From the NCBI GenBank assembly GCA_016841625.1, contig JAENYU010000041.1, positions 1-24,000 of the forward strand: a stretch of 24,000 nucleotides of DNA. Reading direction: 5' to 3'. The notes beneath the pieces are model-generated. The model made no database searches. It had not been told where the DNA came from and was given only the letters and a program-made list of their open reading frames with translations. The DNA comes from Methanobacteriota archaeon. Its GTDB lineage: Archaea > Halobacteriota > Methanosarcinia > Methanosarcinales > Methanosarcinaceae. The position numbers were made by a program, and so were the translations under genes. Every line of letters starts with the position of its first letter. The first letter of the stretch is position 1. Below, in pieces: positions 1-24,000 of the stretch.

Positions 1-42
1 TTTATTTAACTATCGAAATTAATATGAAAATAGTGGGAACTG

Positions 43-201
43 TCAAACTAAGGCTTCAATCGAATCGGCAAAGGCAAAGAGGGCATCAACACGACGGACT
101 ATTTCGTGCTGTTCGGGGAGGGGTGGGAGTGGGAGAGGGCAGTAACGGATTGAAGAAGTTTTTGGTAAATAAAAAAGAAAAACTAAATTTTGAGCAACTA
201 C
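43..201 (-). pseudogene. hsdS: Relic of the conserved region of a type I restriction-modification specificity subunit (HsdS)
   Basis: The minus-strand frame reads ...[32 protein letters not shown]. The block LPPLxEQxxIVxxVDxLxxxxD is the hallmark conserved region of HsdS (compare EcoKI [22 protein letters not shown]). Only about 30 aa are recognisable and there is no target-recognition domain. The relic is bounded by stops and forms a G+C-rich patch inside AT-rich DNA. Confidence 0.55.
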
Positions 202-1104
202 TCAAAAAACCCCGAGACTTTGCTCTTTTGATTTATTAGATATTTTAAGATATACTTCGTTAATTTTATTTATACAAAATAATCTGTTTTCATCGATTAC
301 TTTGACTAAATCCTCTGTGATTTGAAGTTCATCACGTTTATACGTAACACTTTTTCTTTTTTGAAGTATAATTTCATTTTTATCAGGGTAAGACCAGACG
401 GCATCGTGTGCAACTCTATTTCTAATGGATTTTATAAATTCTAATTTTTCATTGATCTCCTTTGTAATGCTCGTTTCTATGCCTTCTTCTTTGCATATTT
501 TTAAAAAAATGTTCTTTTTCTTGTCAAAATTTAATGTTATTATAATTAGATCTTCTAAAAGAAAGGTCTTCCTACTCTGTGGTGTACAAAAGTAGTTTGA
601 GATAAAAAAATCTAAATAGTCTTCAATGTGTACTGCCATCCTCAATATTTCACCACATTTTTCATTGAAGTTTTTATTTATATCTTCAATATCGACTTGC
701 TTTCCAGTAAGCAAATCTAAAAAATCATCATCAACGTAACAGAAAGATTGTGGTGCTTTAAAATCAGTAATTAATGAGTATGGATCGAAAGATTTTGGGA
801 AAATTTCTAGGTTTTCAATTGTAATTGCAAAACCTTGTTGCTTATTCCTGAAATAATTAAAGAAATTTTCTTTTCCAATCCCAGCAAAATCATTGCATTG
901 CTCCCATAATTCATTTGGGCTTCCTTTAATGATTTTACCAATTGTAAAGGCACCTATAATTTTTTTTACGGGATGACTTGAATAAATGAATACCTTTTTT
1001 ATTTCGTGGGGAGTTCTGAATATTACTCTTCTAAACTCATATTTTTTACTCCCATTAATTATTTCTTCAACATAAGTTGGTTTAATTGACAGTAAAACGT
1101 TCAT
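202..1104 (-). CDS. ASCH (PUA-like) domain protein fused to a C-terminal HEPN-like domain
   Basis: 300-aa ORF. The N-terminal ~125 aa fit the ASCH pattern: LLSIKPTYVEEIINGSKKYEFRR, VFIYSSHPVKKIIGAFTIGKII, SPNELWEQ, APQSFCYV. The C-terminal helical half carries an Rx4H HEPN signature (SIRNRVAHD). GAGG lies about 9 nt upstream of the ATG. The ATG sits 23 nt inside the upstream ORF, which suggests translational coupling. Confidence 0.75.
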   Translation of the reverse strand: MNVLLSIKPTYVEEIINGSKKYEFRRVIFRTPHEIKKVFIYSSHPVKKIIGAFTIGKIIKGSPNELWEQCNDFAGIGKENFFNYFRNKQQGFAITIENLEIFPKSFDPYSLITDFKAPQSFCYVDDDFLDLLTGKQVDIEDINKNFNEKCGEILRMAVHIEDYLDFFISNYFCTPQSRKTFLLEDLIIITLNFDKKKNIFLKICKEEGIETSITKEINEKLEFIKSIRNRVAHDAVWSYPDKNEIILQKRKSVTYKRDELQITEDLVKVIDENRLFCINKINEVYLKISNKSKEQSLGVF

Positions 1105-2605
1105 CGATTAGGCCTCGTTTTCTCAATAAAAGGTATTCTTCATGAGTTATCTGAGTTATGCTTTGGGGGGCAGCTTTTAAAATTCCAATTTCCTTTAATT
1201 CTTCCAATCCTAAAGGATTTGGCAAATGAAAATGCCATGTAAATAATATAACCAAAACGGGTTTTTTTGCGAAGTATTCAATTTCTGCTATTGGATAGAC
1301 AGATCTCTTTGCGATATATCGAATTATTTCTTCTTTGTTTTGAATTCCATTAAGCGCCTTTTCAACAACTCCTAATGAAGTTACAGCACTTTCATCTTGT
1401 GAACGATAAAATAATATAATGTCTCCACTTGAGATTTTTTTTATGTTTGAATGGCAAACATAGGCTTTTTTAATGGCATTACCTTCAATGATAAATCTAC
1501 CTGCAAACTCATCTAATGTAGGTTGCCTTCCTTTTTTTTGCTTGCTTTTATATTCGGTGAACAGCTTTTTGTGCCACTCCGGAAGAATAGGTACTATGAA
1601 TTTATTTACGTTTTTTCCATCACAATAACTAGGGTAATATTTTTTTGACATTTCATTTGCATTTATGTATTCAGTTTTGCTTTCATAAACAAGTTTTTTA
1701 AGGAATACTTTCTCCCCGCTCTGATTGAGAGTGGATACATTTTCGAAACCATACTCACTGATTAGATCAACAAGAAAATCGGAAGGTTTTATAAAATGAG
1801 TAAGATATATCTCATTGATTTTATTCTTGATTGAATAATCAACTGCAAGTTTGATAAAAAGTTCTCCAATTATGTTTCCTATATGGGATACTTTAAATGT
1901 GGACAACTTCAGCCTTTTTTTCTTGAAAAGTGGAGGTGTTGAATCTATCGGTTCGCATTCTACCTTATAAATTAGTAAGGCTCCAAGTTTCCCATTTTCT
2001 TTGAGATGGACAAAACATTTTCTACCTTCCCTTGAGATCCTCTTGAACCAATTTTCAAAATTATTTTCTCCATACTCTTCTTTTAGAGAATCGAAAAATT
2101 GATCATTTAAATCTAAATTGTAGACAAATTCATCTCTCAGGGCTGGAAGATGTGATATATTATTTGTATATACTCTATTTCCAAAGATCTCAATAGCTTC
2201 GTCAACTGATAACACACGATCTTTGATCCCCAAACGTTTAGATTTTTGGTGGATGTTATGATCACTTGTAATTAAAAAATCAGCAGCATCTTTATAAATT
2301 GCATACAGTATTGAATTATCAATTTCATCATTAATTTTTGATGGATTCCCAACAGCATTAAGGAACTCTTCATCCTTCACTGGATTAGGGGGGGATTCTA
2401 ATAATGGGTATGCTCCGATTTTTGATAAAACTATAATTTTTCTATTTTCATCAGTATCTCTTTTTATATCTTCGATTGAACCCGGATGTATGAGTATGCT
2501 TGCCTTTACTTGATAAAGGATTTTTACTAAATTCTGAATATTTAAAGAAAGAACTTTGTAATCCTCTCTATAAATAAATATATTCGTGTCAATCAATATA
2601 CGCAT
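1082..2605 (-). CDS. PIN - GNAT-like - ASCH/PUA-like triple-domain protein
   Basis: 507-aa ORF. The N-terminus is a classic PIN domain (MRILIDTNIFIY ... DFLITSDHN, with the acidic residues present). The middle is GNAT-like (GALLIYKVE ... LKLSTFKVSHIGNIIGELFIKLAVDYS ... EIYLTHF ... LISEYGFE ... GEKVFLKKL). The C-terminus is PUA-like (KKISSGDIILFYRSQDESAVTSLGVVEKA ... VLVILFTWHF ... AAPQSITQI) and shares the (A/P)PQS motif with the downstream ASCH protein. Confidence 0.75.
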   Translation of the reverse strand: MRILIDTNIFIYREDYKVLSLNIQNLVKILYQVKASILIHPGSIEDIKRDTDENRKIIVLSKIGAYPLLESPPNPVKDEEFLNAVGNPSKINDEIDNSILYAIYKDAADFLITSDHNIHQKSKRLGIKDRVLSVDEAIEIFGNRVYTNNISHLPALRDEFVYNLDLNDQFFDSLKEEYGENNFENWFKRISREGRKCFVHLKENGKLGALLIYKVECEPIDSTPPLFKKKRLKLSTFKVSHIGNIIGELFIKLAVDYSIKNKINEIYLTHFIKPSDFLVDLISEYGFENVSTLNQSGEKVFLKKLVYESKTEYINANEMSKKYYPSYCDGKNVNKFIVPILPEWHKKLFTEYKSKQKKGRQPTLDEFAGRFIIEGNAIKKAYVCHSNIKKISSGDIILFYRSQDESAVTSLGVVEKALNGIQNKEEIIRYIAKRSVYPIAEIEYFAKKPVLVILFTWHFHLPNPLGLEELKEIGILKAAPQSITQITHEEYLLLRKRGLIDERFTVN

Positions 2606-2789
2606 GTTATTACTTCTTGTAAGGTCTTCTTTAATAAAAATATGTTTGTTTATTCTTAAAGGATCATCTTAAATAAATATAATGTCTACATTTTAGATAT
2701 ATTGATTTTGTTTCGATCTGATGGTTTTTCAATTGAAGACTTTCATGAGGTTCATTGGTTGTAAATTCAAGGATAGTTGGTGTGTTTAA
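2606..2789. promoter_or_regulatory. Divergent AT-rich control region of the ASCH/GNAT cassette
   Basis: A 184-bp gap lies between the divergently oriented ORFs. TATA-like boxes occur on both strands (aaataaatataatg about 2671-2684; ttttagatatatt about 2691-2703). A perfect 10-bp palindrome TTCAATTGAA sits at 2728-2737. GGTG lies 7 nt upstream of the TTG start at 2790. Promoter assignment is inferred, not demonstrated. Confidence 0.3.
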
Positions 2790-4664
2790 TTGGAGAAAGA
2801 GGAATACCAATTTAAAGTACTTTATCTCAAAAATGAACTTGACAGTGTTAAACTTCTACTACAAGATGCTCCTGAGTTTCAGAAACATTATCTAGATTTT
2901 AATAGATGGCTTGATAATGCATTAAAAGAAGCTCAGGAAGGAAAAAGGCTAGTTTATGCTTTGTATCGGCCAATTATGGATAATGGAAATCCTATATTAC
3001 AAATGATTGGTGTAGCTTTCATAAAAATAACTGGACAAACAGCTGAATTGAAAAGTCTGTTTGTTCATGATAGCTCACGAGGGTCTGATAGAAAATATGG
3101 GAGTCATCTATACAAAAATGTAGAAGAGCAATTAGCAAAAAAGGGAGTCTCCAAGATAATTACCGATGTTCCCTGCGAGAATAATCAGGTAAGTTGGTTT
3201 CTTATTCAACATGGTTTTCAGATTAACGGTTTAATTGAAAGGTACAAAAAAGATGACTTTTGTTATATTTTATCTAAAGATGTTAAATCATACTATACAG
3301 GGGATATTTTTGATTGGTATAATGTTGTGAGTTGGTTTTTGGAAAATGTATATCAGTTTGAAATTGGAGAACCTGATATTCTGAATTCAGATAAAATGCT
3401 ACTTATTCCAATATTAAACAATAATAAAAATTTAAGGGTGCCTTTGTTACCATCTTTAAAAGGTATTTCTTTAGTATACGATGTGATGGAAGAAAGTGAT
3501 CTGTTAGTTGTCGATAGTTTATTAGAGAGAATAGATGGAAGCATTCGCATCGTTTTCGCAAAAGAGTTTGGTGATGGGATTGTAGCTAAACTTAATGAAA
3601 ATCATTTTTTAACGTTTGACCAGAATCAGGTCTTTGAATTATGTGGTTGCCCAGATCTCATCTTTGAAAAAGATGAGATTAAGGGGATTATTGTTGAAAT
3701 GAAAAATGATTATTTTGGACGAATAGATGAAGAGTTAGAATACTTTACTTATGTAAAAGGGGCAGGTATTGGAAAATTTGCCAAAAAAGACGATTTTGTA
3801 TTGTTCTTTGTTGATCGTCACGATAAATATCCACAAGGTGCCCTAATGGGTTTTGGAAAAATTAAAAAAATTTCATGTGCGTCCCCAAAAGAACAATGGA
3901 TTCATTATGGACAATTAAATCCCCTTTTTTCGCAGCAGGAATTTGATCAGTTCACGAGTTATAAAAAAGAAGTAATTGGAATTGTAGTCGAAGATTTTAC
4001 GAAAATCTCTCCTATTTCTCATGATGAATTCAGGACTCTGTTCTCAGGAGTAATTTCTACTGAAGACATTGGAAATATGTATGTAAATGAAGATTTCATG
4101 GAGATATTTATGGAAGATGTATCAAATGAAATGAAATCTATAGAAAATAAGGAAATAAGTAATAATGATCCAAATGGTACAAATGACACTGCTCTATTAT
4201 CACCCGAAAAACCCTACAGCAATATTAGAAATTTGAGACTTTCTCTTGAGAATTGTAAAACATTTATTTGGTGGATAGATAAACACTTCAGTAAAAAAGG
4301 GTTTGAGCCGTTAGCAGAGATTGTGGATGCCAACAAGGTACAAAATATCAGAATCTTAATGGGCAATAGCAATGTAAATGATAGCATGAAAAAAGATTAT
4401 GAAAGATTCAAAAGTGAAATGAACAATAAAGAAATCGAAGTCGAATGCCGAGTTATATCAGACTCAAGTCTTTTAAATAAAATTCATGATAGATGGGTTA
4501 TAGCTGAAAATGTAACATATAATCTCCCACCCATAAACACGATTTATCAGAATCAATTTGCTGAAATCAAAAAAACAAACATTTCACTCCCCTTTGATGA
4601 TTGGTGGGATCAAGGAATTGAATTAATTTCAGGCTGGAATTCTATTTTAAGCGCAAAAAAGTGA
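2790..4664 (+). CDS. GNAT acetyltransferase - ASCH/PUA-like - C-terminal MIT_C/PLD-fold-like multidomain protein
   Basis: 624-aa ORF. It opens directly after an in-frame TAA, so the TTG at 2790 is the only start that keeps the GNAT domain intact. GNAT: IGVAFIKITGQTAELKSLFVHDSSRGSDRKYGSHLYKNVEEQLAKKGVSKIITDV...NNQVSWFLIQHGFQ. The mid region parallels the ASCH protein (DDFVLFFVD...MGFGKIKKISCASPKEQWIHYG...VIGIVVEDFTKI). An Asn-rich linker follows. The C-terminal ~150 aa (FIWWIDKHF...IRILMG...EIEVECRVI...KIHDRWVIAENVTYNLP) follow, as I recall it, the strand/HDR pattern of the MITD1 C-terminal PLD-fold domain. Confidence 0.7.
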   Translation: MEKEEYQFKVLYLKNELDSVKLLLQDAPEFQKHYLDFNRWLDNALKEAQEGKRLVYALYRPIMDNGNPILQMIGVAFIKITGQTAELKSLFVHDSSRGSDRKYGSHLYKNVEEQLAKKGVSKIITDVPCENNQVSWFLIQHGFQINGLIERYKKDDFCYILSKDVKSYYTGDIFDWYNVVSWFLENVYQFEIGEPDILNSDKMLLIPILNNNKNLRVPLLPSLKGISLVYDVMEESDLLVVDSLLERIDGSIRIVFAKEFGDGIVAKLNENHFLTFDQNQVFELCGCPDLIFEKDEIKGIIVEMKNDYFGRIDEELEYFTYVKGAGIGKFAKKDDFVLFFVDRHDKYPQGALMGFGKIKKISCASPKEQWIHYGQLNPLFSQQEFDQFTSYKKEVIGIVVEDFTKISPISHDEFRTLFSGVISTEDIGNMYVNEDFMEIFMEDVSNEMKSIENKEISNNDPNGTNDTALLSPEKPYSNIRNLRLSLENCKTFIWWIDKHFSKKGFEPLAEIVDANKVQNIRILMGNSNVNDSMKKDYERFKSEMNNKEIEVECRVISDSSLLNKIHDRWVIAENVTYNLPPINTIYQNQFAEIKKTNISLPFDDWWDQGIELISGWNSILSAKK

Positions 4665-4673
4665 AAGGTTCAA

Positions 4674-4700
4674 GGAAAAGCCGCTTCGCTTCGCGAACGG
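4674..4700 (+). repeat. Copy A of the recurring GGAnAAGCCGCTT hairpin element
   Basis: The sequence is ggaaaagccgcttcgcttcgcgaacgg. The first 20 nt are identical to 15822-15841. It can fold as CCG-C-TTCGC / loop TTC / GCGAA-CGG. It sits in the convergent gap at the right edge of AT-rich island 1. Confidence 0.6.
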
Positions 4701-4719
4701 GACAGAACAGCCATTTTGC

Positions 4720-6975
4720 TCACCCAGACTGCTTGCTTTTCCCCTTCCCCTTCCCCTCCCCAAACTTCGCATACATTTTCCTGGCATATTTTTTCAGCAG
4801 GTAATTCAGGCTCTCCTTCGAAATCGGTTTTGACTTCTTGACCACCATTACCGGCTTTCTGGCATGTATGGCGACCCTCTGGGACAGGGTCCCGAGCAGG
4901 GAAACCTTGAACCTCTGGCTGGAGTCGCCGATGATTGTCAGGTCGCTGTAATTTGAGGCTTCGAGGATGGCGTCTTCTATGGAGTATCTTTCCAGGAGTT
5001 TGAAGCTGACGGGTATCTGGGTTATGTTTTTGGATAGGGTTTCAAGTTCTTCGGAGATTTCCTTTTTCTCCTCCGGGGTCTCATCGGGGCTTATGATTCT
5101 GATTATTTCTATGGCAGCCCCGGTGTTTACAGCCAGTTTTTTTGCCAGGTGAAGGCCGTGGCTGGAATTTTCCTTTCCGTTATATGCTACAAGGATTTTC
5201 TTTATTTTTTCCGGGAGCTTTCCTTTTAATAAAGCGATCTGCTTTTTTGAGGACGAGAGGACGCCGTTTGTGACTTCTCCGAGGTAGTACTGGAATCCCT
5301 TTGCTTCGTGCCACCCCAGGATAATCAGGTCTACGCTCTCTATTTCAGCCTGTTCTATTATTGAATTTGAGATCCTGTGGTCAAAGGCAACTATATATTC
5401 TCTTTTCTGTCCGAAAATTGCAGGGTAGCGGTCAAACTTTTCTTTGAAACGAGTATCCATCTCTATCTTCTTTTCGTGGTAGGCATCCTGAGCTAACTTC
5501 AAGTTTGTCTGGTCAGGGACTTCAATCACATGGAGGCAAATTATCTCGCTTCCCAGGCAATCGGCAAGCTTCAAAAGGTCGCGTTCGTGTGCGGGATTGG
5601 AAATGGGTACCAGTACTTTAGCCACGGAGTCGGGTTTTATGTGCGTTTTTTCGACCGTGTTTTCCAGCAGGTCAAATAAGTTGTATTCCGGCATGGCTTT
5701 GCCCCTTCCATAGAACCGGTACCAGACAGCTCCTATGAATACCAGAATTAAGATGAAAAGGAAAGGAAAAATCCCAAGCAGCGGCAGCAATATTATGCTC
5801 CCGACAACCCCTATGATCTGGGTGAAAGGGAAAAAAGGGTCACGGAACGCAGGTTCGTATCCGGGTAAAGTCCGTTTTCTGAGGATTATTACTGCCATAT
5901 TCAGCAGGATAAATATCAAAATGTTAAAAGCGCCGCCGAGTCTTGCCAGTTCCTCTATATCAAAGAGGAATAGGAGCACGACCATTACGATTCCTGTGAC
6001 CAGGATCGCATTATGGGGAGTCCCGTACTTTTTATGGACCAGGACAAACCATTCCGGCATCAGGGCATCTCTGCTCATAGCAAAAGGAAACCTTGAAGAC
6101 GAAAGTATGGCACCGTTGGCTGTGGAAAGCGTTGCAAGCAGGGCAGCAAGGACAATAGCGATCCTCCCGAATTTTCCTGCCATCAGGCCTGCTATATCTG
6201 CCAGGGGAGTGACCAGAGTTGCGGTCCCTTCAGCCCCTGAGAACCCGACGACTGCTATCATTATGCCGACATAGAACAGGGTTACTACAACTGCTGAAGC
6301 AATAAACGCTCTCGGTAAGTTCTTTGCCGGGTTTTTTACTTCCTCAGAGACCGCTGCAAGTTCTGCCAGTCCCAGGTAAGATATGAAAATAATTCCTGTT
6401 GTGGTGATTATCGATGTCATCCCATAAGGTGTGACAGGGGAAAAGTTAGCCGGCTCAATCCTGAAAAATAATCCGGCTATGAATAAAAGCAGTATTGCCA
6501 GCAGGAGGATCACAATAACGTTCTGCAGCGAACCGCTGCTTTTTGCACCGCGGTAATTAATTGCTAACAGGAGAACTCCCGTGGCAGCTGCTACGAAATA
6601 GAGCGGCAGGGGATAGAAAAGCTGAAAATACTCTGCAAGCCCGATCAGGGCAAACGTCCCTTTGAATATCAATGCCATCCAGGAGCCAAGCCCGATTACC
6701 GCCCCGAATGCAGCCCCCATTGTCCTGCTGATGTAGTAATAGCTGCCGCCTGCAAGGGGCATGCCTGTTGCCAGCTCTGCCATACTGATGGCTGTGGCTA
6801 TTGAAATTATCCCGGCCAGCAGAAAGGAGATTATTGCTCCGGGGCCGGCATTTGCTATGGCTATTCCCGGAAGAATGAATATTCCAGCTCCGATCATCGT
6901 CCCGGTCCCTATTGTGAAAGTCGAGAAAAAGCCCAGGCTGCGCCCCAGCCTCTCCGTTGTTTCAACTGCTGCCAT
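4720..6975 (-). CDS. APC-superfamily amino acid permease fused to tandem C-terminal universal stress protein (UspA) domains
   Basis: 751-aa ORF. The N-terminal ~440 aa are polytopic with the typical APC start (FSTFTIGTGTMIGAGIFILPG). The C-terminal ~300 aa contain two Usp-like alpha/beta modules (KVLVPISNPAHE...DLIILGWH ; KILVAYNGKENSSHGLHLAKKLA...DLTIIGDS). The protein ends in a Gly/Lys tail. Confidence 0.85.
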   Translation of the reverse strand: MAAVETTERLGRSLGFFSTFTIGTGTMIGAGIFILPGIAIANAGPGAIISFLLAGIISIATAISMAELATGMPLAGGSYYYISRTMGAAFGAVIGLGSWMALIFKGTFALIGLAEYFQLFYPLPLYFVAAATGVLLLAINYRGAKSSGSLQNVIVILLLAILLLFIAGLFFRIEPANFSPVTPYGMTSIITTTGIIFISYLGLAELAAVSEEVKNPAKNLPRAFIASAVVVTLFYVGIMIAVVGFSGAEGTATLVTPLADIAGLMAGKFGRIAIVLAALLATLSTANGAILSSSRFPFAMSRDALMPEWFVLVHKKYGTPHNAILVTGIVMVVLLFLFDIEELARLGGAFNILIFILLNMAVIILRKRTLPGYEPAFRDPFFPFTQIIGVVGSIILLPLLGIFPFLFILILVFIGAVWYRFYGRGKAMPEYNLFDLLENTVEKTHIKPDSVAKVLVPISNPAHERDLLKLADCLGSEIICLHVIEVPDQTNLKLAQDAYHEKKIEMDTRFKEKFDRYPAIFGQKREYIVAFDHRISNSIIEQAEIESVDLIILGWHEAKGFQYYLGEVTNGVLSSSKKQIALLKGKLPEKIKKILVAYNGKENSSHGLHLAKKLAVNTGAAIEIIRIISPDETPEEKKEISEELETLSKNITQIPVSFKLLERYSIEDAILEASNYSDLTIIGDSSQRFKVSLLGTLSQRVAIHARKPVMVVKKSKPISKESLNYLLKKYARKMYAKFGEGKGKGKSKQSG

Positions 6976-7157
6976 CTCTGTTCCCCCCTCTGCAGGACTT
7001 TCTAACCGGTAAACCGGGCCTTTATAGATATACAGTCTTTCATTATTCCGACAAGCTTAAGAATATATCCCCATCCCCAGGCCGCCGGACAGGCAGCAAA
7101 AGTTCAAATCACTATTTTAGCGGATCTTGCTTTCGAATATACATATACGTATCCTTC

Positions 7158-7172
7158 GATATTATATAATTT
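7158..7172 (+). promoter_or_regulatory. TATA-box-like element upstream of the YwbE-like gene
   Basis: cgatattatataatt is centred about 25 nt upstream of the ATG at 7190. That spacing fits an archaeal promoter producing a leaderless or short-leader transcript. Confidence 0.35.
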
Positions 7173-7189
7173 CTAACCCACTTTTTACC

Positions 7190-7384
7190 ATGAACGCAGG
7201 CACTAGCAGATCGAACATCAAACCCGGCCTAAAAGTGGGAATCGTCTTAAAAAAGGATCAGAGGACAGGAAAAATAACCCAGGGTACCGTAAAGCGAATT
7301 TTAACCAAATCCCCAAATCATCCGCATGGCATAAAGGTCCAGCTGGAAGACGGACAGGTGGGAAGGGTTAAGGAAATCTATTAA
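7190..7384 (+). CDS. YwbE/DUF2196-family small conserved protein
   Basis: The internal ATG of the 7127..7384 ORF gives 64 aa: MNAGTSRSNIKPGLKVGIVLKKDQRTGKITQGTVKRILTKSPNHPHGIKVQLEDGQVGRVKEIY. This matches the YwbE-family pattern (R..I..G..V.IV.K.DQ.TG....G.V..ILT.S..HP.GIKV.L..G.VGRV). The upstream 21 codons overlap the TATA box and look non-coding. Confidence 0.75.
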   Translation: MNAGTSRSNIKPGLKVGIVLKKDQRTGKITQGTVKRILTKSPNHPHGIKVQLEDGQVGRVKEIY

Positions 7385-7476
7385 AAACTGGCAGGATTTT
7401 TGGTCTTAAACATAACTTTTTAATTTCAGATCAGGACTATAGTTTGTTCTGCGACTGAATTCATTCTTTTCATACA

Positions 7477-7503
7477 GGAGAAGCCGCTTTACCTTGCAAA
7501 CGG
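7477..7503 (+). repeat. Copy D (diverged) of the GGAnAAGCCGCTT hairpin element
   Basis: The sequence is ggagaagccgctttaccttgcaaacgg. It shares GGAnAAGCCGCTT with the other copies. It keeps the CCG...CGG outer stem, and the inner stem is changed to TTT/AAA. It lies about 93 nt downstream of the YwbE-like gene. Confidence 0.4.
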
Positions 7504-7665
7504 ATAAAATGATCAGTATGAACTCTTATATTCATACCGGCTTTGATCTGCCTTCAAAACAGATCGCATCCTGCCTGGATATAATTACGTGAGATTAACC
7601 CGGTTAAATATACTCAAGGATTATTCGGTCCATCAAACCGGGCTTGCTTTTGATAAAGCCAATCT

Positions 7666-8328
7666 TTATAAGGCACTCTGGAAGGATACAGTATATACTA
7701 TGTACAGACTTAGAGCAAGTGCGATAAGTGTTTGAAAAGTTGTAAAATTTCTCATTCTGCTCGTGTCCCCGGTCACTTTCCTGTATACAGGGAGTCCTGG
7801 AGCGAGAGGAACCTTTTTTGTCGAAGCCCCAAATAACATGGCTCCAATGAATAGAAGTACTGTCGAAATGATCATTGTCTTAAAATAAAGAGGTTGTTCG
7901 GTAGGGTGTGTCATTCCTGAGACTAGCTTGACATCCGTATTAAAATCTGCATTACTTATTTTTATTTGGTGAATTCCAGATGATCTCGGGGTAAACACAG
8001 TAAAGTCATCTACATATGTTCCGGATTGATGGGCTTTTCCAAAACTTTTTTGCCAGGAATATTCTGCGTTTTGCGGGTCAATAATAGTGATGTCCAAAAG
8101 TTCCGATCTGGTTTTTTCTGTTGAAAAAATAAAAGTTACCGGTTCGTTTTCTGTAAACATAACACTTTCATCAATATCATTGGACGGTCCTATTGAAGCA
8201 CTTAAAACTTCTTCTCCTGTAATAGATCCTGCTACCATGACAGAAAGTATCAAAAATGCAAAATTGAATATGGCAATCAGGAAAATAATATTAATAATTG
8301 AGTTAATGGATTTTCCAATCACTGACAT
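7666..8328 (-). CDS. Hypothetical membrane protein (N-terminal signal-anchor, beta-rich ectodomain, two C-terminal TM helices)
   Basis: 220-aa ORF. GGTGG lies about 9 nt upstream of the ATG. The N-terminal hydrophobic segment is IINIIFLIAIFNFAFLILSVMVAG, and two C-terminal hydrophobic segments follow. I recognise no family. Confidence 0.5.
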   Translation of the reverse strand: MSVIGKSINSIINIIFLIAIFNFAFLILSVMVAGSITGEEVLSASIGPSNDIDESVMFTENEPVTFIFSTEKTRSELLDITIIDPQNAEYSWQKSFGKAHQSGTYVDDFTVFTPRSSGIHQIKISNADFNTDVKLVSGMTHPTEQPLYFKTMIISTVLLFIGAMLFGASTKKVPLAPGLPVYRKVTGDTSRMRNFTTFQTLIALALSLYIVYTVSFQSAL

Positions 8329-8528
8329 TTATTCCGCCACCTGAACATTTGAAAATAGATAATAATTGTCCTTGTGTACAAATAGGCAGCTATTACATAT
8401 AATAATTCCCACTGTTAAACAATCTTTAAAAATATCTCGTTCCTTGATAAAAATGGAACAATTATAGTCAAGGACCCAAATTCTTTCACCAATTTCAGGT
8501 GAAAGTTTAACCACAGAAAGCACCGAAA

Positions 8529-8573
8529 GCACGGAATTAAGGAAAATAAGGACACGATCCTTCCGTGCTTTTT
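8529..8573 (+). terminator. Orphan strong hairpin followed by T5
   Basis: GCACGGAA (8529-8536) pairs perfectly with TTCCGTGC (8561-8568), with an inner AAGGA/TCCTT option, and is followed by TTTTT (8569-8573). No plus-strand gene ends here. Confidence 0.3.
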
Positions 8574-8834
8574 GTGTCTTCCGTGGTTATAAAGTAAGTG
8601 TAAATATTTACTATTCCTGAATAGGGATATAAGCTCCTTTTCAACTCTTTTCAACCTTCATTTCCCATTTTCCGAACTCTTTCCCGCAGCCAGCTTGCTT
8701 ATCGCCTTTTTACAATACCCTCTGTGTTTTGTTCTTTTTCTCTTCAAGTTCTTCTTAACACGGAAAAAGCACCGAAGAAACCACAAAAGAATTTTAAAGA
8801 GAGAAGGGTAAGGAAACCCCTTCACTCAGGGAAT

Positions 8835-9824
8835 TTAGCTCTTCCTCCTGATGAGGTAGACGACTGCAAGGAGTCCGACAAGGCAAAGGACAATTCCAAA
8901 TCCAGGAGTTCCTTCTCCTTCTTCTCCCCCAGTGGTGTTGTTGCCTGCAGTTTCTTCTTCAGTTTCTTCTTCAGCTGGTTCTTCAGCTGGTTCTTCAGTT
9001 ACGTTCTCGCCTGGAGTTTCAGTTACGTTCTCGCCAGCCTGGGTTTCGTTCTCTCCTGTTTCGGTTTCATTCCCTTCAGGAAGCCCTGTGGTTTCGTTTA
9101 CTTCCCCGAGAATCCTCACAACGAATGGGAAGTACCTGAGTTCCTCGACAGGGGTGTCACCGATCATGAAGAACATGCCTTCAGCGATTTCTTCTTCAGA
9201 GCCCATGGTCAGGGTGAAGGTATTTTCATTGCTGATGCTAAGGGTATCTCCCTGGATTGAAACATCGTCGAGCTTACCGAATTCGTCATCAGACTCGATG
9301 GTCATTGCGTTTGCATAGTCAATGAGCCAGATACCTTCGATCTGGGCAATACTGTCGACCGCACCCTGGAAGACCTGGTTGACGTGGACTCTGAGGACAA
9401 CAACATCATCTTCGCCCTCGATATCATCGAGTTCGACGTCCCAGGTTTTGCTGGTATTGTTGCCTCCCGTAGCGACTGAGATAATTTCATCGTCTACATA
9501 TTCTCCGTCCCTGTTGAACTGGAGCCAGACTTTCTCCCCGTTAACATCAACCTGCTTTGCCTCTAGAGTGTATCCCTGCCCGAGCTCAAGAGTTTCCCCG
9601 GTTCTGAGGGTGTACTTATCATCACTGTCAAGGACGAGCCTGGAAAGTTTATCAGCTCTGTCAGGTTTGAGTGGGACGGCTATCTGTGCGCCGAAACCGA
9701 TCATGCTGTAGTTGTCCCAGCCAGCAGCCGGGTTTTCGTATTCGTATCCAACCGGCATAATCATGGTTATGTAAATGAGGCCTCCCTCTCCAATGACGTT
9801 GTTTTCAGTGCCCGGAACAACCAA
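8835..9824 (-). CDS. S-layer-family duplication domain (DUF1608-type) protein with PGF-CTERM anchor, probably 5'-truncated
   Basis: KLSRLVLDSDDKYTLRTGETLELGQGYTLEAKQVDVNGEKVWLQFNRDGEYVDDEIISV...VVVLRVHVNQVFQGAVDSIAQIEGIWLIDYANAMTIESDDEFG is typical of the Methanosarcina S-layer domain. The C-terminus is a Glu/Thr/Asn-rich linker with at least 6 N-x-T sequons followed by PGFGIVLCLVGLLAVVYLIRRKS (PGF-CTERM). The ORF opens right after a TAA with only a TTG start. It has no signal peptide, and the first part of the domain is missing. Confidence 0.7.
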   Translation of the reverse strand: MVVPGTENNVIGEGGLIYITMIMPVGYEYENPAAGWDNYSMIGFGAQIAVPLKPDRADKLSRLVLDSDDKYTLRTGETLELGQGYTLEAKQVDVNGEKVWLQFNRDGEYVDDEIISVATGGNNTSKTWDVELDDIEGEDDVVVLRVHVNQVFQGAVDSIAQIEGIWLIDYANAMTIESDDEFGKLDDVSIQGDTLSISNENTFTLTMGSEEEIAEGMFFMIGDTPVEELRYFPFVVRILGEVNETTGLPEGNETETGENETQAGENVTETPGENVTEEPAEEPAEEETEEETAGNNTTGGEEGEGTPGFGIVLCLVGLLAVVYLIRRKS

Positions 9825-10283
9825 GGATTATGCCCGTTATCATGGTCAAAAAAAGACTCAGAAACGGGTTCTGATTCTCAGAAGTGATAAAACTGATCGC
9901 AGCCACAGCAAGAGCAGCGCCAATAGGGTCTATAATGATACCTTCCCACAGCAACACCGAAGCTACCGGTTCCCTGGGACGGGCAAAGCTGAGAATCGGC
10001 CCCACCACTGTGGGACCGGACACCACCAGCAAAGCAGATAGGATAAATGCCAGCTTAAAAGAGACATCAAGCAGTAAAAGCACAGCCCCGATGCCTATGC
10101 CCAGTGTTACACCCCAACAATGACCAGACGCCAGACAGCGGTGCTCATACCGGGCTGTGAATTTTTCAGACGGAGCTCAAATCCGCCTCTGCGTACTACA
10201 CTCTTGCTTAACAGCATTACTACGCGGTCGCGGAAAATCTCACTGGTTTTTTCAATGACCGGGGTTTCGCTGATGCTGCACAA
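9805..10283 (-). pseudogene. Frameshifted, doubly truncated relic of a CPA1/NhaP-type cation:proton antiporter
   Basis: Two minus-strand frames join around 10108-10120. One reads ...DRVVMLLSKSVVRRGGFELRLKNSQPGMSTAVWRLVIVGV*. The other reads GVTLGIGIGAVLLLLDVSFKLAFILSALLVVSGPTVVGPILSFARPREPVASVLLWEGIIIDPIGAALAV. This resembles TM3-TM6 of Na+/H+ antiporters. No N-terminus or C-terminal half is present. Confidence 0.45.
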
Positions 10284-11534
10284 TCATTTTGCCTGTAATT
10301 TGAGCTTCTGCTCCTTTGCCACAAAGGTCCGCAGGAGAGACAGCGAGATATGTGCAGTAACAACGGCAAGGCCAACAGGAGCCATGGCGATGGGACCAAT
10401 GCCAACCGTGCCGGCCGCTATCAGTACCAGGGAAACCGGTGCGCTCAGGAAAGCACCCGGTACCGCCGCCAGCATAGCTCCAACACACAGTGCAATGGGG
10501 AGATCAGGGAAAATGCTGTGTACCAGGAGCCCCGCTGTTCCACCAATAAAGATTATGGGAAAGACGATACCCCCCAAAAAGCCGCTTGATTCACTTAACG
10601 CCACTGCGAACATTTTGGCGATCAGGACGGCAACAAGAAAACCGAACCCGATTGTGGCGGAAATCTGAAGTTCGGTAGCAAGCTGGCTGCTGCCGGAGGT
10701 CGCCGTAAGAGGGAGGGCGAATGCGATCAGGCCGACAATTGCACCACCGATCGTACCAGCCACAAGAGGATTGGGGATGCGCGCGAATGCGGCTGAAACC
10801 ACCTTTCTAATGAGGATTAAGAGCAGCAGTACGAATGCGGACAACACACCGAGCAGTGCTCCTACCAGCAGATAACCGAAAGAAAACTCATACGCCGGAA
10901 GTGCATAGGAACCCAGCATCGTGCTGCCTGTCACGCCAAAAAAAATGGCAAATCCGACGGTTGCTCCGAACAGTTCGGGAATGAACGCGGCCAGATAGTT
11001 ACGCTTCGGGGTCGGCCCGAGTTCAGACGCCAGCACTGCCGCAAACAGGGGGGCGCTGAAAGCGGCTCCCATACCACTTACCATACCGGTTAACGCATAC
11101 TCATGCTTTGCCTCGTCATCACGTATTCCCAGGCGCAATGCAAGCCATGAGCCGATACCGCCACCCATCATGGTGAGGGCAAAAAACGGGCCCAGACTTG
11201 CGCCGGCAATGAGTGAAACTGCTGATATCGCAACCAGGGAGAGTACATTCCCCGGATCGACCCACGCCTGGTGAGCGAGTGTTATCGGATCGGTAACTTT
11301 TTCTGGAATCTTCCAGATTTTGCGCATCACGGCAACCGTAAGCCCCCCAAGGGCTGTCAATGGTATCCACCACCAGTTGCCGGTCCACCAATCAGTACCG
11401 GTGCCACTATAGAAAAAGTCACTTCCTGCACCTATAATTCCCATGAAAAGGAGAGCTGAAACTCCCCCAACCACTCCAATTAGTAGTGCAAGCACTAGAA
11501 GCTTTTTGTACCACGGTTTCTCAAGTGGAAGCAT
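10284..11534 (-). CDS. ClC (voltage-gated chloride channel) family membrane protein, non-canonical selectivity motifs
   Basis: 416-aa polytopic ORF with ClC-like blocks: IAGASLGPFFALTMMGGGIGSWLA, GMGAAFSAPLFAAVLASEL, GFLGGIVFPIIFIGGTAGLL. There are no CBS domains. The GSGIP and GxEGP motifs are not canonical. Confidence 0.65.
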   Translation of the reverse strand: MLPLEKPWYKKLLVLALLIGVVGGVSALLFMGIIGAGSDFFYSGTGTDWWTGNWWWIPLTALGGLTVAVMRKIWKIPEKVTDPITLAHQAWVDPGNVLSLVAISAVSLIAGASLGPFFALTMMGGGIGSWLALRLGIRDDEAKHEYALTGMVSGMGAAFSAPLFAAVLASELGPTPKRNYLAAFIPELFGATVGFAIFFGVTGSTMLGSYALPAYEFSFGYLLVGALLGVLSAFVLLLLILIRKVVSAAFARIPNPLVAGTIGGAIVGLIAFALPLTATSGSSQLATELQISATIGFGFLVAVLIAKMFAVALSESSGFLGGIVFPIIFIGGTAGLLVHSIFPDLPIALCVGAMLAAVPGAFLSAPVSLVLIAAGTVGIGPIAMAPVGLAVVTAHISLSLLRTFVAKEQKLKLQAK

Positions 11535-11959
11535 ATCTTACTCCTGTCAATCTCCAGACACTCTTACTGAATTCCCCAGGCAGCCAGGTGCAGTGGTAGG
11601 CAGCCTACGTGCGCAGATATTCCGGATTAAAAGGCTCGCGTTCCTTGAAATCAACTTCCAGGTTGAAAATGTGCAGGAAACATCCACAGGCTAATGATCG
11701 ATGCGCTTTGTGTCAGCGCCGTGCCGTGCACCGCCTCCTGAGGCGATATGAATGCTCTGTTCGTCCGATCAAATGGACGAGCAGAGCAGGTGTTCATTCA
11801 GGCTAATCCCGTCGATAAACTGGCAACCCGTCGGCGCGCGCCCTCGCTAAACTTCTTGAGTGCCGGTGGGGTCCAGGTCCTTTCCTGAGCGGCCTGTTCA
11901 GGGGCTTTTTGGCCCCATTTTTCGATCTTCCGTTAATTCACCACAACGGCGGAATCAGC

Positions 11960-13423
11960 TCATTTCACCTTCACAGGCCCTGGCATATTGTACGACCCGT
12001 CGATGATGGACATCTTCGGCCCGTAGAACCTTGCCGTGAAGCGGAAACCGCCTTCAGGTGCCGGAAGCCAGTTCTGAACCCGGGCAGGGTCGGAGGGTTT
12101 TTCGTGCTGGATGTAGATGGTGAGTTTTCCGTCTTCGATGTGAAGGTCTCCCCGGTCGACCATGAAACTGCTGATCGTGTAACGGTTGAGCTCATTGGCA
12201 ACAAAGTAGCCATCGGAATCGTAGATCGGGATGGACCAGAACTCGGTCACAGGCGGGAGGTCGTCCATGTCGAAGCTGAGGGTGTAGCTATATTTGCCGT
12301 CAAGTTTCTTGCCGTCGGCATCGATGAACAGGAAGCTTCCTACGTGAGAGATGTTGCTGTCGGGGCCGGCCCAACCCGCATCAGCCAGGACTGCCCGTGT
12401 CAGGTACTCGGTTTCAAAGCCCCCTTCGACGTTAAGAACCATCCAGCTGTTCATGGGCATCAGGCTTTCCTGCGTCGCTTTCTTGACCTTCTTGTAGCCG
12501 TTTATGAAACCCTCGGTAAGTGCATTCTGCATTTTCTGATCCAGTTCGGACCACTGGAAGTTCTTGCCGGGCCCTATTCCGATCTTCGACAGCCGGGAGA
12601 GCATCGCTGCTTCCTTTTTGGAGTCCTTCATTAACGGCATGCTGGGATCGTTAAGCACCAGGTTCATGTAGGTAAAAAAATCCTCTGCAGTCTGCCGGTC
12701 AACCTGTCTGGCAGTCAGTTCGGTCATGCGGGGAAATGTCCGGTAATTCCCGGATACGTCCTCCTGGTCTTTCCTGGGAACTCCCCGGTGTCCGTTGTCA
12801 ATCCATTTGCTCAATGGCGTGATGGTGCACTGGTCCTGCAAACCGTTGATATGGCGCACTTCCTCCTCACTTCCCTCCATCAGCGCGATCCTGATATTTG
12901 CAAAAGCCGTCATGCTGGGCGAATGAATCACTTCCGTCGTGGCAAAATCGGCCGGGATTTTCCCGCCCCAGAATTCCGGTACGATGAGATAAGTCCTGGC
13001 CCGGGTGCCGTTGAACTGGTTACCTGCGTACAGGAAGTAAATGCCGTACTGGTCCATGAGCTGCAGGCTGAAATAGCGGTCCGGGATCTCAGGCACTTCC
13101 ATGACCACAGGCTCCTCCAGCAGGTCAAGGAACGCCGTAGCGTAAAGTGTTGTGGCATTCGGTGTTACTATGGCCTTGAAATCGGGAGTAATTGGCTTAC
13201 CCTCGTTGACTAAAAAGTAGCGGTTAGTCCCCACATAGACGTCGCTGTCCTCTGCCTGGGTGTAATTGTAGCGCGTCTCGTAGAAAATGACCTGCTGTAG
13301 GCCGTAAAGATAGGCATCTTCCGCGATTACCGCCGCTTCGATCGTACCGCTTGCTTCGGGCGCACTGCCCGATACTTCCTTAAACTTCTGTGCAATCATA
13401 CTTCCCATAAAAATACCTCCCAT
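11960..13423 (-). CDS. DUF1254/DUF1214 domain-containing protein
   Basis: 487-aa ORF. The N-terminal half has the DUF1254-like EDAYLYGLQQVIFYETRY...PNATTLYATAFLDL. The C-terminal half has the DUF1214 signature FWSIPIYDSDGYFVANELNRYTISS...LTIYIQHEKPSD...NWLPAPEGGFRFTARFYGPK. Confidence 0.85.
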   Translation of the reverse strand: MGGIFMGSMIAQKFKEVSGSAPEASGTIEAAVIAEDAYLYGLQQVIFYETRYNYTQAEDSDVYVGTNRYFLVNEGKPITPDFKAIVTPNATTLYATAFLDLLEEPVVMEVPEIPDRYFSLQLMDQYGIYFLYAGNQFNGTRARTYLIVPEFWGGKIPADFATTEVIHSPSMTAFANIRIALMEGSEEEVRHINGLQDQCTITPLSKWIDNGHRGVPRKDQEDVSGNYRTFPRMTELTARQVDRQTAEDFFTYMNLVLNDPSMPLMKDSKKEAAMLSRLSKIGIGPGKNFQWSELDQKMQNALTEGFINGYKKVKKATQESLMPMNSWMVLNVEGGFETEYLTRAVLADAGWAGPDSNISHVGSFLFIDADGKKLDGKYSYTLSFDMDDLPPVTEFWSIPIYDSDGYFVANELNRYTISSFMVDRGDLHIEDGKLTIYIQHEKPSDPARVQNWLPAPEGGFRFTARFYGPKMSIIDGSYNMPGPVKVK

Positions 13424-13549
13424 TCATTGACTATCTGAACCCCACATTGAGAACGTGTCACTTCATGATATTATATTCCGATTTTTATAAAACGCTTTTC
13501 TGAAGTAGATTCCGTTTAGTGTCGAGAGGATCTCTTTTATTCCATCCCG

Positions 13550-13576
13550 GGACAAGCCGCTTCGCTCTGTGAGCGA
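13550..13576 (+). repeat. Copy B of the GGAnAAGCCGCTT hairpin element
   Basis: The sequence is ggacaagccgcttcgctctgtgagcga. It shares GGAnAAGCCGCTTCGCT with copies A and C. It can fold as TCGCTC / TGT / GAGCGA. Confidence 0.45.
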
Positions 13577-13586
13577 GAAAAAGAAT

Positions 13587-13671
13587 GGGAAAAAAGAAAG
13601 GGAAAAAGAAAGGGAAAAAGAAAGGGAAAAAGAAAGGGAAAAAGAAAGGGAAAAGGAAAGGGAAAAAGAAA
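13587..13671. repeat. All-purine 12-bp tandem repeat (GGGAAAAAGAAA) x7
   Basis: There are seven head-to-tail units: the first is 13 bp, the sixth is GGGAAAAGGAAA, and the rest are identical. The plus strand is 100% purine. The minus strand reads (TTTCTTTTTCCC)n immediately downstream of the GTPase gene. Confidence 0.95.
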
Positions 13672-13690
13672 GGGTGAAGTGAAACTGTTT

Positions 13691-13743
13691 CGGTTCTTCC
13701 AGCTACTCTGGTTCTTCCGGATACTCTGGCTCTTCCGGATCCT
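13691..13743. repeat. About 18-bp tandem repeat (CTGGTTCTTCCGGATACT) x3, imperfect
   Basis: The three units are cggttcttccagctact / ctggttcttccggatact / ctggctcttccggatcct. They lie directly between the purine repeat and the GTPase stop codon. Confidence 0.85.
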
Positions 13744-13754
13744 GATTCAGCTGC

Positions 13755-14519
13755 TCAAATCACAAGCTGGCCGCGCTGCCAATCATTGACAACCCTCACA
13801 GCCGCCCTCATCTCGTCAACCTCTCCTTTCTTCTTCAGGAAGTTGCACTGTATGCCTATCATTTCAAGCACGTCATAGGAGTTCTGGGCTTCAATTGTGA
13901 CGTGATAGAAGGCTTCAAGGGCGGGTTTGTTTTCGGCGCAGATCTTTTCGATTATTTTCAGGGCGACGCCGAGAGGGTCTTTCAGGTGGGTCGTATCCTT
14001 TACTCCGAGCAAGCCCTGGATGTATTCGTCATGTTCGTCGAAGGGGATCACACCGGGGGTGTCGATGAACATGATACGGGAGCCTGCGCCCACAAGCTGC
14101 AAACCTCTAGTGTGACCGGAAATTGAAGACGTACTGGCTTTGTTTTTCCCGGTCACGCTGTTGATTACCGAGGACTTGCCCGTATTGGGGTAGCCAAGAG
14201 CCCCTACCAGGATGTCCCTGTCCTTTATGCTTGCGACCTCCTGGATCTTATGTCTCAACATCGTTGTCCCGTTCTTATCCTTGCTGGACATAAAAACCGT
14301 AGGGGCGATTTTCGAGAGGATAGACTTGCTTTTCTCAAGTTTTTCATTTGAAACGAGGTCGCATTTGTTGAGGACTATTATAAACGGCTTCTTTGCCCGC
14401 ACCATATTCCGCTCGACCTCGCTGTTCCGGGTCTCGTCGGGAAAACGGGCGTCTATGACCTCAAGAAGGACGTCGGCTTTTTTTATGACGCCCTTTACCA
14501 TCAGCTTATAGCTTGTCAT
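13755..14519 (-). CDS. Circularly permuted GTPase (YlqF/YawG-RbgA class), ribosome-biogenesis type
   Basis: 254-aa ORF with permuted G-motif order: G4 NKCDL (aa about 51) comes before G1 GYPNTGKSS (aa about 109) and G3 DTPG (aa about 153). Confidence 0.85.
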   Translation of the reverse strand: MTSYKLMVKGVIKKADVLLEVIDARFPDETRNSEVERNMVRAKKPFIIVLNKCDLVSNEKLEKSKSILSKIAPTVFMSSKDKNGTTMLRHKIQEVASIKDRDILVGALGYPNTGKSSVINSVTGKNKASTSSISGHTRGLQLVGAGSRIMFIDTPGVIPFDEHDEYIQGLLGVKDTTHLKDPLGVALKIIEKICAENKPALEAFYHVTIEAQNSYDVLEMIGIQCNFLKKKGEVDEMRAAVRVVNDWQRGQLVI

Positions 14520-14540
14520 GAGGGGTGCTATGGCACGCTA

Positions 14541-14548
14541 TGATATAA
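14541..14548 (-). promoter_or_regulatory. TATA-box-like element for the GTPase gene
   Basis: The minus strand reads ccTTATATCAta, centred about 26 nt upstream of the ATG at 14519. That spacing suggests a leaderless mRNA. Confidence 0.35.
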
Positions 14549-15302
14549 GGGTGTGTAGCAAAGAGGGTTCATTTGGGTCCATTTAGCTTCGCTAGGTTCA
14601 CTTAGGATGCGTAGCGGTGTGGAGAACACCTTTCAAAAAAAAAGAAGTTCAAGGCTGCAATTGACTCTTATTCCATTACCATAATAACCAGCTACAAAGA
14701 TCTCTGGTGCGATTTTCGTAATCGAAGCCACCGGAAAATAGTGAATTCGTGAGATCAGCCGTATAATTTATTTTATTGGGTCTGCTGCCTTTCAGGGTAG
14801 GAGTCACGCAGTAGCAGTACTGCGGTTTTTCATCCGGGGGCTCTTTTTCGTTTTATCAGCAGAAATAAGGCGGCAAGCAGCCTGCAAGTCGACCGGGAGG
14901 AGCCGTTTCAGTAAAATAAAATGAATAAAGTTTCCCCTATTAAGTTCTACAGGTTTTCAGAGCTCTTAACGAGCACGGTTTTGGATAATTTCTGTTAAAA
15001 TCTCTTTATTTCCGTATACAGATCTGAATAAAAAAATAAATGCAATTTTCGGCTGGAAAGCCCGAGAAAAATTAACATCGTCACTTCTAAGATAGTTATT
15101 CTTGATTAAAAAATCATTCAATCTCTTAACAGGGATTGCGGGGTTCATTGATGCTTTATTGAATGTTCACAATTTCATTTGAATTTGTATATACAGCTGT
15201 ATTTATATTTCAATACATTCAAATTAGGTTCAGGTATGGAATTCACTCCGTGCCTTACAGTAAGAAAAAACAGGATAAAACATGATAAAACAGGAGGAAA
15301 AA

Positions 15303-15590
15303 ATGACCAAAAATGGCAGGTCACTCGCAAAGCTTGTGGCGTCCGTTTCTGTTGTTCTGATGCTTGCTGCCCTGCTCCCTTCGGGGGCTCTTGCAGGGCC
15401 CGGTGACGGAAAAGGTATGGGGGACATGGACCGTCTCAGGGACGGAAGCTGCACTCCCACCGAAACCACAGATCCCGTAATCCTTCAAAGCGGCATCTAC
15501 CAGCAGGATCGAGACAGGACAAATGACCGAACCGCTGATGACTGCGATGGGACACCGGACCGTATCAGGGACCACAAAGGGATTGTGTAA
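15303..15590 (+). CDS. Small secreted hypothetical protein (signal peptide, Asp/Arg-rich mature part with 2 Cys)
   Basis: GGAGG lies 5-9 nt upstream of the ATG at 15303. MTKNGRSLAKLVASVSVVLMLAALLPSGALA|GPGDG looks like a Sec signal peptide. The mature ~65 aa are rich in D/R/T (DRLRDGSC...DRDRTNDRTADDCDGTPDRIRD). Confidence 0.5.
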   Translation: MTKNGRSLAKLVASVSVVLMLAALLPSGALAGPGDGKGMGDMDRLRDGSCTPTETTDPVILQSGIYQQDRDRTNDRTADDCDGTPDRIRDHKGIV

Positions 15591-15680
15591 TTCAGGACCT
15601 GACTGAAAATCGGACTGAATAACCAATCCCAGGGATACCAAAAGGGTTCATATCCCGGTGTTTTGCTGCAGAAATTCAGG

Positions 15681-15712
15681 TTCCGGGAGGTCTTTCTTTT
15701 AAGCTCCCGGAA
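15681..15712 (+). terminator. Perfect 9-bp inverted repeat downstream of the small secreted protein gene
   Basis: TTCCGGGAG (15681-15689) and CTCCCGGAA (15704-15712) flank a T-rich 14-nt loop (gtctttcttttaag). Confidence 0.4.
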
Positions 15713-15821
15713 TGCATCAAATCTGCCGTCTGATTGAAGCCTTATTTTTTATTTATTCTTCTCTTTTCCTCGATTCTTTCTCATCAACTTTTTTCAGCAT
15801 CTGCATCCGCTATTTTGCACT

Positions 15822-15848
15822 GGAAAAGCCGCTTCGCTTCGAAAGCTG
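15822..15848 (+). repeat. Copy C of the GGAnAAGCCGCTT hairpin element
   Basis: The sequence is ggaaaagccgcttcgcttcgaaagctg. The first 20 nt are identical to 4674-4693. It sits at the left edge of AT-rich island 2. Confidence 0.6.
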
Positions 15849-15879
15849 AAAAATCCTGTCGGAAAGAATAAAACAAAAG

Positions 15880-16098
15880 TTGAATACCTCTCCCATTTTC
15901 TCGACCTCATCAAAAGACTGGACTTTAGAATTAAAGTTTTGCATGGATAGAGAGTTTTGTTCTATTGACGTGTTTGAATTTTTACAAAGTATCCAGGTTC
16001 CACATATAGTTCCAGTTGTCAAGAAAGGAGAGCGTATGAAGCAGATCCTAAAGGAGAACAAGGCACAGAGTGAACAGTATGTTATGGGTAACATGTAA
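15880..16098 (+). pseudogene. Fragment of a DDE transposase (IS4/ISH3-like)
   Basis: A 72-aa ORF bounded by stops. LKFCMDREFCSIDVFEFLQSIQVPHIVPVVKKGERMKQIL resembles the 'DREF(Y/C)S..V...L....V.FI(I/V)P..K' block around the second catalytic Asp of ISH3/IS4-type archaeal transposases. The rest of the roughly 400-aa enzyme is absent. Confidence 0.4.
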
Positions 16099-16168
16099 AC
16101 ACCTTTGACTGTCTAAAGTCAATGTATAAAGCGATAAATATTAAACATAAAACATAATTGTATATGAA

Positions 16169-16338
16169 ATGATAGAATTATTTAGGAAGATCAATGTAAG
16201 CAGGCCCATTGCTTTTACCCTTGCCTGCCTTGCAAAAGGAAAAAAATCTCATCCCAGAGCATTGAAATGGTCTCGGGCCTGAGACAGCCGGAAGTAAGTG
16301 TTGCGATGCGGCATCTCCTCGAGAACAACTGGAATTGA
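16169..16338 (+). pseudogene. Frameshifted and truncated winged-helix (ArsR/MarR/TrmB-like) regulator fragment
   Basis: Frame 1 reads MIELFRKINVSRPIAFTLACLAKGKK. After the A7 run at 16240-16246, a different frame reads ISSQSIEMVSGLRQPEVSVAMRHLLENNWN*. Joined, the two look like helix 2-3 of a wHTH domain (..S..IE..SGLRQPEVS.AM..L...W). The fragment stops prematurely. Confidence 0.3.
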
Positions 16339-16477
16339 GTTCTGTTTTATGAGAGGGGACCGAAATACGAGATTAAAGCTCATCAGAAACGAATAAGCAA
16401 TACGATCAGAACCAAGTCAATCTTGGTAAACAACTAAATCCCAATCAGAAACCAGGCACCAGGGGCGGAAATAAAAA

Positions 16478-17890
16478 ATGGATCATCAACAAGCAAATAC
16501 TTCCATGAAAAAGAGAGTTACAGATTTAATTGTTATCTTTTCTGATGGACTGTACGAACGAGAAGAGATTGTTGCAGTTTCTCTTCTTTCAGTCCTTTCC
16601 GGGCAGTCAATTTTTTTATATGGCTTGCCAGGCACAGCGAAAAGTCTAATTGCCCGTCGTATATCAAAGGTGTTTAAAGATACAACTCATTTTGAGTATT
16701 TGATGCAAAGATTTAGCACTCCTGAAGATGTTTTTGGACCTGTAAGTATTCGAGAACTAAAACAGGACAATTACATTCGCAAAACAGAAGGCTACTTACC
16801 CACTGCTGACTTTGCTTTTCTTGATGAAATATGGAAAAGTAGTCCAGCCATTTTAAACACACTCTTGACTATTATAAATGAGCGAATTTATCGCAATGGC
16901 GGAAAAGACGAAAAAGTTCCATTAAAAGCATTGATTGCTGCAAGTAATGAGACTCCACCACCCAATCAAGGATTAGAAGCTCTCTATGACCGTTTTGTAA
17001 TGCGAGTAATAGTAAATCCTATGGAAGAAAGAGAGAATTTTGAAAAACTACTTGAAGGAGATGCTGTCTCGACTGATATTGAAATTCCGGATGGACTACA
17101 GTTTACTCACGATGAGTTTGAGCAACTTTCCAGTGAAATCGTTAAAGTAACAATTTCCAAAGAGGTATTTACCATCATAAATTCAATCAGAGTTTCACTT
17201 GATGAATTTAATAAAGATAATCCCAAAATTGCAGTTTATGTTTCTGATCGTAGGTGGCAGAAAATTGCACTCATTTTGAAAACATCTGCATTTTTGTGTG
17301 ACCGCACTGAGGTAATACCCGTTGATGCCCTTATATTACGACATTGTTTGTGGACACTTGAACAAAATAGAGAGCAAATTAATGAAATAATTGAAAAATG
17401 TGTGAAACAGTTTGGCTGCACCAACAATGAGAAGTTAAATAGCTGGGAATTGAACCATAAGGACCTTGAAAAAGGTATGTCTGATACATTCTTTTATACG
17501 GAAAATATTTATGACACCGAGAAAAAAGAAAATGTGCTAAATTATGGTGGGAAGTCCGGTTATGACAACGATTCATTTGTCAAATGGTTTGATTCAACTC
17601 CATCCATAAAAGTTAAAAAGGGAACTCAAAAGGCTGTGGCCCCAAGGACTAAAGATACTTTTGTTAAAGCTTGTGAAGATTCTTTGAGTTCACTTGCTGA
17701 AATTATTAATGACGCAAAATCTAATGTCGCTATTCAAAAAAAATTGAATGAAACCCCATTTGTACCTTCAGAAAAAAGAGAATTAGTGTTTGATGTATTC
17801 AACTCTTTTCTCAAAGATTTAGAAAACCACAAATTGAATGCCGAGCGTTTGTTGGAAAAGGTGCAATCTTATGCAATCTCCGAATCGTGA
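16478..17890 (+). CDS. ravA: RavA-like MoxR-class AAA+ ATPase
   Basis: 470-aa ORF, colinear with the E. coli RavA AAA+ module as I recall it: LYEREEIVAVSLLSVLSGQSIFLYGLPGTAKSLIARR (Walker A), FEYLMQRFSTPEDVFGP, ADFAFLDEIWKSSPAILNTLLTIINER (Walker B), LIAASNE (sensor 1), LEALYDRF (Arg finger), VSDRRWQKIALILKTSAFLCDRTEVIPVDALILRHCLW. The C-terminal ~170 aa diverge and I see no evident LARA-like domain. Confidence 0.85.
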   Translation: MDHQQANTSMKKRVTDLIVIFSDGLYEREEIVAVSLLSVLSGQSIFLYGLPGTAKSLIARRISKVFKDTTHFEYLMQRFSTPEDVFGPVSIRELKQDNYIRKTEGYLPTADFAFLDEIWKSSPAILNTLLTIINERIYRNGGKDEKVPLKALIAASNETPPPNQGLEALYDRFVMRVIVNPMEERENFEKLLEGDAVSTDIEIPDGLQFTHDEFEQLSSEIVKVTISKEVFTIINSIRVSLDEFNKDNPKIAVYVSDRRWQKIALILKTSAFLCDRTEVIPVDALILRHCLWTLEQNREQINEIIEKCVKQFGCTNNEKLNSWELNHKDLEKGMSDTFFYTENIYDTEKKENVLNYGGKSGYDNDSFVKWFDSTPSIKVKKGTQKAVAPRTKDTFVKACEDSLSSLAEIINDAKSNVAIQKKLNETPFVPSEKRELVFDVFNSFLKDLENHKLNAERLLEKVQSYAISES

Positions 17891-19346
17891 AATTGCTAAA
17901 ACAGAGGAATTAGTCAATACTTTTCTTTCAGAAGATTTCCCTGATCTAAATAGTGGAGAACTTGAAAAAGAATTGAGTGGAAAAGTTAGTAATTGGGAGG
18001 AGTCAACTCTCAGTTATTTAGAAAACTCAAACCCTTTTGAAAAACATCGGTCTAAATTGGTCTCTGCAAAATGGGATTTTCTGGCACATGGTGGCTCTGA
18101 AAAGTCAATTATAAGCGATTTAGAGGAATATAAGTCACTCCAACCATCCGCAGATGTTATGTTTTGGGAAGAAAAGACACTTGCTGTGAAAAAAAAGGTA
18201 GAGGAAAAGGAGAAAGAGTCAATCATAGAAAGCCTTAATGTTATTCGTAGGAATGAGCAAGAAGCATGGAGAACAGAGTATGAAAAACAATTACTTGAAT
18301 GGCAACTCAAAGAAATCCAAAATCGCCGGGAACAATTGTTAAAAGAGTTAAAAGAATGGCTTGACCCTTTACAGCAAATGAAAGAGGTATTTGATGAGTT
18401 GGGTGTTGAGCCTGGACTTTTGTGGGATTCAAGTGTTGGCAAATTAAGTAAGCAAGACATATCTTTCCTTAAACAATGGGCAGAATATCTGAAAAATAAT
18501 GAAAGCGTTCGTAATTTATGTGAATTAATGGGAAGATTACATAAAGAACAACAATCTCATCACAAAGAGATTATTAATTCAACCGTTCAATATACTGTTA
18601 TAAAACCAGATATATATTCCAATGAAGAGATTGTTGGTATTGAGCTTGGTAGAGATTTAGAAAATGTTATACCACAAGAATTGGCTCTATTAAGTGACTC
18701 TGATATTGCATTGCTTTTTGACTTGAAATATGTTGAAAATCGACTGATGTGTTTTTCTCAACAGGGCTACAAAACAGAAATCTTTGAAGAGAACATTCAG
18801 AAAACCGTAAGCATTGTTGATGATGAAAAGATGGGGCCGATAATTATTTGTGTTGATACAAGTGGATCTATGTCAGGTGCTCCAGAGAATATAGCTAAAG
18901 CATTAACTCTTAGTTTGTCATCTCGAGCAGTTTCTCAAAAGAGAAAATGTTATTTGATAAATTTCAGTACTTCAATAGAGACCCTTGATCTTACCCCTCC
19001 GAAAGGCATTCATGATTTGATAAACTTTCTTAAAATGAGTTTTCATGGGGGCACCAATGTTGCACCAGCTTTACACGAGGGGGTACGGATGATGTTGGAA
19101 GCTGATTACAAAAAAGCGGATTTATTGGTTATTTCAGATTTTGTTCTCTATGGTTTATCTTCTAATATTGTTTCCCAGTGCAAAAAGCAAAAACAAGAGG
19201 ATAATCGCTTTTTTGCATTGTCCATCGGTAGTTTTGACCCTCAGCGTGTTGATGAAGATGTTTTTGATCAGAGTTGGACATATAACCCTCAAAGTGGTGG
19301 CATTTCAGAAATCAACAATGTGGTTGAATGTGTTACTCGGAAATAA
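17871..19346 (+). CDS. viaA: ViaA-like protein: coiled-coil-rich N-terminal region plus C-terminal von Willebrand factor A domain with intact MIDAS
   Basis: The ORF is open from 17838, and the ATG at 17871 (MQSPNREI) overlaps the ravA-like stop by 20 nt. VWA/MIDAS: IIICVDTSGSMSG ... CYLINFST ... FHGGTNVAPAL ... ADLLVISDF. This parallels E. coli ViaA (VCVDTSGSM..., CYIMLFST, FRGGTD, VVISDF). The start codon is uncertain (17838 or 17871). Confidence 0.8.
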   Translation: MQSPNREIAKTEELVNTFLSEDFPDLNSGELEKELSGKVSNWEESTLSYLENSNPFEKHRSKLVSAKWDFLAHGGSEKSIISDLEEYKSLQPSADVMFWEEKTLAVKKKVEEKEKESIIESLNVIRRNEQEAWRTEYEKQLLEWQLKEIQNRREQLLKELKEWLDPLQQMKEVFDELGVEPGLLWDSSVGKLSKQDISFLKQWAEYLKNNESVRNLCELMGRLHKEQQSHHKEIINSTVQYTVIKPDIYSNEEIVGIELGRDLENVIPQELALLSDSDIALLFDLKYVENRLMCFSQQGYKTEIFEENIQKTVSIVDDEKMGPIIICVDTSGSMSGAPENIAKALTLSLSSRAVSQKRKCYLINFSTSIETLDLTPPKGIHDLINFLKMSFHGGTNVAPALHEGVRMMLEADYKKADLLVISDFVLYGLSSNIVSQCKKQKQEDNRFFALSIGSFDPQRVDEDVFDQSWTYNPQSGGISEINNVVECVTRK

Positions 19347-19360
19347 AAAAAGGAAATTCC

Positions 19361-19379
19361 AGGGCCTTTTCGGGGCCCT
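19361..19379 (+). terminator. GC hairpin after the viaA-like gene
   Basis: AGGGCC / ttttcgg / GGCCCT followed by TTTC, 15 nt after the stop codon. Confidence 0.4.
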
Positions 19380-19444
19380 TTCATTAACCTTTAAATAGGC
19401 TTCCAAAAGGCTTTCATTAAACTTTCATTAAATTCAAAAGGCTT

Positions 19445-22366
19445 TCAAAAGCCAATCGCCCTTTCGGCCGGGATCACAGCCATTGGCACCTGGCCTACGA
19501 GGCGGGCTACTATCCTGCAGCGGGAAAGGAGATATTTTTCTTTCCTGATGTCCTCAAGGCGGTCGAAGATGTGGCTGTTTTCAGGGCTTTCGGGAATATT
19601 TTCCCGGATGGTTGTTTCGAGAGATTCCATTTTTTGCATGAGGAGTTTTTTGTCGGCTGAGCTTTCGAAGGCCCAGTCCCGGACTTCGCGACTGACGGCA
19701 GAGGCGATTTCTTCGGAGGAAGTGCCTTTTACCAGGAAGCAGGCAAAACGGGCTTTTGCCCTGATTTCCTCAAGGGTGTCTTTCGTCCTCTGTTCCGAAA
19801 CCTTCTGCTTTAGGGCAGGGTGTCCTTTTTGCCCAAATTTCTTTAAAAGGACGGCTCCTTCTTCAGCCCGCTCGAAAAGGGCACAGGAATCCTCAAAGAT
19901 CTGGAGAGAAGCTTCAAGAAACTTCTTCTCGGAAGCAAGGTCTATTGAGCCGGTTTCAGCAGCGTCCTGAAGGATTTTTGCAAACTTCCTAAACTCCCTT
20001 GAGAGGGCGTCGATTTCGTCTACATCTCCCATTTCACAGACCATGGCTGAAAAGTACTTCTCGGACTCTTCCCTGCCGGGATCGGAAGGATTGGAAGGAT
20101 CGGAAGAAACGGAGACTTTTCCGGAAGATCCAGCAGACAGAAGGTTCAGGAAGGCTTCGTAGAAGTTCAGGTAGAAGCCTGGAAGGAGGTGGTTGGAAGC
20201 TGTTTCGGCCGAATTCCTGAAATCCAGAACGGCTTCTTCAAGCCCGCGCATGTATTCGGCTTCAGATTTTGCCTTTGCCGCATCATGGAGGGAGGCTATG
20301 CCGAGGGAGCGGAAAGCATACTTCCGCACGTAAGCACACTCTGAACCTGTTAGTTTCTCAAGGCTCTCCAGGGCCTGATGAGGGTCGGGATGCACCGTAT
20401 AGGCAGACTCAAAGGCCCGGGCAGCTGCCCTCTGGACAGAACTGTCCCTGTGGTTTGTAAGGGACAGGAGATCAGCCCAGGCTTTCCTTTTGTCCGGAAC
20501 CAGCGGGAAAGAAGGAGCAAAAGCCTTTGCGGCTCCTTTCCGGACATCTTTGTCCCAGTGGGATGAAAGCTGCACAAGTCGGCCCCAGGCGTCCTGTTTA
20601 TCCTCTGCGAAGGGGAAGGCCGGAGCGAGCAGGTCCGATGCACTTTTCCGGAGGTAATTTTCCGGTCCTGAACAGAGATCGGAAAGGTTGTAAAAGATAC
20701 ACGTTTTATCTTCCACCTGGGGGAGAACCAGGGAGAGAAGGTCGGCAGCATCCTTGCGGACAGAGGATTCATGGTCGACACCCATCCGCAAAACCTCCTC
20801 CCAGACATCTGTCATTATTTCTTGTCCCAGGCTTGCTTTTAACTCATTGTCCTGTTCTGAACCTGCTTCTATATCCTTCTCTGAACCTTCATTCATGCCT
20901 ATATTTTGGTTTCCTTGCCGGGAAAAGAGAGATCGGAGGGACACGGATGCACCCTTCCGAATTATGGGGTTGGGGTTTGCTGAAAGGTTTAGCAGTTTGC
21001 TACAGATCTTTTTCTTTTCCGGTAGGTGCGGGAAAGCCGATGCAAGGGAGTCGGCAGCATCCATCCGGACATAACTGTCCATATCGACCGTCAATTTCAA
21101 AAGTTCGACTGAAAGCTGTTTTTCCGGGTTTCCCGGTCCTTTTGCATTTCCTTCCTTGAAGACGGAAGCCAGGGAATACGCTACACTCCTGCGGGCAAAG
21201 GCAGGCTTTCTTGTAATTGTCGATAGTTCTTCAGAAGCTTCCTCATCGGAAGCAATGTGGGGGTAGGCAGAAGCGAGGGCATCCACTGTCCGCCTGATCA
21301 CATAACTGTGGCTTTCGGCTGTCAGGCGGAGGAGGTCATCCCAGGCTTTTTTCTTGTCGGAGACGTGCGGAAAAGCCTGGACAAGGGTGTCGGCAGCTCT
21401 TCCCCGTACATAGCTGACGTCACTTCCCGCAAGTTCGGTAAGGTCTTTCCAGGCACTGTCTTTATCCTCAAGGTGCGGGAATAACGAAGAAATGGAGTCC
21501 GCTGCCCTGTCCCTCACATGACCGTCTGCGGCTCCGCTGAGCTTTAGAAGGGTAGACCAGGCTCTATTCCTGTCGGGAAGGTGAGGGAAAACCAGAAACA
21601 TGGTATCTGCCGCGTGCCGCCGGAGAGTCCCCTTTTCAGAGGCAATCAGCCCTAAAAGGTCCTGCCATTCCGTTTCTTTATTTCGGGAACGGATAAAAGC
21701 GGAAGCAAGGGCTTTAAAATCTTCTTTCTGGAGAATTCCTCTCTCTTCCAGAGCAAGCTTGAAGAGCTCTTTCCAGGCTTTATCCTGGTCTTCAACGTGC
21801 GAAAATACCACCCCGAGAGCTCGGGTAGCCTCAACCCTGGTGTTCATGTTCGCAGACTCCCTCAGCTCAAACAGGTCTTTCCATGCCTGTATTTTATCAG
21901 GGACCAGAGGGAAAACCGATTTGAGGCAGGAAAAAGCATATTCCCTTACAGAATCGGTTCCGGAACCCGCAAGTTTCAGAAAGTCGGTCCATACCATCTG
22001 TTCTCCGGGCATAAGGGTATAAGAGGAAGCAAGGGCATGCACCGCTGCCTTCTGCACCCCCGGAGCCTGGCTGGCCGTGAGGCCTGCAAGTTTCGTCCAG
22101 AGCTTTATCCTGTCCGACACATGAGGATAAACCAATTCAAGATTTTTGACTGCAGTTTCCGCTACAAGGTTGTCCTTATCTGAGGAGAGCCTGAGCATAT
22201 CATCGAAAGCCTGCTCCCTATTAGGGAGGAATTCAAAATTAGCACTCAACTGGTTCAGGGCATCGATTTTCTCTTCCATAAAGGGAATTAAAGTTCTGTC
22301 GTGTAGGGTTTCTTGATCGATCACGTTTTCACCAACTCTGTTATAAACTGTCGCTTCTGCTTTCAT
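19445..22366 (-). CDS. Large HEAT-repeat (PBS-lyase-type HEAT-like) protein
   Basis: 973-aa ORF. The N-terminal ~700 aa contain about 15 repeats of about 38 aa following the pattern (S/D)xVRxxAAdaLxxaFPHvxDKxxAWxDLLxL. The C-terminal ~270 aa are helical and non-repetitive. Confidence 0.8.
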   Translation of the reverse strand: MKAEATVYNRVGENVIDQETLHDRTLIPFMEEKIDALNQLSANFEFLPNREQAFDDMLRLSSDKDNLVAETAVKNLELVYPHVSDRIKLWTKLAGLTASQAPGVQKAAVHALASSYTLMPGEQMVWTDFLKLAGSGTDSVREYAFSCLKSVFPLVPDKIQAWKDLFELRESANMNTRVEATRALGVVFSHVEDQDKAWKELFKLALEERGILQKEDFKALASAFIRSRNKETEWQDLLGLIASEKGTLRRHAADTMFLVFPHLPDRNRAWSTLLKLSGAADGHVRDRAADSISSLFPHLEDKDSAWKDLTELAGSDVSYVRGRAADTLVQAFPHVSDKKKAWDDLLRLTAESHSYVIRRTVDALASAYPHIASDEEASEELSTITRKPAFARRSVAYSLASVFKEGNAKGPGNPEKQLSVELLKLTVDMDSYVRMDAADSLASAFPHLPEKKKICSKLLNLSANPNPIIRKGASVSLRSLFSRQGNQNIGMNEGSEKDIEAGSEQDNELKASLGQEIMTDVWEEVLRMGVDHESSVRKDAADLLSLVLPQVEDKTCIFYNLSDLCSGPENYLRKSASDLLAPAFPFAEDKQDAWGRLVQLSSHWDKDVRKGAAKAFAPSFPLVPDKRKAWADLLSLTNHRDSSVQRAAARAFESAYTVHPDPHQALESLEKLTGSECAYVRKYAFRSLGIASLHDAAKAKSEAEYMRGLEEAVLDFRNSAETASNHLLPGFYLNFYEAFLNLLSAGSSGKVSVSSDPSNPSDPGREESEKYFSAMVCEMGDVDEIDALSREFRKFAKILQDAAETGSIDLASEKKFLEASLQIFEDSCALFERAEEGAVLLKKFGQKGHPALKQKVSEQRTKDTLEEIRAKARFACFLVKGTSSEEIASAVSREVRDWAFESSADKKLLMQKMESLETTIRENIPESPENSHIFDRLEDIRKEKYLLSRCRIVARLVGQVPMAVIPAERAIGF

Positions 22367-22380
22367 TTCTGGAATCGGTT

Positions 22381-22592
22381 GCTATTCCAGCAGCTATTCC
22401 CAGTATCAGCTACTCTTTCTACAGCTATTTTCGGTATCAGCTACTCATTTTACCAGTTATTTACGGATTCAGTTGCCCTCCTAATGGCTATTCCTGATCT
22501 AAACTACCCTTAACACCAATTGTTCCTGATATCGACTATCTATCCCTTTATTAGAAGTTCCTGATATCGACTATCTATCCCTTTATTAGAAG
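22381..22592. repeat. Degenerate 31-36-bp tandem array ending in a perfect 35-bp duplication
   Basis: The units are gctattcccagtatcagctactctttctaca (22393-22423), gctattttcggtatcagctactcattttacca (22424-22455), gttatttacggattcagttgccctcctaatg (22456-22486) and gctattcctgatctaaactacccttaacaccaattg (22487-22522). They are followed by ttcctgatatcgactatctatccctttattagaag twice, perfectly (22523-22557 and 22558-22592). The array lies immediately 5' of the HEAT-repeat gene start. Confidence 0.85.
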
Positions 22593-22866
22593 TGGTGCTA
22601 TTTCTTATTAAATATTTTGATTATTATTTTAAGTTTAGAATGTGGAAGAGTTTGCGAAACTTTAGATGTTAAAATCGGCAATCGGGTTTGGTGCATCATA
22701 ATTTCTTTAAAAAATTTGGGTCTATTTTTGTATAGGCAACCTGCAGGTCCCCATTACGCCCCAAAGTCTTGCAACAATTGTTAAATTTTTATATTTTTGA
22801 TAAAAAAATTAAAAATGCACCAGTTTAATTATTTTTTAGAGATCGGGTTTCACCCTGCATGTCTCG

Positions 22867-22941
22867 TACCGATTGCAGTTCTATACCGATTGCAGTTCTA
22901 TACCGGTTGCGGTCCTGTACCGATTGCAGTTCTATACCGGT
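22867..22941. repeat. 17-bp tandem repeat TACCGATTGCAGTTCTA x4.4
   Basis: Three copies are identical (22867-22883, 22884-22900 and 22918-22934). One copy is diverged (22901-22917, taccggttgcggtcctg). A partial copy follows (22935-22941). The array ends about 84 bp upstream of the methyltransferase ATG. Confidence 0.9.
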
Positions 22942-23024
22942 GACATGCGGTTAGCTCTATTTCGTGCTTTTTCTACCGCTGATTCCCAAAACATTATTTA
23001 TCTACAGGGATTTACTGGACCTGT

Positions 23025-23696
23025 ATGTCAAAGTCCTACTGGGAAAAAATCTCCGGGAAAAAAATCCCTTCAAGCCTTGAACTTAATCCGGTAATTCACG
23101 CCTACCTGAAAGAAGGTTGTGAAATACTTGACATTGGGTGCGGTTCGGGAAAAGTAAGCATCCAGCTGGCATCCCCTGGGAATTCCGTGACCGGCATCGA
23201 CCTAAATCGGGAGGGAATTGAGCTGGCAAAAGCTACCGCAAAAAACCTGGGCCTGGCAGAGAGGCTGGAGTTCAGGGTAGGGGATGCATCCGAAATGCCC
23301 TTTGGGAACGAGACATTTGATTTCGTGATCATCCAGGCTTTCTTGACCTCAGTTCCTGATCGGCGGGAAAGAGCCGGAATCATGCGGGAAGCCTGCAGAG
23401 TCTTAAAACCCGGAGGTTGTCTGTACCTCGCGGAATTCGGGCAGACCTGGAATTCGAAAATTTACAGGGAAAGGTACCTGCAGGATTTTCCTCTTACAAA
23501 AGAAGAAGGTTCTTTTTTGGCCCGGGACCCTGAGACCGGGGAAGTAGAGTTTATAGCACATCATTTTTCCGAAAAGGAGCTTGTTTTCTTGCTGGTGGAT
23601 AGCGGGTTTGAGATCGATTATTTCAGGAACGAGAAATTTACCACAAGGACCGGGAACAATGTTAACGGTTTTGTCATTCTGGCTAAAAAACTTTGA
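23025..23696 (+). CDS. Class I SAM-dependent methyltransferase
   Basis: 223-aa ORF with motif I ILDIGCGSGKVSIQLA, an acidic post-I residue (TGIDL), motif II FDFVIIQAF and motif III LKPGGCLYLAEF. Confidence 0.85.
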   Translation: MSKSYWEKISGKKIPSSLELNPVIHAYLKEGCEILDIGCGSGKVSIQLASPGNSVTGIDLNREGIELAKATAKNLGLAERLEFRVGDASEMPFGNETFDFVIIQAFLTSVPDRRERAGIMREACRVLKPGGCLYLAEFGQTWNSKIYRERYLQDFPLTKEEGSFLARDPETGEVEFIAHHFSEKELVFLLVDSGFEIDYFRNEKFTTRTGNNVNGFVILAKKL

Positions 23697-24000
23697 TAAA
23701 CCTTCTCTCAGCGTAGCATCCATTCTAAGGCTTTTTTCGAATTCGGCTTAAAATGATATTAGCCTTTTATTAAAATATATACCAAGTATTCTTTATTGAT
23801 TACTGTATTTTATGGGTTTTAAGCAGGAAATATAACTTAGTTTCTAATTTAAGATTTTCTTAATCTTTTAAAAAGAAGTATGAAGTGTTATAAAGTTTTA
23901 AAAACATTTTTCATACTCTATCACATCACTGTATAAAAAAGCATATTTATATATTCTCTTTGCCAAGGAGGTTTTGATCACGGCTTATCGCCCTGGTCGA

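Follow-up and report, generated by a model that had tools for sequence, protein, structure and literature searches.

[quoted passage not shown]

An AT-rich island of a Methanosarcina-like archaeon carries a three-gene cassette, which profile comparisons identify as an extended member of the PIN-GNAT-EVE plus ASCH module, catalogued in PADLOC as PDC-M11. This module is mobile, toxin-antitoxin-like and tied to defence islands. The PIN-GNAT-EVE and ASCH pair has already been described, and the new parts are gene 3 and the fusion of an ASCH to a HEPN-like domain. The best overall explanation, which we hold with a little more confidence than doubt, is that the cassette would be an extended PDC-M11 module acting through acetyl-based, toxin-antitoxin-like abortive infection, with the ASCH protein as its check.

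In the window, i.e., the whole 24,000-nt stretch that was analysed, the cassette comprises gene 1 (202-1104, minus strand, 300 aa), gene 2 (1082-2605, minus strand, 507 aa) and gene 3 (2790-4664, plus strand, 624 aa). Genes 2 and 1 share 23 nt on the same strand, and gene 3 diverges from gene 2 across a 184-nt spacer, which presumably holds both promoters and in which no small ORF, Rfam match or tRNA was found (Table 1). The first-pass annotation had described three large ORFs, two overlapping on the minus strand and one divergent, and this is borne out by the ORF coordinates and by homology. Because stop codons make up ~8% of codons at ~30% GC, the calculated chance of a 300-codon ORF is ~1e-11, and the strong homology is independent proof, from sequence comparison, that all three genes are real. 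GC content is 0.28-0.33 over positions 1-4500 compared with 0.44-0.54 in the permease gene (4720-6975), in agreement with the AT-richness noted at first. No further ORF of at least 50 aa lies between the three genes and no small RHH, HTH or MNT gene adjoins a toxin among the ORFs of positions 1-4700, so the initial statement that small antitoxin-type ORFs are missing holds for this region. The suspected hsdS relic was also confirmed. It immediately follows gene 1 on the minus strand, and its recognisable 26-residue motif (about 52-138) matches, by blastp-short, HsdS-like ORFs found at related loci; several of these ORFs come right behind the ASCH gene.

Table 1. Features of the cassette and its flank, with the evidence for each
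Feature	Positions	Strand	Evidence
hsdS remnant, C-terminal fragment (type I restriction specificity gene)	46..201	-	six-frame translation, blastp-short
Gene 1 residues 136-300 + stop, HEPN-like domain	202..699	-	motif, sub-threshold profile matches
Gene 1 residues 1-135, ASCH domain (PDC-M11B / ZmASCH / GevA type)	700..1104	-	PADLOC, Pfam, PDB
Gene 2 residues 325-507 + stop, putative EVE-type PUA-like domain, GAPQS at end	1082..1633	-	Pfam EVE
Gene 2 residues about 150-320, GNAT-like domain	1646..2158	-	phrog_13728, Acetyltransf_1
Gene 2 residues 1-140, PIN domain	2186..2605	-	PADLOC M11A, Pfam PIN_3, invariant columns
Divergent AT-rich spacer, genes 2/3	2606..2789	.	sequence
Gene 3 residues 1-170, GNAT domain	2790..3299	+	Pfam, Foldseek, alignment
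Gene 3 residues 171-292, conserved domain X	3300..3665	+	conservation across family
Gene 3 residues 293-452, divergent ASCH domain	3666..4145	+	Foldseek, HMM, hhalign
Gene 3 residues about 467-624 + stop, PLD-fold MIT_C-like domain	4188..4664	+	relatives, Pfam, AF2, Foldseek

Gene 2 matches the PADLOC model PDC-M11A with E 1.8e-153 (residues 1-506 against positions 1-500 of 501). The acids D6, D96 and D115 of its PIN domain are invariant across 34 homologues, 26 of which matched Pfam PIN_3; the window protein alone did so only at E 0.11. Residues 159-290 match phrog_13728, an 'acetyltransferase', at E 2e-11, and Acetyltransf_1 was found in 4/34 homologues. Motif A of this GNAT is atypical (HxGxxxGE) and is noted as missing by Matelska et al. 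(2017); without the canonical acetyl-CoA motif, the domain is possibly inactive. Pfam EVE matches the C-terminal domain at E 2e-3 (18.5 bits, cut-off 23) and was matched by 14 of the 34 homologues (best E 1e-5), and Bell et al. 2020 (PMC7641849) likewise place an EVE domain in PIN-GNAT-EVE proteins. The suggestion that the ASCH/PUA-like modules of all three proteins are ASCH-like is not supported, since Pfam, below its cut-off in the window protein, assigns that of gene 2 to EVE, not ASCH, but the remaining domain calls (ASCH, PIN, GNAT, HEPN-like and PLD/MIT_C-like) were largely right. The motifs said to be shared are so only in pairs, with SPxE[LQ]W common to genes 1 and 3 and (A/P)PQS to genes 1 and 2.

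In gene 1, residues 1-132 score E 1.1e-48 against PDC-M11B; the ASCH domain is also matched by Pfam ASCH (E 3.7e-4) and, in the PDB, by ZmASCH (5GUQ/5GUS, E 1e-14), and falls in phrog_3136, the family that also contains GevA. In the alignment of homologues G18, K20, E23 and R25 of the GxKxxExR octapeptide are invariant, and Y41, K47 and S120 are also conserved; the octapeptide and the equivalents of Y47, K53 and S128 of ZmASCH (PDB 5GUQ; Kim et al. 2017) are thereby kept. The PDC-M11B model also recognises ZmASCH, a free-standing protein of 147 aa, as a member (E 8e-29); gene 1 adds the HEPN-like domain. ZmASCH binds and cleaves ssRNA but does not cleave ssDNA, and it was one of the proteins assayed for N4-acetylcytidine (ac4C) removal in a preprint (10.64898/2026.02.27.708502) in which a Lys/Glu dyad is essential for ac4C-tRNA deacetylation by ASCH amidohydrolases such as YqfB. 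The ASCH domain of gene 1 retains the residues needed for this deacetylation, and the activity is predicted for it.

We call the remainder of gene 1 HEPN-like on the strength of its motif and of sub-threshold profiles. It contains R228-N-R-V-A-H233, with RNxxAH invariant in the alignment of homologues, and has sub-threshold matches to pEK499_p136, RiboL-PSP, Abi_2 and DUF4145, while free-standing homologues match RiboL-PSP-HEPN (E 1.7e-4), Abi_2 and AbiU2. These matches span 4-5 HEPN families at E 0.0002-0.2, all under the Pfam cut-offs, and a sequence search of the PDB gave no match. Of the folds first proposed, profile and structure searches recovered ASCH, GNAT and PIN, and motif and sub-threshold profiles suggested the HEPN-like domain. 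The ASCH-HEPN-like fusion is a rare variant, new here, and occurs only in a small Methanosarcina-like group; elsewhere the HEPN-like part is a free-standing protein of ~168 aa.

Gene 3 is built in the order GNAT, domain X, divergent ASCH and a PLD-fold (MIT_C-like) tail, and its TTG start is consistent with the N-termini of homologues. As a whole it matched no Pfam, PADLOC or PHROG model, its sole PADLOC match being a marginal one of the GNAT region to PDC-M11A (E 0.0049). The GNAT domain scores 23.5 bits against Pfam Acetyltransf_1 (cut-off 20.7) and matches many GNAT structures in Foldseek (TM about 0.7). Its motif A, expected as Q/R-x-x-G-x-G/A, is partial: the window has RKYGSH, and only G104 is conserved. 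Domain X, which begins with an invariant GDxFDxxxxxxW, had no match in Pfam and no meaningful one in the PDB, and hhalign did not link it to any of the other modules. The next domain has the ZmASCH fold (5Y6B/5GUQ; Foldseek E 4e-8, TM 0.8), and reciprocal HMM matches (to 6e-7) and hhalign (E 2e-4, 124 columns) relate it to the gene 1 ASCH. It lacks the equivalents of ZmASCH Y47, K53 and S128 and also GxKxxExR, whose four aligned positions hold E, E, T and V in this protein and vary across the family. Since the catalytic octapeptide is missing, this ASCH domain could at most be a reader.

The tail domain of gene 3 is found at the C-terminus of over 100 relatives, including GmrSD_N/DUF262 proteins, in which it takes the place of the nuclease domain. 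Pfam MIT_C was matched by 11/32 relatives (best E 9e-5). The AF2 model of the tail (pLDDT 94) is, in its predicted structure, a PLD fold, with Foldseek matches to the TrmBL2 C-domain, PLD3, MITD1, FAM83A and a Streptomyces PLD (E 1e-4 to 4e-2, TM about 0.5). H566 and R568 (HDR) are invariant, and at least 90% of relatives keep N478, W495 and E543; the HxK(x)4D catalytic motif is absent from the tail, which has H566-D-R568 instead. Across the gene 3 family the C-terminal domain is swappable, being PLD-like, HD-CE, PNP_UDP_1 (nucleoside phosphorylase-like), one of two unassigned tails, or none, and the swappable enzyme domains are likely effectors. The solved folds nearest to the tail, MITD1 and TrmBL2, are non-catalytic binders.

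PDC-M11 was catalogued as a candidate defence system by Payne et al. 2024 (bioRxiv 10.1101/2024.01.29.577857), whose main text is silent on M11 domains. Both model proteins are present in the window, adjacent and overlapping, M11A as full-length gene 2 and M11B as the N-terminal half of gene 1; PDC-M11 is defined by two genes, whereas the window adds the HEPN-like domain to M11B and a linked third gene. The pair was reported computationally in 2013, 2017 and 2020 (Iyer; Matelska; Bell, Wolf and Koonin, PMC7641849). PMC7641849 and PMC5499597 credit Iyer et al. 2013 with a description of PIN-GNAT-PUA plus ASCH, the corresponding families in Matelska et al. 2017 are PIN_15/PIN_17, and Matelska 2017 and Bell 2020 class the module as toxin-antitoxin-like. 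In this literature, the (PIN)-GNAT-EVE and ASCH operons show the PIN-GNAT-PUA-like order, the second PUA-like (ASCH) gene and the link with type I restriction-modification in archaea that are seen at the window, here as the hsdS relic. ASCH is occasionally fused to HTH, AAA_17 or HsdS in these published operons; neither a GNAT-X-ASCH-effector third gene nor an ASCH-HEPN fusion was found in the passages of Matelska 2017 and Bell 2020 examined. Our literature search found no experiment on any PDC-M11 member.

A PIN-less pair is annotated as GevT toxin and GevA antitoxin in Escherichia phage PhiR47_2 (GenBank PV340567.1); we found no paper behind these names, which are the depositor's annotation. 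GevT matches positions 155-501 of the gene 2 family HMM, the GNAT-EVE part (E 2.7e-46), and GevA matches the ASCH HMM of gene 1 (E 1.1e-36), the PHROGs of both are common to genes 2 and 1, and the two overlap by 23 nt, the same length as the overlap of genes 2 and 1. Unlike the cassette, GevT lacks the PIN domain, GevA lacks the HEPN domain and no third gene accompanies them at their site in the lambdoid prophage immunity region, between cI and kil. Given Iyer 2013, Matelska 2017, Bell 2020, PDC-M11 and GevT/GevA, the cassette cannot be called an undescribed system for two of its three genes.

Among the distinct gene-3 loci examined, sampled down to about 25-30% identity, an ASCH gene was present in 15/15 and the PIN-GNAT-EVE (M11A) gene in 14/15. 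The genes are immediately adjacent in four gene orders, and ASCH is fused to gene 3 in several lineages (P0186, L015/16, L034, L037). The converse linkage is weak, with gene 3 in 2/24 assessable PIN-GNAT-EVE loci, and no gene 3 relative was found in the plasmids and phages searched. By these comparisons, gene 3 is an uncatalogued accessory family, new here, that is found only beside the PIN-GNAT-EVE/ASCH module and carries swappable putative effectors.

The M11A gene is followed by the ASCH gene in 67 of the 68 metagenome loci with room for one, and the two genes overlap at nearly all loci, where translational coupling is probable. Type I restriction-modification (hsd) genes lie within 6 kb of the pair, adjoining or enclosing it, in 8/24 assessable loci, e.g., a complete hsdMMSR operon beside the cassette in L004, and in some relatives the ASCH is joined to HsdS or XRE-HTH. 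The module also occurs on plasmids and prophages, with prophage psiM100 and lambdoid phages bearing the pair. The cataloguing as a defence candidate, the restriction-modification neighbours, the prophages and the retention of the PIN acids and ASCH residues uphold the original reading of a conflict system.

For this putative system an acetyl write/erase/cleave mechanism is plausible. The harmful components would most likely be the two GNAT-PUA proteins: gene 2 joins a GNAT-PUA core to an N-terminal PIN, and gene 3 a second such core (GNAT-X-ASCH) to a PLD-fold domain, the likely effector. Their PUA-like domains (EVE and divergent ASCH) would dock the toxins on nucleic acid, most likely RNA or tRNA, the GNAT would acetylate the docked target or sense its acetylated form, and the attached PIN or PLD-like domain would degrade nucleic acid. 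The ASCH of gene 1 would restrain the toxins, either by binding them or by reversing the acetyl mark through its Lys/Glu dyad, which in relatives, probably including ZmASCH, takes ac4C off tRNA. Virus infection would tip the balance, and the cell would then be shut down by its PIN, HEPN-like and PLD-like enzymes in abortive infection. The scheme would be comparable to DarTG, with acetyl replacing ADP-ribose. In DarTG a transferase toxin is countered by a mark-removing enzyme (DarG), and the GNAT toxins TacT, AtaT and ItaT acetylate aminoacyl-tRNA; both serve as working analogies only. We know of no homology of the cassette to DarT or DarG, and to our knowledge TacT-type GNAT toxins are paired with small DNA-binding antitoxins and carry neither PUA-like nor nuclease domains.

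Several observations run against this scheme. The GNAT of gene 2 is possibly inactive and motif A in that of gene 3 is down to one conserved glycine, the HEPN call comes from a motif and sub-threshold profiles, and the tail of gene 3 has HDR rather than HxK. The fusion of the presumed antitoxin to a HEPN RNase is also awkward for a simple toxin-antitoxin arrangement.

Several further features, which favour DNA over RNA as the target, also count against the scheme, and they bear on a reading that we regard as unlikely, namely DNA-base acetylation akin to restriction-modification, in which the GNAT writes, EVE and ASCH read and nucleases cut wrongly modified DNA, with RNA as a guide at most. Iyer et al. 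2013 originally proposed this reading and anticipated the write-read/erase-cleave idea. The DNA reading draws on the position of the module within or beside type I restriction-modification operons, including the hsdS relic of the window, on the ASCH-HsdS and ASCH-XRE-HTH fusions of relatives, on EVE usually being a reader of modified DNA bases (Bell et al. 2020, PMC7641849) and on the presence of the gene 3 tail in GmrSD_N/DUF262 proteins, a family restricting modified DNA. However, PIN and HEPN are typically RNases, the ssRNA preference of ZmASCH and its place among the proteins assayed for ac4C removal point away from DNA, no DNA acetyl mark is known in such organisms, and motif A of the gene 2 GNAT is degenerate. 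There is also a small chance that the cassette serves addiction alone, as a toxin-antitoxin module without an antiviral role, stabilising a mobile island or the flanking restriction-modification genes, with gene 3 and HEPN as extra toxins. The overlapping, probably coupled genes, the toxin/antitoxin annotation of PV340567.1, the classification by Matelska 2017 and Bell 2020 and the plasmid and prophage occurrence would all suit such a module, but the cI-kil immunity position and the embedding in defence systems are typical of anti-phage genes and swappable PLD, HD and PNP effectors are typical of immune sensors; addiction is, moreover, compatible with defence and the two are not mutually exclusive.

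That gene 3 is an independent single-gene system, merely co-located with PDC-M11 in a defence island, seems very improbable. Its divergent transcription in the window, its absence from 22/24 assessable PDC-M11 loci and the restriction of the PADLOC system to two genes speak for independence, but they have to be set against the near-complete presence of ASCH and M11A genes at gene-3 loci, their immediate adjacency whatever the gene order, the repeated ASCH-gene 3 fusions and the lack of gene 3 relatives among the plasmids and phages searched. We give hardly any weight to a housekeeping turnover of RNA acetylation, in which a GNAT writer and an ASCH eraser would tune tRNA/rRNA ac4C with no role in conflict. 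The catalytic residues retained by gene 1 would fit such a role, but the AT-rich island stands apart in composition from the DNA around it, the module occurs sporadically and is mobile (plasmids, prophages, beside restriction-modification genes), and its proteins are fused to PIN, HEPN, PLD, HD and PNP domains.

The first-pass annotation had presented this AT-rich cassette as an undescribed system. Its core pair, genes 2 and 1, is in fact known, though uncharacterised, from Matelska et al. 2017, Bell, Wolf and Koonin 2020 and Payne et al. 2024, and from Iyer et al. 2013 as cited in the first two. What is new is gene 3, which represents a third family, obligately linked to the pair and ending in effector domains that can be exchanged, together with a rare fusion of ASCH to a HEPN-like domain in gene 1 and the tie of the ASCH partner family both to ZmASCH, a protein of solved structure (PDB 5GUQ/5GUS), and to the deacetylase chemistry of ASCH proteins.

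The arrangement proposed earlier, with two overlapping genes on the minus strand and one divergent gene, is present (see the table). Genes 1-3 are real rather than chance open reading frames, since the composition forbids chance frames of 300-624 codons and each gene has strong homologues. The coding regions of genes 2 and 1 share 23 nt, and a 184-nt spacer lies between the divergent genes 2 and 3. The contrast in composition also holds, with a GC content of 0.28-0.33 over positions 1-4500 versus 0.44-0.54 in the neighbouring amino-acid permease/Usp gene (4720-6975). As had been noted, small antitoxin-type frames are absent, with no further frame of at least 50 aa between the cassette genes, and scanning the window for Rfam families and tRNAs gave no match.

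Features of the cassette and modules of gene 3
Feature	Position	Strand	Description
Truncated hsdS remnant	46-201	minus	immediately downstream of gene 1, same strand
Gene 1	202-1104	minus	300 aa ORF
Gene 2	1082-2605	minus	507 aa ORF
Gene 3	2790-4664	plus	624 aa ORF, TTG start
GNAT	gene 3 residues 1-170	plus	Pfam above cut-off; Foldseek hits on numerous GNAT structures
Domain X	gene 3 residues 171-292	plus	conserved across family
ASCH fold	gene 3 residues 293-452	plus	superposes on ZmASCH, TM 0.8, E 4e-8
C-terminal tail	gene 3 residues ~467-624	plus	separate widespread module, ~155 aa

The hsdS relic reported beside the cassette is real, because it matches HsdS-like frames of related loci, several of which adjoin the 3' side of the ASCH gene. 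Its translation shows the C-terminal motif by which specificity subunits of type I restriction systems are conserved, and an hsdS-like frame occupies the equivalent place in several related loci (L025, L052, L055, L083 and L085), some apparently intact and others cut by the contig end. This suggests that the cassette formerly lay within an operon for type I restriction-modification, which has decayed since then. Repeats in 1-4800 are limited to short, AT-rich or low-complexity pairs. An imperfect inverted repeat (111-136/4740-4765; 26 nt, 73% complementary) flanks the cassette, its arms being G-rich in the hsdS relic and C-rich where the permease gene codes for a GKGKGK tail. It was rejected as an element boundary, as a low-complexity G-rich run pairing with a C-rich one inside coding sequence, and is probably a coincidence.

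Gene 2 matches PDC-M11A, one member of a PADLOC phage-defence candidate pair, over its full length (E 1.8e-153), and residues 1-132 of gene 1 match the ASCH partner PDC-M11B (E 1.1e-48) as well as the ZmASCH structure 5GUQ (E 1e-14). The domain order of gene 2 is PIN-GNAT followed by a probable EVE domain. Among 34 homologues, 26 have a Pfam PIN_3 match and D6, D96 and D115 are invariant, residues 159-290 match a phage acetyltransferase family (E 2e-11), and an EVE match is obtained in 14/34. The domains assigned earlier from raw sequence were mostly right, with the correction that the PUA-like module of gene 2 is probably of EVE type rather than ASCH.

According to the citations in Bell, Wolf and Koonin 2020 and Matelska et al. 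2017, the operon was described by Iyer et al. 2013, who proposed nucleic-acid acetylation. Matelska et al. 2017 (PMC5499597) also describe the operon and give its GNAT as lacking motif A. Bell, Wolf and Koonin 2020 (PMC7641849) treat it as toxin-antitoxin-like, associate it with archaeal type I restriction-modification systems and state that none of its modules was characterised at that time. Payne et al. 2024 (10.1101/2024.01.29.577857) list PDC-M11 among 145 untested candidates that lie inside operons of BREX, DISARM or type I restriction-modification. Our literature search found no experimental study on PDC-M11, GNAT-EVE, GevT or GevA.

PDC-M11 is widespread in archaea and bacteria (more than 1,300 protein clusters from the first search alone) and also occurs on plasmids and in prophages. 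We sampled 80 metagenome loci, each centred on a gene 2 relative. Of the 68 with room for an ASCH gene, 67 have it directly after the gene 2 relative, and of the 24 with sufficient flank, 8 have genes of type I restriction-modification no more than 6 kb away. The Methanothermobacter prophage psiM100 (L098, NC_002628.3, 2501-4346) has a full PIN-GNAT-EVE gene, ORFD, mostly inside the 'inserted fragment IFa', followed by an ASCH gene, ORF5, just past the annotated end of IFa; the PIN-GNAT-EVE and ASCH module is therefore carried by an archaeal virus. ORF5 is annotated as similar to psiM2 ORF5. In lambdoid E. coli phages a PIN-less pair is located between cI and kil, and in Escherichia phage PhiR47_2 (L097, PV340567.1, 2989-4417) this pair, with a 23-nt overlap like that of genes 2 and 1, is annotated "GevT toxin" and "GevA antitoxin"; no publication behind these names was found in the literature searched.

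The ASCH domain of gene 1 keeps the GxKxxExR octapeptide (G18, K20, E23 and R25), of which the lysine and glutamate are essential in other ASCH proteins for removal of N4-acetylcytidine (ac4C) from tRNA (preprint 10.64898/2026.02.27.708502). Y41, K47 and S120, the equivalents of ZmASCH Tyr47, Lys53 and Ser128, are all kept. Furthermore, ZmASCH itself scores as a member of PDC-M11B (E 8e-29), so that for the ASCH partner family a crystal structure (Kim et al. 2017) and two activities have already been reported, namely single-stranded RNA RNase activity and ac4C-tRNA deacetylase activity (preprint 10.64898/2026.02.27.708502). Mention of this link was not found in the defence literature examined.

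Residues 136-300 of gene 1 form an extra domain, seen neither in the PADLOC M11B models nor at any of the 80 sampled loci. It is fused to ASCH in six proteins only, all Methanosarcina-like, and also occurs free-standing in proteins of ~168 aa. An invariant R228-N-x-x-A-H233 motif (RNRVAH in the window) lies in a region with sub-threshold matches to RiboL-PSP (E 1.7e-4), Abi_2, AbiU2, pEK499_p136 and DUF4145, which are HEPN families, and we consider a HEPN domain likely on this sequence evidence; a PDB profile search with the domain gave no match. The additions differ in other proteins related to the ASCH partner, where another C-terminal domain of ~200 aa, an N-terminal XRE-HTH or an AAA_17 ATPase is seen.

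No model in Pfam, PADLOC or PHROG describes the whole of gene 3, which is built of the four modules listed in the table. For domain X, a PDB profile search returned designed, low-complexity proteins only, and neither Pfam nor hhalign comparison with the other modules gave a match. The gene 3 ASCH is related to that of gene 1 (reciprocal HMM matches; hhalign E 2e-4); it lacks both the octapeptide and the ZmASCH binding residues and would, as such, be a reader at most. The tail is found in more than 100 relatives, almost always C-terminally. It also ends large GmrSD_N/DUF262 proteins (P0198, P0214, P0223 and P0253), in place of the usual DUF1524 nuclease, and closes many unannotated proteins of ~300 aa. 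It is covered by no PADLOC model, and Pfam MIT_C matches 11 of 32 relatives. Its AlphaFold model (deep alignment, pLDDT 94) matches PLD3, MITD1, FAM83A, the TrmBL2 C-domain and a Streptomyces PLD, i.e., a predicted PLD fold, in which the motif is HDR rather than HxK, with H566 and R568 invariant.

An exhaustive HMMER search recovered the GNAT-X-ASCH family down to ~25% identity, and 15 distinct loci encoding members were inspected. The three families co-occur, with the ASCH gene at 15/15 gene 3 loci and a gene 2 relative at 14/15. Gene orders, where A and B are the M11 pair, include the divergent one of the window, A-B-3, 3-A-B and A-B-3-HNH, and the ASCH gene is fused N-terminally to the gene 3 core in P0186, L015/16, L034 and L037. 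The sole exception is L010, where a 457-aa PIN-less protein (9867-11240, plus strand) replaces the gene 2 relative; this divergent, gene 3-related paralogue is flanked by the gene 3 relative and the ASCH gene, and it resembles the gene 3 GNAT at its N-terminus (hhalign E 3e-5). In the other direction, gene 3 occurs in 4/80 gene 2-centred loci, or 2/24 with enough flank. Gene 3 is therefore an accessory gene dependent on the pair, since the pair accompanies gene 3 and the reverse is untrue. A narrow gene 3 alignment search of genomes found a single locus, identical to related locus L003, and a search of plasmids and phages gave no match. Some gene 3 loci have additional neighbours of conflict type. 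At one locus (L013) gene 3 is immediately followed by an HNH_5 nuclease, with an N6_N4 methyltransferase also present (4171-5076 and 5948-6898), and at another (L011, 9012-11898) an HD protein and a Peptidase_M78 protein lie near the gene 3 relative.

The C-terminal domain of gene 3 varies, being PLD-like in the window and elsewhere HD-CE, the nucleoside phosphorylase-like PNP_UDP_1, one of two further tails, or missing. A conserved core with a swappable enzyme domain is a layout typical of immune sensor-effector proteins, and by this analogy gene 3 may be the effector arm of the module, as its architecture suggests. Gene 2 (PIN plus GNAT-PUA) and gene 3 (GNAT-X-PUA plus effector) look like parallel designs on a GevT-like core, with the effector apparently N-terminal in the former and C-terminal in the latter. 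An hhalign comparison of full-length gene 3 with the gene 2 family produced no more than a marginal local match; PADLOC M11A hits on the GNAT domain in relatives of gene 3 (E 1.4e-5), together with the L010 paralogue, weakly suggest shared ancestry of the two GNAT-PUA cores.

In the mechanism that we prefer, the GNAT-PUA proteins would be the harmful components, directed by their PUA-like domains to nucleic acid, more likely RNA or tRNA, and restrained by the GKER-type ASCH protein through acetyl-mark removal or binding. Infection would set free the PIN, HEPN-like and PLD-like enzymes, resulting in abortive infection analogous to DarTG; whereas DarTG modifies bases reversibly with ADP-ribose, the cassette would use acetyl instead. 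A bolder reading, which we think unlikely to be correct, is one of DarTG-like acetyl-based immunity, where GNAT-PUA would write a mark (probably N4-acetylcytosine, on RNA or DNA), GKER-type ASCH would erase it, non-catalytic PUA-like readers would gate interchangeable nuclease or nucleosidase effectors (PIN, HEPN, PLD-like, HD or PNP), and gene 3 would be a new sensor-effector family joined to this circuit. Against the preferred mechanism stand the degenerate motif A of the gene 2 GNAT, the departure of the tail HDR from the PLD catalytic motif, with non-catalytic MITD1 and TrmBL2 as nearest solved folds, and the HEPN-bearing "antitoxin", which is ill-suited to a simple scheme.

The associations with restriction-modification operons, HsdS and HTH fusions, EVE domains and the GmrSD link also count against it, as they point to DNA and would suit a DNA acetylation system acting like restriction-modification, the first of four rivals that we consider less likely; the activities reported for ZmASCH are on RNA. 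A pure addiction module would agree with the toxin-antitoxin-like operon and the GevT/GevA annotations; the swappable gene 3 effectors count against it, and also against housekeeping ac4C turnover, which the retained deacetylase residues would suit. Independence of gene 3 from the pair would be compatible with its rarity at gene 2-centred loci, and the company it keeps at its own speaks against it.

The cassette is a good experimental entry point to PDC-M11/GevTA, made testable by a ZmASCH structure and activities whose key residues are kept in gene 1, a module-dependent gene 3, and parallel GNAT-PUA designs. If the acetyl write/erase model is true, it would add a new chemical principle to prokaryotic immunity and give the ASCH deacetylases of the preprint a biological role.

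A second AT-rich island (16478-19346, plus strand; GC 0.33-0.40) in the window holds a gene for a bpMoxR-type AAA+ ATPase (PF20030, E 1e-51) and, next, an overlapping gene for a vWA-domain protein; the name of PF20030 derives from MoxR-vWA-beta-propeller ternary systems.

Follow-up and report, generated by a model that had tools for sequence, protein, structure and literature searches.

A PIN-GNAT-EVE gene with an overlapping ASCH partner gene in an archaeal low-GC island

We analysed a 24,000-nucleotide stretch of DNA (the window) from a Methanosarcinaceae archaeon, in which a minus-strand gene for a PIN-GNAT-EVE protein (gene A) overlaps a gene for an ASCH protein (gene B). Gene A would be the large subunit of a known two-gene conflict module (PIN-GNAT-EVE plus ASCH, PDC-M11), accompanied here by an extra third gene, gene C. 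We infer that the best explanation of this arrangement, to which we give a probability of about 0.5, is an RNA-targeting, toxin-antitoxin (TA)-like defence module in which the ASCH protein would be an enzymatic antagonist. Gene A and its parts lie as follows.

1082..2605 (including the stop codon), minus strand: gene A, PIN-GNAT-EVE, 507 aa, PADLOC PDC-M11A (open reading frame and PADLOC profile)
2165..2605, minus strand: PIN nuclease domain, residues 1-147 (conserved residues, Pfam PIN_3 in relatives, structural model)
1691..2137, minus strand: GNAT-like domain, residues 157-305 (Foldseek, domain profile, Acetyltransf_1 in relatives)
1862..1882, minus strand: GNAT motif-A loop, residues 242-248, I-G-N-I-I-G-E (alignment to R-G-I-G-I-G of Naa50)
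1085..1606, minus strand: PUA-like domain of EVE/ASCH type, residues 334-507 (Foldseek, Pfam EVE, EVE-type motif)

The open reading frame of gene A runs unbroken from ATG to TAA. Its product matches the PADLOC PDC-M11A profile (PDLC04422) with an E value of 1.8e-153, residues 1-506 of 507 aligning to profile positions 1-500 of 501, and the family comprises 1,807 clusters at E<=1e-3, nearly all of about 500 aa; a chance origin of the gene is excluded by these two results. More than 500 clusters (50% identity) align with it over their whole length of about 500 aa, and the AlphaFold model is continuous (mean pLDDT 92.8, pTM 0.78), which rules out a frameshift or an origin as two genes. A sequence search of the whole protein against the PDB gave zero matches. 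Residue conservation was counted in 68 diverse homologues, or in 236 members for motif position 245, and related loci were sought with a 14-sequence alignment as the query.

The acidic residues D6, D96 and D115 of the PIN domain, which belong to the metal-binding set (D, E, D, D), are identical in all 68 homologues, and T7, N8 and E14 are kept in 65, 67 and 65 of them. Position 46 is Asp or Glu, and position 113 Thr or Ser, in 68/68. The strings ILIDTNIFI and ITSDHN occupy residues 3-11 and 112-117. Pfam PIN_3 is detected at E<0.01 in 21/68 family members (best E 1.7e-6) and scores 13.7 bits on gene A itself, where the cut-off is 27; a domain profile gave only sub-threshold matches to PIN structures in the PDB (1o4w, E 0.18; 3ix7, E 0.94). 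Strands and helices alternate in the AlphaFold model of this domain. Judged by its residues, the PIN nuclease of gene A is predicted to be catalytically complete.

The fold of the second domain is that of a GNAT protein, with Foldseek matches to PaiA (1tiq), NatD, NatC, TacT3 (7ak9) and AtaT (6gtp), a profile match to Naa50 (6yzz, E 1.1e-7) and Pfam Acetyltransf_1 at E<0.01 in 33/68 family members. The canonical motif A that forms the acetyl-CoA pyrophosphate loop, Q/R-x-x-G-x-G/A, does not fit I242-G-N-I-I-G247. The family consensus here is (R)-G-x-[K/R]-[L/I]-G-E, and position 245, the central Gly of the canonical motif, is Lys or Arg in 224 of 236 members (95%) and Ile solely in gene A and two relatives (P0006 and P0012); gene A thus has neither the leading Arg nor the family's Lys/Arg. 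G243 (65/68), G247 (65/68) and E248 (67/68) are strongly conserved, which argues just for a functional loop. The phosphate-binding loop is derived yet strongly conserved, constrained rather than decayed. Matelska 2017 (PMC5499597) calls the motif A of this domain non-canonical and its acetyltransferase activity probably absent. That published view of an inactive domain is put in question by the Gly to Lys/Arg remodelling, which is family-specific and strongly conserved, and acyl-CoA binding becomes the relevant property. We regard it as doubtful that the GNAT-like domain is an active acyltransferase.

In Foldseek the C-terminal domain matches ZmASCH (5guq, E 1e-7, TM 0.80) and two EVE structures (2gbs, 1zce). 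Pfam EVE scores 18.5 bits on gene A (E 0.002; cut-off 23) and matches 27/68 family members; an EVE-type motif, G-D-x3-F-Y-R-S, is present at residues 394-402 (GDIILFYRS), and Y382, Y400 and F455 are identical in 68/68 homologues. The amidohydrolase motif G-x-K-x-x-E/T-x-R is absent from this domain, the equivalent segment being G375-N-A-I-K-K-A-Y382. Gene A thus ends in an EVE-type pocket domain without catalytic ASCH residues. The original prediction, which named no strand, of one 507-residue chain at 1082-2605, joining a PIN nuclease to a GNAT-like fold and an ASCH/EVE-like C-terminus, is borne out by the intact minus-strand frame with its quoted strings, by conserved residues and by the Foldseek and Pfam matches. 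It had also allowed that the key motifs might be degenerate, and here the PIN acidic residues proved intact, whereas the GNAT acetyl-CoA motif A is non-canonical; the hidden frameshift that it considered is contradicted by the end-to-end homologues and the continuous model.

What the original prediction missed is the gene that overlaps the end of gene A.

202..1104, minus strand: gene B, ASCH-HEPN-like fusion, 300 aa (open reading frame; N-terminal part is PADLOC PDC-M11B)
709..1104, minus strand: ASCH domain of gene B, residues 1-132 (Pfam ASCH 21.6 bits, cut-off 21.2)
205..699, minus strand: HEPN-like all-alpha domain of gene B, residues 136-300 (RNRVAH motif, weak Pfam matches)
1082..1104, minus strand: 23-nt overlap of A and B, with the ATG of B inside the end of A, ...ATCGATGAACG...

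Of 68 informative loci, 59 have a gene of this type directly downstream of the gene A homologue and in the same orientation, with an overlap of exactly 23 nt in 36 of the 59. The overlap here and the pairing elsewhere show that gene A has a dedicated partner. It had been proposed that gene A is a single-chain dual toxin (PIN plus GNAT) curbed by its own PUA domain in place of an antitoxin. The three domains do share one chain (pTM 0.78), and an ASCH neighbour went undetected in 3/68 informative loci; against this stand the overlapping partner, its recurrence downstream and the non-canonical GNAT motif A. Intramolecular control is not supported, and we consider a partnerless toxin highly improbable.

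Residues 1-132 of gene B match PADLOC PDC-M11B (E 1.1e-48). They contain the octapeptide G18-S-K20-K-Y-E23-F-R25 (G-x-K-x-x-E-x-R; nt 1030-1053), in which K20, E23 and R25 are conserved at 98%, 97% and 97% across 66 aligned sequences (gene B and 65 partners), and Foldseek matches the protein to ZmASCH, TthASCH (2dp9), YqfB (9kyf) and EOLA1 (5y7d). The Lys/Glu dyad of this motif is catalytic in N4-acetylcytidine (ac4C) amidohydrolases; TthASCH, YqfB and EOLA1 have been shown experimentally to have this activity, and the dyad is required for it and for ac4C removal from tRNA (preprint 10.64898/2026.02.27.708502). Gene A thus appears to be translationally coupled to an ASCH protein with an ac4C-type Lys/Glu dyad. 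The presence of the dyad in B and its absence from the PUA-like domain of A fit a division into reader and eraser. Control of the module by enzymatic erasing is supported by the roughly 97% conservation of G-x-K-x-x-E-x-R and by the fold match to ac4C amidohydrolases, and we propose it tentatively, at somewhat less than even odds. A near-invariant dyad in B that is missing in A, together with the 2025-2026 ac4C amidohydrolase finding, makes an enzymatic eraser acting as antitoxin a concrete hypothesis.

The C-terminal half of gene B contains R228-N-R-V-A-H233 (nt 406-423), which fits the HEPN motif R-x4-6-H, and RNRxAH is kept in 6/6 homologues. Three HEPN-type Pfam models match with E values of 0.003-0.07, under their cut-offs and centred on this motif. 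In the model of gene B, built from 6 sequences, this half is a helical bundle with a pLDDT of about 65, falling below 50 directly past the motif, and Foldseek found no HEPN match for it. On the motif and weak profiles, set against the low pLDDT and the Foldseek result, we grade a HEPN-like domain as probable. Gene B is about twice the usual length of PDC-M11B, and its full-length homologues number five, in Methanosarcina and on other contigs.

ASCH partners elsewhere carry fusions that differ between lineages, to HsdS, P-loop kinases, HEPN or GNAT-PUA modules, and some to HTH-XRE. DNA binding or regulation accounts for the HTH-XRE and HsdS fusions no less well than RNA deacetylation does, and the binding of double-stranded DNA by the ASCH domain of TRIP4 (PDB 9kyl) counts against the best explanation. 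These fusions bear on a conventional type II TA system, in which the PIN domain would be the toxin, ASCH would neutralize it by binding, HTH-fused ASCH would repress the operon, and the GNAT-like and EVE domains would be non-catalytic targeting or regulatory parts. The overlap and shared direction of A and B agree with this, as do the HTH-XRE-ASCH fusions of some relatives (mentioned also in PMC7641849) and the non-canonical GNAT motif A (likewise in PMC5499597). However, the ASCH gene comes after the toxin gene rather than before it, and fusions to HsdS, P-loop kinases, HEPN and GNAT-PUA would be superfluous for a simple plug. Typical antitoxins evolve fast, whereas this partner is well folded and slowly evolving, with invariant enzyme-like residues K20, E23, R25, Y41 and W67. 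We give the type II arrangement a small but real chance.

Gene C lies on the other side of gene A.

2606..2789, between the genes: AT-rich divergent A-C intergenic region, 184 bp (from the sequence; promoters presumed)
2790..4664, plus strand: gene C, 624 aa (GNAT 1-165, a middle part, EVE-like PUA domain at about 300-460, variable C-terminus 470-624)

Gene C scores 23.5 bits with Pfam Acetyltransf_1 (cut-off 20.7), and phmmer links its residues 346-459 to ASCH-type domains in two other loci (L011, L013). Direct BLASTP between genes A and C gave no significant paralogy. Gene C is the divergent neighbour of gene A in loci L001 and L083; its 20 clusters include at least 8 on the same contigs as gene A homologues, and those that are named all come from Methanolobus. 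It is an accessory third gene of this subclade. Its GNAT domain too has an atypical motif A; this, and the motif A of gene A, which is non-canonical family-wide, count against the best explanation.

Genes A, B and C occupy an island of 31% GC between flanks of about 50% GC, and the island is horizontally acquired. Within the window, which ends 200 nt past gene B, no restriction or other defence gene lies beside the island, and this too counts against the best explanation. Scanning the window for Rfam families and tRNA genes gave no matches. The window also holds an S-layer and PGF-CTERM neighbour, which together with the best database matches indicates a probable Methanosarcinales origin.

The A/B pair is scattered patchily over archaeal and bacterial phyla and often adjoins or sits within type I restriction-modification (RM) operons. 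Type I RM subunits occur within 6 kb in 17/80 loci, and at one locus (L086) the pair is embedded in the operon, flanked by hsdM and hsdS. In M. mazei the system adjoins hsdRMS and MNT/HEPN pairs, and a PIN-less GNAT-EVE protein is paired with ASCH-HEPN; on a haloarchaeal plasmid the pair adjoins CRISPR-Cas I-B. Split, decaying copies are found at four loci (L046, L051, L059, L072). A prophage ASCH gene of Dickeya, reported as essential by Tn-seq, could not be tied to a GNAT-EVE neighbour and was dropped as evidence. The low-GC island, the RM and CRISPR neighbours, the embedding at L086 and the decaying copies together support a conflict or defence role for the A/B module, which we consider likely. 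Across the family the RNase module is interchangeable, being PIN on A, HEPN on B or, as here, both, which suggests that the module acts by cleaving RNA.

A housekeeping pair for RNA processing or ac4C turnover would accord with the automatic name 'rRNA-processing protein FCF1' that some JGI records give to homologues, and with the removal of ac4C from tRNA by ASCH enzymes (10.64898/2026.02.27.708502). The patchy spread across phyla, the low-GC island, the pseudogenized copies and the association with RM and CRISPR speak against it, and we rejected this role, on distribution and genomic context, as extremely improbable.

The proximity to type I RM genes, in the 17 loci and at L086, would also be expected if the GNAT domain marked a base of host DNA, EVE and ASCH domains read the mark, and RNA cut by PIN served as guide or substrate in concert with type I RM. 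A proposal of RM-like base acylation is attributed to Iyer et al. 2013 in PMC7641849 and PMC5499597, and the former describes EVE domains as readers of modified cytosines in DNA. ASCH-HsdS fusions occur at Methanosarcinaceae loci (L047-L051). However, the gene A copy studied here has no adjoining RM genes in the window, and its GNAT motif A is derived. Both PIN and HEPN nucleases are overwhelmingly RNases, and no such acetyl mark is known from DNA. RM-like acylation of DNA is accordingly quite unlikely.

Bell et al. 2020 (PMC7641849) report GNAT-EVE proteins in prophages, as against PIN-GNAT-EVE near defence genes, and suggest that the phage proteins acetylate modified aminoacyl-tRNAs, in which case the host PIN-GNAT-EVE would recognize these very targets and degrade the poisoned tRNAs. 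The tandem order GNAT-EVE, ASCH, PIN-GNAT-EVE at two Desulfosporosinus loci (L061, L068) is consistent with such a counter to viral toxins. Against it, the M. mazei host defence island has its PIN-less GNAT-EVE beside hsdRMS, a search of 2.9 million viral contigs, with patterns tuned to the archaeal clade, gave one match in an apparent host RM context, and the invariant ASCH dyad is left with no role. We consider this account very unlikely.

On the preferred reading, that of an RNA-targeting module with an enzymatic ASCH antagonist, the system would work in a TA-like or abortive-infection-like manner, and its nucleic-acid target would most likely be RNA. Together, the EVE pocket and the GNAT-like domain would pick out a modified base, acylated or of another kind, and might also make it. 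The PIN domain would cut the bound molecule, and at this locus the HEPN-like domain of B may cut too. The ASCH partner would act not as a passive protein plug but as an enzyme that strips off the mark and so holds the system in check, much as DarG reverses DarT, and virus infection would tip the balance to cleavage and growth arrest. A further step would be a complete circuit of writer, reader, eraser and executioner for an acyl mark on nucleic acid (for example N4-acylcytosine) as an immune signal: the GNAT domain of A or C would serve as writer, EVE-type pockets as readers and the ASCH partner as eraser, and marked, or unmarked, molecules would be the targets of the PIN and HEPN nucleases. 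We think such a full circuit unlikely. If real, it would be the first defence system built on reversible base acylation, would bring the recently discovered ASCH deacetylases into prokaryotic immunity and, through the acyl mark, would add new chemistry to that immunity.

The architecture of gene A is already known and not new: comparative genomics has known the triple fusion since 2013, and PADLOC has listed it since 2023. Matelska 2017 (PMC5499597; PIN_15/PIN_17) and Bell, Wolf & Koonin 2020 (PMC7641849) describe the PIN-GNAT-EVE fusion and credit Iyer et al. 2013 for it. PDC-M11 is a two-gene phage-defence candidate in PADLOC (Payne et al., guilt-by-embedding, bioRxiv 10.1101/2024.01.29.577857). 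Our literature search found no experimental paper on anti-phage or anti-virus activity of PIN-GNAT-EVE or PDC-M11. The published PIN-GNAT-EVE plus ASCH operons resemble gene A in domain order, size and a second PUA-type (ASCH) gene, and resemble this locus in their sporadic archaeal and bacterial spread and their link to type I RM. Because there is no essential difference, gene A is almost certainly a member of the PIN-GNAT-EVE / PDC-M11A family. The portions of the Matelska and Bell accounts that concern the fusion do not mention a HEPN-like end of the partner or a third, divergent GNAT-PUA gene. With PDC-M11 the locus shares an end-to-end match of A to PDC-M11A and of B residues 1-132 to PDC-M11B, and the embedding of the pair in a type I RM operon, seen at L086; here, by contrast, B is of double length and no defence system visibly adjoins in the window.

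Gene A shares with VapBC the PIN acidic residues and the DTN and T-x-D motifs, but its PIN domain is only the first 147 of 507 residues, and its partner is a downstream, enzyme-like ASCH protein. Upstream of A there is no small co-directional gene for a VapB-type antitoxin: a 184-bp gap is followed by the divergent 624-aa gene. The toxins of TacAT, AtaRT, KacAT and ItaRT are stand-alone proteins of about 160-175 aa, whose acetyl-CoA motifs are canonical and whose RHH antitoxin is encoded upstream. The GNAT fold of gene A superposes on TacT3 (7ak9) and AtaT (6gtp), whereas here the GNAT domain is internal, its motif A is derived and there is no RHH gene. DarTG, a writer toxin (the ADP-ribosyltransferase DarT) with an eraser antitoxin (the macrodomain protein DarG) for nucleic-acid bases, has no homology to A/B; the likeness between these two defence-associated, TA-like pairs would lie solely in the proposed logic of a base-marking transferase with a co-encoded hydrolase that removes the mark. 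With YqfB, TthASCH, EOLA1 and TRIP4-ASCH, gene B has in common the ASCH fold and the octapeptide G-x-K-x-x-E-x-R; a related idea is put forward in the EOLA1 preprint for ASCH proteins encoded in RM operons. Unlike those stand-alone or eukaryotic housekeeping proteins, gene B is coupled in an operon to PIN-GNAT-EVE and fused to a HEPN-like domain.

Gene A, the 507-aa PIN-GNAT-EVE gene, is open throughout its 507 codons in an ORF scan of the window, and its product contains both strings quoted in the original prediction (ILIDTNIFI, residues 3–11; ITSDHN, residues 112–117). We modelled its structure with AlphaFold2 from an input of 68 diverse homologues. The model has a mean pLDDT of 92.8 and a pTM of 0.78, with confidence dropping solely at the linker 148–156 and the loop 350–373. 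Together with the structural and profile matches, it bears out the claim that three domains occupy one chain:

1082..2605, minus strand: gene A
A residues 1–147, minus strand: PIN domain, from the model and searches
A residues 157–305, minus strand: GNAT-like domain, from Foldseek and a profile search
A residues 334–507, minus strand: PUA-like domain, from Foldseek and an EVE-type motif

Foldseek matches of the GNAT-like domain are PaiA (1tiq), NatD, NatC, TacT3 (7ak9) and AtaT (6gtp), and its profile matches Naa50 (E 1.1e-7). For the PUA-like domain, Foldseek ranks the Zymomonas ASCH protein 5guq first (E 1e-7, TM 0.80) and the EVE structures 2gbs and 1zce next, and the domain carries the EVE-type motif G-D-x3-F-Y-R-S. 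An exhaustive HMMER search returned 1807 clusters at E ≤ 1e-3, of which 581 reach E ≤ 1e-30; almost all are about 500 aa long and align end to end. Thus A is one gene, which disposes of the possibility that it represents two genes split by a frameshift.

Gene A matches the PADLOC model PDC-M11A end to end (E 1.8e-153) and almost certainly belongs to the PIN-GNAT-EVE/PDC-M11 family. The triple-fusion architecture is already known, and the window contributes an added family member. Both Matelska et al. 2017 (PMC5499597) and Bell, Wolf and Koonin 2020 (PMC7641849), in the passages that concern this architecture, credit its first description to Iyer et al. 2013. Those of Matelska et al. place it in the PIN_15 and PIN_17 groups and report that it never occurs without a second PUA gene. 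[quoted passage not shown] PDC-M11 itself is a multi-gene "phage defence candidate" with genes embedded in BREX, DISARM or type I RM operons; its prediction as defence rests on this embedding, and its authors call such candidates untested (bioRxiv 10.1101/2024.01.29.577857). A PDC-M11 homologue is present in E. coli O157:H7 ECRC101. In the literature searched we found no experimental study of the PIN-GNAT-EVE family.

From the fusion of toxin-type folds it had been proposed that A is regulated intramolecularly, in place of a partner. However, A is overlapped by a second gene:

202..1104, minus strand: gene B, a 300-aa ORF that opens with an ATG and overlaps the last 23 nt of A

Residues 1–132 of B match PADLOC PDC-M11B (E 1e-48) and score above the Pfam ASCH threshold, and Foldseek on the predicted structure matches the fold to ZmASCH, TthASCH (2dp9), YqfB (9kyf) and EOLA1 (5y7d). 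We retrieved 80 archaeal and bacterial genomic loci; 68 of them were informative, since the 3' end of A is complete and followed by 400 nt or more of sequence. An ASCH gene lies directly downstream of A on the same strand in 59 of these 68, and in 36 of the 59 the overlap is exactly 23 nt, as in the window. The ASCH gene is convergent in four further loci and upstream in two; none was found in 3 of the 68. Because an ASCH partner adjoins A in the window and in most loci, the regulatory inference is not supported, and a self-regulated toxin without a partner is now unlikely. The domain reading of a real gene was correct.

The B motif G18-S-K20-K-Y-E23-F-R25 has the form G-x-K-x-x-E-x-R, and in an alignment of 66 sequences (window B and 65 partners) K20 is conserved at 98%, E23 at 97% and R25 at 97%. 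TthASCH, EOLA1 and TRIP4-ASCH all require this Lys/Glu dyad to remove N4-acetylcytidine from tRNA, and such activity was found in 19 of 19 ASCH proteins assayed (2026 preprint, 10.64898/2026.02.27.708502). B is a translationally coupled ASCH partner, catalytically equipped as predicted from its motif. The same motif was not found in the sequence of the PUA domain of A, in which Y382, Y400 and F455 are invariant and, to judge from the sequence, typical of a base-binding pocket; this domain is predicted to be a non-catalytic base-pocket domain. The proposed division of the two PUA domains into reader and eraser makes the old question on this family accessible to simple experiments. A main rival to enzymatic control is a plain toxin–antitoxin pair, with the ASCH protein neutralising by binding.

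Window B is twice the usual partner length. Its residues 136–300 (nt 205–699, minus strand) are predicted to be all-helical and contain R228-N-R-V-A-H233, a HEPN-type R-x4-H motif that is invariant in six full-length B homologues and on which weak matches to three HEPN-type Pfam models are centred. Foldseek found no HEPN structural match for this half, the model of which is poor (pLDDT about 65), and we therefore grade its assignment as a HEPN-like domain as probable. Among the relatives found, only five have the ASCH–HEPN fusion, including Methanosarcina. In Methanosarcina mazei (L084, L085; 1–8500), an ASCH-HEPN protein 76% identical to B follows a 365-aa GNAT-EVE protein without PIN, in the order hsdR-hsdM-hsdS, two small ORFs, GNAT-EVE, ASCH-HEPN and MNT/HEPN pairs. 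Here the RNase is on the partner and not on the large subunit, whereas the window has both PIN and HEPN-like domains; the RNase module thus appears to be interchangeable between the two subunits. Elsewhere, ASCH is fused to HsdS (L047–L051), P-loop kinases (L065, L072, L080), HTH-XRE (P0286, P0287) and a GNAT-PUA module (L011, L013). The HsdS and HTH fusions, together with a TRIP4 ASCH structure bound to dsDNA, keep alive DNA-directed alternatives, and the RM-like model of DNA acylation attributed to Iyer et al. is a main rival. Because PIN and HEPN are both RNase families, RNA would be the most likely target.

The alignment check of the PIN acidic residues, named in the original prediction as a possible refutation, reveals no degeneracy: D6, D96 and D115 are invariant in 68 of 68 homologues, conservation of T7, N8 and E14 is 95% or higher, and in every case Asp or Glu occupies position 46. 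On this basis the PIN active site of A is predicted to be complete. The same check of the GNAT acetyl-CoA motif gives a mixed answer. Aligned to R-G-I-G-I-G of Naa50, the family consensus of motif A is (R)-G-x-[K/R]-[L/I]-G-E, and 224 of 236 members have Lys or Arg in place of the central glycine of the canonical Q/R-x-x-G-x-G/A. Motif A is therefore non-canonical, yet this replacement and the conservation of G243, G247 and E248 (at least 96%) indicate a loop that is remodelled and constrained, not decayed. The passages of Matelska et al. on this architecture describe motif A as missing (PMC5499597). In window A, the basic position of the phosphate loop (codon 245, nt 1871–1873, minus strand), Lys or Arg in 95% of the family, is Ile, as is codon 242 (nt 1880–1882, minus strand), where many members have Arg; Ile at both positions is common only to window A and its two closest relatives, P0006 and P0012. 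We consider it unlikely that the GNAT-like domain is enzymatically active.

A third gene is divergent from A:

2790..4664, plus strand: gene C, 624 aa, with a GNAT domain, an unassigned middle, an EVE-like PUA domain and a variable C-terminus

Its GNAT domain is above the Pfam threshold and its motif A is atypical as well. The C family comprises 20 clusters, the named members of which are all Methanolobus; at least eight members are on the same contigs as A homologues, and in both L001 and L083 a C gene lies next to A in divergent orientation. The C counterpart in L083 ends in a PNP_UDP_1 nucleosidase-type domain, and no homologue or family match was found for the last 155 residues of C. The A, B and C stretch (window 1–4700) has 30–32% GC against 45–54% in neighbouring genes, which indicates that the three-gene island was horizontally acquired. 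Its left border lies beyond the window start, and no other defence gene adjoins it within the window, which stops 200 nt past B. This family member has two local twists: the HEPN-like fusion on its ASCH partner, and gene C as a third gene of GNAT-PUA type. Ordinary host genes in the window include an amino-acid permease fused to two universal-stress-protein domains (4720–6975, minus strand) and an S-layer protein of Methanosarcina type that bears a PGF-CTERM anchor (8835–9824, minus strand); both speak for an archaeal, Methanosarcinales-like source of the window. At 16478–19346 (plus strand), a gene for a MoxR-type AAA ATPase (Pfam bpMoxR PF20030, E 1e-51) overlaps by 53 nt the next gene, which encodes a VWA-domain protein; this stretch, at about 35% GC between flanks of about 50%, has the appearance of another conflict-type module, of the MoxR-vWA kind and acquired separately.

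Homologues of type I RM subunits lie within 6 kb in at least 17 of the 80 loci, a lower bound from a single-sequence search. In an IMG/VR contig (L086, 299–9185) the A–B pair is flanked by hsdM and hsdS, the latter encoding a multi-domain protein of 1054 aa; the N6_N4 DNA methylase upstream appears to bear an intein (weak Intein_splicing match, below the Pfam cut-off). On a haloarchaeal plasmid, type I-B cas genes lie about 4.5 kb upstream of the pair, and in Mesorhizobium the pair is accompanied by an XRE regulator, an AAA ATPase and two ASCH genes. Two Desulfosporosinus loci (L061, L068; 4186–7449) have a tandem of GNAT-EVE (366 aa), ASCH and PIN-GNAT-EVE (514 aa), with one ASCH gene between the PIN-less and PIN-bearing forms. 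Frameshifts or stops divide the PIN-GNAT-EVE gene into two ORFs in L046, L051, L059 and L072; these copies are probably pseudogenes, as expected of dispensable conflict genes. The family is distributed patchily, with members in Methanosarcinales, Thermoplasmata, Asgard archaea, Chloroflexota, Desulfobacterota, Bacillota and other groups. The proximity to RM and CRISPR genes, the split copies and this distribution fit a mobile conflict module, not a housekeeping one.

We put the probability of a conflict or defence role at about 0.7. The module may act on nucleic acid as a toxin–antitoxin or abortive-infection system. The EVE pocket and GNAT-like domain would choose the target and perhaps acylate it, PIN would cut it, with HEPN contributing in the window locus, and the ASCH enzyme would restrain the system by taking off the mark. 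A further main rival, advanced in the relevant passages of Bell et al. (PMC7641849), is that PIN-GNAT-EVE removes tRNAs that viral GNAT-EVE proteins have poisoned. Enzymatic control by ASCH, which we offer tentatively and by analogy, would work in the manner of DarTG, in which DarG reverses the action of DarT.

Follow-up and report, generated by a model that had tools for sequence, protein, structure and literature searches.

The 300-residue protein encoded from an ATG at positions 202 to 1,104 of the minus strand joins an N-terminal ASCH domain to a C-terminal domain that is very probably HEPN. It is a rare variant of an already predicted module, PDC-M11, and not a new kind of system. Its best explanation, to which we give a probability of roughly 60%, is that the ASCH component of this module gained a HEPN RNase by fusion and works as a sensor-gated, RNA-cutting defence. 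Below, the window is the whole stretch of DNA analysed, 24,000 nucleotides of a contig from a Methanosarcinaceae archaeon.

Both genes of the pair are matched by PADLOC models. Upstream on the minus strand, at 1,082 to 2,605, a reading frame of 507 codons is matched over its full length by PDC-M11A (E 1.8e-153), and residues 1–132 of the 300-residue protein are matched by PDC-M11B (E 1.1e-48). These matches identify the pair as PDC-M11, (PIN)-GNAT-EVE plus ASCH, a candidate module known by prediction. The PDC-M11B profiles are 132–164 positions long and cover only residues 1–132 of the 300; because they stop at about residue 132, the C-terminal half is extra and the protein is a variant with an added domain. 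A sequence-only reading of this DNA had called the upstream product PIN-GNAT-ASCH. PIN-GNAT with a PUA-like end is right, but EVE, not ASCH, is the third domain, as indicated by Pfam (residues 386–494, E 0.0021) and by the literature. Pfam also placed PIN_3 at residues 2–116 (E 0.11) and did not detect the GNAT part. The (PIN)-GNAT-EVE operon with ASCH was reportedly predicted as early as 2013 by Iyer et al. The PIN-GNAT-EVE architecture was documented by Bell, Wolf & Koonin in 2020, who found that an ASCH gene is hardly ever missing from (PIN)-GNAT-EVE operons, with type I restriction-modification (R-M) adjacent, and according to whom none of these modules had been characterised so far (PMC7641849). 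Our literature search turned up no published experiment on a (PIN)-GNAT-EVE/ASCH system. The sequence-only reading had also proposed an ASCH sensor feeding a HEPN effector as a new input logic, and this is not supported in the form given: the ASCH domain is the regular PDC-M11B of a described module, and fusions of PUA-like domains to HEPN have already been reported as a class (bioRxiv 10.64898/2026.01.15.699771).

The partner gene varies among homologous loci. ASCH-HEPN is paired with PIN-GNAT-EVE in locus L003 and with GNAT-EVE in Methanosarcina mazei (L006), always with an overlap of 23–29 nt. In L023 the upstream partner appears to survive only in part, and ASCH-HEPN may therefore not depend on it strictly. 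A divergent gene at 2,790 to 4,664 of the plus strand encodes a 624-residue protein with a GNAT domain (Pfam Acetyltransf_1 at residues 54–143, E 7.2e-5). A homologue (49% identity over residues 2–463) occupies the same divergent position in L003, but M. mazei L006 lacks one; this protein is a possible third component. It has no significant BLASTP match to the 507-residue protein, and PDB sequence searches with either protein were empty. Searches with domain models found no MNT, CARF or SAVED domain in the ASCH-HEPN protein or its two neighbours.

The two genes are tightly linked by an overlap that the sequence-only reading had noticed. The ATG at 1,104 falls inside the final 23 nt of the upstream reading frame, so that the PIN-GNAT-EVE stop and the ASCH-HEPN start share positions 1,082 to 1,104 of the minus strand (ATGAACGTTTTACTGTCAATTAA), where the 507-residue protein ends in ...ERFTVN*. 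The GAGG already noticed ahead of this ATG is present at 1,113 to 1,116 (minus strand) with an 8-nt spacer, and its presumed role is that of a Shine-Dalgarno-like element; homologous loci carry a purine-rich GGGG, GGGA or GAGG at the equivalent place. Every ASCH-HEPN homologue begins MNVLLSIKP, supporting the start codon. The overlap measures 23 nt in L004, L005, L006 and L016 and 29 nt in L003, and the loci with the 23-nt overlap include M. mazei (L006) and one locus of the P0012 group, whose sole named member is a Bacteroidales metagenome-assembled genome. Both reading frames are conserved across the overlap in the homologous loci compared. The overlap is not accidental, being kept in distant homologous loci, and ASCH-HEPN and PIN-GNAT-EVE are probably co-translated. 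Twenty nucleotides past the ASCH-HEPN stop codon, an oligo-T tract (TTTTTCTTTTTTATTT, 167 to 182, minus strand) is a likely archaeal terminator; oligo-T is a termination signal for archaeal RNA polymerase. A scan for bacterial promoters and terminators, whose models are not applicable to an archaeon, gave counts equal to the shuffled expectation.

Residues 1–124 (positions 733 to 1,104, minus strand) are an ASCH domain, a PUA-like β-barrel and a close structural relative of ZmASCH from Zymomonas mobilis. The ASCH N-terminus claimed in the sequence-only reading is borne out by Pfam, where PF04266 passes marginally (21.6 bits for a gathering score of 21.2; E 3.7e-4), and by homology to ZmASCH, which is matched at E 2.6e-23 in a profile search against the PDB (5GUQ/5GUS) and at E 9e-10 by Foldseek with a predicted model (TM 0.84, rmsd 1.7 Å). 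The GxKxxExR motif consists of G18, K20, E23 and R25, the last three invariant in alignment A4. The cleft residues Y47, K53, Y90, Q127, S128 and R32 of ZmASCH correspond to Y41, K47, Y84, Q119, S120 and R25 here; five of them are invariant in the same alignment, and the sixth, S120, differs in one sequence out of nine. By residue comparison, the ZmASCH-type nucleic-acid-binding cleft is conserved and binding itself is predicted. ZmASCH (PDB 5GUQ) binds single-stranded RNA and single-stranded DNA in vitro, and weak Mg-dependent cleavage of single-stranded RNA has been reported for it (PMC5615036).

The same domain could be read in another way, with ASCH as the antitoxin or autoregulator of a PIN-GNAT-EVE toxin, binding DNA or RNA or reversing the modification made by GNAT, and with HEPN as a second toxin that has opportunistically attached itself to the antitoxin gene and is not gated by a sensor. 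Bell et al. interpret the operons as toxin–antitoxin systems in which ASCH may regulate (PIN)-GNAT-EVE expression (PMC7641849). Gene overlap is typical of toxin–antitoxin pairs, and fusions of HTH-XRE to ASCH exist (P0017 and P0018). After ZmASCH, the Foldseek list for the ASCH model continues with TTHA0113, the ASCH domain of TRIP4 and, at ranks 19–22, YqfB; because YqfB, an ASCH-family protein, is an ac4C amidohydrolase, an 'eraser' role for ASCH is conceivable. However, YqfB is a weak match (E ~1e-2) beside ZmASCH, and what we take to be the position of the YqfB Thr nucleophile is Glu (E23) here. The ASCH gene also lies downstream of the putative toxin, the less common order for such pairs, and a toxin carried on an antitoxin gene would need its own neutraliser, of which none is visible in the locus. 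We consider this account unlikely.

The HEPN-like helical domain spans residues ~139–295 (positions 220 to 690, minus strand) and carries RNRVAH, a putative HEPN catalytic motif, at residues 228–233 (R228 to H233; positions 406 to 423, minus strand). HEPN domains are defined by Rx4-6H with a polar N, D or H straight after the R, and HEPN domains lacking catalytic activity exist (PMC3710099). Because 36% of 20,000 shuffles of the 300-residue protein contain Rx4-6H, the pattern alone is weak evidence, and a second, chance copy indeed occurs at residues 26–33. It is family-wide conservation that gives the putative motif its meaning. RNRVAH is invariant among 10 close homologues (alignment A2), and across 110 representatives of the wider family (alignment A3) the N of R-N-x-x-A-H never varies, with R, A and H each at least 90% conserved. 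An upstream acidic residue, E161 (E28 of the domain), is likewise at least 90% conserved and has no Ex3[KR] context. RNxxxH is carried by 112 of 121 representatives. Because four of the 121 have IGNxVAH, with R replaced by G, the R is not universally required. This C-terminal family counts 472 representatives; nearly all stand alone, as proteins of ~160 residues (150–180), and the named members are mostly Methanosarcinales archaea. Elsewhere a domain of the same family occurs joined to HA repeats, which bind nucleic acid.

Profile comparisons point in the same direction, although no match of the window protein exceeds a curated threshold. Its domain is best matched by pEK499_p136 (E 0.003) and RiboL-PSP (E 0.025), both below gathering score. 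Among 110 family members, Pfam finds RiboL-PSP in 22 (best 8.5e-5) and Abi_2 in 12, together with Swt1, Cthe2314 and Csm6 HEPN models. For family members PADLOC finds CARF-HEPN/Csm6/Csx1 (best E 1e-6), AbiD (1.1e-4), PD-T4-5, Cas13b and RTasHEPN. Because the matched members are only 150–180 residues long, the CARF-HEPN matches must fall on the HEPN part. The family's matches are almost exclusively to HEPN models and lie mostly below curated thresholds; they converge on HEPN short of a firm assignment. RNRVAH aligns with the catalytic IRNKYAH (R100–H105) of HepS; profile searches of PDB sequences with the C-terminal family gave nothing significant (HepS, E 0.24). A HepS fragment had no match among phages and plasmids, nor did tblastn of the HEPN-like domain return a real match in plasmid and phage collections. 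The UniRef name 'RiboL-PSP-HEPN domain-containing protein' of homologue P0209 is not reproduced by current Pfam.

The predicted structure is compatible with HEPN as well, and the helical C-terminus described in the sequence-only reading stands. AlphaFold2 models, with pLDDT of 86.5 and, at full length, 90.7, give the domain four main helices with a β-hairpin inserted past helix 3: a helix at residues 211–233 ends in RNRVAH, the hairpin follows and the last helix covers residues 264–295. The motif thus closes helix 3 on its C-terminal side in these models, the placement that HEPN calls for. Foldseek searches of the PDB and BFVD with the domain model gave no match at E ≤ 1e-3; in the PDB the HEPN protein 2hsb ranked second (E 0.27, probability 0.93, TM 0.42/0.54) and MtlR (3brj) ranked 37th, and the best viral match in BFVD was an unnamed protein (E 0.018). 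On motif, profiles and models together, the C-terminal domain is very probably HEPN.

Whether such a domain cuts RNA is a separate matter, and it might instead be a catalytically inert HEPN-like module that serves dimerisation or RNA binding only. Non-catalytic HEPN domains are known, the R-to-G replacements in the family would fit such a role, and so would the finding that no active HEPN was matched significantly in structure or above a curated threshold. Against this, R, N, A and H are kept in all six fused proteins and in at least 90% of the 110 representatives, with the N invariant and E161 conserved, a pattern that fits active HEPN RNases including HepS, in which H105A abolishes defence. 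An inert module is very unlikely in our estimation.

The database search proposed for ASCH plus HEPN found this fusion in only six protein clusters, and all named sources are Methanosarcina. The five full-length homologues share 50–86% identity. The ASCH partner is usually a standalone protein of ~130–145 residues, and the best 120 of 3,980 matches to ASCH homologues are all 126–167 residues long. HEPN appears to be a rare, late addition by gene fusion from the standalone HEPN-like family. Both halves occur as standalone genes elsewhere, as would be expected if a sequencing or assembly error had joined an ASCH gene to a small HEPN gene, but six independently assembled sequences keep one uninterrupted reading frame at these levels of identity, and one of them occurs on 46 M. 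mazei contigs, the longest of 4.2 Mb; an artefact is extremely improbable. No conserved partner gene lies beside the standalone HEPN-like homologues, and because their neighbours differ from locus to locus and are mutually dissimilar, nothing points to ASCH and HEPN as a split pair of genes. ASCH is also found with HTH, HsdS, an AAA_17-like kinase and an unknown 220-residue domain. The C-terminal domain of ASCH proteins of ~350 residues (P0008-type, WWNAYNxVKHxG) was considered as a divergent HEPN-like copy and rejected (hhalign Prob 0.3); Pfam has no match to it.

The module sits in a low-GC island (0.31 over positions 202 to 4,664, 0.45 in the rest of the window) beside type I R-M genes or their remnants. 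At 43 to 129 (minus strand), 28 translated residues form an orphan fragment from the conserved C-terminal part of HsdS, 25 of them identical to residues 404–428 of the M. mazei HsdS (L006) that adjoins the homologous module. This setting raises the alternative of a PrrC-like guard, in which ASCH docks on HsdMS/R or its DNA and HEPN, kept quiet for as long as restriction functions and freed when an invader disables R-M, acts as a tRNA or mRNA nuclease in the manner of PrrC and RloC. PrrC is a HEPN anticodon nuclease inside a type I R-M locus. In M. mazei, hsdRMS stands directly beside the module; in L023 HsdS and HsdM are close by, and the window has the hsdS remnant directly 3′ of the gene. 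Among the matches listed, several ASCH homologues carry the JGI label 'type I restriction enzyme S subunit'. According to Bell et al., PIN-GNAT-EVE is closely tied to type I R-M, and an ASCH-HsdS fusion occurs in Methanohalophilus (PMC7641849). Yet the visible part of the window holds no intact R-M system, just the hsdS fragment, and L003 has no R-M genes within 6 kb. The constant partner is PIN-GNAT-EVE or GNAT-EVE rather than Hsd proteins, and there is no NTPase domain of the PrrC/RloC kind. We regard a guard of R-M as improbable.

In the preferred reading, a PDC-M11 ASCH component with a HEPN RNase gained by fusion, ASCH-HEPN would be co-translated with its partner, and the two would probably work in a complex. 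The ASCH barrel would bind nucleic acid in single-stranded form, or else a modified base or nucleotide, and this binding would target or gate the fused HEPN domain, which, dimerising like other HEPN RNases, would cut RNA without a metal ion and stop translation. Detection of an invader would end in growth arrest or abortive infection. The partner's PIN domain could supply a second RNase and its GNAT domain a possible 'writer' of a mark, with EVE and ASCH as two PUA-like readers of that mark. A more specific version, which we offer tentatively and think unlikely, is an archaeal writer–reader–nuclease circuit: GNAT would acetylate a base or an aminoacyl-tRNA, or the invader would supply modified nucleic acid or a modified nucleotide, ASCH would read it and HEPN would be switched on by dimerisation.

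If true, this circuit would cast ASCH as an exchangeable sensor or adaptor of general use, connected in different lineages to HEPN, an AAA_17-like kinase, HsdS, HTH or the unknown 220-residue domain. The (PIN)-GNAT-EVE plus ASCH module is widespread, as the 3,980 matches to its ASCH family attest, and has been functionally uncharacterised since the predictions of 2013 and 2020. ASCH-HEPN offers a natural 'Rosetta stone' for it, which argues that ASCH acts beside, or controls, an RNA-targeting effector and is not merely a transcriptional regulator. It also offers an easy readout, RNase-dependent toxicity, for finding the ligand or trigger of the ASCH family, and it adds an archaeal case to the emerging theme of PUA-like domains that sense modified nucleotides in immunity.

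Among known systems, PDC-M11 itself is the closest comparison: both the A and the B model are matched, strand, gene order and overlap are conserved, and the association with type I R-M and defence islands and the archaeal occurrence are shared. The usual B protein, however, stands alone at ~130–145 residues or has HTH-XRE, HsdS or an AAA_17-like kinase as its fusion partner, whereas B here carries a HEPN-like domain of 165 residues, and the word 'HEPN' occurs zero times in PMC7641849. ZmASCH is a clear homologue of the ASCH half, and the cleft Y, K, Q and S probed in ZmASCH by mutation or modelling are kept here, but it has no HEPN domain. The HEPN RNases AbiD/AbiF (Abi_2), RiboL-PSP-HEPN, Csm6/Csx1, HepS and PrrC/RloC share with the C-terminal half an R-N-x-x-A-H that ends helix 3 and in which R is followed by a polar residue, an all-helical core, a defence-island context and sub-threshold profile matches. 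They differ in that the curated threshold is passed for none of them, that a β-hairpin is inserted behind the motif here and that the partner here is ASCH, where theirs is CARF, MNT, an ABC-type NTPase or none; relative to MNT-HEPN and CARF/SAVED-HEPN systems, the MNT partner or CARF/SAVED sensor is missing. PUA-like domains, proposed as sensors of modified nucleotides, have been described in fusion with effectors including HEPN, and in PUA-Cal-HAD the PUA-like domain senses m6-dAMP and turns the effector on (bioRxiv 10.64898/2026.01.15.699771). PUA-Cal-HAD belongs to another PUA-clan family, is bacterial and has no GNAT-EVE partner gene; compared by description only, it and its relatives resemble ASCH-HEPN in combining an N-terminal PUA/ASCH-clan domain with an effector, and HEPN is listed among those effectors.

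The 300-residue ASCH-HEPN protein is encoded at 202-1104 on the minus strand, and the 507-residue PIN-GNAT-EVE protein at 1082-2605 on the same strand. The sequence-only reading had placed the ATG of the former (1104-1102) inside the last 23 nt of the upstream ORF, and this is borne out: the genes overlap at 1082-1104 (minus strand; ATGAACGTTTTACTGTCAATTAA), where the upstream frame ends in ERFTVN-stop, and a GAGG (1113-1116, minus strand) precedes the ATG with an 8-nt spacer. The start codon is secure because all homologues begin with MNVLLSIKP. An oligo-T tract (167-182, minus strand) follows the stop codon. Of five other loci, four share the 23-nt overlap and one has 29 nt; the five include M. 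mazei, Methanosarcina sp. KYL-1 and one locus of the P0012 group of ASCH proteins, whose sole named member is a Bacteroidales MAG. Across it, homologous loci keep both the downstream N terminus and the upstream C terminus (DERFTVN/DERLTIN); judged from these sequences, the 23-nt overlap is not a local accident.

PADLOC identifies the 507-residue protein as PDC-M11A over its full length (E 1.8e-153) and residues 1-132 of the 300-residue protein as PDC-M11B (E 1.1e-48). The pair is thus a (PIN)-GNAT-EVE + ASCH operon, a type reportedly described by Iyer et al. in 2013. An ASCH protein is encoded in nearly all of these operons, with known fusions to HTH-XRE and, in Methanohalophilus, to HsdS; the PIN-containing form adjoins type I restriction-modification (R-M) and other defence systems, and none of these modules has been characterised (Bell, Wolf & Koonin 2020; PMC7641849).

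The Pfam ASCH model matches barely above its cut-off (E 3.7e-4; 21.6 bits versus 21.2). A profile of the region searched against PDB sequences retrieved Zymomonas mobilis ZmASCH over its full length (5GUQ, 5GUS, 5Y6B, 5Y6C; E 2.6e-23), and superposition of the full-length AlphaFold model (pLDDT 90.7) on this structure gives a TM of 0.84 and an rmsd of 1.7 Å (E 9e-10), followed by lower-scoring structural matches to TTHA0113, the TRIP4 ASCH domain and YqfB. ZmASCH binds both ssRNA and ssDNA and cleaves ssRNA weakly in an Mg-dependent manner; its Y47, K53 and S128, with R32, Y90 and Q127, are implicated in nucleic-acid binding and cleavage (PMC5615036). These correspond to Y41, K47, S120, R25, Y84 and Q119 here, and five of the six cleft residues do not vary among the nine aligned ASCH sequences, one of which has a different residue in place of S120.

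For the C-terminal half, the sequence-only reading had relied on RNRVAH (residues 228-233; 406-423, minus strand). An Rx4-6H motif alone is weak evidence: it is present in 36% of shuffles of this protein, and a chance copy lies at residues 26-33. For the window domain itself all HEPN matches fell below threshold (pEK499_p136 0.003, RiboL-PSP 0.025, Abi_2 0.07 and DUF4145). Across 110 family members the matches converge on HEPN, mostly short of curated cut-offs: Pfam found RiboL-PSP in 22 and Abi_2 in 12, together with Cthe2314, Swt1 and Csm6-HEPN, non-HEPN matches being singletons; PADLOC found CARF-HEPN/Csm6/Csx1 in up to 12 (best E 1e-6), AbiD in eight and PD-T4-5 in five, as well as Cas13b and RTasHEPN. 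Among PDB sequences the strongest HEPN match was HepS (E 0.24), in which catalytic R100-H105 (IRNKYAH) aligned to IRNRVAH; H105A abolishes HepS defence. AlphaFold predicts a confident helical domain (pLDDT 86.5 alone, 90.7 in the full-length model) in which helix 211-233 ends exactly in RNRVAH and is followed by a β-hairpin and a long last helix. As modelled, this fits the published HEPN definition, which has the motif closing helix 3 and the R followed by a polar residue, and which allows inserts (PMC3710099). Foldseek with the domain model returned no PDB match at E ≤ 1e-3; the HEPN protein 2hsb appeared at E 0.27 (probability 0.93, TM 0.42/0.54). We put the probability that the domain belongs to the HEPN superfamily at about 85-90%.

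An exhaustive profile search (50% clustering) gave 472 representatives at E ≤ 1e-3 and 126 at E ≤ 1e-10, nearly all standalone proteins of 150-180 residues, with named members mainly from Methanosarcinales archaea. The C-terminal ~165 residues are likewise found as standalone proteins of 160-170 residues (~50% identity). N229 is invariant and R228, A232, H233, G151, E161, Y171 and K196 are at least 90% conserved across 110 representatives, so the R and H singled out from the sequence are conserved among homologues. RNxxxH occurs in 112 of 121 representatives, and on these sequences the domain is probably catalytically competent; that it is an inert HEPN-like module we consider quite improbable. 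G replaces R in four standalone members (P0023, P0037, P0055, P0071), which carry IGNxVAH in place of IRNxVAH and may be inactive or differ in mechanism. In P0061, P0074, P0085, P0094 and P0107 the domain lies N-terminal to one to five or more helicase-associated (HA) repeats (PF03457), a second independent fusion to a nucleic-acid-binding module.

The proposed ASCH+HEPN architecture recurred in only five other full-length proteins (50-86% identity), from Methanosarcina sp. KYL-1, M. mazei and metagenomes, and is rare within families of mostly standalone proteins. Among the best 150 of the 472 HEPN-like representatives, a single one is the ASCH fusion; of seven loci found by scanning 185,579 species genomes, that of KYL-1 alone has the fused form. 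The HEPN fusion is also a rare variant of the PDC-M11B ASCH family, since that family is large (3,980 matches) and its best 120 all span 126-167 residues. An assembly artefact is hardly credible, as six independent intact ORFs exclude it for practical purposes. Other rare fusions of this ASCH type carry an AAA_17/18 kinase-like domain, an N-terminal HTH or an unrelated ~220-residue C-terminal domain. The last, in the ~350-residue proteins P0008-P0010 (P0010 being the named member, from a Bacteroidales MAG) and P0012 (loci L004/L005), bears an invariant WWNAYNxVKHxG and showed no detectable kinship with the HEPN-like family (hhalign Prob 0.3). At the P0012 loci a 370-residue GNAT gene runs 23 nt into the ASCH gene, after which comes a separate 180-residue GNAT gene.

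Across the three genes at 202-4664 the GC fraction is 0.31, versus 0.45 in the remaining window, with a sharp step at ~4,650-4,700; this low-GC block suggests a horizontally acquired island. The third gene, divergent (2790-4664, plus strand), encodes a 624-residue protein with GNAT at residues 54-143 and ~480 residues without assignment. One homologous locus (L003) has the same three-gene layout, with a 647-residue GNAT homologue (49% identity over 2-463, other C terminus), and the M. mazei locus has no homologue; this protein may be an optional third component. Directly 3′ of ASCH-HEPN lies an orphan fragment of hsdS (43-129, minus strand), the C-terminal part of a type I R-M specificity subunit. 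It has 25 residues identical to the M. mazei HsdS adjoining the homologous module, and is a truncated hsdS because no ORF lies upstream. The M. mazei partner is a 365-residue GNAT-EVE protein lacking PIN, and the module sits between hsdRMS upstream and two MNT/HEPN (PF01909/PF05168) toxin-antitoxin-like pairs directly downstream (L006-L009, 11519-14302), a dense defence island. The locus of P0003, an 80%-identical homologue, has HsdS and HsdM close by; its partner is apparently reduced to a ~55-codon GNAT-EVE remnant ending CGEIDERFNVN-stop (L023, 1-237), an uncertain observation because the contig ends there. ASCH-HEPN may be retained where no intact partner remains. Between KYL-1 and the window, ASCH-HEPN is 86% identical and the upstream GNAT-EVE C terminus only 44.5%, so the two genes differ in their history; module shuffling and recombination seem to take place at the conserved overlap junction. 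The remaining window holds ordinary chromosomal genes, including a permease-Usp fusion, an S-layer protein, a CLC channel and a MoxR-VWA pair. This pair comprises overlapping genes for a bpMoxR AAA+ ATPase (470 residues) and a VWA-domain protein (502 residues; 16478-19346, plus strand), and in Pfam bpMoxR denotes the MoxR domain found in ternary MoxR-vWA-beta-propeller systems. The pair adjoins a gene for a 973-residue HEAT-repeat protein (19445-22366, minus strand); none of these genes bears on the ASCH-HEPN fusion.

The sequences show the domain architecture, the families to which both genes belong, an overlap kept between loci, conserved cleft and motif residues, and an island and R-M setting. 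We favour a model in which ASCH-HEPN and PIN-GNAT-EVE are co-translated and act together. The ligand of the ASCH domain would be single-stranded nucleic acid, or else a modified base or nucleotide, and its binding would target or gate the HEPN domain, which would dimerise, cleave RNA and arrest growth during invasion. With R-M genes nearby, the protein could instead guard type I R-M as PrrC does, though this is unlikely; we give similarly little credence to a toxin-antitoxin arrangement, in which ASCH would serve as antitoxin or regulator and HEPN would be an added toxin.

The (PIN)-GNAT-EVE + ASCH system is already known as a prediction, and ASCH homologues have been structurally characterised. 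'HEPN' is absent from the text of PMC7641849, as are 'ASCH' and 'PUA' from the 2013 HEPN census (PMC3710099); we found no published description of an ASCH(PDC-M11B)-HEPN fusion, and databases label such proteins 'hypothetical' or 'ASCH domain-containing'. This natural fusion ties the unexplained ASCH component to a putative RNA-cleaving effector, and therefore makes the module experimentally tractable. In another PUA-like family, a 2026 preprint describes PUA-like-HEPN fusions and a PUA-like m6-dAMP sensor (bioRxiv 10.64898/2026.01.15.699771).
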